From the NCBI GenBank assembly GCA_942491275.1, contig CALNZI010000006.1, forward strand, positions 73,899 to 137,898: a stretch of 64,000 nt of DNA. The letters run 5' to 3'. Below, piece by piece: positions 1 to 64,000 of this stretch. The translations under genes were made by a program, and so were the position numbers. Position 1 is the first letter of the stretch. The number at the start of each line of letters is the position of its first letter. The notes beneath the pieces are model-generated. The model was not told the DNA's origin. It worked only from the letters and a program-made list of their open reading frames with translations, and ran no database searches. The stretch is from Minisyncoccota bacterium (lineage in GTDB: Bacteria > Patescibacteriota > Minisyncoccia > Phycocordibacterales > UBA9973).

Positions 1-1001
1 GCCTGAGTCATAGTGTAAAGAACCGGTGATCCTCTATATTTCATAGCCTCAAAACGATTTTGGCCATCTACCACCCATTTTTTAAACTCACCATCAATAC
101 AATCTGTCACGACTATTGTAACGAAAGAAATAACTCCATGTTTATCCATAGAATCAACAAGCTCCATGACATGTCTTTTTGTTGTAATCCTATTAAAAGG
201 TAAGAAGTGAAATTCACTATAATCAGTACTCATGTGAACATAAGAGGTTGAAGCTTTATTCTCACTATCTGCTTCTGTTACCAATAATCCTCTTTTAGTA
301 ACGATCTTTTCTGAAGCAAAAGTCTTGTTCTCCCCTTCTTCCCTTTTTTCTTCGGGAATAAGAAGTTTTTTAGGGATAAATAGAATGTCTTTAGTGCTAT
401 TTAAAATTTCTATCTCAGAATTTTTAGCTGTAATTTTGACGATTTTCCCATCTTTTTGAGTTTTCATAACTCCAGAGCTATGTTCTGTAAACAATTCGGC
501 CTGCATTTCTGAAGAAAATAAAATTTTAATTACCACGGGGTCGTTTTTTGAAGCAACAATCACGGATGTTTTAATTTCAGCAGAAAAAAGATCTGAGTAC
601 TTTGAAAACTCACTTTTTATTTTTTCAAAAAAAACTTTTACTGAACGATTCTCTAAAAAAGAATCACCCGATTGTTCTTTCTCTGAAACCTTAATCACTT
701 TGTCATTGAAAAAGGTTATTCTTGATAAATACTTTTTTTCAGATTCAAGTGCCGAAAGAATAGTGTTGACCATATCTATACCACCACCACAATGAATAAT
801 AAATGTTCTCCTGTCTTCAATGCTTGGAACAGCTTTAGGCATAATAGTTGTAGTTTCAATCCAAAAATTAGGCTTCATATCTAATTTAACTTTTGCTTTT
901 TCTTCAATAAAATCAATTAGTTCCTTTTTAAAGATGCCTGATTCAGTAAGAGGTCTGCCGGCCTGAGCAACGATTCCTCCTCCTTTTACTTTTGTTGTCA
1001 T
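1..1001 (-). CDS. ParB/DUF262-like (sulfiredoxin-fold) domain protein; C-terminus runs off the window
   Basis: ATG at 1001-999. Reading the frame by hand I found no stop down to nt 3. It is absent from the ORF track because it has no in-window stop. The C-terminal part reads ..LPFNRITTKRHVMELVDSMDKHGVISFVTIVVTD..KKWVVDGQNRFEAM, which fits the FxR...DGQxR pattern of ParB-like/DUF262 domains. The first ~260 aa are unrecognised. Confidence 0.55.
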   Translation of the reverse strand, partial: MTTKVKGGGIVAQAGRPLTESGIFKKELIDFIEEKAKVKLDMKPNFWIETTTIMPKAVPSIEDRRTFIIHCGGGIDMVNTILSALESEKKYLSRITFFNDKVIKVSEKEQSGDSFLENRSVKVFFEKIKSEFSKYSDLFSAEIKTSVIVASKNDPVVIKILFSSEMQAELFTEHSSGVMKTQKDGKIVKITAKNSEIEILNSTKDILFIPKKLLIPEEKREEGENKTFASEKIVTKRGLLVTEADSENKASTSYVHMSTDYSEFHFLPFNRITTKRHVMELVDSMDKHGVISFVTIVVTDCIDGEFKKWVVDGQNRFEAMKYRGSPVLYTMTQ

Positions 1002-1016
1002 TTTTTTAGGTTTTAA

Positions 1017-1080
1017 TTAATATTGAGTTGATTTTTAAGCTTACCTGATTAGATAAAATTAAAAATCAACTCAATATTAA
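1017..1080. repeat. 22-bp perfect inverted repeat (1017-1038 / 1059-1080) with 20-nt spacer
   Basis: ttaatattgagttgatttttaa ... ttaaaaatcaactcaatattaa, read directly. It lies 16 nt upstream of the ATG at 1001 on the minus strand. Confidence 0.85.
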
Positions 1081-1204
1081 ACTTTTTCAATGTTTTTTTT
1101 ACTCTACCACAGACAGAAACTCTAGTCAAAATATTAATTATTTTAAAATACCGGTAAGCTGTTTTTTATGAAAGCGAGTAACTTTCATAAAAATCTAATT
1201 AGGT

Positions 1205-1242
1205 GTTGTAATTAAAAAGAACTGACTTATGTAAGTCAGTTC
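1205..1242 (-). terminator. intrinsic terminator after the DHOD-like gene
   Basis: Stem gaactgact/agtcagttc (1219-1227 / 1234-1242), followed on the minus strand by TTTTTAATT. Confidence 0.6.
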
Positions 1243-1270
1243 CCTATTTAATATTGTTTATATTATCTTT

Positions 1271-2272
1271 TTATTTGGAAAAGATTTGATTTCCATACTT
1301 TATTAAGCTTCTCATCCTCCAAGGACGAAGAGTTGCTACTGAGCCTAAGGCTATTCCCTTTACAATTTTAAATTGTGAAAGTCGGAATATGTCCTTTTTT
1401 CTCATTATTCCACCGCCGGCGATTATAGAGACAGTGTTATCGTATCGTTGCATTTCTCTCAGCCAAGCTGTGAGTAATGGGAAGAGTGGTGCACCAGACA
1501 ACCCTCCTTTAAATCTACCACCAAAGTGTTTAGTTAATGGTGACTTTTCTCTTGGGAAAAGTTTTTTCCACCATCCTCTACTTTCTTTCTCACCAAAACC
1601 AATGGTATTGGTTAAACAGAACGCATCACAATATGGCTTAAGAGAAACAATTGTTTCCGGTTCAATCAAAAGATTAAACTTTGGAATCAAAATAAGATCT
1701 GGAACCATTTTTCTAAATATAGATAAAATCTTAATGATCTCAGATGGATCTTGTCTTTCATCGTGTCCAGTGTTGGGACATGAAAAGTTTATCTGTAACG
1801 CATAATTAAACTCATGATAGCCAGAAACACCAGCTGATAAGATTCGACAAAAATCCATTGCTTCATCGATTTTTTCTTCAAGTGTTACACCAACTGGCAT
1901 AAAAGAAATTTGAAATGGTTCTTTTCTAATCTGCCATTTACCATAGAAAAACATTTCAAACGCACCCAGGTTTGCTAAGCCAACTGCGTTTAATAGGTAG
2001 CCTTTTAATATAGATTTAAAACTAAACCATATTGATTTAGGAAAAAATCTTTTTAGTTTATACCCATCACGAAGTTCCGTGTTGGATGAAGTAGGATATA
2101 TTCTTGGATTTAAAGTAATTGTTTTAGAAACAAACACCATGTCTTTAAAATTAAATCCTGGGAATATTCGACACCATTTATGGTGTGGGTGTTCATCCGG
2201 TTCATCAAAGAAACCTTGAACGCCAGATTGTCCGAAGACAAAATGTTTAAAATCTAAGTGTTTTATCTTCAT
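1271..2272 (-). CDS. pyrD: dihydroorotate dehydrogenase-like flavin TIM-barrel oxidoreductase
   Basis: Track ORF of 333 aa. DHOD-family motif series: LLNAVGLANLG, NFSCPNT, LIPKFN, LTNTIG, GGLSGAPL, IIAGGGI. Confidence 0.7.
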   Translation of the reverse strand: MKIKHLDFKHFVFGQSGVQGFFDEPDEHPHHKWCRIFPGFNFKDMVFVSKTITLNPRIYPTSSNTELRDGYKLKRFFPKSIWFSFKSILKGYLLNAVGLANLGAFEMFFYGKWQIRKEPFQISFMPVGVTLEEKIDEAMDFCRILSAGVSGYHEFNYALQINFSCPNTGHDERQDPSEIIKILSIFRKMVPDLILIPKFNLLIEPETIVSLKPYCDAFCLTNTIGFGEKESRGWWKKLFPREKSPLTKHFGGRFKGGLSGAPLFPLLTAWLREMQRYDNTVSIIAGGGIMRKKDIFRLSQFKIVKGIALGSVATLRPWRMRSLIKYGNQIFSK

Positions 2273-2350
2273 CTTTTCTGTTTTATGTGATTATTATATT
2301 TTGAATGAGGTTTATTTCTTTGTTCGAAATATACCACAGAATCTATATTG

Positions 2351-2388
2351 TGGCAAATAAAAGAAGGTATCACTTTACAGCAATACCT
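2351..2388 (-). terminator. intrinsic terminator after the OMPdc-OPRT gene
   Basis: Stem aggtat/atacct (2365-2370 / 2383-2388), followed on the minus strand by TCTTTTATTT. Confidence 0.5.
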
Positions 2389-2420
2389 CCTTAATTTTAA
2401 TTTAGTTTGTTGAATTTTAT

Positions 2421-3875
2421 TTATTTACGCATAGCATCTTCTAGTTTCTGCCATTCATGTTTAGGCTTCAAAACAATATTAGATGCTTTTAAATGAGCTT
2501 GAACTTTTTCATCCGTTTGTTCATATTGGTCAGTAGGTAAATCTACTACCGAAACAACAGGTCTACTCCAGAACATTATTTTACTCGGTTGTGATCTATT
2601 AACAATACACGCGATACCATCAACTTCGGCTCCAAATGAATCAACCAAACTACAAAGTTCTTTAGTTGTTGAAAAGTTATTACAAAGATCTTCAATAATA
2701 AAAACGCGGGCGTCTTTACTAATATTATGTCTTTTCACAACTAATTTACTCGTGTCTTTGGTATTTTTTGTTTTATCACCTAATTCAAGGGTTACTTTCT
2801 CTGCAAAAGCAAATTCACAATTTAATTCTTGTGAAAGTGCCTGTGCTAAAGCGATACCTCCCATAGGAGCTCCTAAAACAACATCTATGACAAACCCAAG
2901 ACTTGTCAATTTTTCCGCTAATATCCCAGCAAAATATTTTAGAATACGAGGGTTTTGTTCGATACGAGCCATGTTGTAATAATGGTAACCTACCTTAGGT
3001 TTTCCATCCTCACCTTTTCCAGCATATGCAACTAAGGGTCCTAGATAATTATTTTTATCATCTTGAGGACTCACATATACCGCTTGGAAATTTTTAAGTG
3101 TTTGCAAATGATCATTAGGCACTATTATTTGTGCTTTTTCTATTTCCTTAATAGTCATAGCAACGCTTTCTTCTGCACTAATTCCGTTCTCAGGGTTTCC
3201 TTTAGTTATCTGAGCACCCATAACAACATAATCAGCACCATTTTCGAAAGCGAAACGAACACCATTCGATCTTTTCTGTTGACCACTTTTCATCCACGAA
3301 TCTCTTATTCCAGGAACAATTAACTTCATTTCTGGAAAAGCCTTCTTCAAACTAGATACTTCTAATGGTGAACACACTACCGCATCAAGAACATCAGGGC
3401 ATAATTCATTAATAACACAAGTATCCTCAATGATCTTGCCTATTGGATCTATCCCATAACGCAGGTAACATTCCTCTTCGCTTGTATCAGTTAATACGCT
3501 GACTAATGCCAGTTTAGTATTAGGTAATAGTTCACGAACTTCTTTAAAAGTAGTACTACTACAACATTCACGAATAGTTAATATGTCTGGAAACAATCCA
3601 ATTCCTGTGTATTGTTTCAAAATATTCAAATTCGTGCCAGAAGTATCTGATAATTTTAAATCAAGAAATATTTTTATATTCCAAAATTCATTTTTAATCA
3701 ACCAGTCTTGTACATCTTGCATAACATTACATCCACTCTCGCCATAAACAACATCGTTTAACTTGATGTGAGAAATAATATCTTTTGCATTTGGGATACT
3801 AAGAATAGCCTCTAGTTTTTTCTGAACTCCTCTCGAGTTATAAAAACCATCAATCGGTACAATTACATTTTTCAT
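2421..3875 (-). CDS. pyrF/pyrE: fusion protein: N-terminal OMP decarboxylase-like domain + C-terminal orotate phosphoribosyltransferase domain
   Basis: 484 aa. N-terminal half has FLDLKLSDTSGT (the DxKxxD-type OMPdc motif) and VVMGAQIT. C-terminal half has the type-I PRTase PRPP loop VFIIEDLCNNFSTTKE. Confidence 0.8.
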   Translation of the reverse strand: MKNVIVPIDGFYNSRGVQKKLEAILSIPNAKDIISHIKLNDVVYGESGCNVMQDVQDWLIKNEFWNIKIFLDLKLSDTSGTNLNILKQYTGIGLFPDILTIRECCSSTTFKEVRELLPNTKLALVSVLTDTSEEECYLRYGIDPIGKIIEDTCVINELCPDVLDAVVCSPLEVSSLKKAFPEMKLIVPGIRDSWMKSGQQKRSNGVRFAFENGADYVVMGAQITKGNPENGISAEESVAMTIKEIEKAQIIVPNDHLQTLKNFQAVYVSPQDDKNNYLGPLVAYAGKGEDGKPKVGYHYYNMARIEQNPRILKYFAGILAEKLTSLGFVIDVVLGAPMGGIALAQALSQELNCEFAFAEKVTLELGDKTKNTKDTSKLVVKRHNISKDARVFIIEDLCNNFSTTKELCSLVDSFGAEVDGIACIVNRSQPSKIMFWSRPVVSVVDLPTDQYEQTDEKVQAHLKASNIVLKPKHEWQKLEDAMRK

Positions 3876-4035
3876 TTTTATCGTTTTAGTTTATATGTGA
3901 GAAAATAAATTCAACTTTTTCAAAGTGCAATATATACTTGTGACTATACTATGAATATGCTTCTAGGTCAATAGCAAGTATACTCCTCTTGTAATTAACT
4001 TAAACCACTGTCACTTTTGCCACTTTTCATAGACA

Positions 4036-4127
4036 CACGAGAAGGGTCAAATTATTTAAATAAAAGTATATAAAATAACCTTACTGGTCAATAAATCAAT
4101 TGGTTCTATCTCGAGAACCCTCACAAA
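4036..4127. repeat. copy 1 of an 82-bp perfect direct repeat (plus 10 nt at 8/10 identity)
   Basis: cacgagaagggtcaaattatttaaataaaagtatataaaataaccttactggtcaataaatcaattggttctatctcgagaa at 4036-4117, identical to 4896-4977. Confidence 0.95.
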
Positions 4128-4128
4128 T

Positions 4129-4782
4129 TTAATTATCTAATTTAAAAAATTTAGTTTTTTCTCCATTAACAACTATAACTTCCCCATCCCTTAATGTTTT
4201 GTATGGTATATTATTTTTTTCATAATATTCAATTTCCTTATCTATGTCTGATGACTCAGGATGATCTGATTTATAATGCACAGCTATGTGGTAATCTAAA
4301 ATACCTAGTCCATTCCAACTAAAATCTAATTTATATCCCTGTGGAACTATTGATGGATCATCAACAATCTCTAATCCTTTTAATGACTTAGAAAGAATAA
4401 CAACACCAGCACTGAAACCAGAGTAAATAATCTCATCTTTCAAAATCATATCTTTTATAAGATTATCAAAACCACTCTGTTCATATGCACGCTTAAGCAC
4501 AAAAGTATTACCTCCATAAACCCAAACCATCCCAAAATTAAGAAGATGTTTTTTAAGTTCATCTTTTTTATTAAAGTAATTTCTTAAATCAATTTGTTCT
4601 GGCTTAAAACCTAAAGACTTTAAAACGTCTATTTGATCATTAAGACTCGCAGCTACTCTTTCTTTATCATCACTCCAGTCTACTGCATTCATAATCACCC
4701 CAACCTTTTTATTATCAAGTCTAAGTTTTACTAATTCTTCAGTATAATTTCCAAATTTGTATGATGATAAATATAATCTCAT
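4129..4782 (-). CDS. peptidase S51 (dipeptidase E-like) family protein
   Basis: 217 aa. Contains VYGGNTF and the nucleophile-elbow-like GFSAG, with overall peptidase E-like length and layout. Confidence 0.7.
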   Translation of the reverse strand: MRLYLSSYKFGNYTEELVKLRLDNKKVGVIMNAVDWSDDKERVAASLNDQIDVLKSLGFKPEQIDLRNYFNKKDELKKHLLNFGMVWVYGGNTFVLKRAYEQSGFDNLIKDMILKDEIIYSGFSAGVVILSKSLKGLEIVDDPSIVPQGYKLDFSWNGLGILDYHIAVHYKSDHPESSDIDKEIEYYEKNNIPYKTLRDGEVIVVNGEKTKFFKLDN

Positions 4783-4895
4783 CTGTTTATTTTATCATAA
4801 TTTAAATCTAATTAAGAGATAATGTCCTAAACCCTACCTTATTTTCTACAATCGAGTTCCAATAAATTACCCGTAGGGTCACCATGTCGTACTAG

Positions 4896-4987
4896 CACGA
4901 GAAGGGTCAAATTATTTAAATAAAAGTATATAAAATAACCTTACTGGTCAATAAATCAATTGGTTCTATCTCGAGAAGTCTCACAAA
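4896..4987. repeat. copy 2 of the 82-bp perfect direct repeat
   Basis: Identical to 4036-4117 (offset 860 nt). Both copies sit just 3' of a minus-strand gene. Confidence 0.95.
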
Positions 4988-5032
4988 AAAACCTCTCCAA
5001 AAAGAAGAGGCTTTAAATGTTTACTACAAAAG

Positions 5033-5578
5033 CTAAAGTTCAATTCCAAAAGATTTTAGCAAGGATACAAAAATTTCTTTTCCTTCCTTTAATTCTCTTT
5101 TGTCGTAGATTTTACGAATAATCAGGGCCGCAATTTGTCTCATTTTTTTAATGTCCTGGATTGCAAGCATTCTAATCCTCAACATTAACATACAGGACTC
5201 ATCTCCCAATTCCGGTAAACCAGAAAAAGATAAGTAATAATCATCTCCATTATTTAAATTTAAGAAAATAGCTCCTCCAAATTCATTACTGTCTGGGTTT
5301 CTGCTGTCCCATGATGTGTAATGTCTTTTGCCCATTTTTCTTAAACGACAAAGCCTGTCTGGTTTTTCCTGAGAAAGATTAAAGTATTTTGCTACCTTAA
5401 GTTTATCCTCAATAATTCCAATTTTATATATTGAGTTAATTTCTCCATCCGCATTTTTTACGGTTAGATATCCTCCTTGGCGACTCCCTTTTTTTGTAAG
5501 ATCTTCTGGAAGTTTAAGATAAGCGAAGAGTACTTCTTCCATCTTCGTCTTGATTTGATTTGTTAAATCTAAATTCAT
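5033..5578 (-). CDS. hypothetical protein (181 aa)
   Basis: Track ORF with a good upstream promoter-like element. No recognisable motifs. Confidence 0.5.
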   Translation of the reverse strand: MNLDLTNQIKTKMEEVLFAYLKLPEDLTKKGSRQGGYLTVKNADGEINSIYKIGIIEDKLKVAKYFNLSQEKPDRLCRLRKMGKRHYTSWDSRNPDSNEFGGAIFLNLNNGDDYYLSFSGLPELGDESCMLMLRIRMLAIQDIKKMRQIAALIIRKIYDKRELKEGKEIFVSLLKSFGIEL

Positions 5579-5622
5579 CTTTAATTTTTTTGGTGAACAA
5601 TAAGGTTAAAACTGTTTTTTAC

Positions 5623-5651
5623 ACAATACAATTTATTTTAAAAATTGTCAA
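5623..5651 (-). promoter_or_regulatory. sigma70-like promoter candidate TTGACA-17-TATTGT for the 181-aa gene
   Basis: Minus strand: TTGACA (5651-5646), a 17-nt spacer, then TATTGT (5628-5623). Confidence 0.4.
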
Positions 5652-5669
5652 TATTAGTCCAATATCCTG

Positions 5670-5687
5670 CCCCCCCCCCAAAAAAAA
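5670..5687. repeat. homopolymer tract C10 followed by A8
   Basis: ctgCCCCCCCCCCAAAAAAAAtag, counted directly. The A8 (T8 on the minus strand) is the U-tail of the adjacent terminator. Confidence 0.9.
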
Positions 5688-5711
5688 TAGCCACCTAAAA
5701 TAGGAGGCTAT
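5680..5711 (-). terminator. intrinsic terminator after the 67-aa ORF
   Basis: Imperfect 10-bp stem atagccacct/aggaggctat (one mismatch), followed on the minus strand by T8. Confidence 0.55.
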
Positions 5712-5725
5712 TCAATTATAAGTAA

Positions 5726-5929
5726 TTAATCCCAAGGATCTTTACTATCTCCCATTTCGGGGAAAAATAGATCTCCACAAGAAGGAGCAGGGGTATTTTT
5801 ATCTTCAACTTTTTTATCATCAAAAGTTTGACGATATGAAACAACTTTTTTAGCATTTACTTTTTTTTCTTTTTCAACTAGAAAAAAATTGATGTGGGTT
5901 TTTACAAAACCTCCGTTATTTTTAGTCAT
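5726..5929 (-). CDS. hypothetical small protein (67 aa)
   Basis: Track ORF followed by a terminator. No homology recognised. Confidence 0.35.
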   Translation of the reverse strand: MTKNNGGFVKTHINFFLVEKEKKVNAKKVVSYRQTFDDKKVEDKNTPAPSCGDLFFPEMGDSKDPWD

Positions 5930-5949
5930 AAATATTTCTCCTTTTTATT

Positions 5950-6267
5950 TTAATTAACACTACTTACTATTTTCAATTTTCTTTCTTTACGGGGAACATT
6001 TATTCCTCTTAATAAATTTAATTTACTTGGGATAATTTTAGACTCCCAATCAACTGAGTTATCAATACCAATAAGATGATATTTTTTTCTCCCACAATTA
6101 CACCTACCAGCAATAATTTTACCATCTCTGTGATAAATTTTATTTATTGCATGTTTTGTTTCTTCTGGAATTTGTTTATTCAATTCTTGAAATAAATCCC
6201 TATTTATTTCAATTTGGTCCAAAAAATTATTTGTTGGATTCTCGTCAAAGTCAATTAAAAAACACAT
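5950..6267 (-). CDS. hypothetical protein (105 aa)
   Basis: Track ORF with SD-like aaggagg upstream (reverse complement of 6273-6279). Contains CNCG..H; no family recognised. Confidence 0.45.
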   Translation of the reverse strand: MCFLIDFDENPTNNFLDQIEINRDLFQELNKQIPEETKHAINKIYHRDGKIIAGRCNCGRKKYHLIGIDNSVDWESKIIPSKLNLLRGINVPRKERKLKIVSSVN

Positions 6268-6594
6268 AAAAGTTCCTCCTTGTTTAAGTTAAAAATTGGT
6301 TTAATTATATTTATTTATTGTTTTTAAAGAACAAAAAAAATTCAGCTTCTTTTGAAAGCTGGTTTTTAGTAATAAATAAATTTTTTAGGGGAGAATTTTT
6401 ATTAACAAAAATCAGCTTTCAAAATGAAAGTCTTAATAAAATAAATGTGTCCCCAAGTGGAGTTATTATTTTGATTTTTGATAACATCTAACATAATATA
6501 TATATATATATTTACATATTGAAAAAATAAAGTCAAATATAAATTCCCCCAAATTATTAAATTAGGGGGAATTTTTTAAAACCTGATTAGGTAA

Positions 6595-6945
6595 TTAACG
6601 AGCAACTTCCTCTTGAAAAACATAATCTTCTAAAGTTTCTTCTATTTCTTTAAAGGAATTTATCTTACTAAAATCAAATTCCTTAATTAGCTTTAAAAGT
6701 AACAACCGAGCATTTTTAATTCGATTTTTTGTCTCTGGCGGTAACTTTGACCCTTCCAACTTTAAAATTGATTTTTCAAGTTTAAAATCTAAGCTTTCCT
6801 CAAAATAACGAGGAATAAACTTCTCGATAAAACTTGATTCATTAGAATTTTTATCCAGTATCGCTACTCGATAGAGTCTTAATAATGTTGGTAACGTCTG
6901 AAGCTTCAGCTCTTTTTCAGTAATTTCAATCTTTTTCTTTGCCAT
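6595..6945 (-). CDS. hypothetical protein (116 aa)
   Basis: Track ORF. A hairpin aattccccc/gggggaatt (6542-6573) lies just downstream. Confidence 0.45.
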   Translation of the reverse strand: MAKKKIEITEKELKLQTLPTLLRLYRVAILDKNSNESSFIEKFIPRYFEESLDFKLEKSILKLEGSKLPPETKNRIKNARLLLLKLIKEFDFSKINSFKEIEETLEDYVFQEEVAR

Positions 6946-7060
6946 AATTTAAATTTTAGAGATTTTTATAAAGAATTTTTTATTACTTTAACATATTTTA
7001 AGGAATAGTCAAACCTAGTAAAAAGCTTACTCTTTTACTGGGTTAAAAATACTTCTTTAG

Positions 7061-8362
7061 TTATCTATTATTCCACTCTTTCTCCTGACGGCAGAGAATC
7101 TTCTTTTTATCCTCAGGATGGGCCATAATGGCCTCCACAGCCTTTTCTAGGCGTATTCCTTGTGAACCCTTGATTAGTAGAATATCCCCTATTTTAACGA
7201 ATTTTTGAAGGAATTCAGCAACTTCCTTTGAGTCATTAAAATGATGTATATTTTCTTTATTGAATCCTTTATTTAAGGCTCCTTCATCAACAAATTCTGA
7301 TCTAGGCCCTACGGTAATAATAACATCAGTAATTCCAACTAATTCCTCTCCAATAAGACGATGTTCATTTTCTGTAAATTTTCCAAGCTCAAGCATGTCT
7401 CCAAAAACAACAATTTTTCTTTTAGCTTTCACTTCTTTCAAAACCTCAATGGCTGCATAGCTGGCAACTGGAGAAGAATTATATGTATCGTCAATAATAT
7501 ATGAATCATTAATTCCTTTAATCAAAGATAATCTTCCTGGAGGTGTTACATACTCACCAACTGCATTTATGGAATCCAATAAGTCACAACCAACTTCCCC
7601 GGCCACAGCTAAAGCAGCTAGAGCTGAACCCATGTAATGAAATCCAATAACGTGGGGCAAAGAAACGGGAAAAGTATTCCCATTATATTCAAGTTTAAAA
7701 TTAATACCTTCAACGACGGACACTTCTCCTTTTTCTTTTATTACATGGGAAGGATGAGTTGCATGGTAGGTGGCATTTTCTTGCTCTCCAAAGGAAACCG
7801 TTTTACACTTGGCTTTACTATGCAAAGCATAAACTTTTTCATCATCATGATTTAAAATTAATACTCCCTTAGAAGGAACGGCGTAGGCCAGGGCGCTTTT
7901 TTCTTCTATAATTTTTTCATTGGATCCAAAAAATTCAACATGGACTGGGCTGTCAGGGAAACGAGTAATAACCGCAATATCTGGCTTAAGCCAAGGAGAA
8001 ACATTTTTTATTATATCTCCTGGCTTCCCTACTCCAACTTCTAAAATTAAATATTCTGGATAGGACTGCTTCCAAATTATTAATGAAAAACCTCTTATAA
8101 TATTTTCCAACCAAATAGAAAAATTACTCCAACCATTTGGTAAACCAAGAATTGTTAAAGGTAATCCAACTTCACTATTGAAACTTTTCTCACTTTTCCG
8201 AACTGTTTTAAATTTAGACAACACCGTAAAAACAGCATCCTTTGTTGAAGTTTTTCCAACAGATCCAGTTATGGCAATAATTTTTGGGCGATAACGTTTT
8301 AAAACCAACCTAGCTTGCCAAGTCACAATTGATACCACAATTTTTTTTAATATGTTCTTCAT
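7061..8362 (-). CDS. murF: UDP-N-acetylmuramoyl-tripeptide--D-alanyl-D-alanine ligase
   Basis: 433 aa. Mur ligase P-loop ITGSVGKTSTKD; sits next to ftsI in the dcw context. Confidence 0.9.
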   Translation of the reverse strand: MKNILKKIVVSIVTWQARLVLKRYRPKIIAITGSVGKTSTKDAVFTVLSKFKTVRKSEKSFNSEVGLPLTILGLPNGWSNFSIWLENIIRGFSLIIWKQSYPEYLILEVGVGKPGDIIKNVSPWLKPDIAVITRFPDSPVHVEFFGSNEKIIEEKSALAYAVPSKGVLILNHDDEKVYALHSKAKCKTVSFGEQENATYHATHPSHVIKEKGEVSVVEGINFKLEYNGNTFPVSLPHVIGFHYMGSALAALAVAGEVGCDLLDSINAVGEYVTPPGRLSLIKGINDSYIIDDTYNSSPVASYAAIEVLKEVKAKRKIVVFGDMLELGKFTENEHRLIGEELVGITDVIITVGPRSEFVDEGALNKGFNKENIHHFNDSKEVAEFLQKFVKIGDILLIKGSQGIRLEKAVEAIMAHPEDKKKILCRQEKEWNNR

Positions 8363-8394
8363 TAATAATTCGTAATTCTTAATTCGTAATTATC

Positions 8395-10107
8395 TTACCT
8401 ATCTGGCGGGATATTATAATAGTTTAACAAAAATTTAGTTATATTCACAAATGGTGGAATAAGTGTCTGAGAAGCATATTTTACTCCCTTAGGATTTTCA
8501 ATAAACAAGAGAACTAAAAATTTGGGATCATAAGCTGGAAAATAGCCAAAAAATGAATGCATGTGCCTATTTTCATAATAACCACCACCTTCCTTTTTAG
8601 CAACCTGAGCTGTCCCTGTTTTAGTGGCAACACTATAATGTTCTAATCTATGAGCTCCTCCATCATATGCCTCAAAAACATGCACTAACATTCTAGTAAT
8701 CTCTTCTGAGGTTTCTTTCCTTATTACAGGCTTACCTATTATTGGATACTCTATTTTTTTTGTTATTCCATTATCGTATTTAATCTGTTTAACTAAATGA
8801 GGATTAATCAAATTACCTCCATTGGCTAAAGAAGAGAAAGCCCGAGCCGCTCCAATTGGAGTTAAAGCAATTCCCTGACCAAAAGCAGCGTTAGCATATT
8901 CTATATTTCTTGGACTGTCTAAATTTTTAATTAAACCATAAGTTTCATTTGGTAAATCAATATTGGTTTTTTCGCCTATTCCATAGGATTTCATATATGA
9001 ACGAAATTTATCGTGCCCTAATTTATTTTCAACATAAACCATCCCTGTATTAAGAGATTCATCAAGAACTTTTTGAATAGTAACTAAGCCTCTTCCTTTT
9101 TTATCAAAGTTATAAATTTGTTTTTTATCAACAGTAACAACTCCTTCATCTAAATAAGTTGAGTCTGATTTAATAACTCCTGAATCAAGGGCTCCAGCTA
9201 CAACCAGAGGTTTAATAACTGAACCAAATTCAAAAACATTTTCAATAATCGGATTTCTGTAAACACCAGGGTCTGCAACGTTTTCAAAATTATTTAAATC
9301 AAAAGTTGGAGCTCCTGCCATGGCATAGATTTCTCCGTTTTGTGGATTAATAATAATTCCTCCCACTTGATCTCCTTTCCATTTATTTAAAGTTGCCAAA
9401 AGCTCAGACTCAAGAGTCTGTTGAGTAGTCGGCTCTATCGTCGTAATAATACTTCCTTGATTATTTTCGGAAACAGATATTGTATCTCTAATGTTTGAAA
9501 AAACTTCAGCAAAAAAATTAACATAAATTTCACCTTTGGGTTTTGATAAAATTTTTTCATAAAAACGTTCTAAGCCATATTGACCAGCCTTATCGTCACC
9601 TTTAAAAGCAAGGAACCCAAGAGTGTGGGCGGCTAAATCCCCTCCTGGATAAAAGCGCCAATTATCTTTAAATATTGAAACTCCTGGTAATTTTAAATTT
9701 TCAATTTCACTAATTTGTTCTTTATTTAAATGAGTAGCAACCTCTTCGTAAGGATCATTTTTTTTATTGGCACGATACATAAAAGTATCCTTCTCCATTT
9801 TAAGATAAGGTTTTAAAGATTCATATAAATATTCTAAATCTGTAATTTTTGACGTATTTAAAGCAATCTTAAAACCAGAAGAAACGGTAGCTGCTGCTAC
9901 TAAAGACTGATCTTTTTTTGAAAAGAAAATTGAACCACGATTAAAAATATCACTTTGTGGTGTAGCGTATTGTTTGTCAGCTCTTTCTATATATAAATTA
10001 TTATTAACAACCTGAACTAAGAAAAGTTTCGCAATTAATATCCCAGCAAAAAGAAAAATAAGGACAGAAATAATCCTTATTCTTATTTTAAATGAAGATA
10101 AATTCAT
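8395..10107 (-). CDS. ftsI: class B penicillin-binding protein (division transpeptidase, FtsI-type)
   Basis: 570 aa with an N-terminal TM segment. Motifs SVIKP (SxxK) and KTGTA; position after ftsL. Confidence 0.85.
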   Translation of the reverse strand: MNLSSFKIRIRIISVLIFLFAGILIAKLFLVQVVNNNLYIERADKQYATPQSDIFNRGSIFFSKKDQSLVAAATVSSGFKIALNTSKITDLEYLYESLKPYLKMEKDTFMYRANKKNDPYEEVATHLNKEQISEIENLKLPGVSIFKDNWRFYPGGDLAAHTLGFLAFKGDDKAGQYGLERFYEKILSKPKGEIYVNFFAEVFSNIRDTISVSENNQGSIITTIEPTTQQTLESELLATLNKWKGDQVGGIIINPQNGEIYAMAGAPTFDLNNFENVADPGVYRNPIIENVFEFGSVIKPLVVAGALDSGVIKSDSTYLDEGVVTVDKKQIYNFDKKGRGLVTIQKVLDESLNTGMVYVENKLGHDKFRSYMKSYGIGEKTNIDLPNETYGLIKNLDSPRNIEYANAAFGQGIALTPIGAARAFSSLANGGNLINPHLVKQIKYDNGITKKIEYPIIGKPVIRKETSEEITRMLVHVFEAYDGGAHRLEHYSVATKTGTAQVAKKEGGGYYENRHMHSFFGYFPAYDPKFLVLLFIENPKGVKYASQTLIPPFVNITKFLLNYYNIPPDR

Positions 10108-10430
10108 TATCGGATAGCAACATGACTAATAGAGCGAGTAGCAAAAATATTATTTCGAGCATCAACAAATCCCATGGAAAAAGCATAGTCCTTATTAATT
10201 TTATTTAAATTGGAAAGATAGGTTAATTCTAATTCACTGACATTACTACTAGATAATCGAGCGGTATTCTCTAAAGATTTACGAGCTAGAACATTAAAAG
10301 TTATAGATCCGATTAAATAAATATAAGTAATAGCAAGAACAATAAGCCCTCCCATAAGGATTTTAAATAAAGTACGTCTTCTATAATTATTTTCAATCAT
10401 ATCTACAGTTATTGTTTTTACTTTATTCAT
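10107..10430 (-). CDS. FtsL-like single-pass membrane protein (call is positional)
   Basis: 107 aa with one TM helix. Lies between rsmH and ftsI, with overlapping stop/start codons. Confidence 0.55.
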   Translation of the reverse strand: MNKVKTITVDMIENNYRRRTLFKILMGGLIVLAITYIYLIGSITFNVLARKSLENTARLSSSNVSELELTYLSNLNKINKDYAFSMGFVDARNNIFATRSISHVAIR

Positions 10431-11320
10431 ATTTTTTCTATTATTCTTAATTTTGCGCTTCGTGAACGCGGGTTACTAATAATTTCACTGTCATTTGGAA
10501 CAATTAGTCTTTTGGTAATAACATTGGCATATCCTTCTTTTTTTAATCTAATGAATTCATGTTTAACTATTCTGTCTTCTAAAGAATGAAAAGAAATAAT
10601 TGCCATCCTCCCCTTTGGAGCTAAGTGATTAAATCCTTTCTCAATGACTTTCTCTAGATTTTGTAATTCACTATTGGTGGCTATCCTTAATGCTTGGAAA
10701 GTTCTAGTGGCTGGATGAATTCTCATTCTTGCGTATTGTTTTCCAACTGTATCTTCAATTATTTTTACTAAATCAAAAGTTGTTTTAATTTCTTTCTCCT
10801 CACGAGCTTCAACTATTGCTTTAGAAATCTTTCTAGAATACTTTTCTTCTCCAAAACCAGAAATAATACTCTCCAAGCTTTCTTCTTCCCAATTGTTAAC
10901 AATTTGATGAGCAGTTAAATCTTCTTCACCTGGATTTTTTTTCATAGTCATCAGTAATGGTTCATCTTTTTGAAAAGAGAATCCTCTTTGAGCCGTTTCT
11001 AGTTGAAATGAACTCAAGCCAAGATCAAGTAAAATTCTATTAACTTTATCAATCTTCAGCTCTTCAAAAACTTTGTCCATATCTTGAAATCCAATTGTTC
11101 GGAAAACTGTATTGTGGGGAATATCTCCAATTAAAGTTTCAGCACGACTAATGGCTTCTTTATCAAAATCAAGTCCAATAATCTTTACCTTTGGACCAAA
11201 TTGTTTAATGATTTCAAAAGTATGCCCTCCCCCTCCAAGAGTTCCGTCAACAACAATATCTCCCGGCTGGATATTTAATCCATCGATTGACTCATCTTTT
11301 AAAACAGGAATATGCGTCAT
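10427..11320 (-). CDS. rsmH: 16S rRNA (cytosine1402-N4)-methyltransferase
   Basis: 297 aa. HIPVL, DGTLGGGGH and the overall MraW pattern; follows mraZ. Confidence 0.95.
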   Translation of the reverse strand: MTHIPVLKDESIDGLNIQPGDIVVDGTLGGGGHTFEIIKQFGPKVKIIGLDFDKEAISRAETLIGDIPHNTVFRTIGFQDMDKVFEELKIDKVNRILLDLGLSSFQLETAQRGFSFQKDEPLLMTMKKNPGEEDLTAHQIVNNWEEESLESIISGFGEEKYSRKISKAIVEAREEKEIKTTFDLVKIIEDTVGKQYARMRIHPATRTFQALRIATNSELQNLEKVIEKGFNHLAPKGRMAIISFHSLEDRIVKHEFIRLKKEGYANVITKRLIVPNDSEIISNPRSRSAKLRIIEKI

Positions 11321-11324
11321 ATTA

Positions 11325-11759
11325 TTAAAGAACTCCTATCTGCCCTAATTTATCAGCGAGGGCATCAGCCTGTGTTTCAACAACTTTTTTATACTCATTC
11401 CAAGTATTTTCATTCCAGATTTCTACTCTATTCTGAACACCAATAACCACAACCTTAGAAGAAAGCTGCGATCGGTTTTTTAAATTTTCCGGGATTAATA
11501 TTCGGCCTTGACTATCTACTGAAACGTCAACGGCTTGACCAAACATAAATCTCGAGAAACTTCTATTATCACTTGCTAACATGGATGAGTCGGATAATTT
11601 GCTGGAAATTTTCTGCCACTCTTTCGTAGTAAAAAGAGAAAGACAATTATCTAACCCTGGAGCGATGACAACATTGCTTCCTATCTCCTTGCGAAATTTC
11701 ACCGGCAAAGACATTCGGTTTTTTTCATCTAATGTATGTGTGTATTCTCCAATTAACAT
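11325..11759 (-). CDS. mraZ: transcriptional regulator MraZ
   Basis: The canonical N-terminus MLIGEYTHTLDEKNRMSLP starts at the ATG at 11759-11757. The track ORF's extra 33 codons (to 11858) run through the operator/promoter region. Confidence 0.9.
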   Translation of the reverse strand: MLIGEYTHTLDEKNRMSLPVKFRKEIGSNVVIAPGLDNCLSLFTTKEWQKISSKLSDSSMLASDNRSFSRFMFGQAVDVSVDSQGRILIPENLKNRSQLSSKVVVIGVQNRVEIWNENTWNEYKKVVETQADALADKLGQIGVL

Positions 11760-11786
11760 AATATTATTTAGTAAGAAAATTATTAT

Positions 11787-11854
11787 CCCCACCTTTCCCC
11801 ACTTAGTTAATATTATAAACCACTTTGCCCCACAATACAAATACCCTCTCCCAC
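11787..11854 (-). promoter_or_regulatory. phased GTGG(G) box array with overlapping promoter-like TTGTAT-17-TATAAT: candidate MraZ operator
   Basis: Plus-strand CCAC motifs end at 11792, 11802, 11823, 11833 and 11854 (spacing 10, 21, 10, 21 nt). On the minus strand these read GTGGGG, GTGGGG, GTGG, GTGGGG, GTGGGA. TATAAT is at 11817-11812 and TTGTAT at 11840-11835. Confidence 0.55.
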
Positions 11855-11944
11855 CCAAAACTGTGGATAACTTAAAGGTAAATTAATCCTCGACAAAAAG
11901 ACTATTTTGTTATATTATTTGAATAAATCAATTAAGGAGGAACA

Positions 11945-12121
11945 ATGGAAAATTTATTGTATGATTATTGGTGTCATGAAAATTTTTTGGCTCACCAAAG
12001 AAGTAAAATGAAAGAGTGTGAGGATTCCCTCATTACTACAGCAAGAACCATGGTGAGTACCCTAGCAAAGAGGCTAGGTTACAAGAACATCAAAAAACCT
12101 GGCTGGCCAAAACCAATATAA
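11945..12121 (+). CDS. hypothetical small protein (58 aa), divergent from mraZ
   Basis: Strong SD (AAGGAGG) 5 nt before the ATG. Manual translation: MENLLYDYWCHENFLAHQRSKMKECEDSLITTARTMVSTLAKRLGYKNIKKPGWPKPI*. Followed by a terminator. Not listed in the ORF track, probably below its length cutoff. Confidence 0.45.
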   Translation: MENLLYDYWCHENFLAHQRSKMKECEDSLITTARTMVSTLAKRLGYKNIKKPGWPKPI

Positions 12122-12140
12122 AAAAAGAAAAGAAAATTTT

Positions 12141-12178
12141 AAAAAGCCCCCGCAATTTTGGGGCTTTTCTTTTTTTCT
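12141..12178. terminator. bidirectional intrinsic terminator
   Basis: aaagcccc/ggggcttt stem (12143-12167) flanked by an A-run and a T-run. Sits between convergent genes. Confidence 0.7.
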
Positions 12179-12179
12179 T

Positions 12180-13667
12180 TTATTCCCTAGGCTTCATTAT
12201 CGGAAAAAAGATTGTATCTCTTAGATTTTTTTGTTCAGTTAGAATTGCAACAAGACGATCAATCCCCATTCCAAATCCTGTCATTGGTGGCATTCCGTGT
12301 TCCATAGCTTCAATGAATCTTTCATCCAATTGCATGGCTTCTTCATCTCCTTCATCTTTAGCTTTCGATTGAGAGACTAAAAGCTCTCTTTGTCTTATTG
12401 GATCAACAAGCTCAGCATATTGATTTGTAATCTCAGCTCCAGCCATAATAAGTTGAGCAACCTGAGCAGTTCCATCTTCATTCTGTTGAGCTAAAGGTTT
12501 TAAATCTCCAGGAAAATTTGTCACAAAGGTTGGATTAATTATTTTACAACGGGAAGATTTTTTATAAATAAAATCAAGTAAATTACCTCTTCCTGTTTTC
12601 TGAACTTCTTTTTCATCCATTCCCCATTTAAGAGCCTCTTTCCGAGAATCTTCAAGAGAAATCTTTGTAACATCAATACTGGCGTTTTCTTTCAAAAGAG
12701 TTACAAAAGAAACTCGAGGCCATTGGCCATCAAAATCAACGGTGGTTATATTTCCTTCTCGATCAGAAACATTAAAAGTAGTTTTATGAAAAATATCAAC
12801 AGCCATAGCTTTAACCATTTCTTCGGTCCATTCCATATTTGTCTCTAAAGTCTCATGGGCTGCGTACCATTCAATCATCGTAAATTCCTGCATGTGAGTT
12901 GGATCAGACCCTTCATTCCTAAAATTCTTACCAATTTCATAAACTCCTTTATAGCCTCCAGCCATTATCATTTTGTGATCAAGTTCAAGAGCAATGCGTA
13001 AAACCATTGGCATGTCATAATCATTGTGATGAGTTTCAAATGTTCGAGCCATAGCTCCTCCAGCTTGATTTTGTAAAATGGGAGTTTCAACTTCTATAAA
13101 ATTTTTATCATCAAAAAATTTCCTAATAAATTTAGTTATTTCTGAACGTAGAACAAAACGATTATAAACATCCTTATCCATAATCATATCTAAATAGCGA
13201 TGACGATATGTTTCTTCTACATCCTGCAATCCATGCCACTTATCCGGCAGAGGCCGAAGAGCTTTTGTGGCCATCTTCCATTCTTTTATTAAAATACTTT
13301 GCTCTCCTCGAGTCGTAACGAATAACGAACCGGTGACACTAATAAAATCTCCGTTATCGACAGTGTCAGTAAATAAATTAAAAACATCTTCTGAAAGTTC
13401 ATCTTTCTTCAAAACAACCTGAAGTCTTTCTGATTCTTCTTGAAGAACTATAAAGAGAATAGCGCCTTGACCTCGAGTAACCATTACCCTACCAACAACG
13501 GAAATAGGCTCGTCTCCTTTTTCGGAAACAAGTGTATCAAATTTACTTTTAACTTCTTTAATTGAGTAATCACGAGGAACAGAACTTGGATATGGATCCA
13601 TTCCTGATGCCTGTAATATTTTTATTTTTTCTAAACGTACTGTACGTAATTCTTCAAGTGAGGCCAT
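12180..13667 (-). CDS. lysS: lysine--tRNA ligase (class II)
   Basis: 495 aa. Class II LysRS pattern: FIEVETPIL, NFRNEG, GMGIDRL. Confidence 0.95.
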   Translation of the reverse strand: MASLEELRTVRLEKIKILQASGMDPYPSSVPRDYSIKEVKSKFDTLVSEKGDEPISVVGRVMVTRGQGAILFIVLQEESERLQVVLKKDELSEDVFNLFTDTVDNGDFISVTGSLFVTTRGEQSILIKEWKMATKALRPLPDKWHGLQDVEETYRHRYLDMIMDKDVYNRFVLRSEITKFIRKFFDDKNFIEVETPILQNQAGGAMARTFETHHNDYDMPMVLRIALELDHKMIMAGGYKGVYEIGKNFRNEGSDPTHMQEFTMIEWYAAHETLETNMEWTEEMVKAMAVDIFHKTTFNVSDREGNITTVDFDGQWPRVSFVTLLKENASIDVTKISLEDSRKEALKWGMDEKEVQKTGRGNLLDFIYKKSSRCKIINPTFVTNFPGDLKPLAQQNEDGTAQVAQLIMAGAEITNQYAELVDPIRQRELLVSQSKAKDEGDEEAMQLDERFIEAMEHGMPPMTGFGMGIDRLVAILTEQKNLRDTIFFPIMKPRE

Positions 13668-13671
13668 AACT

Positions 13672-14136
13672 CTATTCTATCCCAATTAGGGTGTACTTGA
13701 CCAGCCCCTTGGGTGTTGAAATAGAAATAACGTCGTTTTTTACTTTACCAAAAAGAGCTTCTCCAATTGGTGATTTATGTGAAATTTTATTTTGACTCAT
13801 GTCTGCTTCTTCGGCGCCAACAATATGGTAAATAATAGTACCCTTAGTTCCATCCTTTTTTACCTTAACAGTTGTACCTATTTCAACCCTAGAACTGGAG
13901 TGTTTTTTTACAACAACAGCAGATTGAAGCATATATCCAACTTGATTAATACGATCTTCGTTTTTACCTTGATCTTCACGTGCTTGGTGATATTCAGCAT
14001 TTTCAGAAAGATCCCCAAGAGCCTTAGCAGCCTTCAGTGATTCTTGAATCTCCTTACGTTTTGTTGTTTTTAGATAATCAAGCTCTTCAATTAAAGCTTT
14101 TTTCTTTTCTTCAGTTATATAACTAACTTCCTTCAT
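13672..14136 (-). CDS. greA: transcription elongation factor GreA
   Basis: 154 aa. Contains GDLSENAEY and a Gre-type C-terminal domain. Confidence 0.9.
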   Translation of the reverse strand: MKEVSYITEEKKKALIEELDYLKTTKRKEIQESLKAAKALGDLSENAEYHQAREDQGKNEDRINQVGYMLQSAVVVKKHSSSRVEIGTTVKVKKDGTKGTIIYHIVGAEEADMSQNKISHKSPIGEALFGKVKNDVISISTPKGLVKYTLIGIE

Positions 14137-14201
14137 AGTTGACAGATTCTATCAATTTATTGGAAATATGTCAAAAAAAGATAAGTATATTTTTTAAAAA
14201 A

Positions 14202-15899
14202 TTACTCTAAATAATTTGGAGTATGAAAGCTCATGTAATCTAGGACTTCACTCATCACTCTTGTGGAATTACCAGAAGCTTCTTTGGGTCCACGTTCTAA
14301 CATAACAGTAAAGGAATAGCGAGGATTTTCATATGGAAAAAATCCAACAATCCAAGAGTTAGTATTAGTATTTCCATATCCAACCTGAGCCGTTCCGGAC
14401 TTAGCTGCAACTTTTACACTAGGTAAGAAAAGTGCCGTTGCAGTACCTTCAGTTACGGCCATTCTCATTCCCTCTTGAATTATTTTCATATTTTCATGAT
14501 CGATGGGTAGAGAAATTTTTTGAGAATCAAAAGAAGAATCATCTTTTCTAATATGAGGAACCGGTATCATTCCAAAATTTGCAATTCCCGCCACAGCTCT
14601 AACCATTTGAATAGGAGTAACTTGAAAACCATACTGTCCGATGGCAGAGTTGTAAGTATCTCCCACCCTCCAAATATCTCCTTTAAAAGTTTTAGATTTC
14701 CATTCTGGATTTGGAATCACCCCTTCTTTTTCTCCCCCCAAATCAATCCCTGTTTTTTTAGTAATTTGAAACATACTTATATAATCATCTATTTTTGAAA
14801 TACCTAATCCTTTTTGATCTTGGAATCCTCCTCCAATTTGATAGAAATAAACGTCAGAAGAAACAGCAATAGCTTCTTTCATATCAACATAACCAAAAGA
14901 ACCGTGATCTTTAAAAACAGTTTCTTTTCCAGGTAAATAAGGATTGGGAATCGAAATTGAACCATTGGAAAGAATAACTTTAAATGGAGAAATAACTTCT
15001 TCAACCAAAGCAGCATAACCTATGAAAGGCTTAACAATAGAACCGGGAGCATAGAGTCCAGATAGTGATCTATTTAGAAAAACCTTGCGCTTATCAGAAA
15101 TGTAGCCGCTAATAGTTTGAACATCCTTTCCATCCGAAAGAATATTACTATTATACTCTGGGTAACTAGTTAAAGTAATTAACTCTCCTGTTTTAATATC
15201 CATTATGGCTCCAGCTCCTCCTTGGAACCCTACATTTTTAGCCATATTAGAAATTGATTCATACATTTTTTCTTGAATTCTAGAATCAATGGAAAGTTTC
15301 AAATTTTCTCCTGGAATGGGTTTAGCAAAAATATTTTCCGATTGTATCTCTCCCCTAACATTAGTTTCAGTAATCCGAACACCATTATCTCCAGAAAGTA
15401 AATCATTATAAAATTTCTCAATGCCGTCTTTTCCAATAAAATCAGCTCTCCAATAAAAACCAGAAGAATCCTTTGCTGGAGGATTAGTATAGCCAAGAAG
15501 TAAACCAAACCCTGGAGAATTTAAATATTTCCTTCGTGGAGGAGCTAATTTTTCAATATCTTTGGAATCCCAAGAATTCCAAGATAATAGAACATCATTA
15601 CTATCATAGATTAAACCTCGAGGAGCAATAATTGGCTCCTGCCTAAGAGTGTTATTTTGACTTTTAGTAAAGTAGTATTCTCCTTTTACTATTTGAAGAA
15701 TTGAAAGTTTCCCAATAAAAATTATTGTAATAAAAGTAAAAAATAATCCTAAAATAAAAATAGTTCGCTTTGGAATTGGTTTTTCCAAACGACCCTCAAA
15801 TTGTTGTTCATTAAAATTTGGTAAATTCTGTGAATCTAAAAAGATTTCGTCAGGATCAATGTTTCTTTTTATTCTTTTGTGATTAATACGAAAAGCCAT
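14202..15899 (-). CDS. mrdA: class B penicillin-binding protein (elongation-type, PBP2-like)
   Basis: 565 aa with an N-terminal TM segment. Motifs SIVKP (SxxK) and KSGTA. Confidence 0.8.
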   Translation of the reverse strand: MAFRINHKRIKRNIDPDEIFLDSQNLPNFNEQQFEGRLEKPIPKRTIFILGLFFTFITIIFIGKLSILQIVKGEYYFTKSQNNTLRQEPIIAPRGLIYDSNDVLLSWNSWDSKDIEKLAPPRRKYLNSPGFGLLLGYTNPPAKDSSGFYWRADFIGKDGIEKFYNDLLSGDNGVRITETNVRGEIQSENIFAKPIPGENLKLSIDSRIQEKMYESISNMAKNVGFQGGAGAIMDIKTGELITLTSYPEYNSNILSDGKDVQTISGYISDKRKVFLNRSLSGLYAPGSIVKPFIGYAALVEEVISPFKVILSNGSISIPNPYLPGKETVFKDHGSFGYVDMKEAIAVSSDVYFYQIGGGFQDQKGLGISKIDDYISMFQITKKTGIDLGGEKEGVIPNPEWKSKTFKGDIWRVGDTYNSAIGQYGFQVTPIQMVRAVAGIANFGMIPVPHIRKDDSSFDSQKISLPIDHENMKIIQEGMRMAVTEGTATALFLPSVKVAAKSGTAQVGYGNTNTNSWIVGFFPYENPRYSFTVMLERGPKEASGNSTRVMSEVLDYMSFHTPNYLE

Positions 15900-16169
15900 T
15901 TAAAAAGAAGAATCATACAAAATAATTCTGCGACGAAGAATTTGAATACCCTGATAAAGAATAATTAAAAGAGCAAAAAATGAAATAGAAGAGGTCAATA
16001 ATCCGCTTCCAGGAATAGTAAATATTGAGTAAATAATCATTCCTGAAATAATGAATTCATAGTATTTTTTAAATACAAAAATACCCACCATAGCCAAAAT
16101 AGCACCTACCCACCAAGGCAAGATAAACAAAGATAAAAACAATATAATATCAAAAATCCCTCTTTTCAT
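15900..16169 (-). CDS. small polytopic membrane protein (in the MreD position; identity unverified)
   Basis: 89 aa with about 3 hydrophobic helices. Its stop directly abuts the mrdA start. Confidence 0.4.
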   Translation of the reverse strand: MKRGIFDIILFLSLFILPWWVGAILAMVGIFVFKKYYEFIISGMIIYSIFTIPGSGLLTSSISFFALLIILYQGIQILRRRIILYDSSF

Positions 16170-16236
16170 AAGGTTATTATAGCACCCATCTTAAATCCAA
16201 CCAAAAATCTGCGGAAGGATATTCCTCCCGCAGATT

Positions 16237-17064
16237 TTATCTATTTCTTATTTTTCTATAGACACCACGAAGGAAATAGAAAATAAAGAAAATTATTAAT
16301 CCATAAAAAACAAGTTTGTGGCTAAAAATAAATTCAAGTATTTTCAAAAAGAAAAGTTTAACATTAGTAATGGGCTTCTCCGTCGCCTCTTCTAAAGTTT
16401 TGGCTTTTCGGATTTCTTCTTCATTGTCAGAAAAATCCTCCAAAGTAAGCAACTTTTCTTCTGCTTTTTCTTTACTCTCAGCAATCTTAGATAAAGTTTG
16501 TATTCGAAAGATATCAACTGAAACTAACCCTTCATTTAACGGCACAGCTACAGATTCTGGAATAATATCATTAATTTTTTCTCCAACTTTTATTAATTCA
16601 TCTTTAGCCACATCACTACTTTTTGAAATCTCCCCATCTTCCTTTTTTACAATAACTGGAACAAAAACTTTATTGGAACTAGTTTTATTATTTTCAAGAA
16701 CAACATTTTCTTTTTTACTATTATCTATATTTAAAACAGAAGAAAGAATTTTTGCTGAAAAATAATGATCTCCACTTGTAACTTTCCAAGAAATTGAAAC
16801 ATCCTCAAGAGTTTCCACTGGAACAACAACATCTCTGGTTCCCAATATTACATTTCTATCATAAAATTCAACCTTTACCGACAAAGGCTTATCGTTACCA
16901 TTCCAAACAGCGGTGTATATCTTCACTGTTTCCCCTTCTACCAACTCATTCTTTGAATACCATATTTGACTAGATAAAAATCCTGTTGAATCAGAAACCT
17001 TAGCATAAAGGCTCGGTGCTAAAACAAAAAATGAAATAATTAAAATTAAAAAGTATTTTTTCAT
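16237..17064 (-). CDS. secreted/anchored hypothetical protein
   Basis: 275 aa. N-terminal signal-like segment MKKYFLILIISFFVLAPSLYA and a C-terminal TM helix. Confidence 0.5.
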   Translation of the reverse strand: MKKYFLILIISFFVLAPSLYAKVSDSTGFLSSQIWYSKNELVEGETVKIYTAVWNGNDKPLSVKVEFYDRNVILGTRDVVVPVETLEDVSISWKVTSGDHYFSAKILSSVLNIDNSKKENVVLENNKTSSNKVFVPVIVKKEDGEISKSSDVAKDELIKVGEKINDIIPESVAVPLNEGLVSVDIFRIQTLSKIAESKEKAEEKLLTLEDFSDNEEEIRKAKTLEEATEKPITNVKLFFLKILEFIFSHKLVFYGLIIFFIFYFLRGVYRKIRNR

Positions 17065-17076
17065 ATATATTATATT

Positions 17077-18321
17077 TTACTCTTTTAAGAGAAAATCTCC
17101 TATTTTAAAAGCCTCTCCTGCCCCCATGGTCACGAATACATCATCCTTTCCAAAAGTTAAAGTTTTAATATGGGCTTCAGCTAATTCAAAATCTGGAAAA
17201 GCTACAGCCTTTAAATTATTTTTACATATTTCTTCAGCTAATTTTCCACTTGAAATTGATTCGTCTTTTTCTTCTCTAGCAAAATATATGGGTAAAAGAA
17301 TAACTTTATCTACTCCTGAAAATGATTTAGTAAAACCATCAAAAAGAGCTTTCGTTCTAGAGTATAAATGTGGCTGGAAGACTATTGTTATTTTTTTCTC
17401 TCCCTCTGGATAAAGTTCCCTCAATGCTTCAACACTGGCTTTAATCTCAGTTGGATGGTGGGCATAATCATCATAAACAATTGTCCCCAAAGAAGTTACC
17501 CCTCTTTTTTCCAAACGACGCCATGTTCCTTGAAAATTTTGTAGTGATTCTTTAGCTTTCTCTAAATCGACATTTAGTTTGTCAACTACAGCCAGAGCCA
17601 GCGCCGCATTTTCCCTATTGTGCTCTCCTGGAACCAAAAGTTTTGGAATTGAAGTTAAATAATTTTTATAATCTGAAATTTTTATTTCAGATTGAGAAAG
17701 AAATTTATCAAAAGCCTCTTCAATTTCTCCCAAATTCTTATAGCAATCCAAATGGTCAAGTTCAATATTTGTTATGGCACCAATGAATGGATTTAAATAC
17801 AACATATGTCTCATATATTCATCGGCTTCCACAACTAAATATTCACTTTTTCCAAATCTAAAATTGCTATTAAATTTATTAACAAAAGAACCAACAATAA
17901 CCGTTGGATCAAATCCAGCATCAATTAAAATATCAGCTACCATAGCTGTAGTTGTGGTTTTTCCATGAGTTCCAGAGATAGCAATCACTTTGTAATCCTT
18001 AATAAAGAGACCCAGGGCTTCGGCATAACTAATTATGGGCTTTCCTGTGTCTTTAGCCTTTGAAAGGATCTCCGGCCCTCTATTTGTCCAGGCATCACTA
18101 TAAACATACAAATCTGCCTCCGGTAATGTTTTTAATTTCTCTTTCAAAGACACTTCTATCCCCATCTCCCTTAAAGGCAGCACCGTAAAAAGACTTTCTT
18201 CATCATTAACCCCAGAAACTTCCATCCCTCGCATTTTGGCAAATTTCGCCAAAGCAGAAATACCAATCCCCCCGATTCCTATAAAATAGACACTCTTAAT
18301 TTTTGATAAATCTATATCCAT
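17077..18321 (-). CDS. murC: UDP-N-acetylmuramate--L-alanine ligase
   Basis: 414 aa. GIGGIGISALA and the P-loop ISGTHGKTTTTAM. Confidence 0.9.
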   Translation of the reverse strand: MDIDLSKIKSVYFIGIGGIGISALAKFAKMRGMEVSGVNDEESLFTVLPLREMGIEVSLKEKLKTLPEADLYVYSDAWTNRGPEILSKAKDTGKPIISYAEALGLFIKDYKVIAISGTHGKTTTTAMVADILIDAGFDPTVIVGSFVNKFNSNFRFGKSEYLVVEADEYMRHMLYLNPFIGAITNIELDHLDCYKNLGEIEEAFDKFLSQSEIKISDYKNYLTSIPKLLVPGEHNRENAALALAVVDKLNVDLEKAKESLQNFQGTWRRLEKRGVTSLGTIVYDDYAHHPTEIKASVEALRELYPEGEKKITIVFQPHLYSRTKALFDGFTKSFSGVDKVILLPIYFAREEKDESISSGKLAEEICKNNLKAVAFPDFELAEAHIKTLTFGKDDVFVTMGAGEAFKIGDFLLKE

Positions 18322-18322
18322 A

Positions 18323-18934
18323 TTATTTTAAATTTTTAATCATTTTAATAATCTCTGGAAATTTTGATATGTTAAAGTGCCCGTTTTTACTTTTATAAAT
18401 AATAATATTAGCGTTTTTTAATTTTTTTCTATATTTTTCTGCATGATCTACTGGAACAACACCATCATCTTTAGAAAACATCAGGGTTAAATTCTTTGAA
18501 TTTTTTTCTAGTAAAGATAGGTCTGATTTTAATTTGAAACCACCAACTAAATCTTCCCCAACTGTCGTATTATCAAATGGAGCACAAATTAAATAAGTAG
18601 CTAATATTTTTTTAGGAAATTTATTTTCAGAAAGATATCTAGCAAGAAATGTTCCTCCTAAAGAAGAGCCAATTAATATAATATTATTTCTTAATAAAGG
18701 AAAATGTCTTTCAAAATGAATTTTCCATTCATCATATTTAGAATAATCCTGAAGAGGCATTCTTGGCTTAATGATCTCAAATTTTCTTCCTAATTCTTTA
18801 TCAAAATAATCATCAGCCCATCTGATTCTCTTCTTAGTGGAGACGTCTCTTGTTTTTAAAAATTTTAAATAATCTTTTTTATTTTTAAAAGTCATTCCTC
18901 CGTGAACCATTAATATTTGTCTTTTATTTTTCAT
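18323..18934 (-). CDS. alpha/beta-fold serine hydrolase (YdeN/RBBP9-like)
   Basis: 203 aa. Nucleophile elbow GSSLGG, with a later D and H (GHF). 1-nt gaps to murD and murC. Confidence 0.55.
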   Translation of the reverse strand: MKNKRQILMVHGGMTFKNKKDYLKFLKTRDVSTKKRIRWADDYFDKELGRKFEIIKPRMPLQDYSKYDEWKIHFERHFPLLRNNIILIGSSLGGTFLARYLSENKFPKKILATYLICAPFDNTTVGEDLVGGFKLKSDLSLLEKNSKNLTLMFSKDDGVVPVDHAEKYRKKLKNANIIIYKSKNGHFNISKFPEIIKMIKNLK

Positions 18935-18935
18935 A

Positions 18936-20265
18936 CTACTTTAAATTTTTTACTATTTTTATAAATAAATCATTTCTTTCGTATTCATTATTAAATACTC
19001 CAAATGAAGCAAAGGCTGGTGAAAAAAGAATTATATCTCCTCTTGAGGCAAGGCCTAAAGGATTTTTTAATTGCCTCTTTTAAGTCTTTAGCTTTTTCAT
19101 TTTTAATTCCTAATTTATAATTCTTAATTAATCGGTCCGTCCCTGCTCCTGGAATCGTAATTACTGCCTTACAATTTTTATCAATGGTTTTCCCTAAATC
19201 CTTTAAATTTAACTTCTTGTCTGAACCTCCGCAGATAAGAATAATATTTTTCTTATTACTTTTTAATGCTTCAATTCCGGCAATAGTAGCAGAAGGCGTT
19301 GTAGCATTATTATCATTATAAATCTTTATTCCCCGGTAGGTTCTCAGATGCTGCATTCTTCCTTCCAAATTTTTAAATTTGGAAATAGTTTTTTTAATTT
19401 TCCCCATTGGAATTTTAAATTGTTTAGCTACTTCAACCGCACAGGCTAAATTCTCACGATGGTGTTCCCCTGGGACATTAAATACCCAATTTTTAACATT
19501 TTTATTATCAACTATAATTAATTTACTTTTAATATTTTTTGGGATTAATTTTTTAATTTCTGGACGAATAATTAAAACATCACTTTTTTTCTGATATTTA
19601 TAAATATTAGCTTTATCATTAAAATAATTTTTCATTGAATTTTTATAATAATTCATATGATCAGGCATAAATGTAGTAAAAACAGAAATATGGGGAGAAA
19701 TTCTTGCTTCACCGAATCCCTGCAATTGCCATGAATCAAGTTCACAAACTAGAATATCTCCACCTTTTACTTTCTCCAATAAAGGCAATGTGGCTAACCC
19801 ACGAAGATTTCCTCCCACATGAACCTTTCTCCCTTTAATGTTCTGTTTTAAAATTTCATAAATCAGTGTAGTGGTCATTGACTTCCCTCTTGTTCCTGTA
19901 ACTCCAACAATCATTACACCCGGAGCTGATTTTGCAAATAAAGATACATCCATTTCTATGGGAATTTTATTTTTCCTAGCTGTTTTTAAATAAATTGAAT
20001 CGTCGGGAACTCCAGCCGCTTTAATTATCATATCTCGATTTTTAAAATCTTTAATTTGATGTTTTCCTAGCGTAAATTTTATGTTTTTATATTTCAATAA
20101 AGCTTTTAAAGAATTATTTAAATCTTTTTTATTTTTCAGATCAGTTACAATTAAATCTGCCCCGCATTCGGCTAAAAACTTAGTATAACCTAGACCTCTC
20201 CCCAAAAGACCCAAGCCCATAATGGTTATTTTTTTACCCTTAAATTGTTGTTTGTAGTTTTTCAT
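18936..20265 (-). CDS. murD: UDP-N-acetylmuramoylalanine--D-glutamate ligase, interrupted by a frame change near 19050-19079
   Basis: P-loop GVTGTRGKSMTT. The track ORF ends in the aberrant tail ..SFRPCLKRRYNSFFTSLCFIWSI (stop at 18991). Another frame encodes the canonical MurD C-terminus LASRGDIILFSPAFASFGVFNNEYERNDLF..*, ending at 18936, 1 nt before the next ATG. Confidence 0.85.
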
Positions 20266-20266
20266 T

Positions 20267-21934
20267 CTAAATCACTTCCTGCTGATAACATTGTTCACAG
20301 TATACTATCTCAGACCTATCTGGGGAATAGTTTGTTTTTATATCCTTATTACAATGAGCGCACTTACGATCCCAGAATTTATAAGGTCCTCGTCTTTGAA
20401 CTCTGTCTTGATGTCGACAAAAAAAACACTTTCTCGGAATCGGCAAAACCATTTTTCGATAAAACAACAACTCCTGTTCAGTAATTTTATAATTTCTCTG
20501 ACAATCTATACATTTTAATACTTCTTTTGTAATTTCATCTTTAATATTATTTATGTGATCAGATATTTCTTCTGGTTGCAATGTTTCTTTACCTATTGTT
20601 ACTTGAATCCCCTCCTCCCATTTATAACCCAAAGACAAGGCTTCTTCTTTTGTTAAAGGCATATTGTCTTGCCCTATTGTCTCATTATAGGCAAAAGGCG
20701 CTAATTCTGGTGGTATCATTAATCCGTAAACTTCTTTTTGTTTTAATTCTGTGATTATATATTCTTTTATTTTTTCATATTCCTTTTTAGTGTATTGCTT
20801 ATTTAAAATACAATATTCCTTATTTCTTAAACCATCACATCCAATACAATCATGACAATTATGCAATGAGACCGAATATATAATATTCTGTGAATGAGTG
20901 ATATTGCAAGAACCTATTATATTGGAAGAGTAGCCCGTGGCAACACACTCAAGAAGTCTATCAGCCCTAAATCCAAATCCTGTTGCTCCAATAGAATCTT
21001 TCGTCTCCTTGGTTGCAAATAAGTATTTACTATCTTCACATTTAGTTTCCTCAAAAGAATTTTTAACATTTTTACACTCAATAAGATAATCACCTGTTGA
21101 GTTTATGGATTTTAAATTATTATTTTCACGGGCTGGTTGTTCTTTTTTAAATTCAATAAATTTCTTTTTAAATTCCTCTATCTTAAAATAACTTCCTAAA
21201 ATTTCATTAGTAAATTTATCGTACTCTTCTTTGGAGACTTCTTTATTAAAAATATGGTGAGATTTATTTCTTAAATTTACACAACCAAAACAATTGGTAC
21301 AACCACTAAGATCTGAAACAAAATGACAATCAACACAACCGCTAATATTCTTTCCGTAAATTATTTTGGAAGACTTAGAAAAACTCACACACTCATATAT
21401 TAATTCTGATTTAAACCCATAGTAAGAATCTGCTATTTCTTGTGAATGTCGAACTCCTCGTGTATAAAGAGACTCTTCGGCTGGTCCCGTATTAAAAACT
21501 AAGTAACAATTCTTTAAACCACCAGCAAAATTACAATAATCACTATTTACATTACCCCCAATATCATCAGAGATATAGGTGGTTCTTTTGAGAACCTTTT
21601 TAAAAAGTTCATCCAATTGTTCAAAAAATGGTTTATTGAGATCATAATCCATAGCATAATCACCAGGGTTCCACTTATCTGATTTATAATAATCATGGGA
21701 AACAACCAGGTAGTCTGATTTTGGATTATACATTGAAATAATAGGTTCTCCTGTCTTATCACACTTACGGTTATATAAAGTCATTTCGTTCCTCCATAAA
21801 GCTCTTGCTTTAAACCGACAGTTAGGACATTCTCCTGGAATAGAAGCCCCCATTTTTTCATAGAAAGAAAAATCATCTTCTTCTAGAACGAAGTTTCCTT
21901 TACATCTATTGCATTGTCGATTTTCAGTTTTCAT
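20267..21934 (-). CDS. Cys-rich zinc-ribbon repeat protein, paralog 3 (function unknown)
   Basis: 555 aa. N- and C-terminal CxxC...CPxC ribbons with an FYEKM/FYRKM motif. The internally duplicated middle region has halves ending CTNCFGCVNLRNK / CHDCIGCDGLRNK. Confidence 0.75.
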   Translation of the reverse strand: MKTENRQCNRCKGNFVLEEDDFSFYEKMGASIPGECPNCRFKARALWRNEMTLYNRKCDKTGEPIISMYNPKSDYLVVSHDYYKSDKWNPGDYAMDYDLNKPFFEQLDELFKKVLKRTTYISDDIGGNVNSDYCNFAGGLKNCYLVFNTGPAEESLYTRGVRHSQEIADSYYGFKSELIYECVSFSKSSKIIYGKNISGCVDCHFVSDLSGCTNCFGCVNLRNKSHHIFNKEVSKEEYDKFTNEILGSYFKIEEFKKKFIEFKKEQPARENNNLKSINSTGDYLIECKNVKNSFEETKCEDSKYLFATKETKDSIGATGFGFRADRLLECVATGYSSNIIGSCNITHSQNIIYSVSLHNCHDCIGCDGLRNKEYCILNKQYTKKEYEKIKEYIITELKQKEVYGLMIPPELAPFAYNETIGQDNMPLTKEEALSLGYKWEEGIQVTIGKETLQPEEISDHINNIKDEITKEVLKCIDCQRNYKITEQELLFYRKMVLPIPRKCFFCRHQDRVQRRGPYKFWDRKCAHCNKDIKTNYSPDRSEIVYCEQCYQQEVI

Positions 21935-21937
21935 AAA

Positions 21938-23608
21938 TTAGATAACCTCTTGTTGGTAACACTTCTCACAATATAAAATTGGAGCAACTTCTTTTGTTAA
22001 GTTTGTTAAAGTATTTTCTCCACAGCTTGAACAGTCTCTATTAAAGAACTCCATGGAACCTCGAAGAACAACACGATCTTCGTATCGACAATAAAAACAC
22101 TTCCTCGGAATCGGCAAAACCATTTTTCGGTAGAAAAGTAATTCTTGCTCAGTAATTTTATAGTTTCTTTCACAGGAAATACACTTTAATATCTCTTTAG
22201 TAATTTTACCCTCAACATCATTTATATGATCAGGAATTTCTTCTATTTGTAATGTTTCTTTGCTTTTAGTCATTTGAATATCATCTTCCCAGCGGAAACC
22301 TTGAGCTAAAGCCTCCTCTCTAGAAAATGGCATATTGGTTTGAGCTATTGTTTCATTATAAGCAAATGGCGCTATTTCTGGAGGCATCATTAAGCCGTGG
22401 ATTCCCAAATCTACGAGCTCCTTAATTATGTGTGTCTTTAATTCTTCATATTCTTCTTTAGAATATTCTTTATTAAAAATAGAATATTTACCGTTTCTTA
22501 AAGCATCACAACCAATACAATGTTGGCAATTTCTTAAATCAAAGGAATACATAATATTACTAGAATTTTCAGCCCAAAAAGAGCCTATTACATTACTAGA
22601 AAATCCAGTCGCAACCACTTCCAACAATAAATCAGATTTTGTTCCATAGCCGATAGTTCCCAAAGAATCCTTTATGTTCTTTGAGGAAAATAGATAGCGA
22701 CAATCCTCTGCCTTAGCAGCTTCAAATGAATTAAAAACATTCTTACATTCAAAAAGATAATCTCCTGTGGAATTAAATGCTTTAAGATTATTGTTTGCTC
22801 TTCGAGGAAGAGCTTTTAAAAATTCAAAAAATTTATTTTTTGCTTCTTCTGTTTTTTTATAACTTCCTCTTATTTCTTCAATCCTTTTTTTATATTCCTC
22901 GGGACTCAATCGTTCATTAAAATAGTGATTACTTTTATTTCTTAAATTAACACAACCAAAACAATTAGTAAGACCACTTCCATTTAAAACAAAAGAAGAG
23001 TCAACACAACTAATTATATTTTGTCCCCATAAAATACCCGATGATTCTTGAACATTTATACATTCATAACAATTTTCAAATTTAACACCAAAATAAATAT
23101 CAGAAGAAAAAACTCCACTATTAACTCCTCGAGAATACAATAATTCTTCGGAAGGACTAGTATTAAAAACTAAATAGCAATTTTTACAACCACCAGCCAT
23201 GTTTACATATTCACTATTTATATTTTGTCCATCGCCAGTAGAAATACCCAAATTTATTTTAGGAACTTTTATTAAAAATTCTTTCATTTGATCAAAGAAT
23301 GGTCGGGTTTTATCGTATTCTGTTGCGTAATCCTTAGGATCCCAATTCTCAGAATAAAAACAATCATAACAATACTTTTTATATGGCGATTTGGGATTAT
23401 ACATTGTAATAATACTTTTTTGACACACATCACATTTTTGCCCTGAATAAAGCATTGTTTCATTCCTCCACATAGCCCTCATTTTAAAACGACAATCTGG
23501 GCAAACATTTGGTGCAGGAACTTTCATTTTTTCATAGAAAGAGAAATCATCTTCTTCTAAAATAAAGTTTTCTTTACATCTATTGCATTGTCGATTTTCA
23601 GTTTTCAT
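21938..23608 (-). CDS. Cys-rich zinc-ribbon repeat protein, paralog 2 (function unknown)
   Basis: Start chosen at MKTENRQCNRC (ATG 23608) by comparison with the paralogs. The track ORF starts 12 codons earlier and overlaps the upstream gene. Confidence 0.75.
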   Translation of the reverse strand: MKTENRQCNRCKENFILEEDDFSFYEKMKVPAPNVCPDCRFKMRAMWRNETMLYSGQKCDVCQKSIITMYNPKSPYKKYCYDCFYSENWDPKDYATEYDKTRPFFDQMKEFLIKVPKINLGISTGDGQNINSEYVNMAGGCKNCYLVFNTSPSEELLYSRGVNSGVFSSDIYFGVKFENCYECINVQESSGILWGQNIISCVDSSFVLNGSGLTNCFGCVNLRNKSNHYFNERLSPEEYKKRIEEIRGSYKKTEEAKNKFFEFLKALPRRANNNLKAFNSTGDYLFECKNVFNSFEAAKAEDCRYLFSSKNIKDSLGTIGYGTKSDLLLEVVATGFSSNVIGSFWAENSSNIMYSFDLRNCQHCIGCDALRNGKYSIFNKEYSKEEYEELKTHIIKELVDLGIHGLMMPPEIAPFAYNETIAQTNMPFSREEALAQGFRWEDDIQMTKSKETLQIEEIPDHINDVEGKITKEILKCISCERNYKITEQELLFYRKMVLPIPRKCFYCRYEDRVVLRGSMEFFNRDCSSCGENTLTNLTKEVAPILYCEKCYQQEVI

Positions 23609-23612
23609 ATTA

Positions 23613-25274
23613 TTAAGATATTTCTTTTTGATAACACTTCTCACAGTGTATCTTATATTTATAATGTTTGTTTTTAGAATAGGTCGTTAATATTTTTTGA
23701 CTACAGGAAACACAAGATGTTTCATTTAAGAAACGTGGATTGCGTCTATCCATTCTATCTTGATGTCGACAATTGAAACATTTTTTAGGGATAGACAAAC
23801 CCATCCTTTTATAAAAAGCAATTTCTCGAGAAATTAATTTGTAATTTTTCTCGCAGGATTCACATTTAAAAATTTTATCTAAAAGATCATTATTGTAATC
23901 TTTTGGATTTTCTGGTAAATCTTTGTGAAAATAATTTTCTTGCCCCCTTGTACTTGGGATATTTTCTCTCCAAGTAAAACCTTGCTCCAGAGCTTGATCT
24001 TTAGTTAGTGGCATATATTCATTAGCAATTGATTCATTATAAGCAAAAGGGGTCATGGAAGCTTTGAAGAAATTCCCCCAGTCTCCATCTTTTTTCATAG
24101 CCTCAACAATTTGTGAAAATAGTTTTTCATAGTCTTCTTTTGTATATTGCTTATTCAAAATACAATATTCTTTATTTCTTAAGCCAAAACAACCAAGAAG
24201 GTTCTTAGAATTCATGCATGTATCTGAGTAATAAACATGGGAGGAATCGTGAATTAAATGACCAGAAATTAAATTACTACTAGAAACACTCGCTAGGTTT
24301 TGGTAACTATATTCAATATATGGATTAAAGGAAATATCATAGGTTTCTACTGGTTTGCTTGTGGTATAGCAATACCGGCTATTTTCTCCCCCCTGTGAAT
24401 CAAAAGAATAATGAACACTATGCGCATGATAAACGTGATCCCCAGAAACATTTTCATTATGAGATCCATAGGTTGCTCGAGTTGGAATTTTTTTTCTAAG
24501 CTCTTCTTTTTTATTTAAAATATAAATTATACTTGATTCTTCGTTTAATGGATATTTATTTAAAAATTCCTGATACTCTTCTTTTGAAACAGGTTGATTA
24601 AAAATATGATAGGACTTTTGACGTAAGCCAACACAACCAATACAATTAGTACAACCTCGACAATCATAGAGACCAATTGAATCTACGCATGATTCACATT
24701 CCTGAGAATAGAGCAATTTATTACAAGACAAACAATCTACGCAATCATAACAAAGCTCACTTTTGTGAACATATAAATTATCTACACAATCAATTGAGTT
24801 CCAAACTATGTGTCCATAATCACAGGCTTCATCTTCTACACAACCAAAAACTAAATAGCAATTATTAGATTTCCAAGTAAAATTTGAATACTCACAATTA
24901 GTGCTCTTTGTATTCATCAAAGCAAAATGCGGAACTTTATTAAAAAGTTCATCAACTTGATCTAAAAATGGTCTTTCGGGATTATAATCCATGGAATAAT
25001 CCATAGCGTCCCAATCGTCGGTATACCATTCAGGAATATCCCAAACTGGAAACTTTGCATCTGTGTTATACATTGAGATGATCATTTCTTTTGACTTATC
25101 AGATGGGCGTCTGTATAAAGTTTTGAAATTTCTAAAAAGCATCCTCTGTTGATTCCGACAAGTTGGACAAAAATCAGGTGCCGGAACTTTCATTCTTTCA
25201 TAAAAAATAAAATCATTCTCATCAATTAAGAATTCCATCTCGCATTTTTTACAATTTTTATTTTCAGATTTCAT
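23613..25274 (-). CDS. Cys-rich zinc-ribbon repeat protein, paralog 1 (function unknown)
   Basis: 553 aa. Same architecture (MKSENKNCKKCEMEF..FYERM..CPTCR ... CFNCRHQDR ... HCEKCYQKE). Confidence 0.75.
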   Translation of the reverse strand: MKSENKNCKKCEMEFLIDENDFIFYERMKVPAPDFCPTCRNQQRMLFRNFKTLYRRPSDKSKEMIISMYNTDAKFPVWDIPEWYTDDWDAMDYSMDYNPERPFLDQVDELFNKVPHFALMNTKSTNCEYSNFTWKSNNCYLVFGCVEDEACDYGHIVWNSIDCVDNLYVHKSELCYDCVDCLSCNKLLYSQECESCVDSIGLYDCRGCTNCIGCVGLRQKSYHIFNQPVSKEEYQEFLNKYPLNEESSIIYILNKKEELRKKIPTRATYGSHNENVSGDHVYHAHSVHYSFDSQGGENSRYCYTTSKPVETYDISFNPYIEYSYQNLASVSSSNLISGHLIHDSSHVYYSDTCMNSKNLLGCFGLRNKEYCILNKQYTKEDYEKLFSQIVEAMKKDGDWGNFFKASMTPFAYNESIANEYMPLTKDQALEQGFTWRENIPSTRGQENYFHKDLPENPKDYNNDLLDKIFKCESCEKNYKLISREIAFYKRMGLSIPKKCFNCRHQDRMDRRNPRFLNETSCVSCSQKILTTYSKNKHYKYKIHCEKCYQKEIS

Positions 25275-25275
25275 T

Positions 25276-26700
25276 TTATTTCAAATACTTTTTCAATTCC
25301 TCCATGTCGTCAAAATGAGTTTTAACACCCTTCACTTCTTGATAATTTTCGTGACCCTTTCCAGCCACTAAAATAATATCATCAGACTTACTGCCAAATA
25401 ATCCAACAAGGGCCAACGAACAGGCTTTCTCTATGGCTTCATAGCGGTCAGGGATAATATAAACTTTTTTCTCAAAGGGAAGATTCTCAATCCCCTTTTT
25501 CATATCATCTATAATATTGTCTGGATTTTCACTACGAGGATTATCTGAGGTTAAAATTAAAATATCACTTAGATCATATCCAATTCGAGCCATGATAGGG
25601 CGTTTACTTTTTTCTCTATCTCCTCCACAACCAACAACTGAAATTACTCTTGCTTTATTTTTCTTCATTCCTACTATGGTTTTCAAAACATTCTCCAGGG
25701 CATCGGGAGTATGGGCATAATCAACAACACCAGTAACACCTTCTTTGCTCTCAATGTGTTGAAATCTTCCCGGAACAGAATCTAAAATTTTGATTATTTC
25801 TTTTACTTTTTCTTTATCCTGCCCAAGTAAAGTAGCCACACCATAAACAGCTAAGACATTATAAAGATTAAATTCTCCAATCAATCTTGTTTCTAATCTT
25901 TCAGAAAAATCTGCTGAATTTTTTAAACTGTAGGTATATTTTTTAGCTTTAGTTGTATTAATAATAATTGATCCATTGGGATCATCAATGTTAGTCAGGG
26001 TAAAACTACCAATTGAAAGCATTTCAAAGAATCCCCTTTTTGCTTCACGATAATTCTCAAGAGTTTTATGATAATCTAAATGGTCTAAAGTTAAATTTGT
26101 AAAAACTCCTCCAACAAAAGAAAGTCCAATAACTCTTTTTTCAGGAATTGAATGTGAGCTAACTTCCATAAAACAATATTCACATCCTTCATTTACCATA
26201 TCAGAAAGTATTTTATTTAAAGTAACAGCATCTGGTGTTGTTCTATCGGCATCAAAAGATTTATCATTAATTTTATTAACAACAGTCCCAATCATTCCAA
26301 CTTTATGACCAAGCTCGTAAAAAAGCTGATGTAAAAGTGTGGCAATTGTTGTTTTTCCATTAGTCCCAGTAATTCCAACTAATTTTAATTTTCGAGAAGG
26401 ATTGTCATAAAAATTCCCAGCAATAACTCCAATAATATTATGAGTATCGGAAACTTTAATATAAGTAATCCCTTTTCTGTATTCCTCTAAATCTTTCTCA
26501 AAAACAATGACCTTAGCCCCTTTTTCTATAACTTCATTAATAAAGTCATGGCCATCAACCACATTCCCAACCAAAGCAACAAAAAGGGCTCCTTTTTCAA
26601 CTAATTTTGAATTTAAAGAAACAGAAGAAACGGAAGTATTCACATTCCCATGTGACTCTAAAACCGAAACTCCTTTTAATAATTCATTTAATATTTTCAT
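25276..26700 (-). CDS. murE: UDP-N-acetylmuramoyl-L-alanyl-D-glutamate--2,6-diaminopimelate ligase
   Basis: 474 aa. P-loop GITGTNGKTT. The DNPR motif (TSDNPRSE) is typical of DAP-adding MurE. Confidence 0.9.
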   Translation of the reverse strand: MKILNELLKGVSVLESHGNVNTSVSSVSLNSKLVEKGALFVALVGNVVDGHDFINEVIEKGAKVIVFEKDLEEYRKGITYIKVSDTHNIIGVIAGNFYDNPSRKLKLVGITGTNGKTTIATLLHQLFYELGHKVGMIGTVVNKINDKSFDADRTTPDAVTLNKILSDMVNEGCEYCFMEVSSHSIPEKRVIGLSFVGGVFTNLTLDHLDYHKTLENYREAKRGFFEMLSIGSFTLTNIDDPNGSIIINTTKAKKYTYSLKNSADFSERLETRLIGEFNLYNVLAVYGVATLLGQDKEKVKEIIKILDSVPGRFQHIESKEGVTGVVDYAHTPDALENVLKTIVGMKKNKARVISVVGCGGDREKSKRPIMARIGYDLSDILILTSDNPRSENPDNIIDDMKKGIENLPFEKKVYIIPDRYEAIEKACSLALVGLFGSKSDDIILVAGKGHENYQEVKGVKTHFDDMEELKKYLK

Positions 26701-26704
26701 TATT

Positions 26705-27292
26705 TTAATTTTTTAACCATTTATTGTATTCTTCAATAATTTTCTCAACAACACCCTCCAGTGGAATTTTTTCTGTATCAATTATAAAATCAAAATTTTC
26801 TGGAGCAGAATTATTTTCTATTCCATATAATTCTTTATATCTATTTTTTTCTAAAATTAATCTTTCTGAGATAGAGCTCAAAATGTTTTCTTTTGTGTTA
26901 AAATCGTCAGCTGTTTCCAATTGTCGATTAGGATTATTTTTCTTATCTTCTAAAATTCTCTGAGCTGCAATGTTAGGATCAAGTTCAAGAAACACTTTAA
27001 AAGAATTAGGGATAAAATGAAAACCCAAACGTGAATCTAGAACAACGTTATTTTCTGTTTCCCCAATTTTTGTACTTCTCTCATCTACCTCTTTATCAAC
27101 AGATAAATCTGTTTCCGCTGCTTTATTAAGTTCAACGGTGGAAATACCCCTTTCGTTGGCAATGGATCTGAAAAAATCACCCGTAGAAAAATGCTTATAT
27201 TCAAGAATTTCGGCTAATTTCTTTGCGGTAGAAGATTTTCCACTACCTAATTTACCAGCAATGGTAATAATTTGTTTTTTGTTCATTATCAT
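26705..27292 (-). CDS. nucleoside-monophosphate kinase, cytidylate kinase-like
   Basis: 195 aa. P-loop IAGKLGSGKSSTAK; NMP-kinase size and layout. Confidence 0.6.
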   Translation of the reverse strand: MIMNKKQIITIAGKLGSGKSSTAKKLAEILEYKHFSTGDFFRSIANERGISTVELNKAAETDLSVDKEVDERSTKIGETENNVVLDSRLGFHFIPNSFKVFLELDPNIAAQRILEDKKNNPNRQLETADDFNTKENILSSISERLILEKNRYKELYGIENNSAPENFDFIIDTEKIPLEGVVEKIIEEYNKWLKN

Positions 27293-27343
27293 AAGTTTAT
27301 CACAGAAATAGCCAAATAAAAACCCTTGTGATATAGTACTTTT

Positions 27344-28597
27344 ATGAGAATATTAGCCATAGAAACATCCTGTGACGAAACAGCTCTCGCAATTATAGAA
27401 ACAAAGAAAATTGGGTCCGAAGTGAATTTTAAAATTCTAGGAAATGACCTTTCTTCTCAAATTGATATTCATACACAATATGGGGGTGTTTTCCCGATGA
27501 TGGCTAAAAGAGAGCATGGAAAAAATATTATACATATTCTTGAAAAAGTACTACGAGAAGCAAAAATGTATAAATTACAAAAAACTTCTATCTATGATAA
27601 AAAAATGGAAAATAAAATTAGTAAAATTATCAATAGAGAAAATGAAATAGAAGATAGATGGATAAAAATAATGCCATTTATAAAAAAACCAAAAATAGAT
27701 GCCATTGCCGTAACAACAGGGCCTGGGCTTGAACCAGCTCTTTGGGTCGGAATTAGTTTTGCTAAAGCATTGAGTACATATTGGGATGTTCCCATCATTC
27801 CAGTTAATCATATGGAAGGTCATATTTTTTCTATCTTTCCTAAAAAAGGAAAAACTTTCATCATTGATAAAAAAGAAAAAATGTTTCCAATGTTATCTCT
27901 CCTTGTTTCTGGAGGACATACTGAATTAATTTTAATTAAAGACTGGCAGAAATATAAAAAAATAGGACAAACTCGTGATGATGCTGCTGGAGAAGCCTTT
28001 GACAAAGTAGCCCGGATGTTAGGACTTCCTTATCCTGGCGGACCAGAAATTTCAAGACTAGCAAAGGAACGCAGGGATATTCTTTTAGGAAGCCTCACGC
28101 AGGCTGACGAGCCGAGTGCGAGCAAAAAATCTAGCAAGATTTTATTGTGTGCTGACGAAAAGAATATCCCTAGTGACGGTATAAACTTCCCTCGTCCAAT
28201 GATTCATTCAAAAAATTATGATTTTTCTTTTTCAGGATTAAAAACAGCAGTTCTTTATTATCTAAGAGATAATAAAATTTCAGAAAAAGATAAACCAAAA
28301 ATAGCAAAAGAATTTGAGGATGCAGTTATAGAAACATTAGTTCACAAAACAATAAAAGCAATTAAGGAATATAAAATTAAAACACTAATTGTTGGTGGCG
28401 GAGTTTCAGCAAATAATTATCTAAGAGAAATGATGGAAGAAAAAAATAAAAAAGAAAAATTAAAAACAAAAATACATTTCCCATCAAAAAAATTAAGTAC
28501 AGATAATGCTCTGATGATTGCCGTCGCAGGATATTTCCAATACAAAAAAGGAAAAAAATATGGCAAACTAAAAGCCAACGGAAATTTGTCATTATAA
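27344..28597 (+). CDS. tsaD: tRNA N6-adenosine threonylcarbamoyltransferase (Kae1/TsaD family) with two insertions
   Basis: 417 aa. MRILAIETSCDET, HMEGH, VSGGHTE, GGVSAN. Confidence 0.9.
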   Translation: MRILAIETSCDETALAIIETKKIGSEVNFKILGNDLSSQIDIHTQYGGVFPMMAKREHGKNIIHILEKVLREAKMYKLQKTSIYDKKMENKISKIINRENEIEDRWIKIMPFIKKPKIDAIAVTTGPGLEPALWVGISFAKALSTYWDVPIIPVNHMEGHIFSIFPKKGKTFIIDKKEKMFPMLSLLVSGGHTELILIKDWQKYKKIGQTRDDAAGEAFDKVARMLGLPYPGGPEISRLAKERRDILLGSLTQADEPSASKKSSKILLCADEKNIPSDGINFPRPMIHSKNYDFSFSGLKTAVLYYLRDNKISEKDKPKIAKEFEDAVIETLVHKTIKAIKEYKIKTLIVGGGVSANNYLREMMEEKNKKEKLKTKIHFPSKKLSTDNALMIAVAGYFQYKKGKKYGKLKANGNLSL

Positions 28598-28641
28598 AAA
28601 GAACTATTTTAATTCAGCTGTAAAAATGCTATATTTTATAG

Positions 28642-30837
28642 ATGAAAGAAGAACAGCCCAACATCAACCCTAAATTTTTAGAACCATATAATCCTCAGGA
28701 AACTGAAGATCGAATCTACAAACTCTGGGAAGATAGTGGGTTTTTTAATCCTGATGTTTGCGTAGAAAAAGGAATAATTGATGAAAAAGCTGAACCTTTC
28801 TCCATTGTATTACCTCCACCCAACGTTACAGGAACACTTCACATCGGACATGCTTCAATGTTAACCATTGAAGATATTATGGTTCGTTTTGCTCGAATGC
28901 AAGGAAAAAGAACCCTTTGGCTTCCTGGAACAGATCACGCGGCTATCGCGACACAATCAAAAGTTGAAAAGATTTTAATGAAAGAAGAGAAAAAAAGAAA
29001 AACAGATCTAGGAAGAGAAGAATTTTTAAAAAAAGTTAATACCTTTGCTCAAGAGAGTCATGACACAATTATAAGTCAGATGAAAAAAATTGGAACATCT
29101 GTTGATTGGTCTCGAGAAGCATTCACCCTAGACGACAAAAGGACTCTCGCAGTTCGTACTGCCTTCAAAAAAATGTACGATGATGGCTTAATTTATCGTG
29201 GACATAGGATAGTTAACTGGGATCCAAAAGGGCAAACAGTTATTTCGGATGATGAAATAATCCACGAAGAAAGAAAAGCTAAGATATATACCTTTAAATA
29301 TAGTTCAGGCTTCCCTATTTCAATATCAACAACACGTCCTGAAACAAAAGTCGGAGATACAGCTGTAGCTGTTCATCCCGATGACCGTCGGTATAAAGAA
29401 TATATAGGTAAAACTTACACTATAGAAAATTTCTGTGGTGTGAAATTAGAAATAAAAATTATTGCTGATCATTCGGTAGAAAAAGATTTCGGAACAGGAG
29501 CCCTTGGAGTAACTCCTGCTCACAGTCAAATAGATGCGGAAATCGCTCAACGACATAATTTAGAAAGTAAGCAGGTCATTAATGAATTTGCAAAAATGAC
29601 CGTAGGGGGAGAAGAAATTTTAGATAAAAAAACAACAGTAGCCAGAGAAGCAATAGTTCAGTGGTTAATAAATGAAAACCTTCTAGAAAAAGAAGAAGAA
29701 ATTATACAAAATATATCTACAGCCGAAAGAACTGGAGGAATAATAGAACCTCTTCCAAAATTACAATGGTTCATTGATGTTAATAAACCAATAATAAATC
29801 GTGACAATAAAACATTAAAAGAACTAATGCTAGACGCTGTTCGAAATAAAAAAATTGATATTATCCCTAATCACTTTGAAAAAGTTTATTTCAATTGGAT
29901 AGAAAATTTAAGAGATTGGTGTATCTCTCGCCAAATATGGTATGGACACCAAGTCCCTGTTTGGTATAAAGAAAAAGAAATATATTGTAATATTGAAGCT
30001 CCAAATGAAAAAGGTTGGACTCAAGATGAAGACACTTTAGATACCTGGTTTTCTTCTGGACTTTGGACTTTTTCCACTTTGGGTTGGCCAGACCTAAATT
30101 CTGAAGATTTTAAAAAATATCATCCAACAACTGTTTTAGAAACTGGATATGACATATTATTCTTCTGGGTAGCTCGAATGATTCTAATGAGTACCTATTT
30201 AATTGGAGAAATTCCATTTAAAACAGTCTACCTCCAAGGTATAGTTCGTGATGCCCAAGGGAGAAAAATGAGCAAATCTCTAGGTAACGCTCTAGATCCA
30301 CTGGAAGTTAGTGAAAAATATGGAGCCGATGCAGTTAGAATGTCTCTGATTATTGGCACCGGCCCTGGTAATGACAGTAAAATGTCAGAAGATAAAATAC
30401 GTGCCTATAAAAATTACGCCAATAAACTTTGGAATATCACCCGTTTTGTTTTAAGTAATACGACTGATGTAAAATATGATGAGAAATTCGAAAAATATTC
30501 AAAAGAAGATTTAAAATTACGAAAAGAAAGACATTCGGTTTTAGTAGAAATAACTAAAGATATGGATAATCTTCGATTCTACTTAGCTGGAGAAAAAATT
30601 TATCAATATACTTGGGCTCGTTTTGCCGACGTAATCATCGAAGATAGTAAAAAAATATTTGAAAACGGAAATAAAGATCAAATAGAATCAAGAAAACAAT
30701 TCCTACTCCATACACTGGTAAAAATATTAACAGTCCTTCACCCTTTTATGCCTTTCGTTACTGAAGAAATATGGTCCTTGCTTCCCGTTGAAAATAAAAA
30801 ATTATTAATGGTAACAAAATGGCCTATTGTAAAATAA
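28642..30837 (+). CDS. valS: valine--tRNA ligase (short form)
   Basis: 731 aa. PPPNVTGTLHIGHA and KMSKSLGN. It appears to lack the long C-terminal coiled coil of typical ValRS. Confidence 0.9.
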   Translation: MKEEQPNINPKFLEPYNPQETEDRIYKLWEDSGFFNPDVCVEKGIIDEKAEPFSIVLPPPNVTGTLHIGHASMLTIEDIMVRFARMQGKRTLWLPGTDHAAIATQSKVEKILMKEEKKRKTDLGREEFLKKVNTFAQESHDTIISQMKKIGTSVDWSREAFTLDDKRTLAVRTAFKKMYDDGLIYRGHRIVNWDPKGQTVISDDEIIHEERKAKIYTFKYSSGFPISISTTRPETKVGDTAVAVHPDDRRYKEYIGKTYTIENFCGVKLEIKIIADHSVEKDFGTGALGVTPAHSQIDAEIAQRHNLESKQVINEFAKMTVGGEEILDKKTTVAREAIVQWLINENLLEKEEEIIQNISTAERTGGIIEPLPKLQWFIDVNKPIINRDNKTLKELMLDAVRNKKIDIIPNHFEKVYFNWIENLRDWCISRQIWYGHQVPVWYKEKEIYCNIEAPNEKGWTQDEDTLDTWFSSGLWTFSTLGWPDLNSEDFKKYHPTTVLETGYDILFFWVARMILMSTYLIGEIPFKTVYLQGIVRDAQGRKMSKSLGNALDPLEVSEKYGADAVRMSLIIGTGPGNDSKMSEDKIRAYKNYANKLWNITRFVLSNTTDVKYDEKFEKYSKEDLKLRKERHSVLVEITKDMDNLRFYLAGEKIYQYTWARFADVIIEDSKKIFENGNKDQIESRKQFLLHTLVKILTVLHPFMPFVTEEIWSLLPVENKKLLMVTKWPIVK

Positions 30838-30841
30838 ACTC

Positions 30842-31561
30842 ATGTCAGAATTTTTTAAAGAATCAAAACATTTCTTTCTCGCAATTCTAAGTGGAGCAAT
30901 CCCCGCAATATTTTGGCTATGGTTCTGGTTAAAAAATGAAGACGATAAAAATCCTGAACCCATTGGTTTAATTATCTTAACTTTCATAGTTGGAGGTCTT
31001 TTGGTTTTTATAGCTATTGCTATGGAAAGATATTCTTTACATTTCATTACTGATAACACATTCCAAATTATTGCTTGGGCTACAATAGAAGAACTTCTAA
31101 AATTGGGAGGAGTTATGCTTATCTTGTATGGAAGCCATATTGTTAACGAACCAATAGACTACCCTATGTATTTTATTGCTTGCGCCCTTGGATTTGCAGC
31201 CTTTGAAAATATTCTTTATTTAGTTGAACCCCTTAAAACCAACGGTACCGTTGTTGGATTACTAACTGGTAATTTAAGGTTTCTAGGGTCCACTCTGCTC
31301 CATGCCATAGCCAGTGGAATGATAGGAAGCGCTCTTGGTTTAGCTTATTATTTAAAAAGATTCCGTCAAAGATACATCATAATAGGAATTCTTTCGGCTG
31401 TCATGTTGCATAGTGCCTTTAATTTTTTTATAATGAAAGGAAGCGGCGAAAACTTTCTTGGTATTTTCGGATTCCTTTGGGTCGTTGCGATTATTAACAT
31501 TCTTATTTTTGAAAAATTAAGACGTATGGGAAAAAGTTCAACCCCATATATAACACAATAA
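30842..31561 (+). CDS. PrsW-family intramembrane protease-like protein
   Basis: 239 aa, polytopic. Contains EELLK and later HAxxxG / HSAFN motifs. Confidence 0.55.
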   Translation: MSEFFKESKHFFLAILSGAIPAIFWLWFWLKNEDDKNPEPIGLIILTFIVGGLLVFIAIAMERYSLHFITDNTFQIIAWATIEELLKLGGVMLILYGSHIVNEPIDYPMYFIACALGFAAFENILYLVEPLKTNGTVVGLLTGNLRFLGSTLLHAIASGMIGSALGLAYYLKRFRQRYIIIGILSAVMLHSAFNFFIMKGSGENFLGIFGFLWVVAIINILIFEKLRRMGKSSTPYITQ

Positions 31562-31570
31562 AAAAATATT

Positions 31571-32077
31571 ATGAAAAAGAAATCATTTTTAGAACGTCTA
31601 ACTGGTGGGATCCGAATGGAAGATGAAGAAACAGAAGAAAGTTTCACCCCTTCTAATCTAACTAAAACAATTAGCACTATAGAAAAAGAAAAAGATTCTT
31701 CTGATACCAAAGAAGAAAATAAAGAGCCTAAATATGAAGAAGAAATGGATGCTGAATTAACAGTGGATCTTTATCAAACACCAACGGACATTATAGTCCA
31801 AACAATGGTGGCCGGTGTACAGCCTGAGAATCTATCAATTACTATCACTCGAGATATGATTACCGTCCGTGGTAAGCGTGAAGAGAATCAATCAATTAAT
31901 GAGGAAAATTACTTTGTTCAAGAATTATATTGGGGTTCTTTCTCAAGAACAATATCTTTACCAGAAGAAGTTGATCCCGAAGAAGCAGAGGCTATAGAAA
32001 AACATGGTTTATTAATTATAAAACTACCAAAGATAAATAAAGACAAAGAAACAAAATTGAAAGTTAAATCAATATAA
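31571..32077 (+). CDS. Hsp20/alpha-crystallin small heat-shock protein
   Basis: 168 aa. The C-terminal ACD pattern (..VDLYQT..ITVRGKRE..SFSRTISLPEEVD..GLLIIKLPK) is seen after an acidic N-terminal tail. Confidence 0.8.
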   Translation: MKKKSFLERLTGGIRMEDEETEESFTPSNLTKTISTIEKEKDSSDTKEENKEPKYEEEMDAELTVDLYQTPTDIIVQTMVAGVQPENLSITITRDMITVRGKREENQSINEENYFVQELYWGSFSRTISLPEEVDPEEAEAIEKHGLLIIKLPKINKDKETKLKVKSI

Positions 32078-32088
32078 ACAACACAAAA

Positions 32089-32124
32089 ACACACCCCCTT
32101 TATTTATTAGGGGGTGTGTTTTTG
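32089..32124. terminator. bidirectional intrinsic terminator
   Basis: acacaccccc/gggggtgtgt stem (32089-32098 / 32110-32119) followed by a T-run. Sits between convergent genes. Confidence 0.75.
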
Positions 32125-32129
32125 TATTG

Positions 32130-32879
32130 TTATTTCTTTCCTCCTAGATTCGCAAATCCCTCTAAGGCTCTAAGAGCTTCCATCGGAAGCATATAGACAA
32201 CTGTATTTGATTGATCTGAAGACATATCATTAACAGATTGTAATGTCCTTAAATGAAGAGCTCCTGGGGCAGCAGACATAATGTCTGCAGCTTTTGCCAT
32301 ATTTTGGGCTGCTGCTAACTCTCCTTCTGAAGTAATTATGACTGCTCTTTTTTCTCTTTCCGCTTCAGCTTGTTTCCCAATAGTTCTTTCAAGATCTGCT
32401 GGTAATGAAACATCCTTAAGTTCAACATTTTGAACATTTAAACCCCAAGCATCTGTTTCTTTATCAACAATCTCACGAATTCTGTCAGCGATTTTATCTC
32501 GACTAGATAATAATTCATCTAAAGTAACTTCACCAACAATGTTACGCATTGTTGTTTGGGCATATTGAGAAATGGCATGTCTGAAATTTTCAACTTCAAT
32601 AATGGCCTTCATCGAATTACTAACGTTATAATAAATAACAGCGTTAACCTTCACAGTAACGTTATCTCGAGTAATGGCATTCTGGTCAGGAACATCAACT
32701 GCTTTAACTCGAATGTCTACTTTTTGATATGACTGAAAAATTGGAACTACCAACCTCCATCCAGGCTCCATAATTCCAGTAAATTTACCTAAAGTGAACC
32801 TTACTCCTCTTTGATATTGATTTATCTGCCTTATACTAATAAGTATTACAAATACAATCGCCCCTATTACATATAACAT
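32130..32879 (-). CDS. SPFH/band-7 (stomatin/prohibitin-like) membrane protein
   Basis: 249 aa. N-terminal TM segment followed by an SPFH-type core and an A/E-rich coiled coil (KQAEAEREKRA). Confidence 0.85.
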   Translation of the reverse strand: MLYVIGAIVFVILISIRQINQYQRGVRFTLGKFTGIMEPGWRLVVPIFQSYQKVDIRVKAVDVPDQNAITRDNVTVKVNAVIYYNVSNSMKAIIEVENFRHAISQYAQTTMRNIVGEVTLDELLSSRDKIADRIREIVDKETDAWGLNVQNVELKDVSLPADLERTIGKQAEAEREKRAVIITSEGELAAAQNMAKAADIMSAAPGALHLRTLQSVNDMSSDQSNTVVYMLPMEALRALEGFANLGGKK

Positions 32880-32956
32880 ATTAATTAATTAGATTTATTG
32901 TTAATATTATATAAATTATACTAATCACCTCCAATAAAGGCAACTATATTATATTG

Positions 32957-33029
32957 TGCTTGGGGGCGGGCTCGAACCGCCGACCATTCGCTCTTCAGGC
33001 GAGTGCTCTACCAACTGAGCTACCCAAGC
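32957..33029 (-). tRNA. tRNA-Phe (GAA)
   Basis: Manual fold: GCUUGGG/CCCAAGC acceptor stem, GCUC..GAGC D arm, anticodon loop CUGAAGA, T arm GGCGG-UUCGAGC-CCGCC. One C-A mismatch at the base of the anticodon stem. Confidence 0.9.
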
Positions 33030-33190
33030 ATAATTCAACAACGTTTAATTTTTTAAAATACAATTTATCTCAAGACTTTGTTTTTCCCACCAAGACAGCT
33101 AACCAAGCATAATTCAACAACGTTTAATTTTTTAAAATACAATTTATCTCAAGATTTTGTTTTTCCTACCAAAACAGCTACCCAAGCATA
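33018..33190. repeat. 79-bp tandem repeat, 2 full units + 15 nt, each unit starting with the first ~12 nt of the tRNA-Phe gene
   Basis: Units at 33018-33096 and 33097-33175 (4 mismatches), plus 33176-33190. The motif agctacccaagca recurs at 33018, 33097 (one change) and 33176. Confidence 0.9.
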
Positions 33191-33222
33191 TCTAAATTTT
33201 AAAAAAAACTTTTTAAAATTTA

Positions 33223-33531
33223 CTAATTTACTCCTTTAATTAAATCCCTCCAACTTTCAACATTTAAAGTTTCTCCAATATTTTTAACCGCACTAATATC
33301 AGAAACTCCACCTGTATAAAGATTCAACACTCCTTCAAAATAGGGCTGGATAAAATAAAAAGCTCCAATTGCTGCTCCAATAATTACAAACCAATAAAGA
33401 ACTCTAGTTACTTGTGCCCAGCGTTGAAAATTCCGAACTTTTTTAAGAAGTTCATTATTTTCTTTAGATAGCTTTAAATTTTCTTCTAAAAGGTGCTTAA
33501 TATCAGGATCCATAAAAAAAATATACCACAA
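33223..33531 (-). CDS. hypothetical membrane protein (102 aa)
   Basis: Track ORF with one central hydrophobic helix. No family recognised. Confidence 0.45.
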   Translation of the reverse strand: MWYIFFMDPDIKHLLEENLKLSKENNELLKKVRNFQRWAQVTRVLYWFVIIGAAIGAFYFIQPYFEGVLNLYTGGVSDISAVKNIGETLNVESWRDLIKGVN

Positions 33532-33549
33532 TTATAATAAAATTAAAAG

Positions 33550-33621
33550 GTGCCCCCGGCAGGAATCGAACCCACATTTACTCCTTAGGACGGAACTGTT
33601 CTATCCATTGAACTACGGGGG
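33550..33621 (-). tRNA. tRNA-Arg (CCU)
   Basis: Manual fold: GCCCCCG/CGGGGGC acceptor stem, anticodon loop GUCCUAA, T loop UUCGAUU. There are several G-U pairs in the stems. Confidence 0.8.
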
Positions 33622-33680
33622 CAAAACAAAAACACCATTACTGGTGTTTTTATAATACTTTATTCTAAAATAAAATACCA

Positions 33681-33920
33681 CTATTCTTCAATCCCGAGAA
33701 ATTCAACAATTTGAGGTTTATTAAAACCAACTGTCATCTTTTCATCAATAATTATAACAGGAACACCCATTTGACCACTCTTATCAATCATCTCTTGCCT
33801 TTTTTCTAAATCTTGGGAAACATCAAAATCTTCAAATTCTAAACCTTTTTCTTTAAAAAAATCCTTGGCCATATGACAAAAATGACATGTAGGCGTACTA
33901 TAAATTGTTATTTTACTCAT
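33681..33920 (-). CDS. glutaredoxin/NrdH-like small redoxin
   Basis: The CHFC active site in YSTPTCHFCHMAKDFF is a thioredoxin-fold pattern. The likely start is MSKITIYS (ATG 33920); the track ORF starts 7 codons earlier. Confidence 0.75.
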   Translation of the reverse strand: MSKITIYSTPTCHFCHMAKDFFKEKGLEFEDFDVSQDLEKRQEMIDKSGQMGVPVIIIDEKMTVGFNKPQIVEFLGIEE

Positions 33921-34049
33921 AATTTTATTTTTTACTCCCACATCTATATTTTTATTGTAGATAAACCTGTGTTGAAAACTATAAAAATATGGGCACAGGA
34001 ATTTATTAATTAATAAATTTTAAACTAATATAATTATAACACAACTTTG

Positions 34050-34120
34050 TGCGGGATAGGAGAATCGAACTCCTGTCTCAACCTTGGGAAGGTCGCGTGC
34101 TGCCACTATACCAATCCCGC
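34050..34120 (-). tRNA. tRNA-Gly (CCC)
   Basis: Manual fold: GCGGGAU/AUCCCGC acceptor stem, anticodon arm CGACC-UUCCCAA-GGUUG, T arm with UUCGAUU. Confidence 0.9.
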
Positions 34121-34124
34121 ATTT

Positions 34125-34505
34125 TTATTTTTTAAAAAAACTCTTCAACCAATTCCAAAAACCGTGATCGCTTAGTTCTTCTGATCTAAAAGAGGTGTCT
34201 TCTTCGTTTTCAACAATAACAACCATCCTTTCATCTTGTTTAACAACTTGATATTTTTCTCTAATGATATCCTCTATTCCCTCTTCTGTTTGCATTTTAG
34301 CGATATCTTTTTTTAAAAATTCTTCGCGGTCTCTTAAAGATTCAATTTTTCCCAAAACTAATTCTTTTTTAATAGATGTTTCCCTCTCTTTTCTTACCAA
34401 ATCAGCAACTTGATAAATTAGAAATATTAATAGACCCAAAAGAAAAATCAGGGTTAGTGGTGAATATAATAAATTATTTTTACTTTTCTTCTTGAATTCA
34501 ACCAT
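34125..34505 (-). CDS. FtsB/DivIC-like septation protein (TM + coiled coil)
   Basis: 126 aa. One N-terminal TM helix followed by a heptad-rich segment. The call rests on architecture only. Confidence 0.4.
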   Translation of the reverse strand: MVEFKKKSKNNLLYSPLTLIFLLGLLIFLIYQVADLVRKERETSIKKELVLGKIESLRDREEFLKKDIAKMQTEEGIEDIIREKYQVVKQDERMVVIVENEEDTSFRSEELSDHGFWNWLKSFFKK

Positions 34506-34640
34506 AAAAATCTATATAATTAATATTATGTTTTTTAGCGAAAAAGGTCAACGAAAAGTAAGGGTGGCATTCGGAATCATTTCAGTTCTAGTAATAGTAA
34601 GTATGATTTTGCTTTACCTTCCTATTTTCTAAATAAAAGA

Positions 34641-36479
34641 TTAATTATCTTTATTCCTCATCATTTTTAAGAATACCTCGTGAGAGATGTTCATTTTCGC
34701 GTTAGCTTGTTGTCTCTTTTTCCCTTTCTTTTGCTTTTCAAGTAACTTCTTTTTACGACTAACATCTCCTCCTCCTACAACCTTACTTCCATGCATTAAG
34801 ACATCCTTACGAAAAGCCGAAACAGACTCTGAAGCAATTATTCTTCCTAGGGCTTTACCTTGAACTTTAAAAGCAAATTGTTGACGAGGAATAATTTTCT
34901 GCAATTTCTCCACCTGGGATCGAGCTTCTTCTTCAACTTTACGACGAGAGACAATTCGAGTGAAAGCTGGCATTATTTCATTAGCAACCACAATATCTAA
35001 TCTCACAACATCTGCTTCTCTGTAATCTCCAATCTCATAGGAGATGGAAGCATAACCAGAAGTAATACTCTTTAAATCATCAAAAAAGTTCCTCATTAGT
35101 TCTCTTAAGGGCATTTCAAAATCAATGGAAGATCTATTGTCTCCAAAGTTTTCAGTTACAGCCACAATTCCTTCGTGATCATAAATAAATGGCATTAAAG
35201 AACTTAAATATTCAGAAGGTACAATAATTTTTGAATCCACCCACGGCTCAAAAACCTTTATAAGATTCCCGTCGTCGGGGAAAAGATGCGGCGAATAAAT
35301 TATTTCCTCCTTTCCTAATTCTCCTGCCCGAGAAGTTCCCTTACGACAAAGCACCTTATAGGTGATGGATGGCATTGTCACAATAAGTTGTATATCAAAC
35401 TCCCGATTTAATCGTTCGGTTATAATCTCAAGATGAAGCATTCCAAGAAAACCACAGCGGAAACCTCTTCCTAGGGTTCCTGAAGATTCTTCTTCATAGG
35501 AAAAAGATGAGTCTGAAAGACGCAATCTACTTAAAGCTTGTTTTAAATCTGGGAAATCATCCTGACTCTCTGGATAAATAGAAGCCCAAACAACTGGCTT
35601 AGGATTCATATATCCAGACAAAGCTTTCATTGGATTTTTTAAATAAGTTATAGTATCACCTACAGAAGCAATTCCTGGTTTCTTAATTCCTGTAACGATA
35701 TAACCAATTTCTCCAACTTTTATTGATTCTTTAGGTTCTTCTTCTGGAGAAAAAGTTCCTACCTCAAGGGAAATAAATTTTTCTTCAGAAACAGCAAAAA
35801 CAAGAGGTGTCCCCTTTTTAAATTCTCCCTCCACTACTCGAACATAAACAATAACTCCACGGTGATTATCATATTTAAAATCAAAAACAAGAGCTCTCCC
35901 TGTGGATTCAATCTTTTCTTTATTGATTGGATGAGGAATCTGTTTAACAACCTCCTTTAAAAGATTTTCCACTCCTTCCCCTGTTTTTCCAGAAACAAGC
36001 AGAATAGAATCTGGATCAATATCTAGCATTAAAGCTACTTCCATTTTTACTTCATCAACTCTAGCCAAAGGAGAGTCTACTTTTGAAATTACAGGAATAA
36101 TAACTAACCCTATATCACGAGCAAGTTGTAATGTAGTAAGAGTTTGAGCCTGAACGCCTTGAGTTGCATCCACAAGCAATATGGAGCCTTCTACGGCCTT
36201 CAAAGCACGAGAGACCTCATAGGAGAAGTCTATGTGGCCGGGTGTATCAATAAGGTTTAATATATATTTTTGATCACCAACAAAATGCTCCATTCTAACT
36301 GGCTGCATTTTAATGGTAATCCCTCTTTCTCTTTCAAGCTCCATCGAATCGAGGACCTGCTCTTTCATTTTTCTTTTTTCAATTGTCCCAGTTACCTCAA
36401 GCATTCGGTCAGCTAAAGTACTCTTCCCGTGATCAATGTGGGCAATGATAGTAAAATTGCGGATATTATTAATAAGCAT
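34641..36479 (-). CDS. lepA: translation elongation factor 4
   Basis: 612 aa. NFTIIAHIDHGKSTL, DTPGH and the LepA-specific C-terminal region. Confidence 0.95.
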   Translation of the reverse strand: MLINNIRNFTIIAHIDHGKSTLADRMLEVTGTIEKRKMKEQVLDSMELERERGITIKMQPVRMEHFVGDQKYILNLIDTPGHIDFSYEVSRALKAVEGSILLVDATQGVQAQTLTTLQLARDIGLVIIPVISKVDSPLARVDEVKMEVALMLDIDPDSILLVSGKTGEGVENLLKEVVKQIPHPINKEKIESTGRALVFDFKYDNHRGVIVYVRVVEGEFKKGTPLVFAVSEEKFISLEVGTFSPEEEPKESIKVGEIGYIVTGIKKPGIASVGDTITYLKNPMKALSGYMNPKPVVWASIYPESQDDFPDLKQALSRLRLSDSSFSYEEESSGTLGRGFRCGFLGMLHLEIITERLNREFDIQLIVTMPSITYKVLCRKGTSRAGELGKEEIIYSPHLFPDDGNLIKVFEPWVDSKIIVPSEYLSSLMPFIYDHEGIVAVTENFGDNRSSIDFEMPLRELMRNFFDDLKSITSGYASISYEIGDYREADVVRLDIVVANEIMPAFTRIVSRRKVEEEARSQVEKLQKIIPRQQFAFKVQGKALGRIIASESVSAFRKDVLMHGSKVVGGGDVSRKKKLLEKQKKGKKRQQANAKMNISHEVFLKMMRNKDN

Positions 36480-36518
36480 AGCCCAATACTACCAAAAAAT
36501 CCCTAAAAACAGAAGAGA

Positions 36519-38205
36519 TTACAACTCTCTTTGTTCTGGGGCAGTAACAGGTTGACGTTGGAAACGATGACCAAATGCATTAATTAAACTATAAAGTTCT
36601 TTATTTTTTATAATAAGTAAAACAATAATCCCTGAAATTATTCCAAGAACACCTGAAATGAATCCCTGGAGAAAGACCCCCCAGAAAGTAGTAAGGTTAA
36701 AAATGTTATCAAAAACTCCAAGGAATAAATAAGCAACCATTCCCATGGTAACTGCTCCCATTGAACTTTGGATAAATGTTGGCCAAAGTTTTGAGGAGGC
36801 TCCATGTAAAAATTCTCTTAAATAGAATCCAGACTAAAAAGAAATTCAAAATTGAACCTAAGGCATAAGCCAAAGGCAAAGCTAACATTATTGTTCCCGG
36901 AACATCTTTAACACGAAGAACAATTTCTAATTGAGTTAAAATACTTGGATAAGTTTTAAAAATATTTATTAAAACATAGGCCAATACCACAACCATGGCA
37001 GAAGAAAACACATTTATAAATAGAGGTTTCTTTGTGTTTCCAGCAGCATAGTAACCGCGAATAAACAAAAGAACTAACCCTTGAGAAACAAGGGAAATAA
37101 CAAAAAGTGCTACAGCTGCTGCCGTTAAACGAGTGTCAAACCAACTAAAAGTATTAGATCCTAATACAACTCTAACAATTTGAGCTCGAAGAACCATTAA
37201 AAGTGTTATTACTGGCAAAGACCAGAAAATAATCTGCCGAGCAGCTTGTATTATATGAGAAATGAAACTATCCATATTTTTTGAAGAAAAAGATTGGACT
37301 AAAACAGGAAAGGCTGCCACAGAATATGAAATCCCAATAATTCCCACGGGAACAGATTGCAAGTTAAAAGAAAAAGTAAAAAGAGAAATTGAGCCTTCTT
37401 TTAAAGTAGAAGCTAGAGCAATAAGAATAATAAAAGCTAAACTATTACTCGATAAGGCTAAAGTTCTTGGTAGAGATAATCTAGCAACCTGCCACATTTC
37501 TTTCCATGCAATTTTTTTAACAAACTTAGGGATAAAATTATGACTAGCCACAACAGGAATCTGTATTAATAAATGTAAGATTGCTCCAAATATAACCCCC
37601 ACAGCTAAACCATGAACTCCAAATTTAGGATAAATAAAAATTATTCCACATAAAATTCCAATATTGTAGAAAACTGGAGACAGAGAAAAAATAAAGAAAT
37701 TTTTAAACAATTGAGTAATGGTTCCAATTAAATTAGATAGTCCAATAAAAATTGGAGACAGTAGCATAATTCTACTGACATCTACCAATAATTTTAATTG
37801 TGATTCTGAAAAACCAGGAGCAATTCGAGAGGCTAGATAAGGCATTATAATAACCATAATAATACTTATGGTAACCATCAAAACCATAAAAGCACTGAAA
37901 ACATTATTTAAAAATATACGAGCTCTCTGATTATCTGACTGACCTTCCTTTATTTTACTAACAATAAAAGGCATTAAAACAGTTACGGAGGCTAAGGAAG
38001 CTATCGAGATATAAAGAAAATCAGGTATACGAAAAGCGGCATAATATATATCCAGAGTTGGCCCAACCCCAACAATATTAGCCAGCATTCTATCTCTAAC
38101 TAAACCTAATATTTGAGACAGAAAAGCGAAACCGCCTAATAATAAGGCGGCTTCGTTTATTCCATTAAACTCTTTATTTATAAATCCTAGGATACGCTTA
38201 GCCAT
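36519..38205 (-). CDS. murJ: lipid II flippase MurJ (MviN family), interrupted by a frame change near 36810-36833
   Basis: The track gives two overlapping ORFs (36709-38205 and 36519-36761). The second frame is open back to 36833 and reads ..FYLREFLHGASSKLWPTFIQSSMGAVTMGMVAY.., which continues the TM topology. Confidence 0.8.
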
Positions 38206-38233
38206 TTTTACTATATTAAATTATTACTTACTA

Positions 38234-40591
38234 TTATTCCTCCTTTGAAGATTTTTCTGTGGGAATTTTCAAATCCTCGCTATCTCCGTCTTTAATTAAT
38301 TCAACGGTATCTGGTGCCGGTTTGGAAATTGAATTGATGGCGTCTTTAATACCCTGACTATCGGGGAGAACTTCATTTAGTATATTGTATTGAATAAGTG
38401 CATCATCTTTACGGTTATCTTTTTGATATGACTGACCTAAGAAATAACGAGCGTTCAAATCTGTGGGACTAAGAATGACCGCCTTTTCAAAGGCTCCAAT
38501 TGCTCCTTTGTAATTTGAATCACTATAACGAAGCATCCCCAGTCTGTAGAAAATAGATGAATCATTAGGGTTCAACTGCCCAGCTCTTTCAGCTTGTTTT
38601 ATGGCTCCAGCAATATTTCCTTCCCCTGCTTCAATTTCAGCAAGTAAGAAAAAAGCATCAGTATAGTTAGCTTTCATGTTAAGGGCCTCTTCAATAAAGG
38701 CTTTCGCTTCTTTATTATTTTTATTCATAAATTCAAGCTGAGCTTTCGCCAAAATAATGGAAGGATTGTTGGGTGATAATTCTTGAGCCTTGTTAAAAGA
38801 CAAGATTGCGCTCTCATAGCTATTTTTTATATCAAGAGAACTAAAGGAACTATACACATTTCCTAAATTAACATAGTTAATATATTTTTTAGGATTTTGT
38901 CTTATAGCAAGACTGGCAGATTCCTCAGCTAAAGAAACCAACTGACTAAGACTTGATTTTAATGTTTCTTCTGATATTTTTTCATCCTGAAGAATTACTC
39001 TAATTTGATTTAAATAAACCTGTGATAAATTTCTATAATAGGAATCGTTCTTATTTAATCTTACAGCATTTAATAATGCTCCTTCTGATTCACCCAATGA
39101 CTCCAATGTCATTTCTGCATTTAGGCTTTTAGAAAAAGAAGAGACTGAAGCAAACTTAATAGAATAAATGTATGTTAAAGAAAGAGATAAAATCATTAAT
39201 ACCATTAAACTTAAAATCGCAAAAAAACTATTTCTAGGATTATTTAAGAAAGAGGACTCCTTCACTGGAATAACTTTCTTATTAACTAGTACTCCAATCA
39301 ACATTCCACTCGAAGCGAAAGCTAAAGTCATAAGAATCACATTGGGATTATAGACAATAACTAATACCCAAGAATAGATCGCCGTTAGAAGTGTAGTTAT
39401 TATGAAGTAATTTGAAAGTGGGTTTTGAAGAGCAATTCTTAGAGACTGGATTCCTCGAATAAAAATTACCACGATAAATAACAATAAGGAGAAAAAGCCC
39501 AATAATCCAGTGGTGACCAAAGTTGTTTGAAGGAAACTAAATCCATGATTAAAATCAGTATTCCAAAAAACTGTTTGGGCTATTTCTTGGGGCTGCCAAA
39601 GAGCCCAGTCTGCGGAAAATGTATTAGGACCAGTTCCCAATAAAGGATTATGCCCTAGTGATTTGAAAGCTATTTTAGTTGTTGTAACCACAGAAGGCCT
39701 AACATCTATATTAGGAATACTTACATACTTAGATATAAGTCCCCCAATGGAATTACTTCCAACTAAAAATACTAAAGCGATAAAAACAACAATCAAAGAA
39801 GCAAATGGAAATTTCTTTTTGTTTCCTTCCTTTTGAACTAACTTAACTCCAGAATGCTGAATTGAGATACTGTATACAAAAATTATTATCGAAAACAATC
39901 CAACTAAAATCCAAATCAAAGGAACATTAACAATAATTAAAAAGAAAAGACTTACCACAAATAAAACATATTGAACCCAGAGAAAAACTTTATTGCTTTT
40001 TAAGAATTCTAGAGTAAATACAACAAGTAGGACAATAAGGCCAAAGAAAGCTATAAAATTATTCCAATTCCCAACTAAATTCCCAGAAGAAACCCCTTGG
40101 AACAAATTAGGGAATACTCTTCCTAATCCAGCAAAAATATTCAAAAGTTCAAAAACTAACAAAATAGTAGCACCAAGAAACATTGATCCGATAAAATACC
40201 ACAATCTTTTCTCCGTTTGAAAATGTATAGATGAAAGAAAAAAGATAATAAATAAAATTAACATGGAACCAAAAGTTCCTAATTCAAATCCTGCTCCAAA
40301 AAGAGAATTATAGAGGGAGGAAGAAAATAAAGAGGAAAGTAAGAAAGATAAAGGTATAATAGCTCCAAACACCAGTAATCTATCTTTAGGTAAAACGAAT
40401 TTCCCTTCTCCAAGCCTAGCAATAAGCCATAGGAATAAAGAAAAAGTAGCACCTATAGAAATCAAAAACCCCTTACTTGCTTCTAGGGTGATTGGAGAAA
40501 AAGGAATAAAGAAGAAAAGTGCAAGAAAGATTGTACCAAGAAGTATTAAAAATGATAATCTGTCGAAAATTTTGATTGTTTTGAATTCCAT
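38234..40591 (-). CDS. polytopic O-antigen-ligase-like (Wzy_C-type) membrane protein with C-terminal TPR repeats
   Basis: 785 aa. About 12 hydrophobic helices, then TPR-like repeats (..AKAFIEEALNMKANYTDAFFLLAEIEAGEGNIAGAIKQAERAGQLNP..). Confidence 0.65.
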   Translation of the reverse strand: MEFKTIKIFDRLSFLILLGTIFLALFFFIPFSPITLEASKGFLISIGATFSLFLWLIARLGEGKFVLPKDRLLVFGAIIPLSFLLSSLFSSSLYNSLFGAGFELGTFGSMLILFIIFFLSSIHFQTEKRLWYFIGSMFLGATILLVFELLNIFAGLGRVFPNLFQGVSSGNLVGNWNNFIAFFGLIVLLVVFTLEFLKSNKVFLWVQYVLFVVSLFFLIIVNVPLIWILVGLFSIIIFVYSISIQHSGVKLVQKEGNKKKFPFASLIVVFIALVFLVGSNSIGGLISKYVSIPNIDVRPSVVTTTKIAFKSLGHNPLLGTGPNTFSADWALWQPQEIAQTVFWNTDFNHGFSFLQTTLVTTGLLGFFSLLLFIVVIFIRGIQSLRIALQNPLSNYFIITTLLTAIYSWVLVIVYNPNVILMTLAFASSGMLIGVLVNKKVIPVKESSFLNNPRNSFFAILSLMVLMILSLSLTYIYSIKFASVSSFSKSLNAEMTLESLGESEGALLNAVRLNKNDSYYRNLSQVYLNQIRVILQDEKISEETLKSSLSQLVSLAEESASLAIRQNPKKYINYVNLGNVYSSFSSLDIKNSYESAILSFNKAQELSPNNPSIILAKAQLEFMNKNNKEAKAFIEEALNMKANYTDAFFLLAEIEAGEGNIAGAIKQAERAGQLNPNDSSIFYRLGMLRYSDSNYKGAIGAFEKAVILSPTDLNARYFLGQSYQKDNRKDDALIQYNILNEVLPDSQGIKDAINSISKPAPDTVELIKDGDSEDLKIPTEKSSKEE

Positions 40592-40673
40592 ATTATTTTT
40601 TTATCTTAACTAATAAAATTAACTCTTTATTTATAGTGCCTCTAAGCATTATAACGCATAATATTATAGATTG

Positions 40674-43517
40674 CTATACAACAATATTAACAATACGATT
40701 GGGTATGTAGACAATCTTTTTAATTTCTTTTCCTTCAGTCCATTGAATTATAACTTTATCTTCTAATACTTTCCTTTTGACTTCTTCTTCTTTTATATCT
40801 TTATCCACCACCATTTCTAACCGGACCTTACCATTAACTTGAACTACTATTTTGGCCTGGTCATCAACTGTTTTTTTATCGTCATATTCAGGCCAATCAC
40901 TTACATGGATAGATCTTTCCCCGCCAAGCTCTTGCCAAATTTCTTCCGTTATGTGGGGAGCAAAGGGTGCCAAAATTTGTAAAAATAATTTAAAGTCTTC
41001 TTTACTTATTGCTTGCCCCTTACTACTTACTACTTCTCTTTCCATTTCATTAACTAAAATCATCATTGAAGAAATAGCCGTATTAAAACTCATTGTTTCA
41101 ATATCTTGACTTACTTTTTTGATTGTTTTATGAAGAGTTTTTTCTAAATCCTCGGAAGAAGACACTTCCTTTTCATTTATTACTTTCTGCCCTATTTTCC
41201 AAATCTTTTCAAGAAAACGTCTTGGCCCAATAATACTTTGAGTACTCCAAGAAGCATTCTGACTAAAAGGTCCTAGGAACATCTCATAGACGCGCAATGT
41301 GTCGGCTCCATAATTTTTTACAATTTCATCTGGATTAATAACATTACCCCAACGCTTAGACATTTTCCTTCCATCTTCTCCCATAATTAAACCAACTGAT
41401 TGTAATTTCTTAAATGGTTCAATAGTAGAAACAACCCCTATATCATAAAGGAACTTATGCCAGAAACGAGCATAAATTAAATGCCTTGTTGCATGATCAG
41501 CTCCTCCAACATAGAAATCTACTTGATTCCAATATTTTTCTTTTTCCTTATCAACCAAGGCTTTATCATTGTTTGGGTCCATATATCGTAGGTAATACCA
41601 AGAACTTCCAGCCCATTGAGGCATTGTATTCGTCTCCCTTTTCAAGCCATCTCCAACATTAACCCAATCGTTAATAGCAGCTAAGGGTGATTCCCCGGTT
41701 CCAGTTGGTTCATATGATTTAACTTTCGGTAAAATTACCGGTAGCTCTTTTTCTGCAACGGGAATAATTTTATTTCCATCATGCAAAATAGGAATTGGTT
41801 CACCCCAATATCTTTGTCTTGAAAAAACCCAATCGCGAAGTTTATATTTTGTAACCATTTTCCCTTTAATAAACTCTGTAATTTTTCCAATTGATTCCTC
41901 AGAGATTAATCCATTAAATTGTCCAGAATTCGTTAAAATTCCATTTCCTGTATAACAGTTTCCTTTAGTAAAGTAGTCCCAGGCTATCTTAATATCATCC
42001 CTATTAATTGCCTTAGCAACTTCTTCGGGAGAAAGCCAAACCACATCATGTAATGCTTTTTCTTCTTCACTCATTTCCTCTCGTTCACCATCTTTTAATT
42101 CAAAGTAAGCAATCTCAAAATGAGCAAAACGATTAACCAATTTAACGGCATGGTAGAACTGGGAATGAATTTTACCTAAATTTTTAACAAAATTCATATT
42201 TTTATATCCTGTTTCCTCTTGAATCTCTCTTTCTCCAGAGATAGCGAGGTCTTCATCTTTTTCAATTCCGCCAACAACAAATCCCTTCCAGCCATTCTTC
42301 TTATAAAATGACATCAAATATTTATCCTCTGACCAATGTTTAATTATTGAAACCACAGCTCTTCTTTCTGAAAAAGGAAGACCTTCTTTCAGAGAGTCGG
42401 GTCCTTCCTTTCTAATGATGAAAGGTTCTACAACAGTCCTTATTTCCAAATTATACTTTTTCGCAAATTGAAAATCCCTTTGATCATGTGCCGGAACGGC
42501 CATAACTGCACCTGTCCCGTAGGAGGCAAGAACATAATCAGCAATCCAAATTGGAATTTCTTCATTATTGGCTGGGTTTATAGCCACCACTCCTTTTAAC
42601 TCAACCCCTGTTTTTTCTTTCCCTTCAGCAGTACGATCCATTTCTTTTTTCTTTTTCGTTTCATCTATGTAGACCAGAACTTCTTTTTCATTTTCAACAG
42701 AACCTATTAAAGTTTCTACTAATTCGTGCTCTGGTGCTAAAACAACATAAGTCGCCCCAAAAATAGTATCTGGTCTAGTTGTAAAAACTTCTATTTTTTC
42801 GTCTCTATCTTTTATGGAAAATTTTATTTCTGCCCCTTCTGATTTCCCTATCCAATTTTTTTGACTTTCTTTAATATGTTCTGGCCAATCTAATTGATTT
42901 AAGTCTTCAAGCAATCTTTCCGCATAATCAGTAATTTTAAGAACCCATTGACGCATTGGTTTTTGTTCTATTTCTGAATCACAGCGTTCACATTTCCCGT
43001 CCTCTAAGTCTTCATTGGCTAAGCCAGTTTTACAAGAAGAACACCAGTTAATAGGCTCATAGGATTCATAGGCTAAACCTTTTTCAAAAAGTTTAAGAAA
43101 AATCCATTGAGTCCATTTATAAAAAGAAGGGTCAGTTGTATTTACTTCTCGTGACCAATCGTAATCAAGTCCAATGATTTCTAATTGTTTTTTAAAACGA
43201 GCAACATTTTTTTCAACAGCTACTGATGGATTAACTTTCATTTGAATCGCGTAATTTTCAGCAGGAAGACCAAAAGCATCAAATCCCATTGGGTGAAGAA
43301 CATTCATTCCTTGCATTCTTTTCATTCGAGAAATTATATCTGTTGCAATATAGCCCTTAGGATGACCAACATGAAGACCCTCTCCTGAAGGATATGGGAA
43401 CATATCAAGAATGTAATATTTAGGTTTTGAAGAAGAATCTAAAGTTTCATAAATTTTATTCTTTTTCCAATCCTTTTGCCATTTAGATTCAATTTTATTG
43501 TGATCGTAATTTTTCAT
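40674..43517 (-). CDS. leuS: leucine--tRNA ligase carrying an internal Nudix-box insertion
   Basis: 947 aa. HVGHP, the editing-domain TTRPDT and AVPAHDQRDFQFAKKY, and RKMSKRWGN. Nudix box GGIEKDEDLAISGEREIQEETGY at aa 416-438. Confidence 0.95.
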   Translation of the reverse strand: MKNYDHNKIESKWQKDWKKNKIYETLDSSSKPKYYILDMFPYPSGEGLHVGHPKGYIATDIISRMKRMQGMNVLHPMGFDAFGLPAENYAIQMKVNPSVAVEKNVARFKKQLEIIGLDYDWSREVNTTDPSFYKWTQWIFLKLFEKGLAYESYEPINWCSSCKTGLANEDLEDGKCERCDSEIEQKPMRQWVLKITDYAERLLEDLNQLDWPEHIKESQKNWIGKSEGAEIKFSIKDRDEKIEVFTTRPDTIFGATYVVLAPEHELVETLIGSVENEKEVLVYIDETKKKKEMDRTAEGKEKTGVELKGVVAINPANNEEIPIWIADYVLASYGTGAVMAVPAHDQRDFQFAKKYNLEIRTVVEPFIIRKEGPDSLKEGLPFSERRAVVSIIKHWSEDKYLMSFYKKNGWKGFVVGGIEKDEDLAISGEREIQEETGYKNMNFVKNLGKIHSQFYHAVKLVNRFAHFEIAYFELKDGEREEMSEEEKALHDVVWLSPEEVAKAINRDDIKIAWDYFTKGNCYTGNGILTNSGQFNGLISEESIGKITEFIKGKMVTKYKLRDWVFSRQRYWGEPIPILHDGNKIIPVAEKELPVILPKVKSYEPTGTGESPLAAINDWVNVGDGLKRETNTMPQWAGSSWYYLRYMDPNNDKALVDKEKEKYWNQVDFYVGGADHATRHLIYARFWHKFLYDIGVVSTIEPFKKLQSVGLIMGEDGRKMSKRWGNVINPDEIVKNYGADTLRVYEMFLGPFSQNASWSTQSIIGPRRFLEKIWKIGQKVINEKEVSSSEDLEKTLHKTIKKVSQDIETMSFNTAISSMMILVNEMEREVVSSKGQAISKEDFKLFLQILAPFAPHITEEIWQELGGERSIHVSDWPEYDDKKTVDDQAKIVVQVNGKVRLEMVVDKDIKEEEVKRKVLEDKVIIQWTEGKEIKKIVYIPNRIVNIVV

Positions 43518-43568
43518 AATATAGATTCTTGTATTATAACAGAAAAATGTTGTATAATAAACGACGTT

Positions 43569-44024
43569 ATGAAAGAACTACAAAAACAATCAATCGAGGG
43601 ACTTGAGGGCATAGCTACAAAATCAACTCAGTGGATTGGCTCAGTAAACTCAATTCTTATACATACGGCAATTTTTATTATCTCTTTTGTTCTATATTTT
43701 TTTGGAATAAACATAGATAAAATTTTACTGGTAGTAACTACGGTTGTTTCCCTTGAAGCAATCTATTTGGCTATTTTCATTCAAATGAGTGTTAATAGAC
43801 AAGATAAAAAATTAACAGAAGTAGCCGATGATATTGATGAGATCCAAGAAGATATTGATGAAATCCAGGAAGATGTGGATGGAATCCAAGAAGACATTGA
43901 AGAAGACGAGGAGGAAGAGGAAAGAGAAGAAGAGATGTTAATGAGAATCCAAGATACACTTGGAAAACTTGCAGAGGAAATCATTGAATTAAAAAAACAG
44001 CACATAGTAAACAAAAAGAAGTAA
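43569..44024 (+). CDS. DUF1003-like membrane protein with an acidic repeat tail
   Basis: Start chosen at MKELQKQ (ATG 43569), because the track ORF's first 31 codons overlap the leuS start. Contains SLEAIYLAIFIQMSVNRQ, which resembles the DUF1003 core. Confidence 0.55.
   Translation: MKELQKQSIEGLEGIATKSTQWIGSVNSILIHTAIFIISFVLYFFGINIDKILLVVTTVVSLEAIYLAIFIQMSVNRQDKKLTEVADDIDEIQEDIDEIQEDVDGIQEDIEEDEEEEEREEEMLMRIQDTLGKLAEEIIELKKQHIVNKKK
43830..43892 (+). repeat. in-frame 21-bp tandem repeat x3 (DIDEIQE heptads)
   Basis: gatattgatgagatccaagaa / gatattgatgaaatccaggaa / gatgtggatggaatccaagaa. Confidence 0.85.
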
Positions 44025-44039
44025 TTGAATTACTTCTTT

Positions 44040-44600
44040 TTATTTTCTTAATATTGTTTTTTTATTATTTTGGAAAGCTATAATAGTTGAGGGTTTACTT
44101 TTTCTTAATCCCCTATTTAAATAAAAATCAATTTTTGTACCAAAATATTTTTTTGCCTGAGAAATTATTTCTGCAGGTTTTTCCCCTTCAGGATTAGCGC
44201 TAGGAGCAACCAAAGGACCTGTTTTTTTTATTAAATTTAACAAATTTTTATTTTTAGAAGTAATCATCCTAAAAGCTATAGAATTCGCTCCTCGATGGAG
44301 ATATGAAAATTTTTGATTAGAACAAGACAAAATAAGGCTTGTTTTATAAGGCCAAATTAGATTTTTATCAATTTTAATTTTAAAAATTTCTAAATCTTTT
44401 AATGAAGAAATCAAAACAATTAAAGGTTTTTTTAAATTTCTTTTTTTTATTTTATAAATTTTCTCAACTGCTTTTTTAGATAAAGCACTTCCAACAAGCC
44501 CATATATGGTATCCGTCGGTAAAACACCTATCCCATCTTTTTTTAATAACTCTTCTGCTTTAATCCAATCTTTTTTCATATTGTTTATATTAAAATTCAC
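44040..44600 (-). CDS. tsaC: L-threonylcarbamoyladenylate synthase (YrdC/TsaC family)
   Basis: 186 aa. LPTDTIYGL and SANPEG motifs. Confidence 0.8.
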   Translation of the reverse strand: MNFNINNMKKDWIKAEELLKKDGIGVLPTDTIYGLVGSALSKKAVEKIYKIKKRNLKKPLIVLISSLKDLEIFKIKIDKNLIWPYKTSLILSCSNQKFSYLHRGANSIAFRMITSKNKNLLNLIKKTGPLVAPSANPEGEKPAEIISQAKKYFGTKIDFYLNRGLRKSKPSTIIAFQNNKKTILRK

Positions 44601-44603
44601 GAA

Positions 44604-44694
44604 AGCATATATTTAAAATTTTTTTGTAGGTGTGGGCACGCCGTAGCGAGGTACGAGTGGAGAGGGATAAGCAAAAAAATTTTAAATATATGCT
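44604..44694. repeat. 22-bp perfect A/T-rich inverted repeat enclosing a 47-nt G-rich core
   Basis: agcatatatttaaaattttttt (44604-44625) and its exact reverse complement (44673-44694). The core at 44626-44672 has 29/47 G+C (22 G) by my count. Confidence 0.9.
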
Positions 44695-44708
44695 GTAGTA
44701 ATTAAATC

Positions 44709-45821
44709 TTAAATCTTAAACTCTATAACGTCCCCATTTTTTACAATATATTCCTTCCCCTCTGTACGAACTTTCCCCTTGGCTCGGGCTTCAGAATAAC
44801 TTCCTATTTTCAATAATTCTTCCAAATTAATTACTTCTGCCTTAATAAATTTATCTTTAAAATCAGTATGAATAGCCATCCCTGCTTCAGGGGCTGTACT
44901 CCCCTTTTCTATGGTCCAAGAGCGTGTCTCATCTTCTCCTGTTGTAAAATAATTTTCAAGTCCCAATAATTTATAACTTTCTACAATTAAACTATTAATA
45001 CCATCATCCTCCCCTCCTAATTCTTTTCGAAAAATTTCTTTTTCTTCTCCATCAAAATCCTTTAATTCTTCTTCAATTTTAGCATCAATAATTATATACC
45101 TAGAACCCATTTCCTCTATATAATTAATTAATTTTTTAAATTCTTCTGGATTTGATTCATCCAGATTATAGGTTCCAGCCTGTTTATTCAATCCATATAT
45201 GAACGGTTTAGATGTTAATAAATTAAGCATTTTAACTTTATTACTTTCCTTTTTATCAAAATTAACACTATTAGCCAATTGCCCAGCTTCAAGAGTCTGT
45301 TTTAACTTATCTAAAACTTTATCTTCAAGAATTGATTCCTTGTCTCCTTTTTTAACCTCTTTAACTAAATTATTTTTTCTCTTTACTACAGTTTCCAAAT
45401 CGGCAAAAATTAATTCCAAATTTATTATTTCTATATCTCGAAGAGGATCAATATCTCCCATAACATGAATAATTTCATTTTTCCCATCCTCTTTTATTGG
45501 AAAAATTCTAACAATTTCTAAAATAGCATCAACTTCACGAATATTGGCAAGAAATTTATTTCCCAATCCTTCTCCTTTTGAAGCACCCTTAACAAGCCCT
45601 GCAATGTCCACAAATTCAATGGCGGCTGGAATTGTTTTATTTGATTTTGAGAACTTCGATAATTGCCACAACCGATCATCTGGAACAGCTACAACTCCCA
45701 CAGATGGATCTATTGTACAAAAAGGATAATTAGCTGAAGGAACACCCTTTTTTGTAAGGGCGTTAAAAAGTGTTGATTTTCCAACATTTGGTAATCCGAC
45801 AATTCCGATTGATAAACTCAT
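44709..45821 (-). CDS. ychF: ribosome-binding ATPase YchF
   Basis: 370 aa. GIVGLPNVGKSTLFNALT and a TGS-like C-terminus. Confidence 0.95.
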   Translation of the reverse strand: MSLSIGIVGLPNVGKSTLFNALTKKGVPSANYPFCTIDPSVGVVAVPDDRLWQLSKFSKSNKTIPAAIEFVDIAGLVKGASKGEGLGNKFLANIREVDAILEIVRIFPIKEDGKNEIIHVMGDIDPLRDIEIINLELIFADLETVVKRKNNLVKEVKKGDKESILEDKVLDKLKQTLEAGQLANSVNFDKKESNKVKMLNLLTSKPFIYGLNKQAGTYNLDESNPEEFKKLINYIEEMGSRYIIIDAKIEEELKDFDGEEKEIFRKELGGEDDGINSLIVESYKLLGLENYFTTGEDETRSWTIEKGSTAPEAGMAIHTDFKDKFIKAEVINLEELLKIGSYSEARAKGKVRTEGKEYIVKNGDVIEFKI

Positions 45822-45853
45822 GATTTGGATACTATATCACAGTTTCAAAAAAA

Positions 45854-46240
45854 TTAAATGCTCAATTTTTCTTTTACTCTTCTTACTATATCTTCAAGAG
45901 TGTGATCTGTTTTAATTAGGTAATCGTAGGAACCATACTCAATTGCTTCTGAAATATGGTCAACATCTCCTACATTGGTAAGCATAATTACAGGAATATC
46001 TTTTCCTCGTGGGTCGTTTCTTAGCCCTTTAAGCATTTCAATTCCATCAACCTTAGGCATCATAAGGTCGAGTAAAATTAAATCTGGTTTTTCTTGTAAC
46101 GCGAGACCCAACCCTTCTTCCCCATTTTTTGCGTCTAAAACAGAAAACCCTTCTTCCTCAAATTTATCATGAAGTACTTTTTTCAATGAAACTTCATCCT
46201 CAACAATTTCTATTAATAAAATCTTTTTTTTATTTTCCAT
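45854..46240 (-). CDS. receiver-only response regulator (CheY-like)
   Basis: Start chosen at MENKKKILLIE (ATG 46240). Contains LILLDLMMP (phospho-Asp) and IMLTN. No output domain. Confidence 0.8.
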   Translation of the reverse strand: MENKKKILLIEIVEDEVSLKKVLHDKFEEEGFSVLDAKNGEEGLGLALQEKPDLILLDLMMPKVDGIEMLKGLRNDPRGKDIPVIMLTNVGDVDHISEAIEYGSYDYLIKTDHTLEDIVRRVKEKLSI

Positions 46241-46253
46241 AAACAATAATAAA

Positions 46254-46660
46254 TTATATATTTGACTCTCTAAAAGATAGAGATTCAAATATCTCTCTAA
46301 TAATTTCATCTAACCGATGATTTGATTTAACAAAATACTTCTCAGCCCCTAAACGTAAGTAAGTGGCCACCTTGTCTGCAGTTGCTGTATTTGATACCAC
46401 AAATATTGGAACATTTTTAAATTTTGAGTTTTTTTCTTCTTTACACCAAGCGATAAAATCTAAACCATTTTCTTTACCCATTAAATAATGATCTAACCAA
46501 ACGGCATCAATACGGGATAAATCCTCAGAATACTCTTTAGCTTGGTCCATAGTTCTAGCTGTAACCACCTCAAAATTATTTTTTTCTAACTTTATTTTAA
46601 TTGCTTCTAAAGAGGAGTTTCATCTTCTAGTACTAAAATTACTTTTTTTTGATTTGTCAT
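46254..46660 (-). CDS. receiver-only response regulator, interrupted by a frame change near 46607
   Basis: ATG 46660 gives MTNQKKVILVLEDETPL then TAG (46609-46607). The next frame continues LEAIKIKLEKNNFEVVTARTMDQA.. into the track ORF 46254-46568. Confidence 0.7.
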
Positions 46661-46687
46661 ATTTATAATTATAAACAATTTTATATA

Positions 46688-49096
46688 TTAATCCAATTTT
46701 TTTGTACCCTCCTTCTTTTTCATGCCAGATATAGGGAAGGAAACATAAAAAGTAGTTCCCCTGTCTTCTTCTGACTTAAACCAAACAGAACCTCCAGATT
46801 GATCTATTATCGATTTTATAATGTAAAGCCCCAATCCAGTTCCTTCTGTTTCTGATTCACGAGCATTGTCTGCTCTAAATAACTTTGAAAAAATCTTATC
46901 CTGCTGATCGGTAGGAATACCGATTCCAGAATCTGAAACTGAAAAAACTAAACTTTCACCATCTAAAATCTTATTTCCAAAAGTATCACCTCCATTCATT
47001 GTGGAGATTTCAATTTTTACAGAACATTTAGGTTCTGTATATTTAACTGCATTAGATAGTAAATTTTGGAATACCATTCGTAACAGCTTCCTATCTGCTT
47101 GAAATTCAAGAATGTCTTTGCCATAAAATTCTTCTACTTTAATTTTCTTTTTTAATACTTGGGGTTTTAATTCACTAATAACACTTTGAGCCATTTCTAC
47201 AACATCAACCGCTTCTGGTTCAATAATAAAAGTGCCCAAGTCAAGTCTAGAAACATTTAAAAGTGAATCCACAAGAGAAACCATCCGCTGACTACCAACT
47301 GAAACTTCTTCCAAATACTTTTTTTGATCTTCATTAATATCTCCAGCATCCCCAGCTAAAAGCATTTCTGTATACCAATTTATACTTGACAATGGAGTTC
47401 TCAGTTGATGAGAAGCTAATGATACGAATTCTGTCTTTGCTTTATCAATTTCTTTTTCTTTAGTAATATCATGCTCAAGAGCAACAAAATAAATAATATT
47501 ACCTTTGTCGTCTAAAACAGGAGATACGCTAATATTAGCCATGTAAAGAGTTCCATTTTTTCTTTTATTTTGTATTTCTCCAGCAAAAGTTTTCTTTTGA
47601 TCTTTTATAACATTCCAGAAATTTTCATAATATTCTAACGACATGGGAGTCTTCCACAAAACACCTGCTTTTTTACCAATAGCCTCTTCTGGAGTGAATC
47701 CTGTGATCCGCTCAACTGCCTTATTGCCATAAATAACAACGCCCTCCGGGTTAGTAATGACAACCTGGTCAGAGGCGTTATCTACGGCTAATTTAAATTT
47801 TTCTAAATCGTTAGCTAGCATCTCTGTCTTTTCTTTTTCTTTTTGAACATCTTCTAAAATATTTAAAATTGCAACTTTTTGGTCTTCCAACTCTTCAGCT
47901 TTTAAATTAACCTCTTTCGTCTTTTTTTCAACGTTCTTGTCTAAATTTTTATATAAATCACCTAAGTTGTCTGACATTTTATTAAAAGCAATAGCCAAAT
48001 CACCTATTTCATCTTTAGTCTCTATATCAATCCTTTTAGAGAAATCTCCTTTAGAAACATCTTGAGCAAACAATTTTAATTCTTTTAAAGGACTAAGAGA
48101 TGACAAAATGAAACGGTAGAGAACAAAAGCAGCAAATATAACACCTAAAATTATTAGGCCAATTAAAATAAATATGATTCGAGATACTGTATTATTTATT
48201 GTTTTTATTCCAGTTTCAGTAACTAAATAAAAAGGGAGATCCCCAAGTCTATTAACATTAATGATTTCAATTTCTCCATCTATCTCATCACTAAATTTAA
48301 TACTCCCGGAAGATTCTCCTTTCCTAATAAGATCTTGAACTAAATTATAATTGAGGGGTAAAATTTCTCTCTCAAGAAACTTTTTAGATTCTTCAATTTT
48401 ACTTTTTTCTATAGAGGTAAGATCTCCTAAACTTTTCAAAAATCTTTCTGGTTTATTAGAAGTAATAATAATTCCATTTTCATCGACTAACATAACGGAG
48501 CTTTCTTTTGAAACTTGACTACTTAAAATAGGAATGTCAATCCCGGTATTTTCAATTTTAGAAATAAAAACCCCCAACACATCTTTACTATCACTAAATA
48601 CTGGATAAGAAAAATAATAACCGAACTGATTACTTGTTTTGCCTAAAAGTAAATCCACAAAAGGATTCCCTTTAACCCCTTCTTTAAAATAACTACGGAA
48701 ACTATAATTCTTGCCCACGAAACTCTCGTCAGTTGAAACTAGAGTCTGTCCTTCTTTGTTTAATAAGTATAATGATAAATATTTACTGTCTTCTTGTGCA
48801 TAGCTAGATAAAATATCAAAAAGAACAATTCTTTTTTCTTCAGTTTCATCTAAAAGATATTCCTTCAAGGCATCTCTCTCACTAAGCATTTTGGTAAAAA
48901 TTTTATTATTTTCAAAAATTTGAATACTTTCCTCTGATTGTTCTTTACTAAGTTTACTTATATCTTCTAATTTCTGATTAACTAAAGTTTTACTTAAATA
49001 TAAATTAACGAAAGCCACCACTAAAATACACAAGAAAATAGCCGCCACTATGATTGAGATAATTATTTTTACTTTTAATTTTAATCTTTTAAACAT
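46688..49096 (-). CDS. sensor histidine kinase (extracytoplasmic Cache-like domain, HAMP, PAS, HisKA, HATPase_c)
   Basis: 802 aa with two TM segments. H-box SHQLRTPL, N-box LLSNAVKYT, G-boxes DSGIGIP and GTGLGL. Confidence 0.9.
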   Translation of the reverse strand: MFKRLKLKVKIIISIIVAAIFLCILVVAFVNLYLSKTLVNQKLEDISKLSKEQSEESIQIFENNKIFTKMLSERDALKEYLLDETEEKRIVLFDILSSYAQEDSKYLSLYLLNKEGQTLVSTDESFVGKNYSFRSYFKEGVKGNPFVDLLLGKTSNQFGYYFSYPVFSDSKDVLGVFISKIENTGIDIPILSSQVSKESSVMLVDENGIIITSNKPERFLKSLGDLTSIEKSKIEESKKFLEREILPLNYNLVQDLIRKGESSGSIKFSDEIDGEIEIINVNRLGDLPFYLVTETGIKTINNTVSRIIFILIGLIILGVIFAAFVLYRFILSSLSPLKELKLFAQDVSKGDFSKRIDIETKDEIGDLAIAFNKMSDNLGDLYKNLDKNVEKKTKEVNLKAEELEDQKVAILNILEDVQKEKEKTEMLANDLEKFKLAVDNASDQVVITNPEGVVIYGNKAVERITGFTPEEAIGKKAGVLWKTPMSLEYYENFWNVIKDQKKTFAGEIQNKRKNGTLYMANISVSPVLDDKGNIIYFVALEHDITKEKEIDKAKTEFVSLASHQLRTPLSSINWYTEMLLAGDAGDINEDQKKYLEEVSVGSQRMVSLVDSLLNVSRLDLGTFIIEPEAVDVVEMAQSVISELKPQVLKKKIKVEEFYGKDILEFQADRKLLRMVFQNLLSNAVKYTEPKCSVKIEISTMNGGDTFGNKILDGESLVFSVSDSGIGIPTDQQDKIFSKLFRADNARESETEGTGLGLYIIKSIIDQSGGSVWFKSEEDRGTTFYVSFPISGMKKKEGTKKLD

Positions 49097-49148
49097 TTAT
49101 TTTATTTATTTTCAAGTTCTAATATCTCCTTTTTTAATTTAACCATCT

Positions 49149-50645
49149 CTAACTCTCTCGGCCAACCATTACTTTATTCATTCTTTCTGACTCTTCTAAA
49201 GCTTTCTTTGTTTCTTCTTCAGATTTTTTTACCAACTCAAGAGCTTTCTTCTTTTCTGTAACATCTCTCACTGTTGCTTGAATAGATGCATTATTACCAT
49301 CTCCAATCCTTACAAGTGTAACTTCAGCTAAAAATTCTGACCCATTAATTTTCCTATGAACCCATTCAAAAGAATTAAAACCTTCCTTCATTGTAATATT
49401 TATCATTTCTTTCGCTTTTTGACTAGAGAGCATACCATCTGGCTGATATTCTGGAGAAATATCTCCTAAGTTAATTCTTCTTAATTCTCCATCATTTTTT
49501 AAACCAAAAATCTCTAATGTTGCTGAATTCCCTAAAGAAAACTTCCACTCTGGTGGAGTAAGCGTCATTATTGCATCATGTGAATAATCAAACAAATATT
49601 TAAATTTTTTATTAGTCGAAGCAATCTTTTTCATAATACGAGAAATAAAAAGAGTGCTAAACATTAATATCATAAATACGATTGTATTTAAAATAGTTAA
49701 ATCATTTTTAATACTTTTTGACTGCTGATATATAAAATCTTTGGAGGTAAAGTGATAAACTTTCCATTTAATGTTTTGTCCTTTGATTGGGGTTATAGTT
49801 GAAAAAGTATGGAGCCCATCACTAAGCATAACCTGCCCTTCTGATTTCTCTCGTATAAATTCCCAAAGAGTTGGATTTTTATTAGCTAATGTTAAATCTT
49901 TTTTATCGCTAAACATAAAACCCCATTCTTCATTAGGATCATTAGATTTCAACCAATACCCTTGATCATTTAGTAATTCTGATTTAATAGGTTCCTCTAT
50001 TTGATTTTTTAAAACCCCAGAACCTATATTATTAAGAATATCTTGCGCTAAGTAATTAAAAATTAAAATTCCCTTTTTTACTCCACCTTCAAATAGTGGA
50101 GTGGCGATACGAAGCATTGGTTTATAAGGGATTTCAATTTCACCATTTTCTATATTTAAATCTAAGACTGAAACATAAATATCTCCTATCCCTAAAGAAA
50201 AAGGATCTTTAAAATAATATCTATCTTTTTTGTTCTGCAACAACGGGTCATCAACAATGGTTGTTACTCCATTAGAATAATTAGCTCTTACAATCTCTTT
50301 CCCATTACTATCTAAAAACCGAACCTGATCATATATTTTTCGACTTAAGGAAAACTCATAGAACAACTCCTTTAATCTTTTTTTATCTTCATCGCTTCCA
50401 GTTGTCAAAAACTCTTTCATCACAGGTAGGTTAGAGACTAAAACCAAGTCAGAAAATACAGCTTCGAGTCTTTTTTCCTCCCTCGACTTAATGAAATTAA
50501 TTAAATCTAGATCTTGTTTTTTTATTATAGTTTCATTGTTAATCTTTTCATTTTTATATTGATAAGATGTTGTAAAGAAAAACACTCCATAAATTATTGC
50601 CGGAATAATGATCAAAAAGGTTAAATTTTTTAAATTTTTTTCCAT
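49149..50645 (-). CDS. membrane sensor with Cache-like and PAS domains but no kinase/output domain
   Basis: 498 aa, ending ..NKVMVGRES*. A 17-codon continuation LEMVKLKKEILELENK* lies in another frame (to 49102), ending 5 nt before the kinase ATG. Confidence 0.7.
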   Translation of the reverse strand: MEKNLKNLTFLIIIPAIIYGVFFFTTSYQYKNEKINNETIIKKQDLDLINFIKSREEKRLEAVFSDLVLVSNLPVMKEFLTTGSDEDKKRLKELFYEFSLSRKIYDQVRFLDSNGKEIVRANYSNGVTTIVDDPLLQNKKDRYYFKDPFSLGIGDIYVSVLDLNIENGEIEIPYKPMLRIATPLFEGGVKKGILIFNYLAQDILNNIGSGVLKNQIEEPIKSELLNDQGYWLKSNDPNEEWGFMFSDKKDLTLANKNPTLWEFIREKSEGQVMLSDGLHTFSTITPIKGQNIKWKVYHFTSKDFIYQQSKSIKNDLTILNTIVFMILMFSTLFISRIMKKIASTNKKFKYLFDYSHDAIMTLTPPEWKFSLGNSATLEIFGLKNDGELRRINLGDISPEYQPDGMLSSQKAKEMINITMKEGFNSFEWVHRKINGSEFLAEVTLVRIGDGNNASIQATVRDVTEKKKALELVKKSEEETKKALEESERMNKVMVGRES

Positions 50646-50719
50646 TTTTTTAATTACAAAATTATTATTTACTTCTATTTAAATATTATACCTCTTGATA
50701 CACTTTTCCACAAAGAAAA

Positions 50720-51097
50720 TTATGGAACTTCTTGCCAGGAAGATATTATTATAGGATTAAAACTATTTGTTGTAATTTCTAATTTTCTAACTATATTCCC
50801 AGCCGACCCTGATACTGATATTAAGCGGTTATTACCTCCTGTATTGGTGATATTATAGGTGCAAATATTATTACTCAAAATCAAATCACTAATTCCTACA
50901 TAAGAAGTATTAGTTCTTATTGCTTCAAGAGCAACTTCAGCACAGGCATTGACTAAGGCTTTACTCTGGTTAGAATTTTTTATATTAGAACTAGTTTTTA
51001 AAGACCAGAGACTGCTTACTGAAAGAGTAAAAACAAAACCTAACATGGCGCTTCCTAAAATAATAACTATAAATAATGTGGAGAATCCTTTTTTCAT
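50720..51097 (-). CDS. minor pilin-like protein (PilX/ComGG-like, tentative)
   Basis: Start chosen at MKKGFSTLFIVIILG (ATG 51097). Hydrophobic N-terminal helix; last gene of the pilin row. Confidence 0.5.
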   Translation of the reverse strand: MKKGFSTLFIVIILGSAMLGFVFTLSVSSLWSLKTSSNIKNSNQSKALVNACAEVALEAIRTNTSYVGISDLILSNNICTYNITNTGGNNRLISVSGSAGNIVRKLEITTNSFNPIIISSWQEVP

Positions 51098-51173
51098 CCC
51101 GAAAAAAAATTTACTTTTTATTCTTTTTTTTATTTTTATATTATTTTTCATAAATTTTCTAACGAGACAAGTA

Positions 51174-51668
51174 TTATTTTCTTAATGAAGCACTCCCATA
51201 AAAATTAGACGAATAGATATCTTCTTGTCTGACTGAATCTACGTTCCCCAGTGTAAAACGAATTTGAACTGTCTCTGGACTTGAAGGTTGAGACAAATTA
51301 GAAAAAATCAAATTACTTATAATGACTTTATTATTTGTTAAAGCCAAAGGATCCTCTGACCCTTCGGTTATAAATAAAACTCCTCCTGTTTCTGAAAAAG
51401 TTACTGAATTTACACTTAAGCTAGACCCTGTCATCCCTAAAGCTGGAGATGTTACTTCAGTAGAATTCCTTATTGTTTGAGTAATTAAATTAATTATTTG
51501 ATTACCCTGATTATTGACTTCAAGAATAATCTGACTACTCAACCGAGCCTTCGTCATATTACTAGAAAAAGAAGCTATCCCAAGCACAAAAATACTAAAT
51601 ATTGCTACATAAATTACAGTCTCTGTTAAAGTGAACCCTCTATTTTTTTGTTTTTTAAATAATTTCAT
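51174..51668 (-). CDS. prepilin-type N-terminal cleavage/methylation domain protein
   Basis: KNRGFTLTETVIYVAIFSI, i.e. G/FTLxE followed by a hydrophobic helix. Confidence 0.75.
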   Translation of the reverse strand: MKLFKKQKNRGFTLTETVIYVAIFSIFVLGIASFSSNMTKARLSSQIILEVNNQGNQIINLITQTIRNSTEVTSPALGMTGSSLSVNSVTFSETGGVLFITEGSEDPLALTNNKVIISNLIFSNLSQPSSPETVQIRFTLGNVDSVRQEDIYSSNFYGSASLRK

Positions 51669-51671
51669 TTT

Positions 51672-52481
51672 TTAAAGAGAAATTCCTGTTATTACCTTTG
51701 TTGTCCCATCAAGCATTATATAAGTAATAGTCAAAGTTTTATTTTTCATTTTTTTATTAAATTTATATTCCGAGCTTGTGTCACTTTGCTGAGGAATAAT
51801 AGTAAAATCTAAAATATCATTAATATCACCACTCTTAGAATTACCAGTCCAAACAGAACTATCATCGATAAAAATTTCCTGTAATTTTTCTTTACCATCA
51901 TAATCAATACTAATTTTATCAACAATAATATCACAATTTGGAGCAGTACTACCAAAAGAAATTCCTGTCACAGTTTTATCTTTATTAATAAGATCAACTT
52001 CAATTATTTCTACATCCATAAAACTAGCTTGATCAGCACAATTTGCTGGAGTTATTTTTCTCCAATCTGTTAAGTACGTATTGTGGGTAATTAAATTAAA
52101 CGAAGAAATCTGGTCGGACCAGGAAACACTAGCTGAAATTTCTTTTTGAGTTTCACTAATTGTTGAAATATTTACCACACGAGTGAAAATATCAGTGGTG
52201 TCCGAATTTCCTATTAGACTCCATTGGCTATTTACAACCCCTAAACCATGATCACCATCAATTAAATTAGAAAAATCTATATCACGCAAATTACGTAAAA
52301 CTTCTAAGGCCTCATCGGCCAAATAAGTTGCCTTAGACTTATTAACAGAACTTCTTATTTGAATTTTTGAATTAACAACAGTATCAGTAATGGGAATCAC
52401 AAAAACTAAAAAAACTGCAACGGAGACAATAATTTCAACAAGAGAGAATCCTTTATTCGTATGTGAGTATTCCTTTTTCAT
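51672..52481 (-). CDS. prepilin-type N-terminal cleavage/methylation domain protein (269 aa)
   Basis: TNKGFSLVEIIVSVAVFLVF. Confidence 0.7.
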   Translation of the reverse strand: MKKEYSHTNKGFSLVEIIVSVAVFLVFVIPITDTVVNSKIQIRSSVNKSKATYLADEALEVLRNLRDIDFSNLIDGDHGLGVVNSQWSLIGNSDTTDIFTRVVNISTISETQKEISASVSWSDQISSFNLITHNTYLTDWRKITPANCADQASFMDVEIIEVDLINKDKTVTGISFGSTAPNCDIIVDKISIDYDGKEKLQEIFIDDSSVWTGNSKSGDINDILDFTIIPQQSDTSSEYKFNKKMKNKTLTITYIMLDGTTKVITGISL

Positions 52482-52920
52482 TTATACTTATATTTTTAAG
52501 TCCTGAATTATTCGAAAGCGTTATCACTCCTGTATTAACTGTACTACCCATTAATTTTTCAAAAACAATTTCTGATAAACCACTAGCAATCACCTTCGAG
52601 GATAATCCCATGATTTGATCAAAAGAAGAATCTCGAGTTGTATAACTATCTCCTTTGAAAATTGTGACTTGATCTAATGAGATTTGAACTCCCCATTTTG
52701 AATCACCAACTCCAGCTTGAGAACTCGACTGAGCAAATCTAATTGATTCAACTAATCCTACTGTAGAGATTTCTAAATTAGAATGTGCCGTAAAATTAAG
52801 ATATCCTAAAATAGAAACAGAAGCCAAAACAGTAAAAATTCCAAGAACGATTAAAATCTCTACTAAAGAAAAACCTTTATTTTTTTTATATCTGGCTTGA
52901 TAATCCATAAATTGGGCCAA
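52453..52920 (-). CDS. prepilin-type N-terminal cleavage/methylation domain protein (FimT/GspH-like size)
   Basis: KNKGFSLVEILIVLGIFTVLA. Its 5' end overlaps the reconstructed pilC 3' end. Confidence 0.7.
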   Translation of the reverse strand: MAQFMDYQARYKKNKGFSLVEILIVLGIFTVLASVSILGYLNFTAHSNLEISTVGLVESIRFAQSSSQAGVGDSKWGVQISLDQVTIFKGDSYTTRDSSFDQIMGLSSKVIASGLSEIVFEKLMGSTVNTGVITLSNNSGLKNISINEKGILTYE

Positions 52921-54018
52921 TAATTGCTAAGACAACGAAGCCAACAATTAATCCCACTACAATCAATACAATTGGCTCGATAATAGTAGCTAAATCTCGT
53001 GACATTGCCTCTGTTTTTTCTTCAAAAATAACTCCAATTTTAATAAATGTCTCAGAAAGTCTCCCTGATTTCTCAGAGGCTATAATTAATTGCTGAATAG
53101 GTATTGGAATATATTTATCTATATTTTTATAGGTTGATAATGCTATTTCAAAAGTATCTCCTTCAGATATACTTAATTGTAAATGGCTGTAAAACTTTTA
53201 TATCTATTATAGGAGGTTCCTTTTTTAATAGATTCAAGAGCTTCTCCTACTTGGAATCCTGCTTGTAATAAAACTCCCAAAAGATATCCTAAACGAGCAA
53301 TTTCTACTCCTTGTATTAATTTTTTTATTCCTGGAATAGAAAACATAATAGCATCCCCTACAAATTTAGTTTTCTTATTAAAAAACATAAAATAAACTAA
53401 CAAAAATAATCCAGTTATTATCAAAGGAACTGCAATAGCCCCATAATTGGACAAAAAGGAACCTATCCCCAAAAGAATTCTAGTGGTTATGGGCAAAGTC
53501 CCATCGGTTGTTTGAAAAATTGAAATAAGTTTTGGAAGAATGATCCAAGAACTACCAATAGCTACAATAATTGCCAATATTAAAACTACTCCGGGGTACA
53601 AGAGAGCTGACTTTAATCTTGAGTTAAATGTTTTTTCCTTATGTTGCTGGATGGTAACTAAGTTTAAATGTTCTGGCAACTTTCCTCCTTCTTCCCCAGA
53701 ACGAATAATAGAAATAATTCTTTGAGGTAAAAATTTTGTTATCTCAAAAGCTCTCCAAAGGGGCGTCCCGTCGTTAACCATAGTTTCTATTGCAATGGCT
53801 ATTTTTTTCATTTTTTTATTTTTAACGGAAAGACTTACAGAGGAAAGAGCGCCGGAAATCCCCATTCCAGAAGCAATTAATAAGCTTAAATTTTCAATAA
53901 AATAATCTCTCTCATCTCCAAAACCAATACTTATATAAGGCCAATCAGGTCGATACTCAAAAGCCGGTCTGGTGAAACCTTCTTTTTCGTATGATTTTCT
54001 CAATTCAATTTTTGACAT
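52886..54018 (-). CDS. pilC: type IV pilus/T2SS platform protein PilC/GspF, interrupted by a frame change at 53176-53197
   Basis: The track ORF 53173-54018 ends ..YNRYKSFTAIYN*. Another frame, open only from 53197, reads KFYSHLQLSISEGDTFEIALS...SEKSGRLSETF...IIEPIVLIVVGLIVGFVVLAIIGPIYGLSSQI* (stop 52886), which is the second GspF repeat. Confidence 0.8.
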
Positions 54019-54026
54019 ATAAATAA

Positions 54027-55676
54027 TTATTGTGGATTAATAACACGGATTAATTCTTCTAAAGTAGTTAATCCATCTTTAACTTTTTTAACTCCGTCTT
54101 CAAACATAGATTGGAAACCTTGACTTTTAATAAGAGTTAAAACTTCTTTGGTTGAAGGTCTTTTAATTATTAAATCTTGTAATTCTGGAGATATTTTTAT
54201 AAATTCAAAAATACCAACACGTCCTTTAAATCCTGTATGAGAACAAGACTCACAACCTTTCCCTTTATAAAAAGTAAAAGACTTCCCTTTTAAATATTGA
54301 CTGACTTCAGTTCCCAATTTATCAATTTTTGATTTTGAATAAACATCACTAACCTTACAGCTGTCACAAATTCTACGAACAAGACGCTGAGCTATTATAA
54401 GTTCAATTGTTGAACCAGCAAGAAAAGGCTCAATCCCCATATCTATAAATCGAGGAATTGCCGTGGCAGCATTATTTGCATGAAAAGTTGAAAACAAGAG
54501 ATGCCCTGTTAAAGAGGCATTCACCGCGATATCTGCAGTTTCAAGGTCTCTAATTTCTCCTACAAAAATAACATTAGGATCTTGCCTAGCTACAGCTCTT
54601 AACCCTTTTGCAAAAGTTAAATTAGTCTGAGGATTAACTTGAATTTGATTTACTCCGGCCATTTTGTACTCTACAGGATCTTCAATTGTTGTTATATTTA
54701 TCTTTTGAGTATTTATTATCTTAATAATGGAATAAAGAGTTGTTGTTTTACCTGAGCCAGTTGGTCCAGTAACCAGAATCATTCCAAATGGCTTATTGGC
54801 ACTTTTAATTATTTGCTCTTGTAATTCTTTAGAGAGACCTATGTTCCCTAATGTTAAATCACGAACATAGGAAGACAAAACTCTAATAGCAATTTTTTCT
54901 CCATCTAAAGTGGGTACGATTGAAACACGTAAATCAACCGGTTGAGCGTTATCCTTTGGTGTATAGCGAATTGCTCCATCCTGAGCACTAAAATGTTCAT
55001 CAATACGTAATCTTGATTGAACTTTCAAGCGGTTAACTATACTTCCATAATATTCATTAGGTATCTCTCCTGCATCGTGTAATATTCCATCTATTCTAAA
55101 TCTCACTATCACTTTTTTCTCTTGAGGTTCACAATGTATATCTGAAGCCTTAAGCAAAAGTGCATCTTCAAAAATTTGATCTAAAATTTCAGGAGCAATC
55201 CGGCCTTTTGATTCAATAATTTTAGAAAATTTTGTTTTAAGAGCTTGTTGATAATTAGCAAAAACAGTATCAATTTCATTTGATAAAGAAAAAGTAATCT
55301 TTATTTTTTTATTCAAAAATATGGTTTCTATCTCTTTCCGTAAATCTTTATTTAAAGGATCATCGGTAGCAACAACCATTTCTCCTTTATTTTGACTAAA
55401 AACCACCACATGAAATTTCTTCGCTATTTTTTCTGGGATCAAAAGAACTTGCTCTTTTGATGGTGGGTTAACCTCCAAGTTTGAATAAGAAACTTTCAGC
55501 GATTCTGCTATAGCCTGTCCAATAATATCAGTACTAGTAAGTTCTTTCACTAATAAATAATCAGTAGGAGAAACCCTATGCTCTTCTGCATATTCTTTAG
55601 CCTTTATTACATCTTCATCTGTAATATAACTCCCCTCTAAAAGAATTTTTAGTATTGTGTCCTGTTCAAATTTCAT
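54027..55676 (-). CDS. pilB: type IV pilus assembly ATPase (PilB/GspE family)
   Basis: 549 aa. Walker A GPTGSGKTTTLY, Asp/His boxes and C-terminal CDSC..CESC. Confidence 0.9.
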   Translation of the reverse strand: MKFEQDTILKILLEGSYITDEDVIKAKEYAEEHRVSPTDYLLVKELTSTDIIGQAIAESLKVSYSNLEVNPPSKEQVLLIPEKIAKKFHVVVFSQNKGEMVVATDDPLNKDLRKEIETIFLNKKIKITFSLSNEIDTVFANYQQALKTKFSKIIESKGRIAPEILDQIFEDALLLKASDIHCEPQEKKVIVRFRIDGILHDAGEIPNEYYGSIVNRLKVQSRLRIDEHFSAQDGAIRYTPKDNAQPVDLRVSIVPTLDGEKIAIRVLSSYVRDLTLGNIGLSKELQEQIIKSANKPFGMILVTGPTGSGKTTTLYSIIKIINTQKINITTIEDPVEYKMAGVNQIQVNPQTNLTFAKGLRAVARQDPNVIFVGEIRDLETADIAVNASLTGHLLFSTFHANNAATAIPRFIDMGIEPFLAGSTIELIIAQRLVRRICDSCKVSDVYSKSKIDKLGTEVSQYLKGKSFTFYKGKGCESCSHTGFKGRVGIFEFIKISPELQDLIIKRPSTKEVLTLIKSQGFQSMFEDGVKKVKDGLTTLEELIRVINPQ

Positions 55677-55728
55677 ACTTATTATTTATTGTTATTATTA
55701 AAGACCTAATTTTTAGTATAATTTTATT

Positions 55729-56112
55729 TTAATTAGAAACAATTCTTTTTTTGACTTTTTCCACAACCTCAGAAATAGGAGTATTCGATTTAATTAAAAA
55801 ATCAATAGCCCCAAGCTCTCTAACCTTTTTTTCATCTTCGGCTTGGCTTAAATTAGTTAAAACAATTACTGGAATATCTATTTTATTATCTTTTAAAATT
55901 TGCAAAACTTGAAAACCATCTATTTGAGGCATCAGCATATCAGAAATTATCAAAGAAAAGTCATTTTCTTTTAATAAAGAAAGTACATCCTCTCCATTAA
56001 AGTTTACAACAACTTCAAAACCTTCATGCGCCAACTTAAGTTCAAGTGCTCGAGCAAGAGGTTTTTCATCTTCTAAGACTAAAATTTTCTTTTTATTAGA
56101 TTTCATATGCAA
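55729..56112 (-). CDS. receiver-only response regulator (CheY-like)
   Basis: KKILVLEDE, LIISDMLMP, IVLTN. No output domain. The start may be the third codon (ATG 56106). Confidence 0.8.
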   Translation of the reverse strand: MHMKSNKKKILVLEDEKPLARALELKLAHEGFEVVVNFNGEDVLSLLKENDFSLIISDMLMPQIDGFQVLQILKDNKIDIPVIVLTNLSQAEDEKKVRELGAIDFLIKSNTPISEVVEKVKKRIVSN

Positions 56113-56137
56113 ACTATTATTATTATACTACAATAAT

Positions 56138-56175
56138 AAAAAAAAGTAACTAATTTTTATTAGTTACTTTTTTAT
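56138..56175. terminator. bidirectional-looking intrinsic terminator
   Basis: 11-bp stem aagtaactaat/attagttactt (56144-56154 / 56159-56169) flanked by an A-run and a T-run. Confidence 0.65.
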
Positions 56176-56210
56176 AAATACATTGAAACTCTTATTAGTC
56201 TGATATTCCT

Positions 56211-56441
56211 CTACTGAGTCATTACTTTTTGAATTTCTGCTTGATATTTCCGCATAACCTGCATTGACGCAGTCATTTCACTCATTCCTCCTTTAGTTAA
56301 AATCTTAACCTCATCCCCTATTTTCTTAAATAATTCAGGATTCTCATTAATTAATTTAATAAACATATCCTGCTGATTTTTTGGCAGGTTTTTCATTTTC
56401 GAACGTATTAATTTCTCAGTTAAAAAGCTTTTTATTCCCAT
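56211..56441 (-). CDS. hypothetical protein (76 aa)
   Basis: Track ORF followed by a terminator. No motifs recognised. Confidence 0.4.
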   Translation of the reverse strand: MGIKSFLTEKLIRSKMKNLPKNQQDMFIKLINENPELFKKIGDEVKILTKGGMSEMTASMQVMRKYQAEIQKVMTQ

Positions 56442-56490
56442 ATATTATAGTATAGCAAAAAAATAAATTAATAACCAAACGACCGATTAA

Positions 56491-56967
56491 TTAACCAAAT
56501 ATTTTATCAACAAAAATTCCAACAAAATAAGTTATAATTATAACAATAACAGCGATCAATAAATGCTCAAAAACAACACTCCAGGGTTTAATGCCATTTA
56601 ATTTTGAAATATAAAAATTAAATACACAGAGTAATGATAAGCCCCAAATAATACTAATTATAATGGCTGTTGGTAAACTAAAAATAAAAAGTGGAATAAG
56701 AAAAGTCAGAGCAACAACAAACTTAAAAAAGAAAGTCGAAATTGTTGCCTCCCAAACCTCCTTATGGTTGTGTCCATTTTTGGACTCTTCTGAAATATGA
56801 ATACCCAAAGCATCGGATAAAGCATCTGCAATGGCAATGGTGATAACACCGCCAATAATAACAGTTGCTGAGTGAGTGCCAGAGTACAGGCCAATCATTA
56901 AACCTAGAGTGGTTATTACTCCGGAAGATAGTCCAAAACCAAATCCAGTTTTTATCGATTGCTTCAT
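56491..56967 (-). CDS. VIT1/CCC1-family-like membrane protein (metal transporter-like)
   Basis: 158 aa, polytopic. The GLSSGVITTLGLMIGL-type N-terminal helix is typical of the VIT family. Confidence 0.5.
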   Translation of the reverse strand: MKQSIKTGFGFGLSSGVITTLGLMIGLYSGTHSATVIIGGVITIAIADALSDALGIHISEESKNGHNHKEVWEATISTFFFKFVVALTFLIPLFIFSLPTAIIISIIWGLSLLCVFNFYISKLNGIKPWSVVFEHLLIAVIVIIITYFVGIFVDKIFG

Positions 56968-56987
56968 AAATGTGATATTATCTTATC

Positions 56988-57911
56988 ATGAAAAAGAAAG
57001 ACCCACAAACAACAGATAAGATTATTGTTATCCTTGGTCAAACTTCCACAGGAAAGAGTGATTTTGCTGTTGAAATAGCCAAGAAAGTAAATGGGGAGAT
57101 TATTTCCGCTGATTCAAGACAAGTTTACAAAGGAATGAATCTTGGAACAGGTAAAATTACAAAAAAAGAAATGCGCAAGATGAAACATCATTTACTTGAT
57201 GTTGCTTCTCCCAAGAGAGTATTCTCTGTTAGTGACTTTGTTAAACTTGGTAACAAAAAAATAAAAGACATTCTAAAACGGGGGAAAGTTCCAATCATTT
57301 GCGGTGGAACTGGATTTTATATTGACAGCTTAATAAATGGTTCAACTTTCCCCGAAGTACCCCCAAATAAAAAACTTCGATCTCAACTTAAAAAGAAAAC
57401 TGTTACAGAACTTTTTAAGATATTAAAAAAGCTAGATAAAAATAGATCTCGAACAATTGACCCACAAAATAAAGTCCGTCTAATTCGAGCTATCGAAATA
57501 GCCCAAACCCTCGGCAAAACTCCAAATCTTGCCAAGGACCGTCCTTGGCAAGATTTAGCCTTAAAAATTGGGCTTGTTTTACCTCCTGAAGTTTTGAAGA
57601 AAAAAATTAATACTCGATTACTTTCTCGCATTAAAAAAGGAATGTTAAAAGAGATTCAAAAACTTCACGAAAGTAGTTTATCTTGGAAAAGAATGCATGA
57701 ACTAGGACTTGAATATCGATACGGAGCTCTTTATCTTCAAAATAAAATTAGTAAGGAGGAAATGATAGAAAAAATAAATACTAAAACTTGGCATTACGCC
57801 AAACGACAAAAAACTTGGTTCAAACGAGACCAAAATACAATTTGGATTGATCCTCGTAAAAAAAGTGAGATAAATAAAGTTCAGAAAGAGATAAAGAGGT
57901 TTTTAAACTAA
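56988..57911 (+). CDS. miaA: tRNA dimethylallyltransferase
   Basis: 307 aa. P-loop GQTSTGKSDFAVEIA, SADSRQVYKGMNLGT, CGGTGFY. Confidence 0.9.
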   Translation: MKKKDPQTTDKIIVILGQTSTGKSDFAVEIAKKVNGEIISADSRQVYKGMNLGTGKITKKEMRKMKHHLLDVASPKRVFSVSDFVKLGNKKIKDILKRGKVPIICGGTGFYIDSLINGSTFPEVPPNKKLRSQLKKKTVTELFKILKKLDKNRSRTIDPQNKVRLIRAIEIAQTLGKTPNLAKDRPWQDLALKIGLVLPPEVLKKKINTRLLSRIKKGMLKEIQKLHESSLSWKRMHELGLEYRYGALYLQNKISKEEMIEKINTKTWHYAKRQKTWFKRDQNTIWIDPRKKSEINKVQKEIKRFLN

Positions 57912-58042
57912 CGGGCGATGGAGGACCGTGAGTGCACTTATCGCCTATTACATAGGCAGGTACTTTTCCGCCGAGCTGTCGCTCGTATGGAAAAATCTTT
58001 CGATTCCTCCACGTAAGCAAAGCAGTTTGCTTTATATCGCCC
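57912..58042 (-). ncRNA. candidate structured RNA with a tRNA-Trp-like acceptor/T-stem frame (unclassified)
   Basis: 66/131 G+C. Six nested helices found by hand. The terminal 7-bp stem and 3' strand are identical to tRNA-Trp. One G-U pair favours the minus strand. Strand and function are uncertain. Confidence 0.45.
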
Positions 58043-58070
58043 AACAAAAAAAGCTTTCGCTTTTTTTCTT

Positions 58071-58161
58071 TGCGGGCTGTAAAAATCTGGAGTGGAACAC
58101 TATTGAAAATATGATTCTAAAATGGAATGGTGTATTTGAGGGGTTTGAGCTAATGAGTTGA
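58071..58161. repeat. copy A of a 91-bp direct repeat (81/91 identical to 59865-59955), with a degenerate ~80-nt extension
   Basis: Base-by-base alignment at offset 1794 with no indels in the core. Confidence 0.9.
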
Positions 58162-58256
58162 AGTGTTAAATGAGGTTTATGTTGTAATGCTATTTGTATT
58201 TAAAAGATTGATTAAATTACCTATGAATTTATAGAACCTTAAGTTTTACTTTGTAA

Positions 58257-58285
58257 ATAAAAAAAACCGCACTTGAAGTGCGGTT
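58257..58285 (-). terminator. intrinsic terminator of the 449-aa gene
   Basis: aaccgcac/gtgcggtt stem (58265-58285), followed on the minus strand by TTTTTTTTATTT. Confidence 0.75.
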
Positions 58286-58316
58286 AGTTTTTTAATTAAC
58301 ACAATTTTTTATCTTT

Positions 58317-59666
58317 CTACACCAATGACATCATCATTGTATAGTCACGAGCTAATTGAGTAGAACGAATTAGTCGTTTAGTAGTATCAGCTTCAATTTT
58401 ATAAAACTGAACCATAGCTGTTTGATGAGTTGGATTACCACCTTTCCATTCATTTTCTGGATCAGTAACAAAATAATAAGCATTAGCTTCCGGTGGTGCA
58501 ATAGCCTGAATTTCATTAATATCAAACTTAAAGAAACCATGATAACCACCAACGGTGGTACGAAATAAAATAGGATCACCCATTTTATCAATTTTGGTTA
58601 TTTTATACTCCGGTTCCCATGTATCTAATCTTGCTCCAACTTTTGGATACTGAGTAAACCATTGCTCATCAATTTGTACTAAACCTCTTAACCCTAAAGT
58701 AATTTGTCCATTAACAGGTTGCAACAATTTATTCCAGTGTTTTTTTAACAACTGACAAGCATCAGGGCCTGATTGAATGTTTGATATTATCTGCTCTCCA
58801 GATTTAATACCAATTAGACGAACACCATTATTCCATTCATGAGAGTCTACATCTAATACTAAGCTTTCATTTCCACCACTATGATGTAAATTAACTAATC
58901 GTCCAGTAGAAATCAAATGAGCCAAAGCATGACCTGTTTCAATTTTTGTATACCGGTAATTGCAATTCGAAGCATCACCCACTGTAATAATAAATGGATC
59001 TGAACTTTCGGCACCTGCTTCTCTGTGTTTTTTACGACGACCATCAAGGAACTCAATATGAACATCTTCCGGAATATTGTATTTATTCTCCGGATTAATT
59101 CCAGCTTGTTCTCGATGCCAAGCACGAGCGGCATCAACATGAACTTGAACATATTGTTCTGTTTGTGGACCAAAACGCGCCTTAAGTAATGGATCAACAA
59201 TGGCTTGTGAAGCTCTTAGAGTTTGGATAAAAGAATACTGGTATAGAGAATTATATTTATTGAAATCAATAACTTCAATTTCTCCATATTTACCACTTTC
59301 CAAATCCCATAATTCTTGCTGGGTAATACGACCACCATTCCTAGAACGAGTTTTGTCTTTGTATTCCCAACTATAAGCTTTCTGTATGCCTTGTAAATCA
59401 TACATAGGGCCAATTCCGTGAGCGACAATAATTATTTTATTGCCTTGCTTGGTGTAACCTACATACTCAGCAGTTAGCGAAGTGTAGTAAGTTTCCCATG
59501 GTTCCTCTCCAGGTCTAGTTTTTACTCTGGATGAAATAACATCTGGCATGGTTGCAATCCGGCCATTTTTGCCTGCAAATTGCATAGCTTGTTTCCAAGC
59601 TGCTGGTAACCCATCTTGATGGTAAAAAGCCATCGCTCCAGCATTTTTTTTTGTTTGTGTTGTCAT
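58317..59666 (-). CDS. orphan hypothetical protein (449 aa), soluble, His-rich patches
   Basis: Track ORF. Strong SD AAGGAGGAAAAG 4 nt before the ATG (reverse complement of 59671-59682), plus its own promoter-like element and terminator. No family recognised. Confidence 0.7.
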   Translation of the reverse strand: MTTQTKKNAGAMAFYHQDGLPAAWKQAMQFAGKNGRIATMPDVISSRVKTRPGEEPWETYYTSLTAEYVGYTKQGNKIIIVAHGIGPMYDLQGIQKAYSWEYKDKTRSRNGGRITQQELWDLESGKYGEIEVIDFNKYNSLYQYSFIQTLRASQAIVDPLLKARFGPQTEQYVQVHVDAARAWHREQAGINPENKYNIPEDVHIEFLDGRRKKHREAGAESSDPFIITVGDASNCNYRYTKIETGHALAHLISTGRLVNLHHSGGNESLVLDVDSHEWNNGVRLIGIKSGEQIISNIQSGPDACQLLKKHWNKLLQPVNGQITLGLRGLVQIDEQWFTQYPKVGARLDTWEPEYKITKIDKMGDPILFRTTVGGYHGFFKFDINEIQAIAPPEANAYYFVTDPENEWKGGNPTHQTAMVQFYKIEADTTKRLIRSTQLARDYTMMMSLV

Positions 59667-59740
59667 AGAACTTTTCCTCCTTTTCCCCGATTAGGGGTTT
59701 TATGGTTTATAACCTAACTTCATGTTAGATCTTTACTCAA

Positions 59741-59769
59741 AGATTACAACAAAATACTAAGGATGTCAA
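59741..59769 (-). promoter_or_regulatory. sigma70-like promoter candidate TTGACA-17-TAATCT for the 449-aa gene
   Basis: Minus strand: TTGACA (59769-59764), a 17-nt spacer, then TAATCT (59746-59741). The ~70-nt leader has two small hairpins. Confidence 0.4.
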
Positions 59770-59864
59770 TTTAATAAAAACTTAAATTAAGACACTACAA
59801 GAAAGTGTTCCATTACTCCACCAAGCAACAAAAAATCACCATTACAAAATATGGCCTATTTAAA

Positions 59865-59955
59865 ATGCGGACTGTAAAATTCTAGAATGGAACACTATAG
59901 AGAGTATGATTCTAAAATGGAATGGTGTATTTGAAGGGTTTGAGCTAATGAATTA
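59865..59955. repeat. copy B of the 91-bp direct repeat
   Basis: See copy A. Degenerate similarity continues to about 60040. Confidence 0.9.
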
Positions 59956-60103
59956 ATTAAAAGATTGAGCTTTGTTTTGTAATGTTTATTTAAATAAAGA
60001 AAGTTTTGTTTATTACCTATTGAATAATAGAACTATAATAAAGAAGTATAGAGATAAAAAAAGCTACACACAATAAGTATGCAGCTTTTATTTAAATTTA
60101 ACT

Positions 60104-60505
60104 TCATTTATTAAATCCAACTTTCCATTTTTTCTTATGAGAAACAAAAAGATTATATGAATACCCTATACTAAATCCAATAAAGAGTAAAATATGAATA
60201 CTCATATTGTGATCTTCTTTGTTGATTCCTTCAGAGAAGAAAATTTTAATAGCTAAAAGTTCTAAAAGATGCAATAAGCTAATAAGGATAACAACTCCTA
60301 ATGCTACGAATATCCAATAATCTACTTTTGTCGTTGATAATCTTTGTGCGATTCTTTCAGTGAATCTACACAGAACACCAACTAGATAGTAAAAAAGAAT
60401 TATTTCAGAGTCAACGAGGCTAATTCCAATTAAATGGTAAGGGACAATAATAATAACTGTCGTTATTATTATTCCAAAAATGAATAGTAATAGATTTGTT
60501 TTCAT
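60104..60505 (-). CDS. hypothetical polytopic membrane protein (133 aa)
   Basis: Track ORF with about 4 hydrophobic helices. Does not look like SecE. Confidence 0.5.
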   Translation of the reverse strand: MKTNLLLFIFGIIITTVIIIVPYHLIGISLVDSEIILFYYLVGVLCRFTERIAQRLSTTKVDYWIFVALGVVILISLLHLLELLAIKIFFSEGINKEDHNMSIHILLFIGFSIGYSYNLFVSHKKKWKVGFNK

Positions 60506-60663
60506 GTTTTCAAAGATTAAGTTGTTTTTATAAAATTTTACTAAGTTCTCTTAATTTCCATAAAGAAACTAGGAGAACCTAATAAAAAATAACAATTTAA
60601 TCTAAATATCAAAGAACCTATATACTACAAACAATAGCATATAAATAGGCATATGTCAAGATG

Positions 60664-60734
60664 CGGGCGATGGAGGAATCGAACCCCCGACATCGGTTTT
60701 GGAGACCGAAGTTATACCATTTAACTAATCGCCC
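60664..60734 (-). tRNA. tRNA-Trp (CCA)
   Basis: Manual fold: GGGCGAU/AUCGCCC acceptor stem, anticodon arm UCGGU-CUCCAAA-ACCGA, T arm GGGGG-UUCGAUU-CCUCC, discriminator G. No encoded CCA. Confidence 0.9.
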
Positions 60735-60792
60735 AATTACAACAAAATCCGCCTATGCGGATTATTGTACCAAACAAAAAGATAAAAAGGAA

Positions 60793-60951
60793 TTATTTCT
60801 TAGCCTCTTTGTGCTTGGTATTAGTCTTACACCATTTGCAAAATTTCTTAAGCTCGACTTTTTTAGTGACGAGTTTTTTGTTTTTACTTGACCAATAGTT
60901 GATCTTTTTACAATCACCACAGGCTAATTTGAAAAGTCTATCTTGTGACAT
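60793..60951 (-). CDS. rpmG: 50S ribosomal protein L33
   Basis: Manual translation: MSQDRLFKLACGDCKKINYWSSKNKKLVTKKVELKKFCKWCKTNTKHKEAKK* (52 aa, CxxC..CxxC L33 pattern). Absent from the ORF track, probably below its length cutoff; the plus-strand track ORF 60661-60891 here is spurious. Confidence 0.9.
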   Translation of the reverse strand: MSQDRLFKLACGDCKKINYWSSKNKKLVTKKVELKKFCKWCKTNTKHKEAKK

Positions 60952-60997
60952 AGTGGGTATAGAATACTATAAAACATTCTAAAAAGCAACATTTCCT

Positions 60998-62131
60998 TTA
61001 ACTTACAATCCTAGGTAATAATGGGTTAATTTGAGTAGTTACTTCGTAATTAATGGAATTCATTTTTTTAGCCAACTGCTCAGAAGTAATTCTATTTTTA
61101 ACTTGCTCTCCCAAAAGAACCACTTCATCCTCCACTTGAACGTCTTTAATACTAGAAACATCAACAACAATCATATTCATGGCTACTCTTCCTAAAATTT
61201 TAGCTTTCTTCCCTTTAATTAAAACTTCCCCATTATTAGAAAGCGATCGGGTTAGACCATCGGCATAACCCTGAGGAATAACTGCAATTTTAGTTTTCTT
61301 TTTAGTTATGTGAGTTAATCCATATCCAATGGGATGATTGGATGGAAGTATCTTAATTTGAGCAATATGAGAAATCCAACGCAAAGATGGCTTTAGAGTA
61401 ATTTCTTTTTTATTTAAATATTCCAAATGATCACTTGGCCACATACCATAGAGTCCAATGCCTAATCGAACAATACTATGGAGGTTATTCCCCTTTTCAT
61501 ATATTAATATTCCCGAAGTGGCTGAAATGTGTGTTTTTGTTTTAGGAAAACCATTTTCTCTAAAAATTTCTACACAACCATGATAAGTATCAATTTGTTT
61601 TTGAGCATGAGTAAAATTCATAGTATCTTCAATATTCGAAAAATGAGAATAAACTCCATCCAGAATAATATTTTTCATTTTCTTTATTTCTGGAATAACC
61701 TTCTCTACCTGGTTGGGCATGACCCCTTCTCTCCCCAGATATGAATCTATAGCTAAATGAACTTTAACTTTTCTTTTCAATTTTCCTGCAATTTTATTAA
61801 TTCTTAAAAGATGAACTAAATCAAAAGCAGAAATAATTGCTTTACTTTTTATTGCTTTTCTTATCCCCTCCTCATTTAAATAACCAAAAACTAAAATAGG
61901 TTTTTTTGTAAATTTTTGAATACTTTCTAATTCTTCAATACTATCAACTTGAAAATAATCAACGTGGGAATTTAGAATTTTAACAACTTCTTTATCTCCA
62001 TGACCATAGGCGTTAGATTTCACAACTCCCGCAATTTGTGATTTCTTTCCCAATAATCTTCGAAATTGCTTAATATTATGTATTAAGTTCTTTTTTGAAA
62101 TTTCTATGTATGAAAGTAATAAGTTCCTCAT
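60998..62131 (-). CDS. alr: alanine racemase
   Basis: 377 aa. PLP-lysine motif VVKSNAYGHG and a C-terminal beta domain with the Y of YGL. Confidence 0.9.
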   Translation of the reverse strand: MRNLLLSYIEISKKNLIHNIKQFRRLLGKKSQIAGVVKSNAYGHGDKEVVKILNSHVDYFQVDSIEELESIQKFTKKPILVFGYLNEEGIRKAIKSKAIISAFDLVHLLRINKIAGKLKRKVKVHLAIDSYLGREGVMPNQVEKVIPEIKKMKNIILDGVYSHFSNIEDTMNFTHAQKQIDTYHGCVEIFRENGFPKTKTHISATSGILIYEKGNNLHSIVRLGIGLYGMWPSDHLEYLNKKEITLKPSLRWISHIAQIKILPSNHPIGYGLTHITKKKTKIAVIPQGYADGLTRSLSNNGEVLIKGKKAKILGRVAMNMIVVDVSSIKDVQVEDEVVLLGEQVKNRITSEQLAKKMNSINYEVTTQINPLLPRIVS

Positions 62132-62184
62132 ATATTCTATATTCTAGCATTTTAATCATATTTTGGTATACTAACCATATCCTT

Positions 62185-62266
62185 GCCGGAGTGGCGGAAT
62201 TGGTAGACGCGCACGACTCAAAATCGTGTCTCGCAAGGGGTGAGAGTTCGATTCTCTCCTCCGGCA
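62185..62266 (+). tRNA. tRNA-Leu (CAA)
   Basis: Manual fold: GCCGGAG/CUCCGGC acceptor stem, anticodon arm CACGA-CUCAAAA-UCGUG, long variable arm, T arm GAGAG-UUCGAUU-CUCUC. Confidence 0.9.
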
Positions 62267-62270
62267 CAAT

Positions 62271-62304
62271 AAAAAAACACAAATAAATTTATTTGTGTTT
62301 TTTT
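62271..62304. terminator. bidirectional intrinsic terminator
   Basis: Palindrome cacaaataaatttatttgtg flanked by A7 and T7. Sits between tRNA-Leu (+) and murB (-). Confidence 0.7.
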
Positions 62305-63343
62305 ACATCATCTCTGGCTCTTGTTCAAGGGTTATTCCAAACTTATCTTGAATTATGTTAATTATTTCATTTTTAACTTTCATTAAATCGTCCTTTGTGG
62401 CTTCTCCATTATTTATTAAGACTAAAGCATTATTTTTATAAACAGAAATTTTTCCAAATGATTTACCTTTTAATCCAGCTTTATCTATCAGCCAGCCGGC
62501 AGGAATTTTAACTGTTTTTTCATCTATAGGAAAAGTTGGTAGATCTAAATATTTATTTTTTAATTCTATAGCTATATCTTTTTTAACAATTGGATTTTTA
62601 AAAAACGAACCCACATTTGGTATTTCTTCTGGATTAGGAAGTTTAGTATTACGAATAGCTATAATTGCATTACGAATATCTTTTAACCCTGGCTCATCAA
62701 TATTATTCTCTATAAAATATTTTTCTACACCGGGATATTCAGGAATTTTTATTAAATCCTTATGAAGTCTATAAACTACTGACATTATGATATATTTACC
62801 CTTAGCTTCATTCTTAAAAATACTATTTCTATATTTAAATTCACAGTCTTTATTTGAAAGAATTAATATTTCTTTATTTTTAATGGCAAAAACCCGAATC
62901 TCTAAAATAGTATCACTAACTTCAGCCCCATAGGCCCCCACATTCTGTACAGGTGTAGCCCCCACAGTCCCCGGAATAGAGGAAAGTGCCTCCAGTCCAG
63001 ACAAATCCATCCCCACAGTTCTTTCAACTATTTTATCCCAATTTTCACCTGCTCCTATTTTAATATCTACGTAATCATTTGTTTCTTTTAGGAGTTCAAA
63101 TCCCTTAATTTCTATTTTGACAGCAAGGACATTTAATACTCCTTCAGAGAAAATCATATTGGAACCTCCCCCTAGAATAAAAAGTTTAATTTTATTTTGT
63201 TCTGAAAATTTATAAATCTCAAATAAATCATCCTCACTTTCAACAATTGTAAAATAACGAAATTTCCCGCCTATTTTTAAGGTCGTATAACTTTTGATAT
63301 CCACATTTTCTTTTATCTTCATTATTGCAATTATATCATACAT
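62303..63343 (-). CDS. murB: UDP-N-acetylenolpyruvoylglucosamine reductase
   Basis: 346 aa. YTTLKIGG, ILGGGSN, and a C-terminal GxSxGKISVYKNNALVLIN pattern. The start may be MKIKEN (ATG 63322). Confidence 0.9.
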   Translation of the reverse strand: MYDIIAIMKIKENVDIKSYTTLKIGGKFRYFTIVESEDDLFEIYKFSEQNKIKLFILGGGSNMIFSEGVLNVLAVKIEIKGFELLKETNDYVDIKIGAGENWDKIVERTVGMDLSGLEALSSIPGTVGATPVQNVGAYGAEVSDTILEIRVFAIKNKEILILSNKDCEFKYRNSIFKNEAKGKYIIMSVVYRLHKDLIKIPEYPGVEKYFIENNIDEPGLKDIRNAIIAIRNTKLPNPEEIPNVGSFFKNPIVKKDIAIELKNKYLDLPTFPIDEKTVKIPAGWLIDKAGLKGKSFGKISVYKNNALVLINNGEATKDDLMKVKNEIINIIQDKFGITLEQEPEMM

Positions 63344-63362
63344 GAGATATAATTGGCAACAT

Positions 63363-64000
63363 ATGAAAAATAAAACAGAGCAACAAAAAATAGGTTATTT
63401 CATTAAAAAATTAAGGGAGCGTCAAGGTATGACTCAAAAGGTTTTTGCTGAGGCTTTAAAAACCTCCCAAAGTTCCATCCCCCGTATGGAAAAAGGTGAA
63501 CAAAATTTTACCACTGAATTATTGGCTAAAATAAGTAAGGTTTTGGGTCAGCAAATTGTTACCATAAACGATTCGATCGATTTCAAAATCAATGGTGGAA
63601 AAAAATTGCATGGATCAATAAAAACTAATTTTTCTAAAAACGGATCAGTCGGGCTTCTTTGTGCTTCCCTACTCAACAAAGGTAAGACAACCCTACATGG
63701 AATCGCTAGAATTGAAGAAGTTTACAGAGTGATAGAAATTATCGAAAGTATCGGCGTTTCAATAAAATGGATAGATCAAAATTCAGTTGAAATAATTCCT
63801 CCTAGAAAATTTTTAATGAATAAAATAAATATTGAATCTGCCATTAAAACTCGTTCTGTTATTATGCTTATTGGACCATTAATTCACTCTCTTCCCTCAT
63901 TTTCTTTACCTCATGCTCAAGGTTGTAATCTAGGAAAAAGAACAATCGCTGCCCACACCCATGCTTTAGAAAAACTAGGGATCAAAGTAAAAACAACTGA
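63363..64000 (+). CDS. murA: XRE-type HTH domain fused to UDP-N-acetylglucosamine 1-carboxyvinyltransferase (partial; continues past the window)
   Basis: Manual translation: MKNKTEQQKIGYFIKKLRERQGMTQKVFAEALKTSQSSIPRMEKGEQNFTTELLAKISKVLG (HTH), then IDFKINGGKKLHGSIKTNFSKNGSVGLLCASLL...PHAQGCNLGKRTI (MurA-like, active-site Cys context). It has no in-window stop, so it is not in the ORF track. Confidence 0.75.
   Translation, partial: MKNKTEQQKIGYFIKKLRERQGMTQKVFAEALKTSQSSIPRMEKGEQNFTTELLAKISKVLGQQIVTINDSIDFKINGGKKLHGSIKTNFSKNGSVGLLCASLLNKGKTTLHGIARIEEVYRVIEIIESIGVSIKWIDQNSVEIIPPRKFLMNKINIESAIKTRSVIMLIGPLIHSLPSFSLPHAQGCNLGKRTIAAHTHALEKLGIKVKTT

Follow-up and report, generated by a model that had tools for sequence, protein, structure and literature searches.

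Two neighbouring genes on the minus strand of the window, the whole stretch of 64 kb analysed here, which comes from an ultra-small bacterium of the Patescibacteria type, most probably encode the last three enzymes of UMP synthesis, as judged from sequence comparison and structure models. One is pyrD; the other encodes a fusion protein in which OMP decarboxylase (OMPdc) precedes OPRT, and which would represent an independent case of this domain order. PyrD, a putative FMN-dependent class-1-type dihydroorotate dehydrogenase (DHOD) with C165 as the Cys base, would oxidize dihydroorotate to orotate, the divergent OPRT domain at the C-terminus of the fusion would combine orotate with PRPP to give OMP, and the short bacterial-type OMPdc domain at its N-terminus would convert OMP to UMP. 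Since the N-terminal half is assigned as OMPdc, the C-terminal half as OPRT and the neighbouring product as DHOD, the three would form one pathway. An earlier note had proposed such a terminal UMP-synthesis module and named a non-OMPdc barrel in the fusion, or an unrelated dehydrogenase beside it, as what would speak against it; neither was found. Domain identity, conservation of catalytic residues, fold and linkage to other pyr genes carry the assignment, and the actual substrates and activities given for the fusion protein and PyrD are predictions. Against it, both proteins score far under all NCBIfam equivalog cut-offs.

Table 1. Features of the pyrD and fusion gene region (positions in the window).
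Feature	Position	Strand	Description and basis
pyrD, predicted divergent class-1-type DHOD	1271..2272	-	333 aa; Pfam, residues, profile, fold, pyrC linkage
Intergenic spacer	2273..2420	-	148 nt, with terminator-like hairpin (2392-2361) and promoter-like site (2356-2328); consensus scan
pyrF-pyrE fusion gene, reversed-order UMP synthase (predicted bifunctional)	2421..3875	-	484 aa; ORF and Pfam
C-terminal type I phosphoribosyltransferase (PRT) domain, divergent OPRT clade "PRT-C"	2424..3140	-	aa 246-484; profile, fold, linkage
N-terminal OMPdc domain, short bacterial type	3141..3875	-	aa 1-245; residues, alignment, fold
Promoter-like site TTGACC-17-TATAGT, upstream of the fusion gene	3943..3971	-	Consensus scan only

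Both open reading frames lie where the earlier note had placed them, and the two motifs it quoted were located in the 484-aa translation, FLDLKLSDTSGT at aa 70-81 and VFIIEDLCNNFSTTKE at aa 391-406. In Pfam, this protein has OMPdecase (aa 62-226, 8.8e-13, above the gathering threshold) ahead of Pribosyltran (aa 304-453, 2.1e-14). The same OMPdc-PRT order recurs in over 100 full-length homologues from independent assemblies, and GTDB species genomes yielded 30 fused loci, so the domain order is real, as had been claimed, and not an assembly artefact. The complete CPR genome CP066698.1 is among those with the fusion. The closest match among the GTDB representative genomes returned was 44% identical. 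The AF2 model of the fusion reached a pLDDT of 95 and, over the whole chain, its fold came closest to Leishmania donovani UMP synthase (3qw4; E 2.4e-17). Its best NCBIfam matches, pyrF PRK00230 (1.5e-21) and pyrE_Therm (6.5e-15), both fall under the equivalog cut-offs.

The N-terminal half matches bacterial PyrF best in both sequence and fold. Its Pfam score (PF00215) is 49.1 bits at a gathering threshold of 27, the fusion-family profile matched OMPdc in the PDB at 3e-15, and the AF2 model folds as a (beta/alpha)8 barrel with TM(target) values of 0.74-0.83 to 8cso, 1dbt and 1eix. The NCBIfam scores are lower than required, with 76.8 bits for PRK00230 (cut-off 193) and 54.9 for TIGR01740 (cut-off 92.3). 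The OMPdc residues D9, K38, D72-x-K74-x-x-D77, the PGIR motif and Q200 align with E. coli PyrF. Among 103 homologues, D9 is conserved in 100 and K38, D72, K74 and D77 in all, while R191 (of PGIR) and Q200 are invariant and R202 is invariant or nearly so. A Lys instead of a Glu at beta2 sets OMPdc apart from KGPDC/HPS, where the Glu serves as metal ligand. An identity as KGPDC/HPS, the non-OMPdc TIM barrel considered in the earlier note, was rejected: the beta2 residue is the invariant Lys (103/103), no such chain was found at E<=1e-3 with the profile against the PDB, and none in NCBIfam. The half is thus an OMPdc-type barrel.

Of the three phosphodianion grippers of OMPdc, two are present (the PGIR Arg and the Gln) and the "GR" Arg is absent. 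At the corresponding position 221, the 103 sequences have Ala (74), Ser (19), Gly (6), Thr (3) or Glu (1), and never Arg. Since the near-canonical PyrF proteins of two CPR loci (L040 and L043) are likewise devoid of this Arg, its absence makes the OMPdc assignment less certain without excluding the family. The missing residue may be compensated, with K225 or Q222 as possible substitutes. An OMP decarboxylase family that naturally does without the gripper Arg would offer a ready test of how the contribution of this residue can be replaced.

The C-terminal half is best explained, from profiles and the modelled fold, as an OPRT of a divergent clade closest to the H. pylori/Thermus type, in agreement with the earlier reading of this half as an OPRTase: OPRTs rank best by profile against the PDB, by fold and in NCBIfam. 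In the PRT region, the family profile matched H. pylori OPRT (4paw) at 7.8e-10 and other PRTs at 5e-6 or worse. The AF2 model gave a TM of 0.8 to 4paw and of 0.69 to APRT, so that APRTs trail OPRTs only moderately in fold matching. In NCBIfam, the next best PRT match after pyrE_Therm (TIGR01367; 55 bits, cut-off 150) was at 6e-10. The PF00156 match, the invariant acidic pair E395-D396 and the fold are those of a type I PRT, while the PRPP 5-phosphate loop is atypical and reads N-N-F-S-T, not T-x-G-x-T. In an alignment of about 15-20% identity, in which positions are tentative, the invariant R427 falls on R156 of E. coli OPRT, Y299-F/Y300-N301 on its hood YFFN and E359-K360-K361 on the flexible-loop R-K-E-A-K.

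Gene linkage points in the same direction. PRT-C homologues adjoin, or are fused to, three kinds of pyrF; in L040 the neighbour is the near-canonical pyrF (183.9 bits, cut-off 193), and in the CPR loci L048, L063 and L075 a type-2 pyrF is joined to PRT-C. In the Lichenihabitans operon pyrD-pyrC-pyrF-X-pyrB, a PRT-C member (X) occupies the pyrE slot, and the pyrF and pyrB of this operon score above their NCBIfam equivalog cut-offs. In precomputed Pfam annotations, PF00156 misses nearly all the stand-alone PRT-C members listed.

The 333-aa protein matched DHO_dh in Pfam (PF01180, aa 91-296, 5.7e-11). In L. lactis DHODA, the FMN/orotate and catalytic residues are K43, N67, N127, C130, N132, K164 and N193. 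Among 111 homologues of the window protein, K50, N162, C165, K198 and N222 are conserved in all, N167 in 110 and N64 in 101, together with the GGLSG and GGG motifs. The profile of the family matched L. lactis DHOD B (1ep1) at 2.9e-19, in an alignment that spans NxSCPN, the Lys and GGLSG, followed by class 1A enzymes at about 6e-10 and DPD at 6e-4. The AF2 model (pLDDT 93.8) has only DHODs among its best 50 fold matches. The DHOD-like gene of the earlier note is thus a DHOD by profile and fold, although the NCBIfam pyrD models give about 26 bits at cut-offs of 267-448. Since neither the window nor the Pfam-annotated loci L006-L008 and L094-L097 showed a gene for a PyrK-type partner beside PyrD, the enzyme is described as class-1-type, without placement in 1A or 1B. 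A gene for another acceptor was not seen beside PyrD either. In an unbiased metagenomic set, the dihydroorotase gene pyrC lies directly downstream of the PyrD-clade gene in 25 of 44 loci, and some of the remaining loci have pyrF, pyrE or pyrB as a neighbour. The clade gene also adjoins pyrC in L007, L008, L094, L095, L022 and L056.

Alternatively, the fusion might work on different substrates, with a PRT that ribosylates some base besides orotate or a decarboxylase that acts on something else than OMP. The scores under all equivalog cut-offs, the consistent lack of Arg at position 221, the NNFST loop, the close second place of APRTs in fold matching and the JGI naming of some family members as adenine/guanine PRT-like are in line with such non-canonical substrates, but we consider them improbable: D9, K38, D72-x-K74-x-x-D77, the PGIR Arg and the Gln are invariant or nearly so, R427 aligns with the OPRT Arg, the near-canonical PyrF proteins of L040 and L043 lack the same gripper, and PRT-C always accompanies pyrF, pyrC, pyrD or pyrB genes, even taking the place of pyrE in a complete alphaproteobacterial pyr operon. 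A further alternative, very improbable in our view, concerns the 333-aa protein, which as another flavin TIM-barrel oxidoreductase, PreA-like for example, would leave no single pathway. Conservation of the SCPN motif with N167 and of K50, N64, N162, K198 and N222 speaks against it, as do the profile ranking of DHOD (3e-19) over DPD (6e-4), the DHOD-only fold matches and the pyrC gene directly downstream in most loci, in spite of single-sequence searches that reach solved DHODs only weakly (E about 0.02), some 80 N-terminal aa that do not align with them, and NCBI names for the homologues such as "hypothetical protein" or "HisA/HisF-related". On the ranking, the folds and the pyrC linkage, DPD/PreA identity was rejected, and the protein did not group with dihydropyrimidine or other dehydrogenases as the earlier note had allowed for.

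With regard to the genomic setting, separate transcription units for pyrD and the fusion gene are only suggested; the promoter and terminator consensus matches were not enriched over shuffles. Downstream of pyrD, a partial minus-strand ORF (3-1001) had no Pfam or NCBIfam match. Of the surroundings described in the earlier note, the repeats were found, as a 92-nt direct repeat of 98% identity (4036-4127 and 4896-4987), and so were orphan genes, the ORFs at 5033-5578, 5950-6267 and 6595-6945 being without a family match. The repeat brackets a Peptidase_S51 gene. The ParB-like gene was not recovered, since no window ORF scanned matched a ParB family, and the description as an accessory-looking patch is not supported: murF and the dcw/mraZ cluster lie some 3 kb away from the pyr genes, and the pyr genes of L006 are near a similar block (greA, aspS, mraZ, mraW), which places the pair on the core chromosome. 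In L006, a PyrD 72% identical to that of the window lies beside a differently built OPRT-OMPdc fusion, so the pairing of pyrD with OPRT-OMPdc outlasts replacement of the partner gene. Clustering of 80 neighbourhoods revealed no recurrent pyrB, carAB or transporter beside the fusion. The DHOD-like clade was present in about 16 of these loci (about 10 of them strong family matches) and Peptidase_S51 in 8, the other neighbours being mostly housekeeping genes.

The absence of pyrB, pyrC and carAB next to the pair, stated in the earlier note, extends to the whole window: CarA, CarB, PyrB, PyrI and PyrC of E. coli and a CPR PyrC, used as tblastn queries, returned nothing in the 64 kb, and none of the 48 window ORFs scanned with Pfam was a product of these genes. 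It is possible, though on balance doubtful, that the organism is devoid of carAB, pyrB and pyrC altogether and converts dihydroorotate or orotate from its host or community to UMP; as a matter of physiology, this would not conflict with the enzymatic assignment. Apart from the window itself, the recurrence in L006, L031, L034, L037 and L038 of pyrD beside a pyrE/pyrF fusion, pyrC being absent over 8-10 kb, is consistent with such a truncated pathway, and Patescibacteria are generally reported to be without de novo nucleotide synthesis (PMC11809585). Nevertheless, the window covers 64 kb of a 156-kb contig and the genome is several times larger, no transporter for orotate or dihydroorotate turned up, and an L007 relative has purine de novo genes nearby. 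Moreover, most relatives have pyrC immediately after the gene of this PyrD clade (the 25 of 44 loci), and pyrB (L099) and carAB (L046, L050) adjoin family members in some lineages, carAB being near a split pyrF-pyrE in two loci; the pyrC pairing and these two loci make the clade part of longer pathways in at least some lineages. That the lineage of the window, L006, L031, L034, L037 and L038 has lost pyrC, pyrB and carAB and keeps only pyrD and the pyrE/pyrF fusion, as divergent enzymes, seems rather unlikely. If true, an ultra-small symbiont would finish UMP synthesis with dihydroorotate or orotate that leaks from its host, and pyrimidine capacity in Patescibacteria would be systematically under-called, with the divergent enzymes annotated as "hypothetical". 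A literature search on Patescibacteria with OPRT or dihydroorotate returned nothing relevant.

Metabolic reconstructions routinely hold Patescibacteria to be unable to make nucleotides. The OPRT-like and DHOD-like clades miss all NCBIfam equivalog cut-offs, and their proteins are often called "hypothetical protein" by NCBI, even in the cultured Lichenibacterium dinghuense. Recognizing these clades as PyrE and PyrD would fill apparent pyrimidine gaps in many CPR genomes and also in some Alphaproteobacteria. Apart from this annotation gap and the gripper Arg, pyrD and the fusion gene form an unexceptional biosynthetic pair.

Compared with known enzymes, the N-terminal half shares with the bacterial short PyrF proteins (E. 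coli 1eix, B. subtilis 1dbt, K. pneumoniae 8cso) the TIM barrel (TM about 0.8), the Asp/Lys/DxKxxD residues and the LT(S/D), PGIR and Q-x-R motifs. It differs from them in the Ala/Ser/Gly that replaces the "GR" Arg, in an inserted segment before the VVCS strand, in its fusion to a PRT and in its score under the equivalog cut-off. The C-terminal half has its best profile and fold match in the H. pylori HP1257 OPRT (4paw)/TIGR01367 pyrE_Therm type, and its C-terminal KPK..W tail is also present in a pyrE_Therm-like CPR protein, whereas EK(K) and the PRPP motif are separated by a longer loop, and E-D-x-C-N-N-F-S-T stands in the PRPP loop in place of D/E-D-x-x-T-T-G-G-S. PyrD has the FMN/orotate Lys and Asn residues of class 1 DHODs (1ep1 and the fumarate-dependent 1A enzymes of L. 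lactis and trypanosomatids) and, like them, the catalytic Cys within an N-x-S-C-P-N motif, but identity is about 17% and TM about 0.63, and an insertion and a characteristic N-terminal stretch (GASGVQGFFGE...) set it apart.

As a whole, the 484-aa protein is a fairly ordinary new example of an already known enzyme fusion. The OMPdc-OPRT order is known from kinetoplastids and stramenopiles. It has been described for some cyanobacteria as well (PMC2705460), a bacterial bifunctional OMP decarboxylase/OPRT forms the NCBIfam equivalog family NF004034 (PRK05500), and the fusion is common in Patescibacteria, so the reversed order is neither rare nor eukaryote-like. NF004034 has the same domain order and predicted function, but the window protein did not match its model at E<=0.1 (cut-off 656 bits) and, by sequence, is analogous in architecture, yet not a member. 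Type-2 (long) pyrF proteins match this model in that domain, which suggests that it is built on type-2 pyrF, and the type-2 pyrF and PRT-C variant of L048, L063 and L075 matches it weakly, with 54 bits. The likeness to the trypanosomatid fusion drawn in the earlier note was apt, since L. donovani 3qw4, the best whole-chain fold match, agrees with the window protein in domain order and in both predicted activities. However, whole-chain identity to 3qw4 is 13%, with an rmsd of about 11.5 A and a TM of 0.42-0.46, the domain packing differs, and the fusion-family profile matches 3qw4 in the PRT region only (3e-5). Low identity, different packing and the PRT-only match indicate an independent fusion, and that of the Patescibacteria appears to have arisen separately from the kinetoplastid/stramenopile and the cyanobacterial ones.

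Both reading frames of the earlier note and the motifs quoted from them were present in translation exactly as described (Table). The 484-aa fusion product matched Pfam OMPdecase (aa 62-226) followed by Pribosyltran (aa 304-453), and the 333-aa product (PyrD) matched DHO_dh (aa 91-296), all above gathering scores. The top NCBIfam matches of the fusion were pyrF PRK00230 (1.5e-21) and pyrE_Therm TIGR01367 (6.5e-15), and several pyrD models were matched by the second protein. Since all these scores are far under the equivalog cut-offs, both proteins are divergent members. The interpretation of the pair as the three terminal steps of UMP synthesis is supported, and we consider it quite likely correct.

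Table. Features of the window and of one related operon.
Feature	Position	Strand	Basis or remark
Partial ORF, at least 333 aa	3-1001	-	Truncated by the left end of the window; follows pyrD directly
DHOD-like pyrD gene	1271..2272	-	ORF, 333 aa
Promoter-like site in spacer	2356-2328		Consensus match
Hairpin in spacer	2392-2361		Consensus match
OMPdc-OPRT fusion gene	2421..3875	-	ORF, 484 aa
Promoter-like site preceding fusion gene	3971-3943		Consensus match
92-nt direct repeat, 98% identical, spacing 860 nt	4036-4127 and 4896-4987		Brackets Peptidase_S51 gene
Peptidase_S51 (PepE/cyanophycinase-like) gene, upstream of fusion gene	4129-4782	-	Pfam family
Three large ORFs in succession	20267-25274	-	555, 568 and 553 aa; among Mur ligase genes of the cell-wall cluster
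Archaeal-type (d)CMP kinase-like gene	26705-27292	-	TIGR02173, 96.4 bits vs cut-off 102.1
Second class I synthetase	28642-30837		
Leucyl-tRNA synthetase	40674-43517	-	947 aa; NUDIX domain (aa 405-506) besides editing domain
pyrD-pyrC-pyrF(type 2)-X-pyrB operon, Lichenihabitans sp. (alphaproteobacterium)	L078 7051-11764, contig CBDCBM010000004.1		

Two other identities were weighed, a KGPDC/HPS barrel for the N-terminal half of the fusion (aa 1-245) and a dihydropyrimidine or other dehydrogenase for the 333-aa protein. Over the barrel region, every PDB match of the family profile was an OMP decarboxylase (3e-15 downwards), with KGPDC and HPS chains absent, and the N-terminal half of the AF2 model (fusion pLDDT 95, pTM 0.87) superposes on the K. 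pneumoniae, B. subtilis and E. coli enzymes with a TM of about 0.8; the KGPDC/HPS barrel was therefore rejected. The residues D9, K38, D72, K74, D77, R191 (PGIR), Q200 and R202 show little or no variation among 103 homologues and align with the corresponding residues of E. coli PyrF, so that residues, profile and fold all agree with the OMPdc assignment of the earlier note. Dihydropyrimidine dehydrogenase was matched by the PyrD profile at 6e-4 only, against 2.9e-19 for the PyrD subunit of L. lactis DHOD B and about 1e-9 for class 1A DHODs, and the top 50 fold matches of the PyrD model (pLDDT 93.8) were all DHODs, with a modest TM of about 0.63. The dehydrogenase alternative was thus discarded and the DHOD identity stands. 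K50, N64, N162, C165, N167, K198, N222, GGLSG and GGG are kept in the 111-homologue family and constitute the predicted class-1 FMN/orotate site, with the cysteine base in N-x-S-C-P-N. No PyrK-type partner was seen near pyrD in the window or in the annotated loci L006-L008 and L094-L097.

The arginine of the C-terminal 'GR' motif, which we take from established enzymology to be one of the OMPdc phosphodianion grippers, is absent in all 103 homologues (A in 74, S in 19, G in 6, T in 3, E in 1). Nearby, Q222 is kept in 102/103 and K225 in 92/103, and judging from this conservation they may compensate for it. Loss of the arginine in CPR appears to have occurred more than once, because the near-canonical stand-alone CPR PyrF of two related loci, L040 (9905-10717; 183.9 bits vs cut-off 193) and L043 (9803-10582), also lack it (MGTS), while GRP is retained in L044, L049, L053 and L088. 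The absent gripper is a small enzymological curiosity.

The C-terminal half (aa 246-484), whose top NCBIfam phosphoribosyltransferase match is pyrE_Therm, is predicted to be a divergent OPRT. The best phosphoribosyltransferase match of the family profile in the PDB was H. pylori OPRT 4paw (7.8e-10), with purine/adenine enzymes at 5e-6 or worse, and 4paw also ranked first by fold (TM 0.8, APRTs 0.69). E395-D396 and R427 are invariant; in a low-identity alignment, R427 corresponds to E. coli OPRT R156 and Y299-F-N301 to the YFFN hood. The PRPP 5-phosphate loop has an uncommon sequence (N399-N400-F401-S402-T403). Most persuasive for the OPRT identity is the genomic linkage of this clade (PRT-C), which is found directly after near-canonical pyrF in many split loci (e.g., L040), fused behind long type-2 pyrF in L048, L063 and L075, fused behind short-type pyrF in the window, and in the pyrE slot of the tightly packed Lichenihabitans operon. 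There, pyrF (236.6 vs 110.6) and pyrB (265.9 vs 236.95) pass their equivalog cut-offs, and X, with 249 aa, belongs to the CPR-type clade; it is probably an unrecognised pyrE and possibly exchanged with Patescibacteria. Nearly all stand-alone PRT-C members listed lack a Pfam match in precomputed annotations and go under 'hypothetical protein' at NCBI, as does the homologue of X in Lichenibacterium dinghuense, a cultured bacterium. The assignment is of some practical use when Patescibacteria genomes are annotated for pyrimidine synthesis.

Fused proteins of this kind form a genuine family and are widespread. Among 5.8 billion proteins searched, more than 100 were homologous over their full length (38-49% identity). 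Wherever a source is named, it is given as Patescibacteria, Parcubacteria or Falkowbacteria; NCBI calls some of these proteins 'orotidine 5'-phosphate decarboxylase / HUMPS family protein', and JGI calls some OMPdc/OPRT. Against 1.84 billion cluster representatives, 111 matches reached E<=1e-30. Fusion and fission seem frequent in the clade, since, among the best 150 matches, either half is found more often as a separate protein than in a fusion, and the nearest relatives of the two halves are split genes (57% and 60% identity). In a scan of GTDB species genomes, 80 of 167 related loci were kept, 30 with the fused gene.

The window (G+C ~31-33%) holds a typical Patescibacteria core region with mraZ, mraW, ftsI, several mur ligases, murJ, murB, alr, aspS/asnS, greA, tsaD, class I tRNA synthetases, type IV pilus genes and five tRNAs. 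The three large ORFs of the cell-wall cluster had no Pfam match. The fusion gene and pyrD are separated by 148 nt; the spacer hairpin and both promoter-like sites are consensus matches only, not enriched over shuffles. Upstream lie the Peptidase_S51 gene, three orphan ORFs and murF. Both repeat copies lie just 3' of a minus-strand gene, with the terminator-like hairpin GGTTCTCGAGATAGAACC inside each, and look like a duplicated 3' trailer or insertion scar. Peptidase_S51 occurs within 10 kb of a pyrF-pyrE or PRT-C gene in eight loci (window, L026, L027, L031, L044, L081, L087, L088), in three of them as a longer protein (~440 aa); a functional link to pyrimidine synthesis is not evident. The partial ORF downstream of pyrD, without a match in Pfam or NCBIfam, occupies the position held by pyrC in many relatives.

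The earlier note had placed the pair in an accessory patch with a ParB-like gene; no ParB-like match was found in the scanned window ORFs, and this framing is unsupported. In a close relative (locus L006, 6274-9011), PyrD is 72% identical to that of the window, with a similar block nearby (greA, aspS, mraZ, mraW), and its neighbour is a 512-aa fusion of reverse order, canonical OPRT then type-2 OMPdc, on the opposite strand. Here a conserved locus has undergone non-orthologous replacement, and pyrD pairing with pyrE/pyrF was kept although the partner gene was replaced, which speaks for a single pathway rather than an accessory island.

As also noted earlier, no pyrB, pyrC or carAB is adjacent, and none was found in the whole 64 kb by tblastn (E. 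coli CarA, CarB, PyrB, PyrI, PyrC and a CPR PyrC) or by Pfam on 48 ORFs, among which the (d)CMP kinase-like gene was the only other nucleotide-metabolism gene recognised; pyrH and pyrG were not seen among the scanned ORFs. The search covers the window, a part of the genome. Conversion of scavenged dihydroorotate or orotate to UMP by the three steps is plausible, if rather doubtful. Loci with pyrD and a pyrE/F fusion and no pyrC within 8-10 kb include L006, L031, L034, L037 and L038; in L022, pyrC lies between pyrD and the pyrE/F gene, and carAB occurs close to split pyrF-pyrE in L046 and L050. Seven loci were chosen via the DHOD-like protein; in four of them the next gene downstream encodes an E. 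coli-type dihydroorotase, and in one the neighbour is an OPRT-OMPdc fusion. A metagenome scan gave 70 further loci, 44 with at least 600 nt downstream; pyrC follows directly on the same strand in 25/44, and others adjoin pyrF, pyrE-like genes or pyrB. In L008 (7175-10860), the S8 and L5 genes of the ribosomal-protein operon flank the pyrD-pyrC pair, and in L094 (6001-9978) the pair lies immediately upstream of S14-S8-L6 genes. In L096 (6001-8521), the DHOD-like gene adjoins a 475-aa protein with an MGS-like domain (CarB C-terminal type) and a cytosine-deaminase-like amidohydrolase (PRK06886, 334.9 bits), a candidate alternative dihydroorotase.

The OMPDC-OPRT order has been described in kinetoplastids, oomycetes, diatoms and some cyanobacteria (PMC2705460), and a bifunctional enzyme of bacteria is already covered by the NCBIfam equivalog model NF004034. 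The window fusion does not match NF004034 and resembles L. donovani UMP synthase 3qw4 at fold level only (13% identity, rmsd 11.5 A), the family profile matching the phosphoribosyltransferase part alone. It is therefore best seen as one more example, apparently of independent origin, of a fusion type already known, with a short-type OMPdc joined to an OPRT of a Thermus/Helicobacter-related clade.

Follow-up and report, generated by a model that had tools for sequence, protein, structure and literature searches.

A small, strongly folded non-coding element behind the tRNA-Trp gene of a Patescibacteria genome belongs to an undescribed family of probable insertion elements

The window, that is the whole 64-kb stretch of DNA that was analysed, contains a 131-nt segment (57912-58042) that begins with the base right after the stop codon of miaA (ORF 56988-57911; Pfam IPPT match, E 2e-65) and stands out by its composition, with a G+C content of 66/131 (50%) compared to 29% in both 200-nt flanks and 32% in the whole window. 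The segment, here called the type A element, closes a variable array of 2.8 kb that is read on the minus strand and abuts the convergent miaA gene. The array starts with tRNA-Trp, continues with ORF133 and ORF449, each accompanied by a type C repeat, and leads through a hairpin to type A. The features of the array, and the parts of the element, are the following:

60664-60734, minus strand: tRNA-Trp(CCA), intact, head of the array (ARAGORN; Rfam tRNA model, 67.5 bits)
60104-60505, minus strand: ORF133, second cargo gene, predicted membrane protein
59866-60033, minus strand: type C repeat, copy 1, terminating in ACAGTCCGCA
58317-59666, minus strand: ORF449, cargo gene of the tRNA-Trp tail island, with a C-type-lectin-like fold and no Pfam family
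58071-58237, minus strand: type C repeat, copy 2, 80% identical to 59866-60033
58046-58070, no strand assigned: AT-rich hairpin H0 (AAAAAAAGC-UUUC-GCUUUUUUU), terminator-like on either strand
57912-58042, minus strand: type A structured element (closing helix, hairpin P1, core with P3/P3a, P4 and mini-hairpin), identified by its fold and by homologues with compensatory changes
58036-58042, minus strand: 5' 'acceptor' strand GGGCGAU, pairing with the 3' copy
58015-58032, minus strand: hairpin P1, AAGCAAA-CUGC-UUUGCUU, helix 1 of alignment A5
57997-58010, minus strand: 5' arm GGAGGAAUCGAAAG, the reverse complement of the tRNA T-loop and T-stem 3' strand
57964-57994, minus strand: helix P3 (UUUUCC/GGAAAA, 57994-57989 / 57969-57964) around P3a, A5 helix 2
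57984-57973, minus strand: inner hairpin P3a, GAGC-GACA-GCUC, inside P3
57943-57957, minus strand: hairpin P4, GCCUAU-GUA-AUAGGC, A5 helix 3
57928-57937, minus strand: mini-hairpin GUG-CACU-CAC, directly before the 3' tail copy, with a compensatory change
57912-57925, minus strand: direct copy of the tRNA-Trp 3' end (UCCUCC AUCGCCC G), identical to 60664-60677

The membrane assignment of ORF133 is a prediction from its hydrophobic sequence. A homologue of ORF449 with 77% identity was found at an unrelated locus, and the fold of ORF449 resembles the variable protein AvpA. Copy 2 of the type C repeat terminates in ACAGCCCGCA, a degenerate tRNA-Trp tail, and its homologue in the related locus L004 terminates in CCTCATCGCCCG. 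Hairpin H0 separates the type A element from the preceding unit, and a hairpin of other sequence precedes the element in nearly all relatives, the exceptions being the tRNA-Leu copies in L023 and L155.

All helices that a sequence-only reading had drawn on the minus strand of the segment are present, and the minimum-free-energy structure reproduces them. A terminal stem of GGGCGAU (58042-58036) with AUCGCCC (57919-57913) is followed by an unpaired G at 57912, GGAGGA (58010-58005) pairs with UCCUCC (57925-57920), and a GUAC/GUGC stem encloses GCCUAU-GUA-AUAGGC (57957-57943). The RNA fold of the minus strand reached -52.0 kcal/mol (z -5.1), with 0/200 shuffles as good, and that of the plus strand -48.7 kcal/mol (z -4.6), while DNA parameters gave a z of -4.6 for the minus strand and also formed the mini-hairpin. 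The segment thus folds beyond chance on either strand and with RNA or DNA parameters. In general, a unit opens with an AT-rich hairpin, followed by a 5' arm that is the reverse complement of the host sequence located after the element; then come a GC-rich core, whose helices differ between classes, and a 3' strand supplied by the host. The 3' strand of the closing helix is supplied by the tail copy at 57912-57925, and the 7-bp and 6-bp helices are arranged as acceptor stem on T stem. The closing helix totals 13 bp; its 3' strand and the discriminator-like G next to it are the same as in tRNA-Trp. The GGGCGAU arm is also complementary to the degenerate tail copy upstream of H0, and in L002, L004, L008, L135 and L277 the 5' acceptor arm and the tail copy upstream of it are parts of one long palindrome, which is perfect in some cases.

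The likeness of the segment to tRNA-Trp is exact at both ends: its 14-nt 3' end and its 7-nt 5' end are identical to the tRNA-Trp gene at 60664-60734 on the minus strand, and TTCGATTCCTCCA, on the plus strand at 57999-58011, is identical to the T-loop and T-stem. The last 14 nt of tRNA-Trp (60664-60677) are the proximal copy of a direct repeat whose distal copy is 57912-57925. The 13-mer TCCTCCATCGCCC has exactly 2 occurrences in the 64 kb, both on the minus strand, and the expected number of matches is 0.37 even when two mismatches are permitted. ARAGORN, searching for tRNA and tmRNA, reported 5 tRNAs in the window, all of them outside 57912-58042, and no Rfam tRNA or tmRNA model matched the segment at its gathering score or at E<=10. 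A search of the window with Rfam 15 at E<=10 found nothing over the element body; a chance-level sau-13 match (E 0.74), far under its gathering score, overlaps the 3' end. Types A and B in L135 gave no Rfam match, and ten related loci gave nothing but tRNAs at gathering score. A tRNA, a tmRNA and any Rfam family were ruled out by these absent matches. Although the segment is no tRNA, it looks like one, because arm and tail close the core on a helix copied from the acceptor stem and T stem of the tRNA; its tail is a duplicated tRNA end.

Related copies of the element were found and their helices covary. We collected 15 copies of type A and 18 copies of a sister class, type B, from independent assemblies and with compensatory changes; covariance model R1 scores 57912-58042 at 95.5 bits, its sole significant match within the window. 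In alignments that were fitted to the models, 94.0% of type A cells were paired, compared to 70.1% in shuffles and 36-47% in slid controls, with double changes in 23/28 pairs, and 97.4% of type B cells were paired, compared to 71.6% in shuffles, with 20/22 pairs changed on both sides. Within type A, double-sided changes affected 7/8 pairs of P1 (97% of cells paired), 11/13 pairs of P3/P3a and 5/7 pairs of P4, in which the GUA loop and the CUG and GAU flanks are invariant. The stem of the mini-hairpin is GUG/CAC in the window and GCG/CGC in L135, L004 and L007, a compensatory change, and the 5' arm is near-invariant across type A. The ends of the units are conserved and their centres fall into classes A, A', B, C and D; the type A centre is a three-way junction, and the cores are multi-branched with conserved unpaired nucleotides. 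G-U/U-G pairs exceeded A-C/C-A pairs by 42:2 in type A and 23:2 in type B, about 15:1 overall. The folded strand is therefore the tRNA-sense strand, which is the minus strand of the window.

The elements sit downstream of tRNA-Trp, tRNA-Leu(CAA) and tRNA-Tyr genes, and all of the about 27 tRNA-linked copies have the orientation of the tRNA. In nearly all of them a duplicated tail equivalent to 57912-57925, truncated or degenerate in some, starts in the T-loop or at the T-stem 3' strand; these direct repeats are 14-23 nt long and start at GATT, AAGT or TCC in the relatives, and the tail repeat stops at the discriminator in the window whereas in most relatives it passes it by 2-5 nt. Furthermore, each tRNA-linked element opens with an arm complementary to its own tail copy. 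The arm is GGAGGAAUCGAA behind tRNA-Trp and, behind tRNA-Leu, GGAGGAGAGACUUGAA (L007) or GAGAGAC (L008); a T-loop TCCGATT (L005, L271) goes with the arm AAUCGGA, a T stem CCCTC (L023) with the arm GAGGGA, and the tail CCTTC of L025 with the arm GAAGGAAUCGA. In L017 the arm AUUAGGGAA pairs with the element's own mutated tail UUCCCUAAU and not with the tail of the tRNA. Duplex energies of arm and flank differ only moderately between cognate (-16.9 kcal/mol) and non-cognate (-11.5 kcal/mol) pairs because the T arms of tRNA-Trp and tRNA-Leu are alike, and arm matching is therefore argued from the individual compensatory cases.

These observations bear on the two interpretations that the sequence-only reading had offered, neither of which is sufficient although each is partly true. 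The first was a tRNA-derived RNA, an acceptor-stem mimic with a remodelled body. A minus-strand fold under selection and a copy of T stem and acceptor stem agree with it, but no remodelled tRNA body is seen. The 5' arm GGAGGAAUCGAA does not correspond to the tRNA's own 5' T-stem strand but reads as the T-loop and 3' T-stem strand in reverse complement, and the same cores, with arms and tails that match the tRNA in question, stand behind tRNA-Leu and in type B also behind tRNA-Tyr, besides copies without a tRNA. The second was a composite of att-site fragments that happen to pair. The tail duplication is direct and att-like, and the locus is a hot spot of variation, yet arms and helices covary, which shows that they do not pair by accident.

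The presence of the element varies between related genomes. Among 27 distinct tRNA-Trp loci, 12 carry an element and 15 carry none (for example L001); arrays occur in L135, L277, L004 and L002, and the genes between miaA and tRNA-Trp vary from species to species. L271 and L274 encode an identical MiaA protein beside different arrangements. In L002, L007, L135 and L271 elements lie beyond tRNA-Trp, away from the miaA stop. Structure is retained between hosts with MiaA only about 70% identical. Away from tRNA genes, type A gave a single weak match (L135 1585-1672, 26.7 bits). All related loci were retrieved via miaA, and the preference for tRNA-Trp, tRNA-Leu and tRNA-Tyr may therefore be a sampling effect. 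A 15-mer scan of metagenome contigs was too unspecific, the true ones among the 120 loci kept being L135 and L155, and an exact look-up of the window's MiaA and L33 gave no match.

Type B sits behind tRNAs, in intergenic regions and, in the window, in frame inside tsaD (28073-28171); the 64 kb contain one type A and one type B copy. Further type B sites are upstream of miaA in L005 and L265 and at 11816-11916 of L155. Type B copies have no 5' acceptor strand. The tsaD insert amounts to about 33 residues (tsaD residues 246-281); filled and empty tsaD alleles differ by 33 codons, and among close relatives some are filled and some are empty. The left arm of the tsaD copy varies with the lineage and in each case pairs with the coding sequence that flanks it there, the G-U pairs being those of the mRNA strand; the copy has no target duplication or duplicated core site. 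In-frame coding insertion, a hallmark of the Rickettsia palindromic element (RPE), was found for type B only.

A scan of 26 ORFs of the window revealed no transposase, integrase or reverse transcriptase, nor did the annotated related loci, and the mobilising activity is therefore hypothetical. A Phage_integrase or other recombinase domain was absent from ORF449, ORF133 and 24 further window ORFs, the precomputed Pfam annotation of L252-L257 and L265-L280 listed no recombinase, and the scanned window ORFs had no OrfB/TnpB or Y1 transposase domain, nor was a fixed target motif evident. Integrase scans found no IntI near the tRNA, where the flanking genes are rpmG or miaA. The attC boxes RYYYAAC ... 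GTTRRRY were not present, the ends being tRNA-derived (CGGGCGAT...ATCGCCCG), and the elements lack constant terminal inverted repeats, their arms varying by site and matching the local flank. No episomal or viral copy turned up: when viral contigs were scanned six times for patterns specific to the elements, nothing beyond chance matches appeared, and a phage or plasmid attP was rejected.

Several known kinds of RNA and retroelement were rejected likewise. Rfam models for group I/II introns and for hammerhead, HDV-like, twister, pistol and hatchet ribozymes gave no match to types A or B at E<=10. Type B contains CUGACGAG, but a hammerhead ribozyme was dismissed, as no GAAA follows stem II and no Rfam ribozyme model matched. 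The elements are 90-130 nt long, and group I introns are much larger. A group I intron in the tRNA gene was also rejected on position, the reported Patescibacteria tRNA introns being located at a different site, anticodon position 35/36 (PMC13011429). A retroviral-type primer-binding site does not fit an arm without the complement of CCA, and the palindrome contains genomic trailer; the source of the copy is therefore DNA or a precursor and not the mature tRNA. Guide RNAs of the TnpB, IscB or Cas12 type were rejected as there is no nuclease gene and the 'guide' is paired inside the element, a casposon-like target duplication as there is no Cas1 or PolB and no terminal inverted repeat at the unit ends, and a diversity-generating retroelement as the window has no template/variable repeat and no reverse transcriptase was seen.

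Taken together, these results place the segment in a so far undescribed family of small elements, probably insertions, that code for no protein, fold strongly and lie behind tRNA genes of Paceibacteria (Patescibacteria). On balance, we lean towards the view that the segment is one copy of a mobile, RPE/MITE-like structured element of Paceibacteria/Nomurabacteria that probably acts as RNA. The selected fold would be that of a sense-strand RNA, either a read-through transcript from the tRNA gene or tsaD mRNA. The elements would spread as selfish insertions in the manner of RPEs or MITEs, with an enzyme encoded elsewhere; insertion at a tRNA gene would duplicate the stretch from T-loop/T-stem to the 3' end, such that the tRNA stays intact, and the tRNA-like closing helix may allow tRNA-processing enzymes to trim the element from the precursor. 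Against this view stand the lack of a recombinase among the scanned ORFs and annotated loci and of episomal or viral copies, the single type A copy in the 64 kb, the terminator-like hairpin that separates tRNA and element in nearly all cases, and the missing promoter or terminator around the minus-strand element of the window. Orthologous copies also keep the structure over long divergence, as a purely selfish element need not do.

We regard a host small RNA gene as an unlikely alternative. The segment would be a tRNA-like non-coding RNA, co-transcribed with tRNA-Trp and freed by RNase P, RNase Z and the CCA-adding enzyme through its acceptor/T-stem mimic, and its three-way-junction core would have a cellular role, for example as a decoy or partner of enzymes that bind tRNA, such as MiaA or TsaD. 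The strong covariation with conserved junction and loop nucleotides, the G-U asymmetry in favour of the tRNA-sense strand, the invariable tRNA orientation of the tRNA-linked copies, the 13-bp closing helix ending in the same discriminator-like G as tRNA-Trp, and a structure kept across hosts with about 70% identical MiaA all agree with such a role, as does the position of cores beside or inside genes of tRNA biology (tRNA-Trp, tRNA-Leu, tRNA-Tyr, miaA and tsaD), although this last link may stem from miaA-centred sampling. However, about every second related genome has no element at tRNA-Trp, even strains that share an identical MiaA differ in the number and order of copies, type B lacks the 5' acceptor strand, terminator-like hairpins lie between tRNA and element, and the window holds no minus-strand promoter or terminator framing the element.

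We also consider, as a speculative and rather improbable extension of mobility, that the elements are protein-less homing elements of ~100 nt guided by base pairing. The 5' arm would pair with the host sequence 3' of the insertion point, be it a tRNA tail or tsaD codons, and direct a trans-acting enzyme to insert the structured core; arm/flank covariation, filled and empty alleles and the retained structure would then reflect ongoing homing in populations. In a weaker form of this idea, the shared core would be a recognition motif that joins tRNA-Trp, tRNA-Leu, tRNA-Tyr, miaA and tsaD in an RNA-level regulon.

The same topology could be read at the level of DNA, as a folded single-stranded recombination site for which the tRNA T-loop and tail act as attI does in integrons. 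The 'inverse core' (5' arm) and 'core' (tail copy) would fold, within one DNA strand, into a duplex mimic of the target. Cassettes, some with ORFs, would enter and leave by the action of a tyrosine recombinase whose gene lies elsewhere. The order of target core, cargo or hairpin, inverse core, variable structured centre and core is that of a cassette array, with conserved ends, centres of several classes (A, A', B, C and D) and two ORF-bearing units in the window; the strand-specific fold is significant with DNA parameters too, and the long perfect palindromes found where units join, of 30 bp in L002 and 27 bp in L004, hint at a process acting on DNA. An attC site, as known from integrons, is one imperfect hairpin, whereas the multi-branched cores, conserved unpaired nucleotides and about 10% G-U pairs seen here are typical of RNA. 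Moreover, no IntI-like or other tyrosine recombinase lies nearby, the GTTRRRY/RYYYAAC consensus is lacking, the tsaD copy has no duplicated core site, and units of about 100-190 nt would give very small circles. We therefore think a recombination site of this kind distinctly unlikely.

Less probable still is a plain attL/attR scar of a decayed integrative island, in which pairing and GC richness would be insignificant. The repeat spans the T-loop/T stem to the tRNA 3' end, which the Islander report gives as the general pattern of islands integrated by tyrosine integrases; 2.7 kb and two non-core ORFs lie between the repeat copies, and the locus is variable. This explanation is largely refuted because the interior is conserved and covaries across many genomes. 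In addition, the same cores turn up where no more than about 100-190 nt separate the repeats, related cores occur at sites without a tRNA, the 5' arms follow the tail via compensatory change, homologous copies are too divergent for recent identical transfers, and no integrase or remnant was found. Finally, a plus-strand 3'-UTR or terminator structure of miaA, as its place at the miaA stop, the hairpin at 58046-58070 and T-run that follow on the plus strand, the significant plus-strand fold (z -4.6) and a type B element abutting miaA likewise in L005 might suggest, is highly improbable given the 42:2 G-U to A-C asymmetry, which puts the selected fold on the minus strand, the elements beyond tRNA-Trp in L002, L007, L135 and L271 and the many relatives without an element after miaA.

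In the tiny genomes of Patescibacteria, few repeats or mobile elements have been recognised. Types A and B are two non-coding families that Rfam does not contain, that covariation supports well and that behave like insertions: they reshape the region behind tRNA genes, they mark a site where accessory genes and inversions accumulate and, in the case of type B, they even occur within an essential tRNA-modification gene (tsaD). They combine an unusual pair of properties, an arm complementary to the adjoining host sequence and a tail duplicated so that the tRNA gene stays intact, and neither is explained by known schemes of transposition or integration. This is a warning for annotation: in these genomes, a GC-rich 'tRNA-like' segment downstream of a tRNA gene is no pseudo-tRNA, and no simple att scar either. 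The elements offer a testable entry point to DNA or RNA movement in uncultivated bacteria, and if base pairing does guide their insertion they would constitute a new class of nucleic-acid-guided mobile element.

Comparison with known systems shows partial likeness to several. Like the EBS-IBS pairing of group II introns and P1/P10 of group I introns, a segment on the 5' side pairs with flanking host sequence and covaries by site or lineage; unlike mobile introns, the elements are far too small, match no Rfam intron model, pair with the downstream flank only and show no evidence of splicing, the tsaD copy being an open in-frame insertion. With mascRNA (MALAT1), YrlA and the tRNA-like domain of tmRNA they share a stacked acceptor/T-stem helix, a discriminator-like base and an upstream gene in the same orientation, and in principle they might be recognised by RNase P, RNase Z or the CCA-adding enzyme. 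They differ in having no T-loop, D arm or anticodon arm and a closing helix that copies the neighbouring tRNA exactly; the Rfam tRNA, tmRNA, mascRNA and YrlA models gave no match at E<=10, and no Ro or RtcB gene lies nearby. As in genomic islands and cis-mobilisable remnants that tyrosine integrases place at tRNA 3' ends (T-loop sublocation), an intact tRNA is accompanied by a distant direct copy of its 3' part, tandem arrays and variable cargo, but no integrase was found nearby, most units measure about 100-190 nt, and the interior is a conserved covarying fold with an inverted tail copy inside the unit.

Phage CTX integrates by host Xer recombinases, and its attP folds into a forked hairpin. 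Integron attC sites and this attP resemble the elements in the inverse-core/core repeat around a centre, in a structure conserved more than sequence, in a strand-specific fold and in arrays beside a fixed target with some ORF-bearing units; the target here is a tRNA tail instead of attI or dif, an R/L box consensus is lacking, the branched cores contain many G-U pairs as well as unpaired bases that are conserved, and the tsaD copy has no duplicated core. The likeness to RPEs and to MITEs such as ERIC and Correia, drawn for RPE and ERIC from the described character of these families, lies in non-coding units of roughly 100-150 nt with a stable fold and no encoded protein, in apparently scattered copies that are present or absent among relatives, and in intergenic as well as (type B) in-frame coding sites. 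Unlike the simple terminal-inverted-repeat hairpins of RPE, ERIC and Correia, the elements described here have multi-branched cores with class-specific covarying helices, and they are further set apart from RPEs and MITEs by arms that are not constant but complementary to the host sequence that follows, and by the 14-23-nt tRNA-tail duplication of their tRNA-linked copies.

The window derives from a genome of the Paceibacteria/Nomurabacteria group of Patescibacteria; its MiaA is ~70% identical to that of several metagenome-assembled genomes of this group, and a 4.9-kb Logan contig (L251) matches the window with 99.94% identity. Next to the miaA stop codon lies the 131-nt element, 57912-58042, in which 66 of 131 nt are G+C compared with 29% in both flanks. 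The features considered here are as follows.

Features of the window
60734-60664, minus strand: tRNA-Trp
60033-59866, minus strand: type C repeat, ending in ACAGTCCGCA
58317-59666, minus strand: ORF449, no Pfam family
58237-58071, minus strand: type C repeat, ending in ACAGCCCGCA
58070-58046, in the minus-strand array: hairpin
58042-57912, minus strand: type A element
56988-57911: miaA (Pfam IPPT, E 2e-65)
28073-28171, plus strand: type B in-frame insertion of ~99 nt inside tsaD (27344-28597)

The sequence-only reading had described the element as a nested structured segment with tRNA-Trp sequence at its ends, and this was confirmed by coordinates, identities, and fold statistics. All the helices it had listed were found in place, and in minus-strand reading the 3' 14 nt and 5' 7 nt equal sequence of the tRNA-Trp gene; the window contains exactly two occurrences of the 13-mer TCCTCCATCGCCC, each on its minus strand. 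The predicted minus-strand RNA fold had a free energy of -52 kcal/mol and a z-score of -5.1 relative to shuffled sequence, and z was -4.6 both for plus-strand RNA and for a fold with DNA parameters. As for the suggested tRNA-like identity, no known RNA matched: ARAGORN called five tRNAs in the window, none of them at the element, Rfam 15 gave nothing at gathering score, and a sensitive Rfam scan of 57700-58350 (E<=10) gave nothing covering the element body, sau-13 being a lone chance-level match that overlaps just the 3' end. Homologous copies in other genomes likewise had no Rfam match.

Eighty loci around miaA homologues were fetched from species-representative genomes (L numbers denote loci and contigs of relatives), and among these nhmmer, with the 131-nt element as query, detected related segments in L002, L003, L004, L007, and L023. 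Metagenome contigs L135 and L155 supplied further copies, and a covariance-model search added copies in L008, L271-L273, L276, L277, and L279. These homologues define a family whose layout recurs along one strand: after a tRNA gene come, in order, a short AT-rich hairpin that few copies lack, a 5' arm, a GC-rich core, and a copy of the tRNA 3' end, the tail. A duplicated tRNA tail forms one end of the element and the complement of that tail the other: the arm is reverse-complementary to the T-loop and 3' T-stem strand of the tRNA, in full type A copies also to the acceptor 3' strand, and the tail copy, which begins at the T stem or within the T-loop, usually extends 2-5 nt past the discriminator. 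All tRNA-linked copies (~27) share the orientation of the tRNA. Arms and tails belong to tRNA-Leu(CAA) in copies behind that gene, and to tRNA-Tyr in type B copies behind tRNA-Tyr.

Classes of the family and where they were found
Type A, helices P1, P3/P3a, and P4: window, L135, L277, L023, L155, L002, L004, L008, L271
Type A', a variant of A: L003, L004
Type B, a small GNCG-loop hairpin and a long GGGUCG...UGACC hairpin: L005, L007, L017, L025, L032, L048, L135, L277
Type C: window, L004
Type D: L048

The window element belongs to a conserved, covarying, and strand-specific structured family. In alignments fitted to covariance models, 94.0% of pair cells were standard in type A (15 copies) versus 70.1% in shuffles, none of 500 of which reached the observed value, and sliding the partners by 1-3 columns left 36-47%; in type B (18 copies) the proportions were 97.4% versus 71.6%. 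Compensatory substitutions were present, with changes on both sides in 23 of 28 type A and 20 of 22 type B pairs in these model-fitted alignments, while unfitted MAFFT/RNAalifold alignments gave 14/29 and 14/22 compensated pairs. Furthermore, G-U/U-G cells exceeded A-C/C-A cells by 42:2 in type A and 23:2 in type B; the folded strand is therefore the tRNA-sense strand, in the window the minus strand, in agreement with the strand on which the sequence-only reading had placed the fold. The alignments indicate that the fold is under selection on this strand. Given how common G-U pairs are, and that the branched cores contain conserved unpaired bases, we infer that the selected fold is probably that of the sense RNA, which in the tsaD copy would be the mRNA.

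The sequence of the arms tracks that of the neighbouring host DNA. Compensatory arm/partner pairs were found in L023 (GAGGGA with CCCUC), L025 (GAAGGAAUCGA with UCGAUUCCUUC), L008 at tRNA-Leu (GAGAGAC with GUCUCUC), and L277 (GGGCGGU with ACCGCCC), and the L017 arm AUUAGGGAA fits its own element's mutated tail UUCCCUAAU, not the tRNA's UUCCCUCAU. In type A, the outer "acceptor" portion of the arm also forms the far half of a palindrome extending across the AT-rich hairpin as far as the tail copy upstream (a perfect 30 bp in L002; 27 bp in L004), and in L008 and the distal L277 unit this upstream copy is a better fit to the arm than the tail of the element itself. Pairing with either copy is therefore possible. 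An origin of the arm as a remnant of the tRNA 5' half was rejected: GGAGGAAUCGAA complements UUCGAUUCCUCC, and the T-stem 5' strand of tRNA-Trp is GGGGG. The tRNA-Trp genes of L005 (6089-6159) and L271 (5945-6016) have the T-loop TCCGATT, which puts C at position 55, a site almost universally occupied by U (pseudouridine); the arm of the neighbouring element has the matching G (AATCGGA).

The miaA to tRNA-Trp locus is a hot spot; copies of the element turn over, form arrays, and are placed behind different tRNAs. Among distinct loci with tRNA-Trp, 12 had an element and 15 had none, as in L001, where a terminator alone separates tRNA-Trp from rpmG. Arrays read tRNA-Trp, B, A in L135 and tRNA-Trp, A, B, A in L277, where the distal tail is the most diverged; the L004 array has at least three units. 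In L002 (6045-6430), a composite unit that holds a type A and then a type B core within one frame is duplicated in tandem, with a period of 196 nt and ~97% identity between copies. L271 and L274 encode an identical MiaA (P0124), yet in L271 miaA is followed by tRNA-Trp and a type A element facing convergent rpmG, and in L274 by four small, unrelated ORFs and, on the opposite strand, a different type A element. This is a strain-level rearrangement: in L274, ~2 kb carrying these ORFs and that element replaces the tRNA gene right after the tRNA-Trp promoter region following miaA; the four ORFs belong to no known family. The tRNA-Trp-to-element block lies in either orientation relative to miaA, depending on species, and the genes separating miaA from tRNA-Trp vary: the window has ORF449 and ORF133, L265 a histidine phosphatase, and L277 Vut_1 and NUDIX.

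The window array reads, on the minus strand, tRNA-Trp, ORF133, type C, ORF449, terminator, type C, hairpin, type A, and miaA stop. Its type C repeats are AT-rich direct repeats of ~170 nt (58071-58237 and 59866-60033), 80% identical, on either side of ORF449, each terminating in a degenerate tRNA-Trp tail; a homologue in L004 (3851-4031) ends in CCTCATCGCCCG. Within 56988-62267, miaA is flanked by tRNA-Trp(CCA) and tRNA-Leu(CAA) genes, and tRNA-Tyr(GTA) is among the flanking tRNAs in relatives (L008, L009, L013, L025, and other loci). These tRNAs, which decode UNN codons, are presumptive substrates of MiaA. The window also contains tsaD and a Sua5/TsaC-family gene (44040-44600).

Members of the sister class B are dispersed. 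A search with its covariance model found the core away from any tRNA at L155 11816-11916 and, as a variant, at one shared intergenic site directly before miaA, where two species have it in opposite orientations (L005 4876-4965, plus strand; L265 4905-4992, minus strand). In this variant the long closing stem is conserved and the small hairpin shows compensatory changes. In the window, the core match at 28096-28155 (34 bits, E 2.5e-7) lies in frame within tsaD, and a 14-bp helix without mismatches closes this copy (28073-28086 with 28158-28171). The insert, residues 246-281, is absent from solved TsaD structures and some close relatives, and is present in some TsaD homologues of 386-465 residues and missing in others; comparison of a filled (L281) with an empty (L282) allele places a 33-codon difference at a single point and shows no target duplication. 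The left arm in each of four filled lineages complements that lineage's own coding sequence to the right, with G-U pairs in the mRNA sense (window, AAAAGAAUAUCCCU; L281, GGAAUAACAUU; L284, GGAAAGAAUAUGAC; L285, GGAAAUAAUAUAU). Where the small hairpin has undergone compensatory change, the encoded residues differ (ADE, ANG, AVE); the constraint is therefore on the nucleic-acid fold, not the peptide.

In the 246-281 loop, other TsaD homologues have inserts unlike this one, among them a PLLxEEGVGGGD peptide that recurs (P0324, P0345) and resembles a translated repeat. A second insertion of ~40 residues relative to solved TsaD (residues 76-115; about 27569-27688, plus strand) is missing in homologues P0333, P0337, P0345, P0353, and P0357.

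Scans of 26 window ORFs, like the annotation of related loci, showed no domain of an integrase, transposase, reverse transcriptase, or TnpB-like protein, and six pattern scans of viral contigs gave chance matches only. ORF449 has more than 300 homologues in Patescibacteria, one of them (77% identical) at an unrelated locus; its predicted structure (pLDDT 90) best matches AvpA, the C-type-lectin variable protein of a Nanoarchaeota diversity-generating retroelement (5ioo_A, E 5e-9), and no template or variable repeat for ORF449 was found in the window. A strong bidirectional intrinsic-terminator hairpin follows ORF449 (58265-58285; AACCGCACTT-GAA-GTGCGGTT), and a very similar one stands behind its homologue in the unrelated locus L252; the hairpin therefore travels with the gene.

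The window element belongs to a family of structured insertion elements that is so far undescribed; literature searches turned up no account of such elements. We lean towards a sense-RNA fold carried by selfish insertions of the RPE/MITE kind that would be mobilised in trans, with tRNA tails as preferred landing sites whose duplication would let the tRNA survive. That a protein-less element homes by means of its arm seems doubtful. A host tRNA-like small RNA freed by tRNA-processing enzymes is an unlikely reading, and an attC/CTX-type recombination site acting as folded single-stranded DNA is less probable still. A plain att scar is contradicted by the covariation and is very improbable, and a 3'-UTR structure of miaA, contradicted by both strand asymmetry and synteny, can practically be set aside. 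Of the two readings first offered from the sequence, a tRNA-derived structured RNA and a chance-paired composite of tRNA att-site fragments, neither suffices alone: as far as the data show, the element is not a self-functional tRNA derivative; nor is it an accidental scar. We liken the family of selfish, trans-mobilised insertions favoured here to two known kinds, small structured mobile repeats and tRNA-tail insertions.

Follow-up and report, generated by a model that had tools for sequence, protein, structure and literature searches.

The 3´ ends of tRNA and tmRNA genes are classical targets of integrases. The islands bounded by attL and attR (tyrosine-integrase islands, prophages and CIME-type derivatives) resemble the locus analysed here in several respects: direct repeats of the 3´-terminal sequence of a tRNA, the additional use of tmRNA genes, a tRNA that is left intact with variable cargo beside it, and tandem arrays whose freshest copy lies next to the tRNA. 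Integrons also share key features with it, namely single-gene cassettes stacked in tandem at one site, a conserved cassette end similar to a recombination site and a 7-nt core at the boundaries. Moreover, the structured element described below can be likened to a folded attC site, with paired end boxes and a variable centre over about 60-140 nt. The tRNA-like RNAs, including the tRNA-like domain of tmRNA, YrlA, mascRNA and the viral 3´ tRNA-like structures, share with this element an acceptor-like stem set on a T-like stem and a T-loop-like UCGAA. One of them, the bacterial Y RNA YrlA, has been described as a tRNA-like structured RNA (PMC4201824). By analogy with this group, processing of the element by tRNA enzymes is plausible. 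The locus belongs to the CPR (Patescibacteria), whose genomes are tiny and in which few mobile-element or non-coding RNA systems are understood.

The window, that is, the whole 64-kb stretch of DNA analysed, contains exactly two copies of CGGGCGATGGAGGA, at 57912-57925 and 60664-60677, both on the plus strand; 100 dinucleotide-preserving shuffles gave an expectation of 0.00 copies. The copy at 60664-60677 corresponds, in reverse complement, to the 3´ end of tRNA-Trp(CCA), placed on the minus strand at 60663/60664-60734 by ARAGORN and by Rfam RF00005 (67.5 bits). It represents the last 14 nt of the tRNA, comprising the last T-loop base, the 3´ strands of the T stem and the acceptor stem, and the discriminator. 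The initial annotation had correctly reported the repeat, its identity with the tRNA end and the gene content of the interval, in which the only two sizeable open reading frames encode proteins of 133 aa (p133) and 449 aa (p449), the latter with a Shine-Dalgarno sequence and a terminator. Its statement that the interval holds no integrase or recombinase also stands: no recombinase domain was found in p133 or p449 by Pfam, PHROGs and NCBIfam, and neither frame matched a reverse transcriptase or any other domain. It had overlooked a perfect 13-nt inverted copy, TTCGATTCCTCCA, at 57999-58011 (repeat I11), the sequence ATCGCCC at 58036-58042, and a second repeat family, D1, on both sides of the 449-aa gene. 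None of the other four tRNAs of the window has a copy of its tail there.

On the distal side lies the convergent miaA gene (tRNA isopentenyltransferase; 56988-57911, plus strand; Pfam IPPT, E = 2e-65), which served as the synteny anchor for relatives. On the proximal side, upstream of tRNA-Trp, lies rpmG (ribosomal protein L33; 60793-60951, minus strand; Pfam Ribosomal_L33, E = 2.5e-14), with a terminator-like hairpin between the two genes (60763-60746). The order miaA-tRNA-Trp-rpmG-alr-tRNA-Leu-murB is conserved in the family. Synteny, described by the initial annotation as broken, is therefore intact, because the order miaA-tRNA-Trp-rpmG-alr is the ancestral one. Motif searches of the window for one L11 and two NusG signatures were negative, which is weak evidence of absence.

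We consider it somewhat probable that two things are superimposed at this locus: a tail-matched tRNA-like element (TLE) at 57911-58044, and two cassettes lying between tRNA-Trp and the TLE. The anatomy of the locus, as described in the following paragraphs, can be held with considerable confidence.

The TLE is a 134-nt element on the minus strand and the sole match in the window to covariance model R1 (98.5 bits, E = 5e-26), whose 25 source sequences include 24 from other genomes. Its GC content is 0.49, compared with 0.32 for the window, and its minus strand folds with z = -4.1 against shuffles. Read along this strand, the element begins with an acceptor-like 5´ strand, GGGCGAU (58042-58036), followed by AU, the P2 hairpin (58033-58015) and ACG. 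Next come UGGAGG-AAUCGAAAG (58011-57997), the P4 hairpin, UAC, the P5 hairpin and AUAAGUGCACUCACGG. The 3´ end, UCCUCC-AUCGCCC-G (57925-57912), is the distal 14-mer; it is identical to the tRNA-Trp tail and corresponds to the T-stem 3´ strand, the acceptor 3´ strand and the discriminator. The stop codon of miaA abuts this end. Neither ARAGORN nor the Rfam tRNA model makes a call at 57911-58044, and the segment contains no tRNA cloverleaf with a D arm, an anticodon arm and a 7-nt T loop. On the tRNA-Trp side, the TLE is adjoined by a spacer (58043-58070) containing a hairpin that resembles a bidirectional terminator and reads AAAAAAAGC-GAAA-GCUUUUUUU on the minus strand (inverted repeat I19). 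Judged by eye, unaligned, its layout is like that of the GAAA-loop terminator spacer directly after tRNA-Trp in relative L008, and we propose that it is the original spacer between tRNA-Trp and the TLE.

The TLE of the window is one member of a family of elements of about 110-150 nt hosted by Patescibacteria/CPR. Among the loci fetched, 115 model matches were counted, with 70 behind a tRNA, seven behind a tmRNA and 12 behind another copy; the exact tail shared with the preceding gene has a median length of 13 nt and a maximum of 22. The elements are placed 13-62 nt downstream of the tRNA or tmRNA gene and on the same strand. A pattern scan of metagenomes gave 112 TLE-pattern stretches, and a same-strand tRNA (Trp, Lys, Arg, Leu or Ile) was found upstream in 66 of 89 pattern instances, with those members whose ends read GGAGATG...CATCTCCAC lying behind tmRNA genes. 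Furthermore, partial tail copies match the T-stem variant of each genome itself in L009, L011, L013, L029, L031 and L054.

The TLE rebuilds the acceptor and T stems of the preceding gene from its own 5´ and 3´ ends, as read from sequence comparison. Its 5´ strands complement the tail by Watson-Crick pairing: at the non-Watson-Crick positions of the tRNA stems, they follow the tail complement in 42 cases and the tRNA 5´ strand in 10. In the consensus structure, a conserved P2 hairpin replaces the D arm, there is no anticodon arm, and the T loop is enlarged to AAUCGAAAG-P4-GUAYAC-P5-GAU. Because the 3´ end of the TLE copies the tail of the gene in front of it, the 14-mer at 57912-57925 is a built-in feature of the element and not a scar of the 2.7-kb insert. 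The initial annotation had itself said that its reading would fall if the repeat belonged to a conserved functional RNA instead of an att duplication; the 14-mer belongs to the conserved TLE.

The covariation analysis points to a structured RNA. RNAalifold predicts 31 pairs for the family, 22 of them with compensatory changes. Across 102 distinct sequences, the five helices covary: 91.9% of the cells are paired, a proportion inflated by the fitting of the alignment (A4) to the covariance model, whereas shuffles give 64.8% and slid partners about 47%; helices P1 and P3 in alignment A3 were partly chosen for pairing. Two-sided changes occur in 30 of the 31 pairs in the same 102 sequences, and the covariation score reaches 0.576, whereas the controls gave 0.164 and no more than 0.106. 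In helices P2-P5, read on the tRNA-sense strand, G·U pairs outnumber A·C by 71 to 24 (about 3:1). As in a structured RNA, compensatory changes exceed the controls and G·U tolerance is strand-specific, in an alignment fitted to the model. Helix P1 shows no such asymmetry (28 G·U and 25 A·C) and often pairs bases past the mature tRNA end, which suggests copying at the DNA level over selection on RNA. An RNA role for the TLE may be inferred from the covariation, the G·U bias and the GNRA-like loops, all of them sequence-level signals. If the TLE is an RNA, it would be a tRNA mimic of a new class, linked to the transcription units of tRNAs.

The rival that survives best, although we think it unlikely, is that the TLE acts as DNA, either as a recombination site or as a miniature, non-autonomous integrative element, and not as a functional RNA. 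Like an integron attC or the CTX-phage attP, it would fold as single-stranded DNA and recreate a duplex tRNA or tmRNA tail, a trans-acting recombinase would insert it at tRNA and tmRNA 3´ ends, and cassettes would use the same sites. The classical use of tRNA and tmRNA ends by integrases fits this proposal, as do P1 without a G·U bias, tail copies that extend past the mature tRNA end and 5´ strands that are perfect complements of the tail. Tandem TLE arrays are exact proximally and degenerate distally, three identical copies are present in L137, the same core stands beside different tRNAs, and the presence, type and orientation of the elements differ between related genomes; all of these likewise speak for the proposal. 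However, many unpaired positions are highly conserved in sequence (AG, GUG, AAUCGAAAG, GUAYAC, UGUAA and GAU), and the GNRA-like loops and the 3:1 G·U bias in P2-P5 are typical of RNA. In addition, no match was found in 2.9 million viral contigs, no recombinase was identified in linkage with TLEs or cassettes, and a double-stranded free circle of about 150 bp would be physically awkward. If the TLE is a DNA site, it would point to a tail-directed recombination system not known before. Either reading, RNA or DNA site, would account for variable tRNA-adjacent regions in CPR genomes.

The TLE constitutes a widespread, previously undescribed family of elements of CPR, with no match in Rfam 15, the literature searched or the viral contigs scanned. 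Searches of Rfam 15 with window positions 57500-61000 and L029 positions 9880-10180, at E up to 10, gave only tRNA and chance-level matches, and 16 relatives searched at gathering thresholds gave only tRNA and tmRNA. Full-text literature searches, and a paper on Patescibacteria tRNA introns, yielded nothing comparable. No counterpart to an element that reproduces the acceptor and T stems of the preceding tRNA or tmRNA is present in Rfam or the literature searched. Unlike the TLE, the known tRNA-like RNAs do not match a neighbouring tRNA gene in sequence, and they show no regular placement behind tRNA or tmRNA genes and no tandem arrays; the TLE, for its part, mimics neither the anticodon arm nor the D loop and has no Rfam match.

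The insert between tRNA-Trp and the TLE is real and specific to the lineage of this genome. In the window the two are 2,618 nt apart, compared with 13-62 nt, or tandem TLEs, at other Trp loci. Ten relatives (L008, L009, L029, L088, L102, L106, L107, L118, L139 and L150) carry a TLE or tandem TLEs 13-62 nt after tRNA-Trp. L011 has a related tail-bearing element in a 148-nt gap between miaA and tRNA-Trp, with no insert. The genes for p133 and p449 are absent from the Trp loci of the ten relatives, the closest of which is L139, and of L011. The comparison recommended by the initial annotation thus recovered the empty site, as tRNA-Trp with a TLE and without p133 or p449. L006 (ERR9669565), the one further assembly of this organism, shows the locus filled in the same way.

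The insert looks like two tandem single-gene cassettes, judging from its sequence, and not like one island. Its proximal boundary appears to be the terminal GCCCGCA of tRNA-Trp (60668-60662, minus strand), which extends two bases past the discriminator. The distal boundary would be a displaced tRNA-Trp end with the same seven bases (58071-58077, minus strand), recognized by the 7-mer match, and the junction between the cassettes is GTCCGCA (59866-59872, minus strand), with one mismatch to GCCCGCA. On the plus strand, TGCGGGC occurs in the window only at 58071-58077 and 60662-60668, and TGCGGAC only at 59866-59872. The boundary 7-mer is short and its middle copy mismatched, so it could be over-read.

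Cassette A (59873-60661, minus strand) opens at its left edge with a promoter-like site, TTGACA-17-TGnTATTGT (60659-60631), followed by the p133 frame, which encodes a hydrophobic orphan (60505-60104), a terminator (60089-60059) and the conserved right end D1b (about 60035-59873). Cassette B (58078-59865, minus strand) has a conserved left end (about 59865-59790), a 5´ leader with two hairpins and a Shine-Dalgarno sequence, in which conservation was also seen (about 59790-59667), the p449 frame (59666-58317), a terminator (58285-58265) and the conserved right end D1a (about 58240-58078). Each cassette thus ends in a conserved right end (D1) of about 190 nt plus GCCCGCA or GTCCGCA. The ends of cassette B are homologous to those of a third cassette, in L010, which has homologous left and right ends, a different cargo of 197 aa and flanking tail copies; the cassette family rests on these three cassettes from two genomes. 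The entry point is the tRNA tail in the window and the TLE tail in L010, a pattern that also suits the reading of the TLE as a DNA site. A phage attP was considered and rejected, neither the TLE pattern nor the D1 core being present in viral contigs.

A mechanism can be put forward tentatively for the reading that we favour, a TLE with two cassettes in front of it. The TLE would be co-transcribed with the tRNA as a trailer and fold into a tRNA-like minihelix that tRNA-processing enzymes could remove, and we propose that the upstream tRNA would therefore mature normally. The element would spread or duplicate through tail-directed recombination, and its tail copies would serve as extra attachment sites for cassettes. 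In the favoured reading itself, the two cassettes, each with its own expression signals, entered at the very 3´ terminus of tRNA-Trp, ahead of the TLE, through a recombinase that would have to act in trans.

A bolder version, which we regard as speculative and rather improbable, joins TLEs and D1-ended cassettes into one integron-like gene-capture system peculiar to CPR. The tails of tRNA and tmRNA genes would be the anchoring attachment sites, the TLEs would be folded copies of the site (RNA or single-stranded DNA) that multiply the docking points or guide a trans-acting recombinase, and single-gene cassettes with their own promoters would shuffle in and out at the tails. Unlike integrons, however, the locus has no adjacent intI and is anchored at a tRNA tail instead of attI; the array is flanked by rpmG and alr at one end and by miaA at the other. 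The cassettes here carry their own promoters, and TLEs have no open reading frame. D1 is not an evident palindrome, no attC-type palindromic hairpin was found at the cassette ends, and the core is unrelated to GTTRRRY. The D1 right ends fold weakly on the cassette strand, at -4 and -10.5 kcal/mol for 165 nt, without end-to-end pairing.

The initial annotation had interpreted 57912-60663 as a single decayed 2.7-kb integrative island, with the 14-nt repeat as the attL/attR core, a reading that is now very improbable. In its favour, the 14-mer is exact and stops precisely at the tRNA 3´ end, and the interval is missing in relatives. However, the distal 14-mer lies inside the 134-nt element; related or family elements are found at tRNA-Trp in L011 and in L009, L029, L088 and others with no island; and a tail copy is present in every TLE, whichever tRNA precedes it. 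The original spacer and the displaced tRNA end (58043-58077) lie within the proposed island, whose limits appear instead to be the 7-mers at 58071-58077 and 60662-60668, and the internal 7-mer junction with duplicated right ends divides it into two cassettes. What stands of the proposed integration is that DNA was inserted beside tRNA-Trp; the 14-mer is not its att duplication. A tRNA 3´-terminal repeat is indeed found at both ends of the insert, in the form of GCCCGCA (the tRNA end and 58077-58071), with no integrase within. The differences from attL/attR islands are also considerable, since the TLE is only about 110-150 nt long and non-coding, and combines five covarying helices with a complement of the tail, with no linked integrase and no occurrence in viral contigs. 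The cassettes, for their part, contain one gene each, with conserved ends and a tail repeat of only 7-13 nt. In CPR, a direct repeat of a tRNA 3´ end is not automatically an island boundary.

That the TLE is a decaying, functionless duplicate of tRNA-Trp is highly improbable. The acceptor strands and the T-stem 3´ strand are common to both, and tRNA-Trp is not oriented alike in all relatives, which shows that the site does undergo rearrangement. Against this, the non-tRNA core is homologous beside unrelated tRNAs and tmRNA, compensatory changes in P2, P4 and P5 and family-wide covariation contradict decay, the 5´ strands track the tail and not the tRNA 5´ strands, and each block either matches the tRNA perfectly or bears no relation to it, unlike uniform decay.

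A plus-strand structure or terminator in the miaA 3´-UTR, possibly a tRNA mimic regulating MiaA, deserves hardly any credence: the segment starts one base past the miaA stop codon, folds on the plus strand with z = -4.9 next to a terminator-like hairpin, and tRNA-Trp has the A36-A37 context of MiaA substrates, but this reading is rejected because the TLE follows the tRNA and not miaA, the position and strand of the family tracking tRNA and tmRNA genes, related elements in L013 and L031 and a family member in L008 lying beyond tRNA-Trp from miaA, most members being far from any miaA gene, and the G·U bias favouring the minus strand.

The comparison of composition and codon usage proposed by the initial annotation gave no clear mark of a foreign interval. 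GC3 z values are -0.06 for p449 and -0.37 for p133, and the tetranucleotide distance of the interval falls in the top 9% of 2.75-kb windows; composition was set aside as evidence of foreign origin, not being diagnostic.

A homology search with p133 returned p133 alone. The 449-aa protein, previously taken for an orphan, has more than 320 homologs from across the CPR (51-77% identity) and represents a large, conserved family of these bacteria; its structural model shows a C-type-lectin-like fold. It was considered as a tRNA-linked gene and rejected as such, since only 3 of the 8 contexts place it beside a tRNA. The D1-ended cassettes suggest how single genes, including this very conserved protein, move among CPR genomes. 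Over its N-terminal ~280 residues, the model can be superposed on AvpA (5ioo_A; Foldseek E = 1e-8, target-normalised TM 0.71), a fold shared with the C-type-lectin variable proteins of diversity-generating retroelements. However, the p449 family is highly conserved and not hypervariable, and no template/variable repeat lies over the frame. This AvpA-like fold suggested the D1 pair as a template and variable repeat, an idea that was rejected: both copies are non-coding, and their 13 mismatches in the compared stretch fit poorly, with A in D1b at nine and in D1a at three, so that no clean adenine rule emerges.

There are exactly two copies of the 14-nt sequence CGGGCGATGGAGGA in the window (57912-57925 and 60664-60677), and none is expected in shuffled sequences. 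The second occurrence corresponds to the 3' terminus of tRNA-Trp(CCA), read antisense; the tRNA gene is encoded on the minus strand at 60663/60664-60734. The exact repeat reported in the initial annotation is thus real, while its interpretation as the att scar of an island is right only in part. The first occurrence has a context that the initial annotation missed, a 134-nt stretch with a GC content of 49% (32% for the window). In the same stretch, 13 nt of the T-loop/T-stem sequence recur in inverted orientation without mismatch (57999-58011), and the motif ATCGCCC is present (58036-58042). Owing to these two additions, both the tRNA-Trp acceptor stem and a T stem are two-stranded in the stretch. 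The T stem of the tRNA is GGGGG/CCUCC, and the element carries GGAGG instead. The stretch folds far better than its shuffles on both strands (z = -4.9 and -4.1), and no Rfam family matched it at E values up to 10.

The element belongs to a family. A degenerate pattern derived from four members matched 112 stretches in a metagenome collection. Read on the tRNA-sense strand, the element opens with a strand of 7-9 nt, identical or complementary to the acceptor stem of the neighbouring gene, and AG. The conserved hairpin P2 (CAAGCAAA-CUGC-UUUGCUUG) follows, then YG, then U/G with a sequence complementary to the T-stem 3' strand of the neighbour, and then AAKCGAAAG. Next come the variable hairpin P4, with GUAYAC or UAC behind it, and the hairpin P5 (..UGUAA..), followed by GAU(UAC) or GAUAAGYGUACUCRCGG. 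The element closes with the neighbour's own T-stem 3' strand, acceptor 3' strand and discriminator, plus 1-2 further bases. In 66 of 89 pattern instances the same strand carries a tRNA upstream (for Trp, Ile, Leu, Lys with anticodon CUU or UUU, or Arg with four different anticodons), usually 13-62 nt away. Where the ends are GGAGATG...CCCGCCATCTCCAC, the preceding gene is a tmRNA.

A covariance model was trained on 25 members and gave 115 matches from 100 sources. Of the matches, 70 trail a tRNA by at most 100 nt and 7 trail a tmRNA; a further 12 come after another copy, and 8 fall at the edge of a contig. The single window copy (57911-58044, minus strand) scores 98.5 bits, and it alone has kilobases between tRNA and element. 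The exact match between the end of the element and the end of the upstream gene has a median of 13 nt and a maximum of 22. Trp loci carry arrays of 2-4 tails with a degenerate distal copy, and tandem arrays are also formed by three identical 152-nt units in locus L137 and by two units in L135. In composite members a single outer stem encloses a chain of 2-3 cores. A second core type is present in L011, L013, L098 and others. One core subtype adjoins Trp, Lys, Leu and Ile tRNAs, and it recurs in L109 beside a putative tmRNA, recognized by its tmRNA-type ends only.

Neither Rfam 15 nor full-text literature searches, including a recent study of tRNA introns in Patescibacteria, yielded anything similar, and the pattern was absent from 2.9 million viral contigs. 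As far as Rfam 15 and these searches reach, this family of tail-matched tRNA-like elements has no prior description. Neither this family nor the small cassettes making use of tRNA tails could be assigned to any known class.

The fold is supported by covariation. RNAalifold predicts five helices (P1-P5), and compensatory changes are seen in 22 of their 31 pairs. Among 102 distinct model matches, changes occur on both sides in 30 of the 31 pairs, and 91.9% of cells are paired. Column shuffling lowers this figure to 64.8%, and sliding the partners by 1-3 columns lowers it to about 47%; these percentages are somewhat inflated, because P1 and P3 were partly constrained by the choice of sequences (P2, P4 and P5 were not) and the alignment was fitted to the model. 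The covariation score is 0.576, compared with 0.164 and at most 0.106 in controls. On the tRNA-sense strand, G·U outnumbers A·C by 71 to 24 in P2-P5, with no bias in P1 (28 and 25).

The surroundings of tRNA-Trp were compared among relatives of the host, a Paceibacteria/Nomurabacteria-like CPR bacterium (identity of 70-72% to the best MiaA matches). These relatives share the order p76-miaA(+)-tRNA-Trp-rpmG(-)-alr(-)-tRNA-Leu-murB, so the arrangement after rpmG-tRNA-Trp, previously taken for a break in synteny, is ancestral. The strand of tRNA-Trp varies, being plus and directly after miaA in L007, L008, L013, L014 and L031, and minus, adjoining rpmG, in L009, L011 and others. The key case is L011, in which the 148 nt from the miaA stop to the minus-strand tRNA-Trp are a homolog of the structured segment of the window and nothing more. 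Immediately downstream of tRNA-Trp, L009, L011, L013, L029, L031 and L054 carry incomplete copies of its tail, both direct and inverted, which match in each the T-stem variant of its own genome; in L013 and L031 the entire module is inverted along with the tRNA. Hence it is the tRNA, rather than miaA or the insert, to which the element belongs. Between miaA and rpmG, tRNA-Trp and any trailing element are oriented in L007, L008, L013, L014 and L031 opposite to L009, L011, L015-L021 and the window, which implies that a module of roughly 100-400 bp has been inverted more than once.

In the window, two ORFs lie between tRNA-Trp and its element, one of 133 aa in cassette A (59873..60661) and one of 449 aa in cassette B (58078..59865). 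The comparison with relatives bears out an insertion: neither ORF was found at this position in any relative examined, including the closest, L139. On the minus strand of L139, rpmG and tRNA-Trp are followed by an element, an extra tail copy unscored by the model and a second element. Past these, at 8576-9741 and adjoining miaA, are the variable genes of this hotspot; reading of the sequences points to a NUDIX-like protein (139 aa) and to a membrane protein of 223 aa resembling YhhQ-type queuosine-precursor transporters. As this cargo differs from that of the window, the miaA-tRNA-Trp gap varies in cargo between lineages. A composition test, proposed in the initial annotation, did not set the interval apart from the rest of the window.

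Each cassette ends in a conserved right end of about 190 nt, D1a in cassette B and D1b in cassette A. The minus strand reads ...CCATC-GCCCGCA-TCTTGACATATGCC at the tRNA end, ...TTTTACA-GTCCGCA-TTTTAAATAGGCC at the end of D1b, and ...TTTTACA-GCCCGCA-AAGAAAAAAAGCGAAAGCTTTTTTTGTT-GGGCGAT where D1a gives way to a spacer and then the element. The corresponding plus-strand 7-mers, TGCGGGC and TGCGGAC, are confined to these junctions within the window. The layout of the spacer equals, by eye, that of the GAAA-loop terminator directly after tRNA-Trp in L008, and 58071-58077 is therefore best read, from sequence, as the original tRNA end, displaced. A strong promoter-like site opens cassette A, 3 nt past the end of the tRNA, and a terminator is present for each of the two genes. 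A third unit occurs in the relative L010 (MiaA identity 69%). Its right end is homologous to D1, and its left end to the left end of cassette B; it carries a different, 197-aa ORF between tail copies (left, CCTCCATCGCCCGCA; right, CCTC-ATCGCCCGTA) and sits behind an element, not behind a tRNA.

Beyond this anatomy, we infer a mechanism in which the element would form a trailer of the tRNA transcript and would fold as an acceptor/T-type minihelix that tRNA-processing enzymes could excise, leaving the tRNA intact. It would multiply by recombining at the tail sequence, and the tail copies it carries would offer added docking sites for cassettes; in L010, a cassette is docked at the tail of an element. 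The main rival is that the fold acts in single-stranded DNA, like integron attC sites, and has no RNA role, as suggested by the tail copies running past the mature tRNA end, the perfect complementarity to the tail, the targeting of both tRNA and tmRNA and the tandem arrays; however, the G·U bias, the conservation of many unpaired bases and the GNRA-like loops speak for RNA. The two readings are not mutually exclusive, and an RNA trailer with tail recombination is favoured. A plain tRNA duplicate is ruled out, since at sites of G·U or mismatch in the tRNA stems the 5' strands of the elements follow the Watson-Crick complement of the tail 42 times and the tRNA's own 5' strand 10 times.

The 449-aa protein (58317-59666, minus strand), formerly considered an orphan, has a family with over 320 members, which are 51-77% identical and occur in Paceibacteria, Falkowbacteria, Levybacteria and others; searches of Pfam, PHROGs and NCBIfam gave no match. 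Its structural model is confident (pLDDT 91.5) and has one significant PDB neighbour, AvpA (5ioo, E = 1e-8), a C-type-lectin-fold variable protein of a diversity-generating retroelement of Nanoarchaeota. The likeness is limited to the N-terminal 280 residues or so, and the C-terminal beta-rich domain has no PDB neighbour. The gene stands alone in varied neighbourhoods, adjoining a tRNA in 3 of 8 cases, with a conserved two-hairpin leader and terminator stem. The leader (window 59667-59790, minus strand; L001 5880-6000; also upstream of the homologous gene in L004, L005 and L199-L201) follows a TTGACA-type promoter and comprises a first hairpin, varying in sequence by locus with its pairing kept, and a second, AAAACCCC-UAAnn-GGGG, directly adjoining the SD; it could be regulatory or stabilising. 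The terminator stem ACCGCAC...GUGCGGU is kept even in distant CPR classes.

Several further observations were made. Tandem element arrays lie at 11979-12418 in L137, 1098-1350 in L135, and 3552-3824 and 4714-4760 in L010; the identical units of L137 suggest very recent amplification, although assembly collapse or expansion could also have produced them. At about 10163-10320 of L162, an element follows a gene called tRNA-Stop(tta) by ARAGORN, a suppressor-like tRNA with anticodon UUA. In L006, another assembly of the same organism (Logan contig ERR9669565_342028), the region 4307-4854 corresponding to window 56988-57911 has miaA split into two gene calls, with two tblastn pieces at 83% and 99% identity. 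An assembly error would explain this, as would a frameshift or sequence variation with respect to the window. Upstream, window 53173-56112 encodes type IV pilus/secretion-type genes, namely a 549-aa PilB/GspE-like ATPase and a 281-aa ORF (PilC-like by reading), followed by a 127-aa receiver-domain protein; such genes are typical of CPR surface appendages and appear to have no relation to the finding. Finally, the 133-aa protein is hydrophobic and a true orphan. The 5' untranslated region of its gene includes a stretch of about 80 nt with a long hairpin (60537-60616), for which Rfam gave chance miRNA-like matches only. This stretch is 86% identical to positions 5664-5742 of L157, an unrelated metagenome contig, where a tmRNA-type element lies about 400 nt away.
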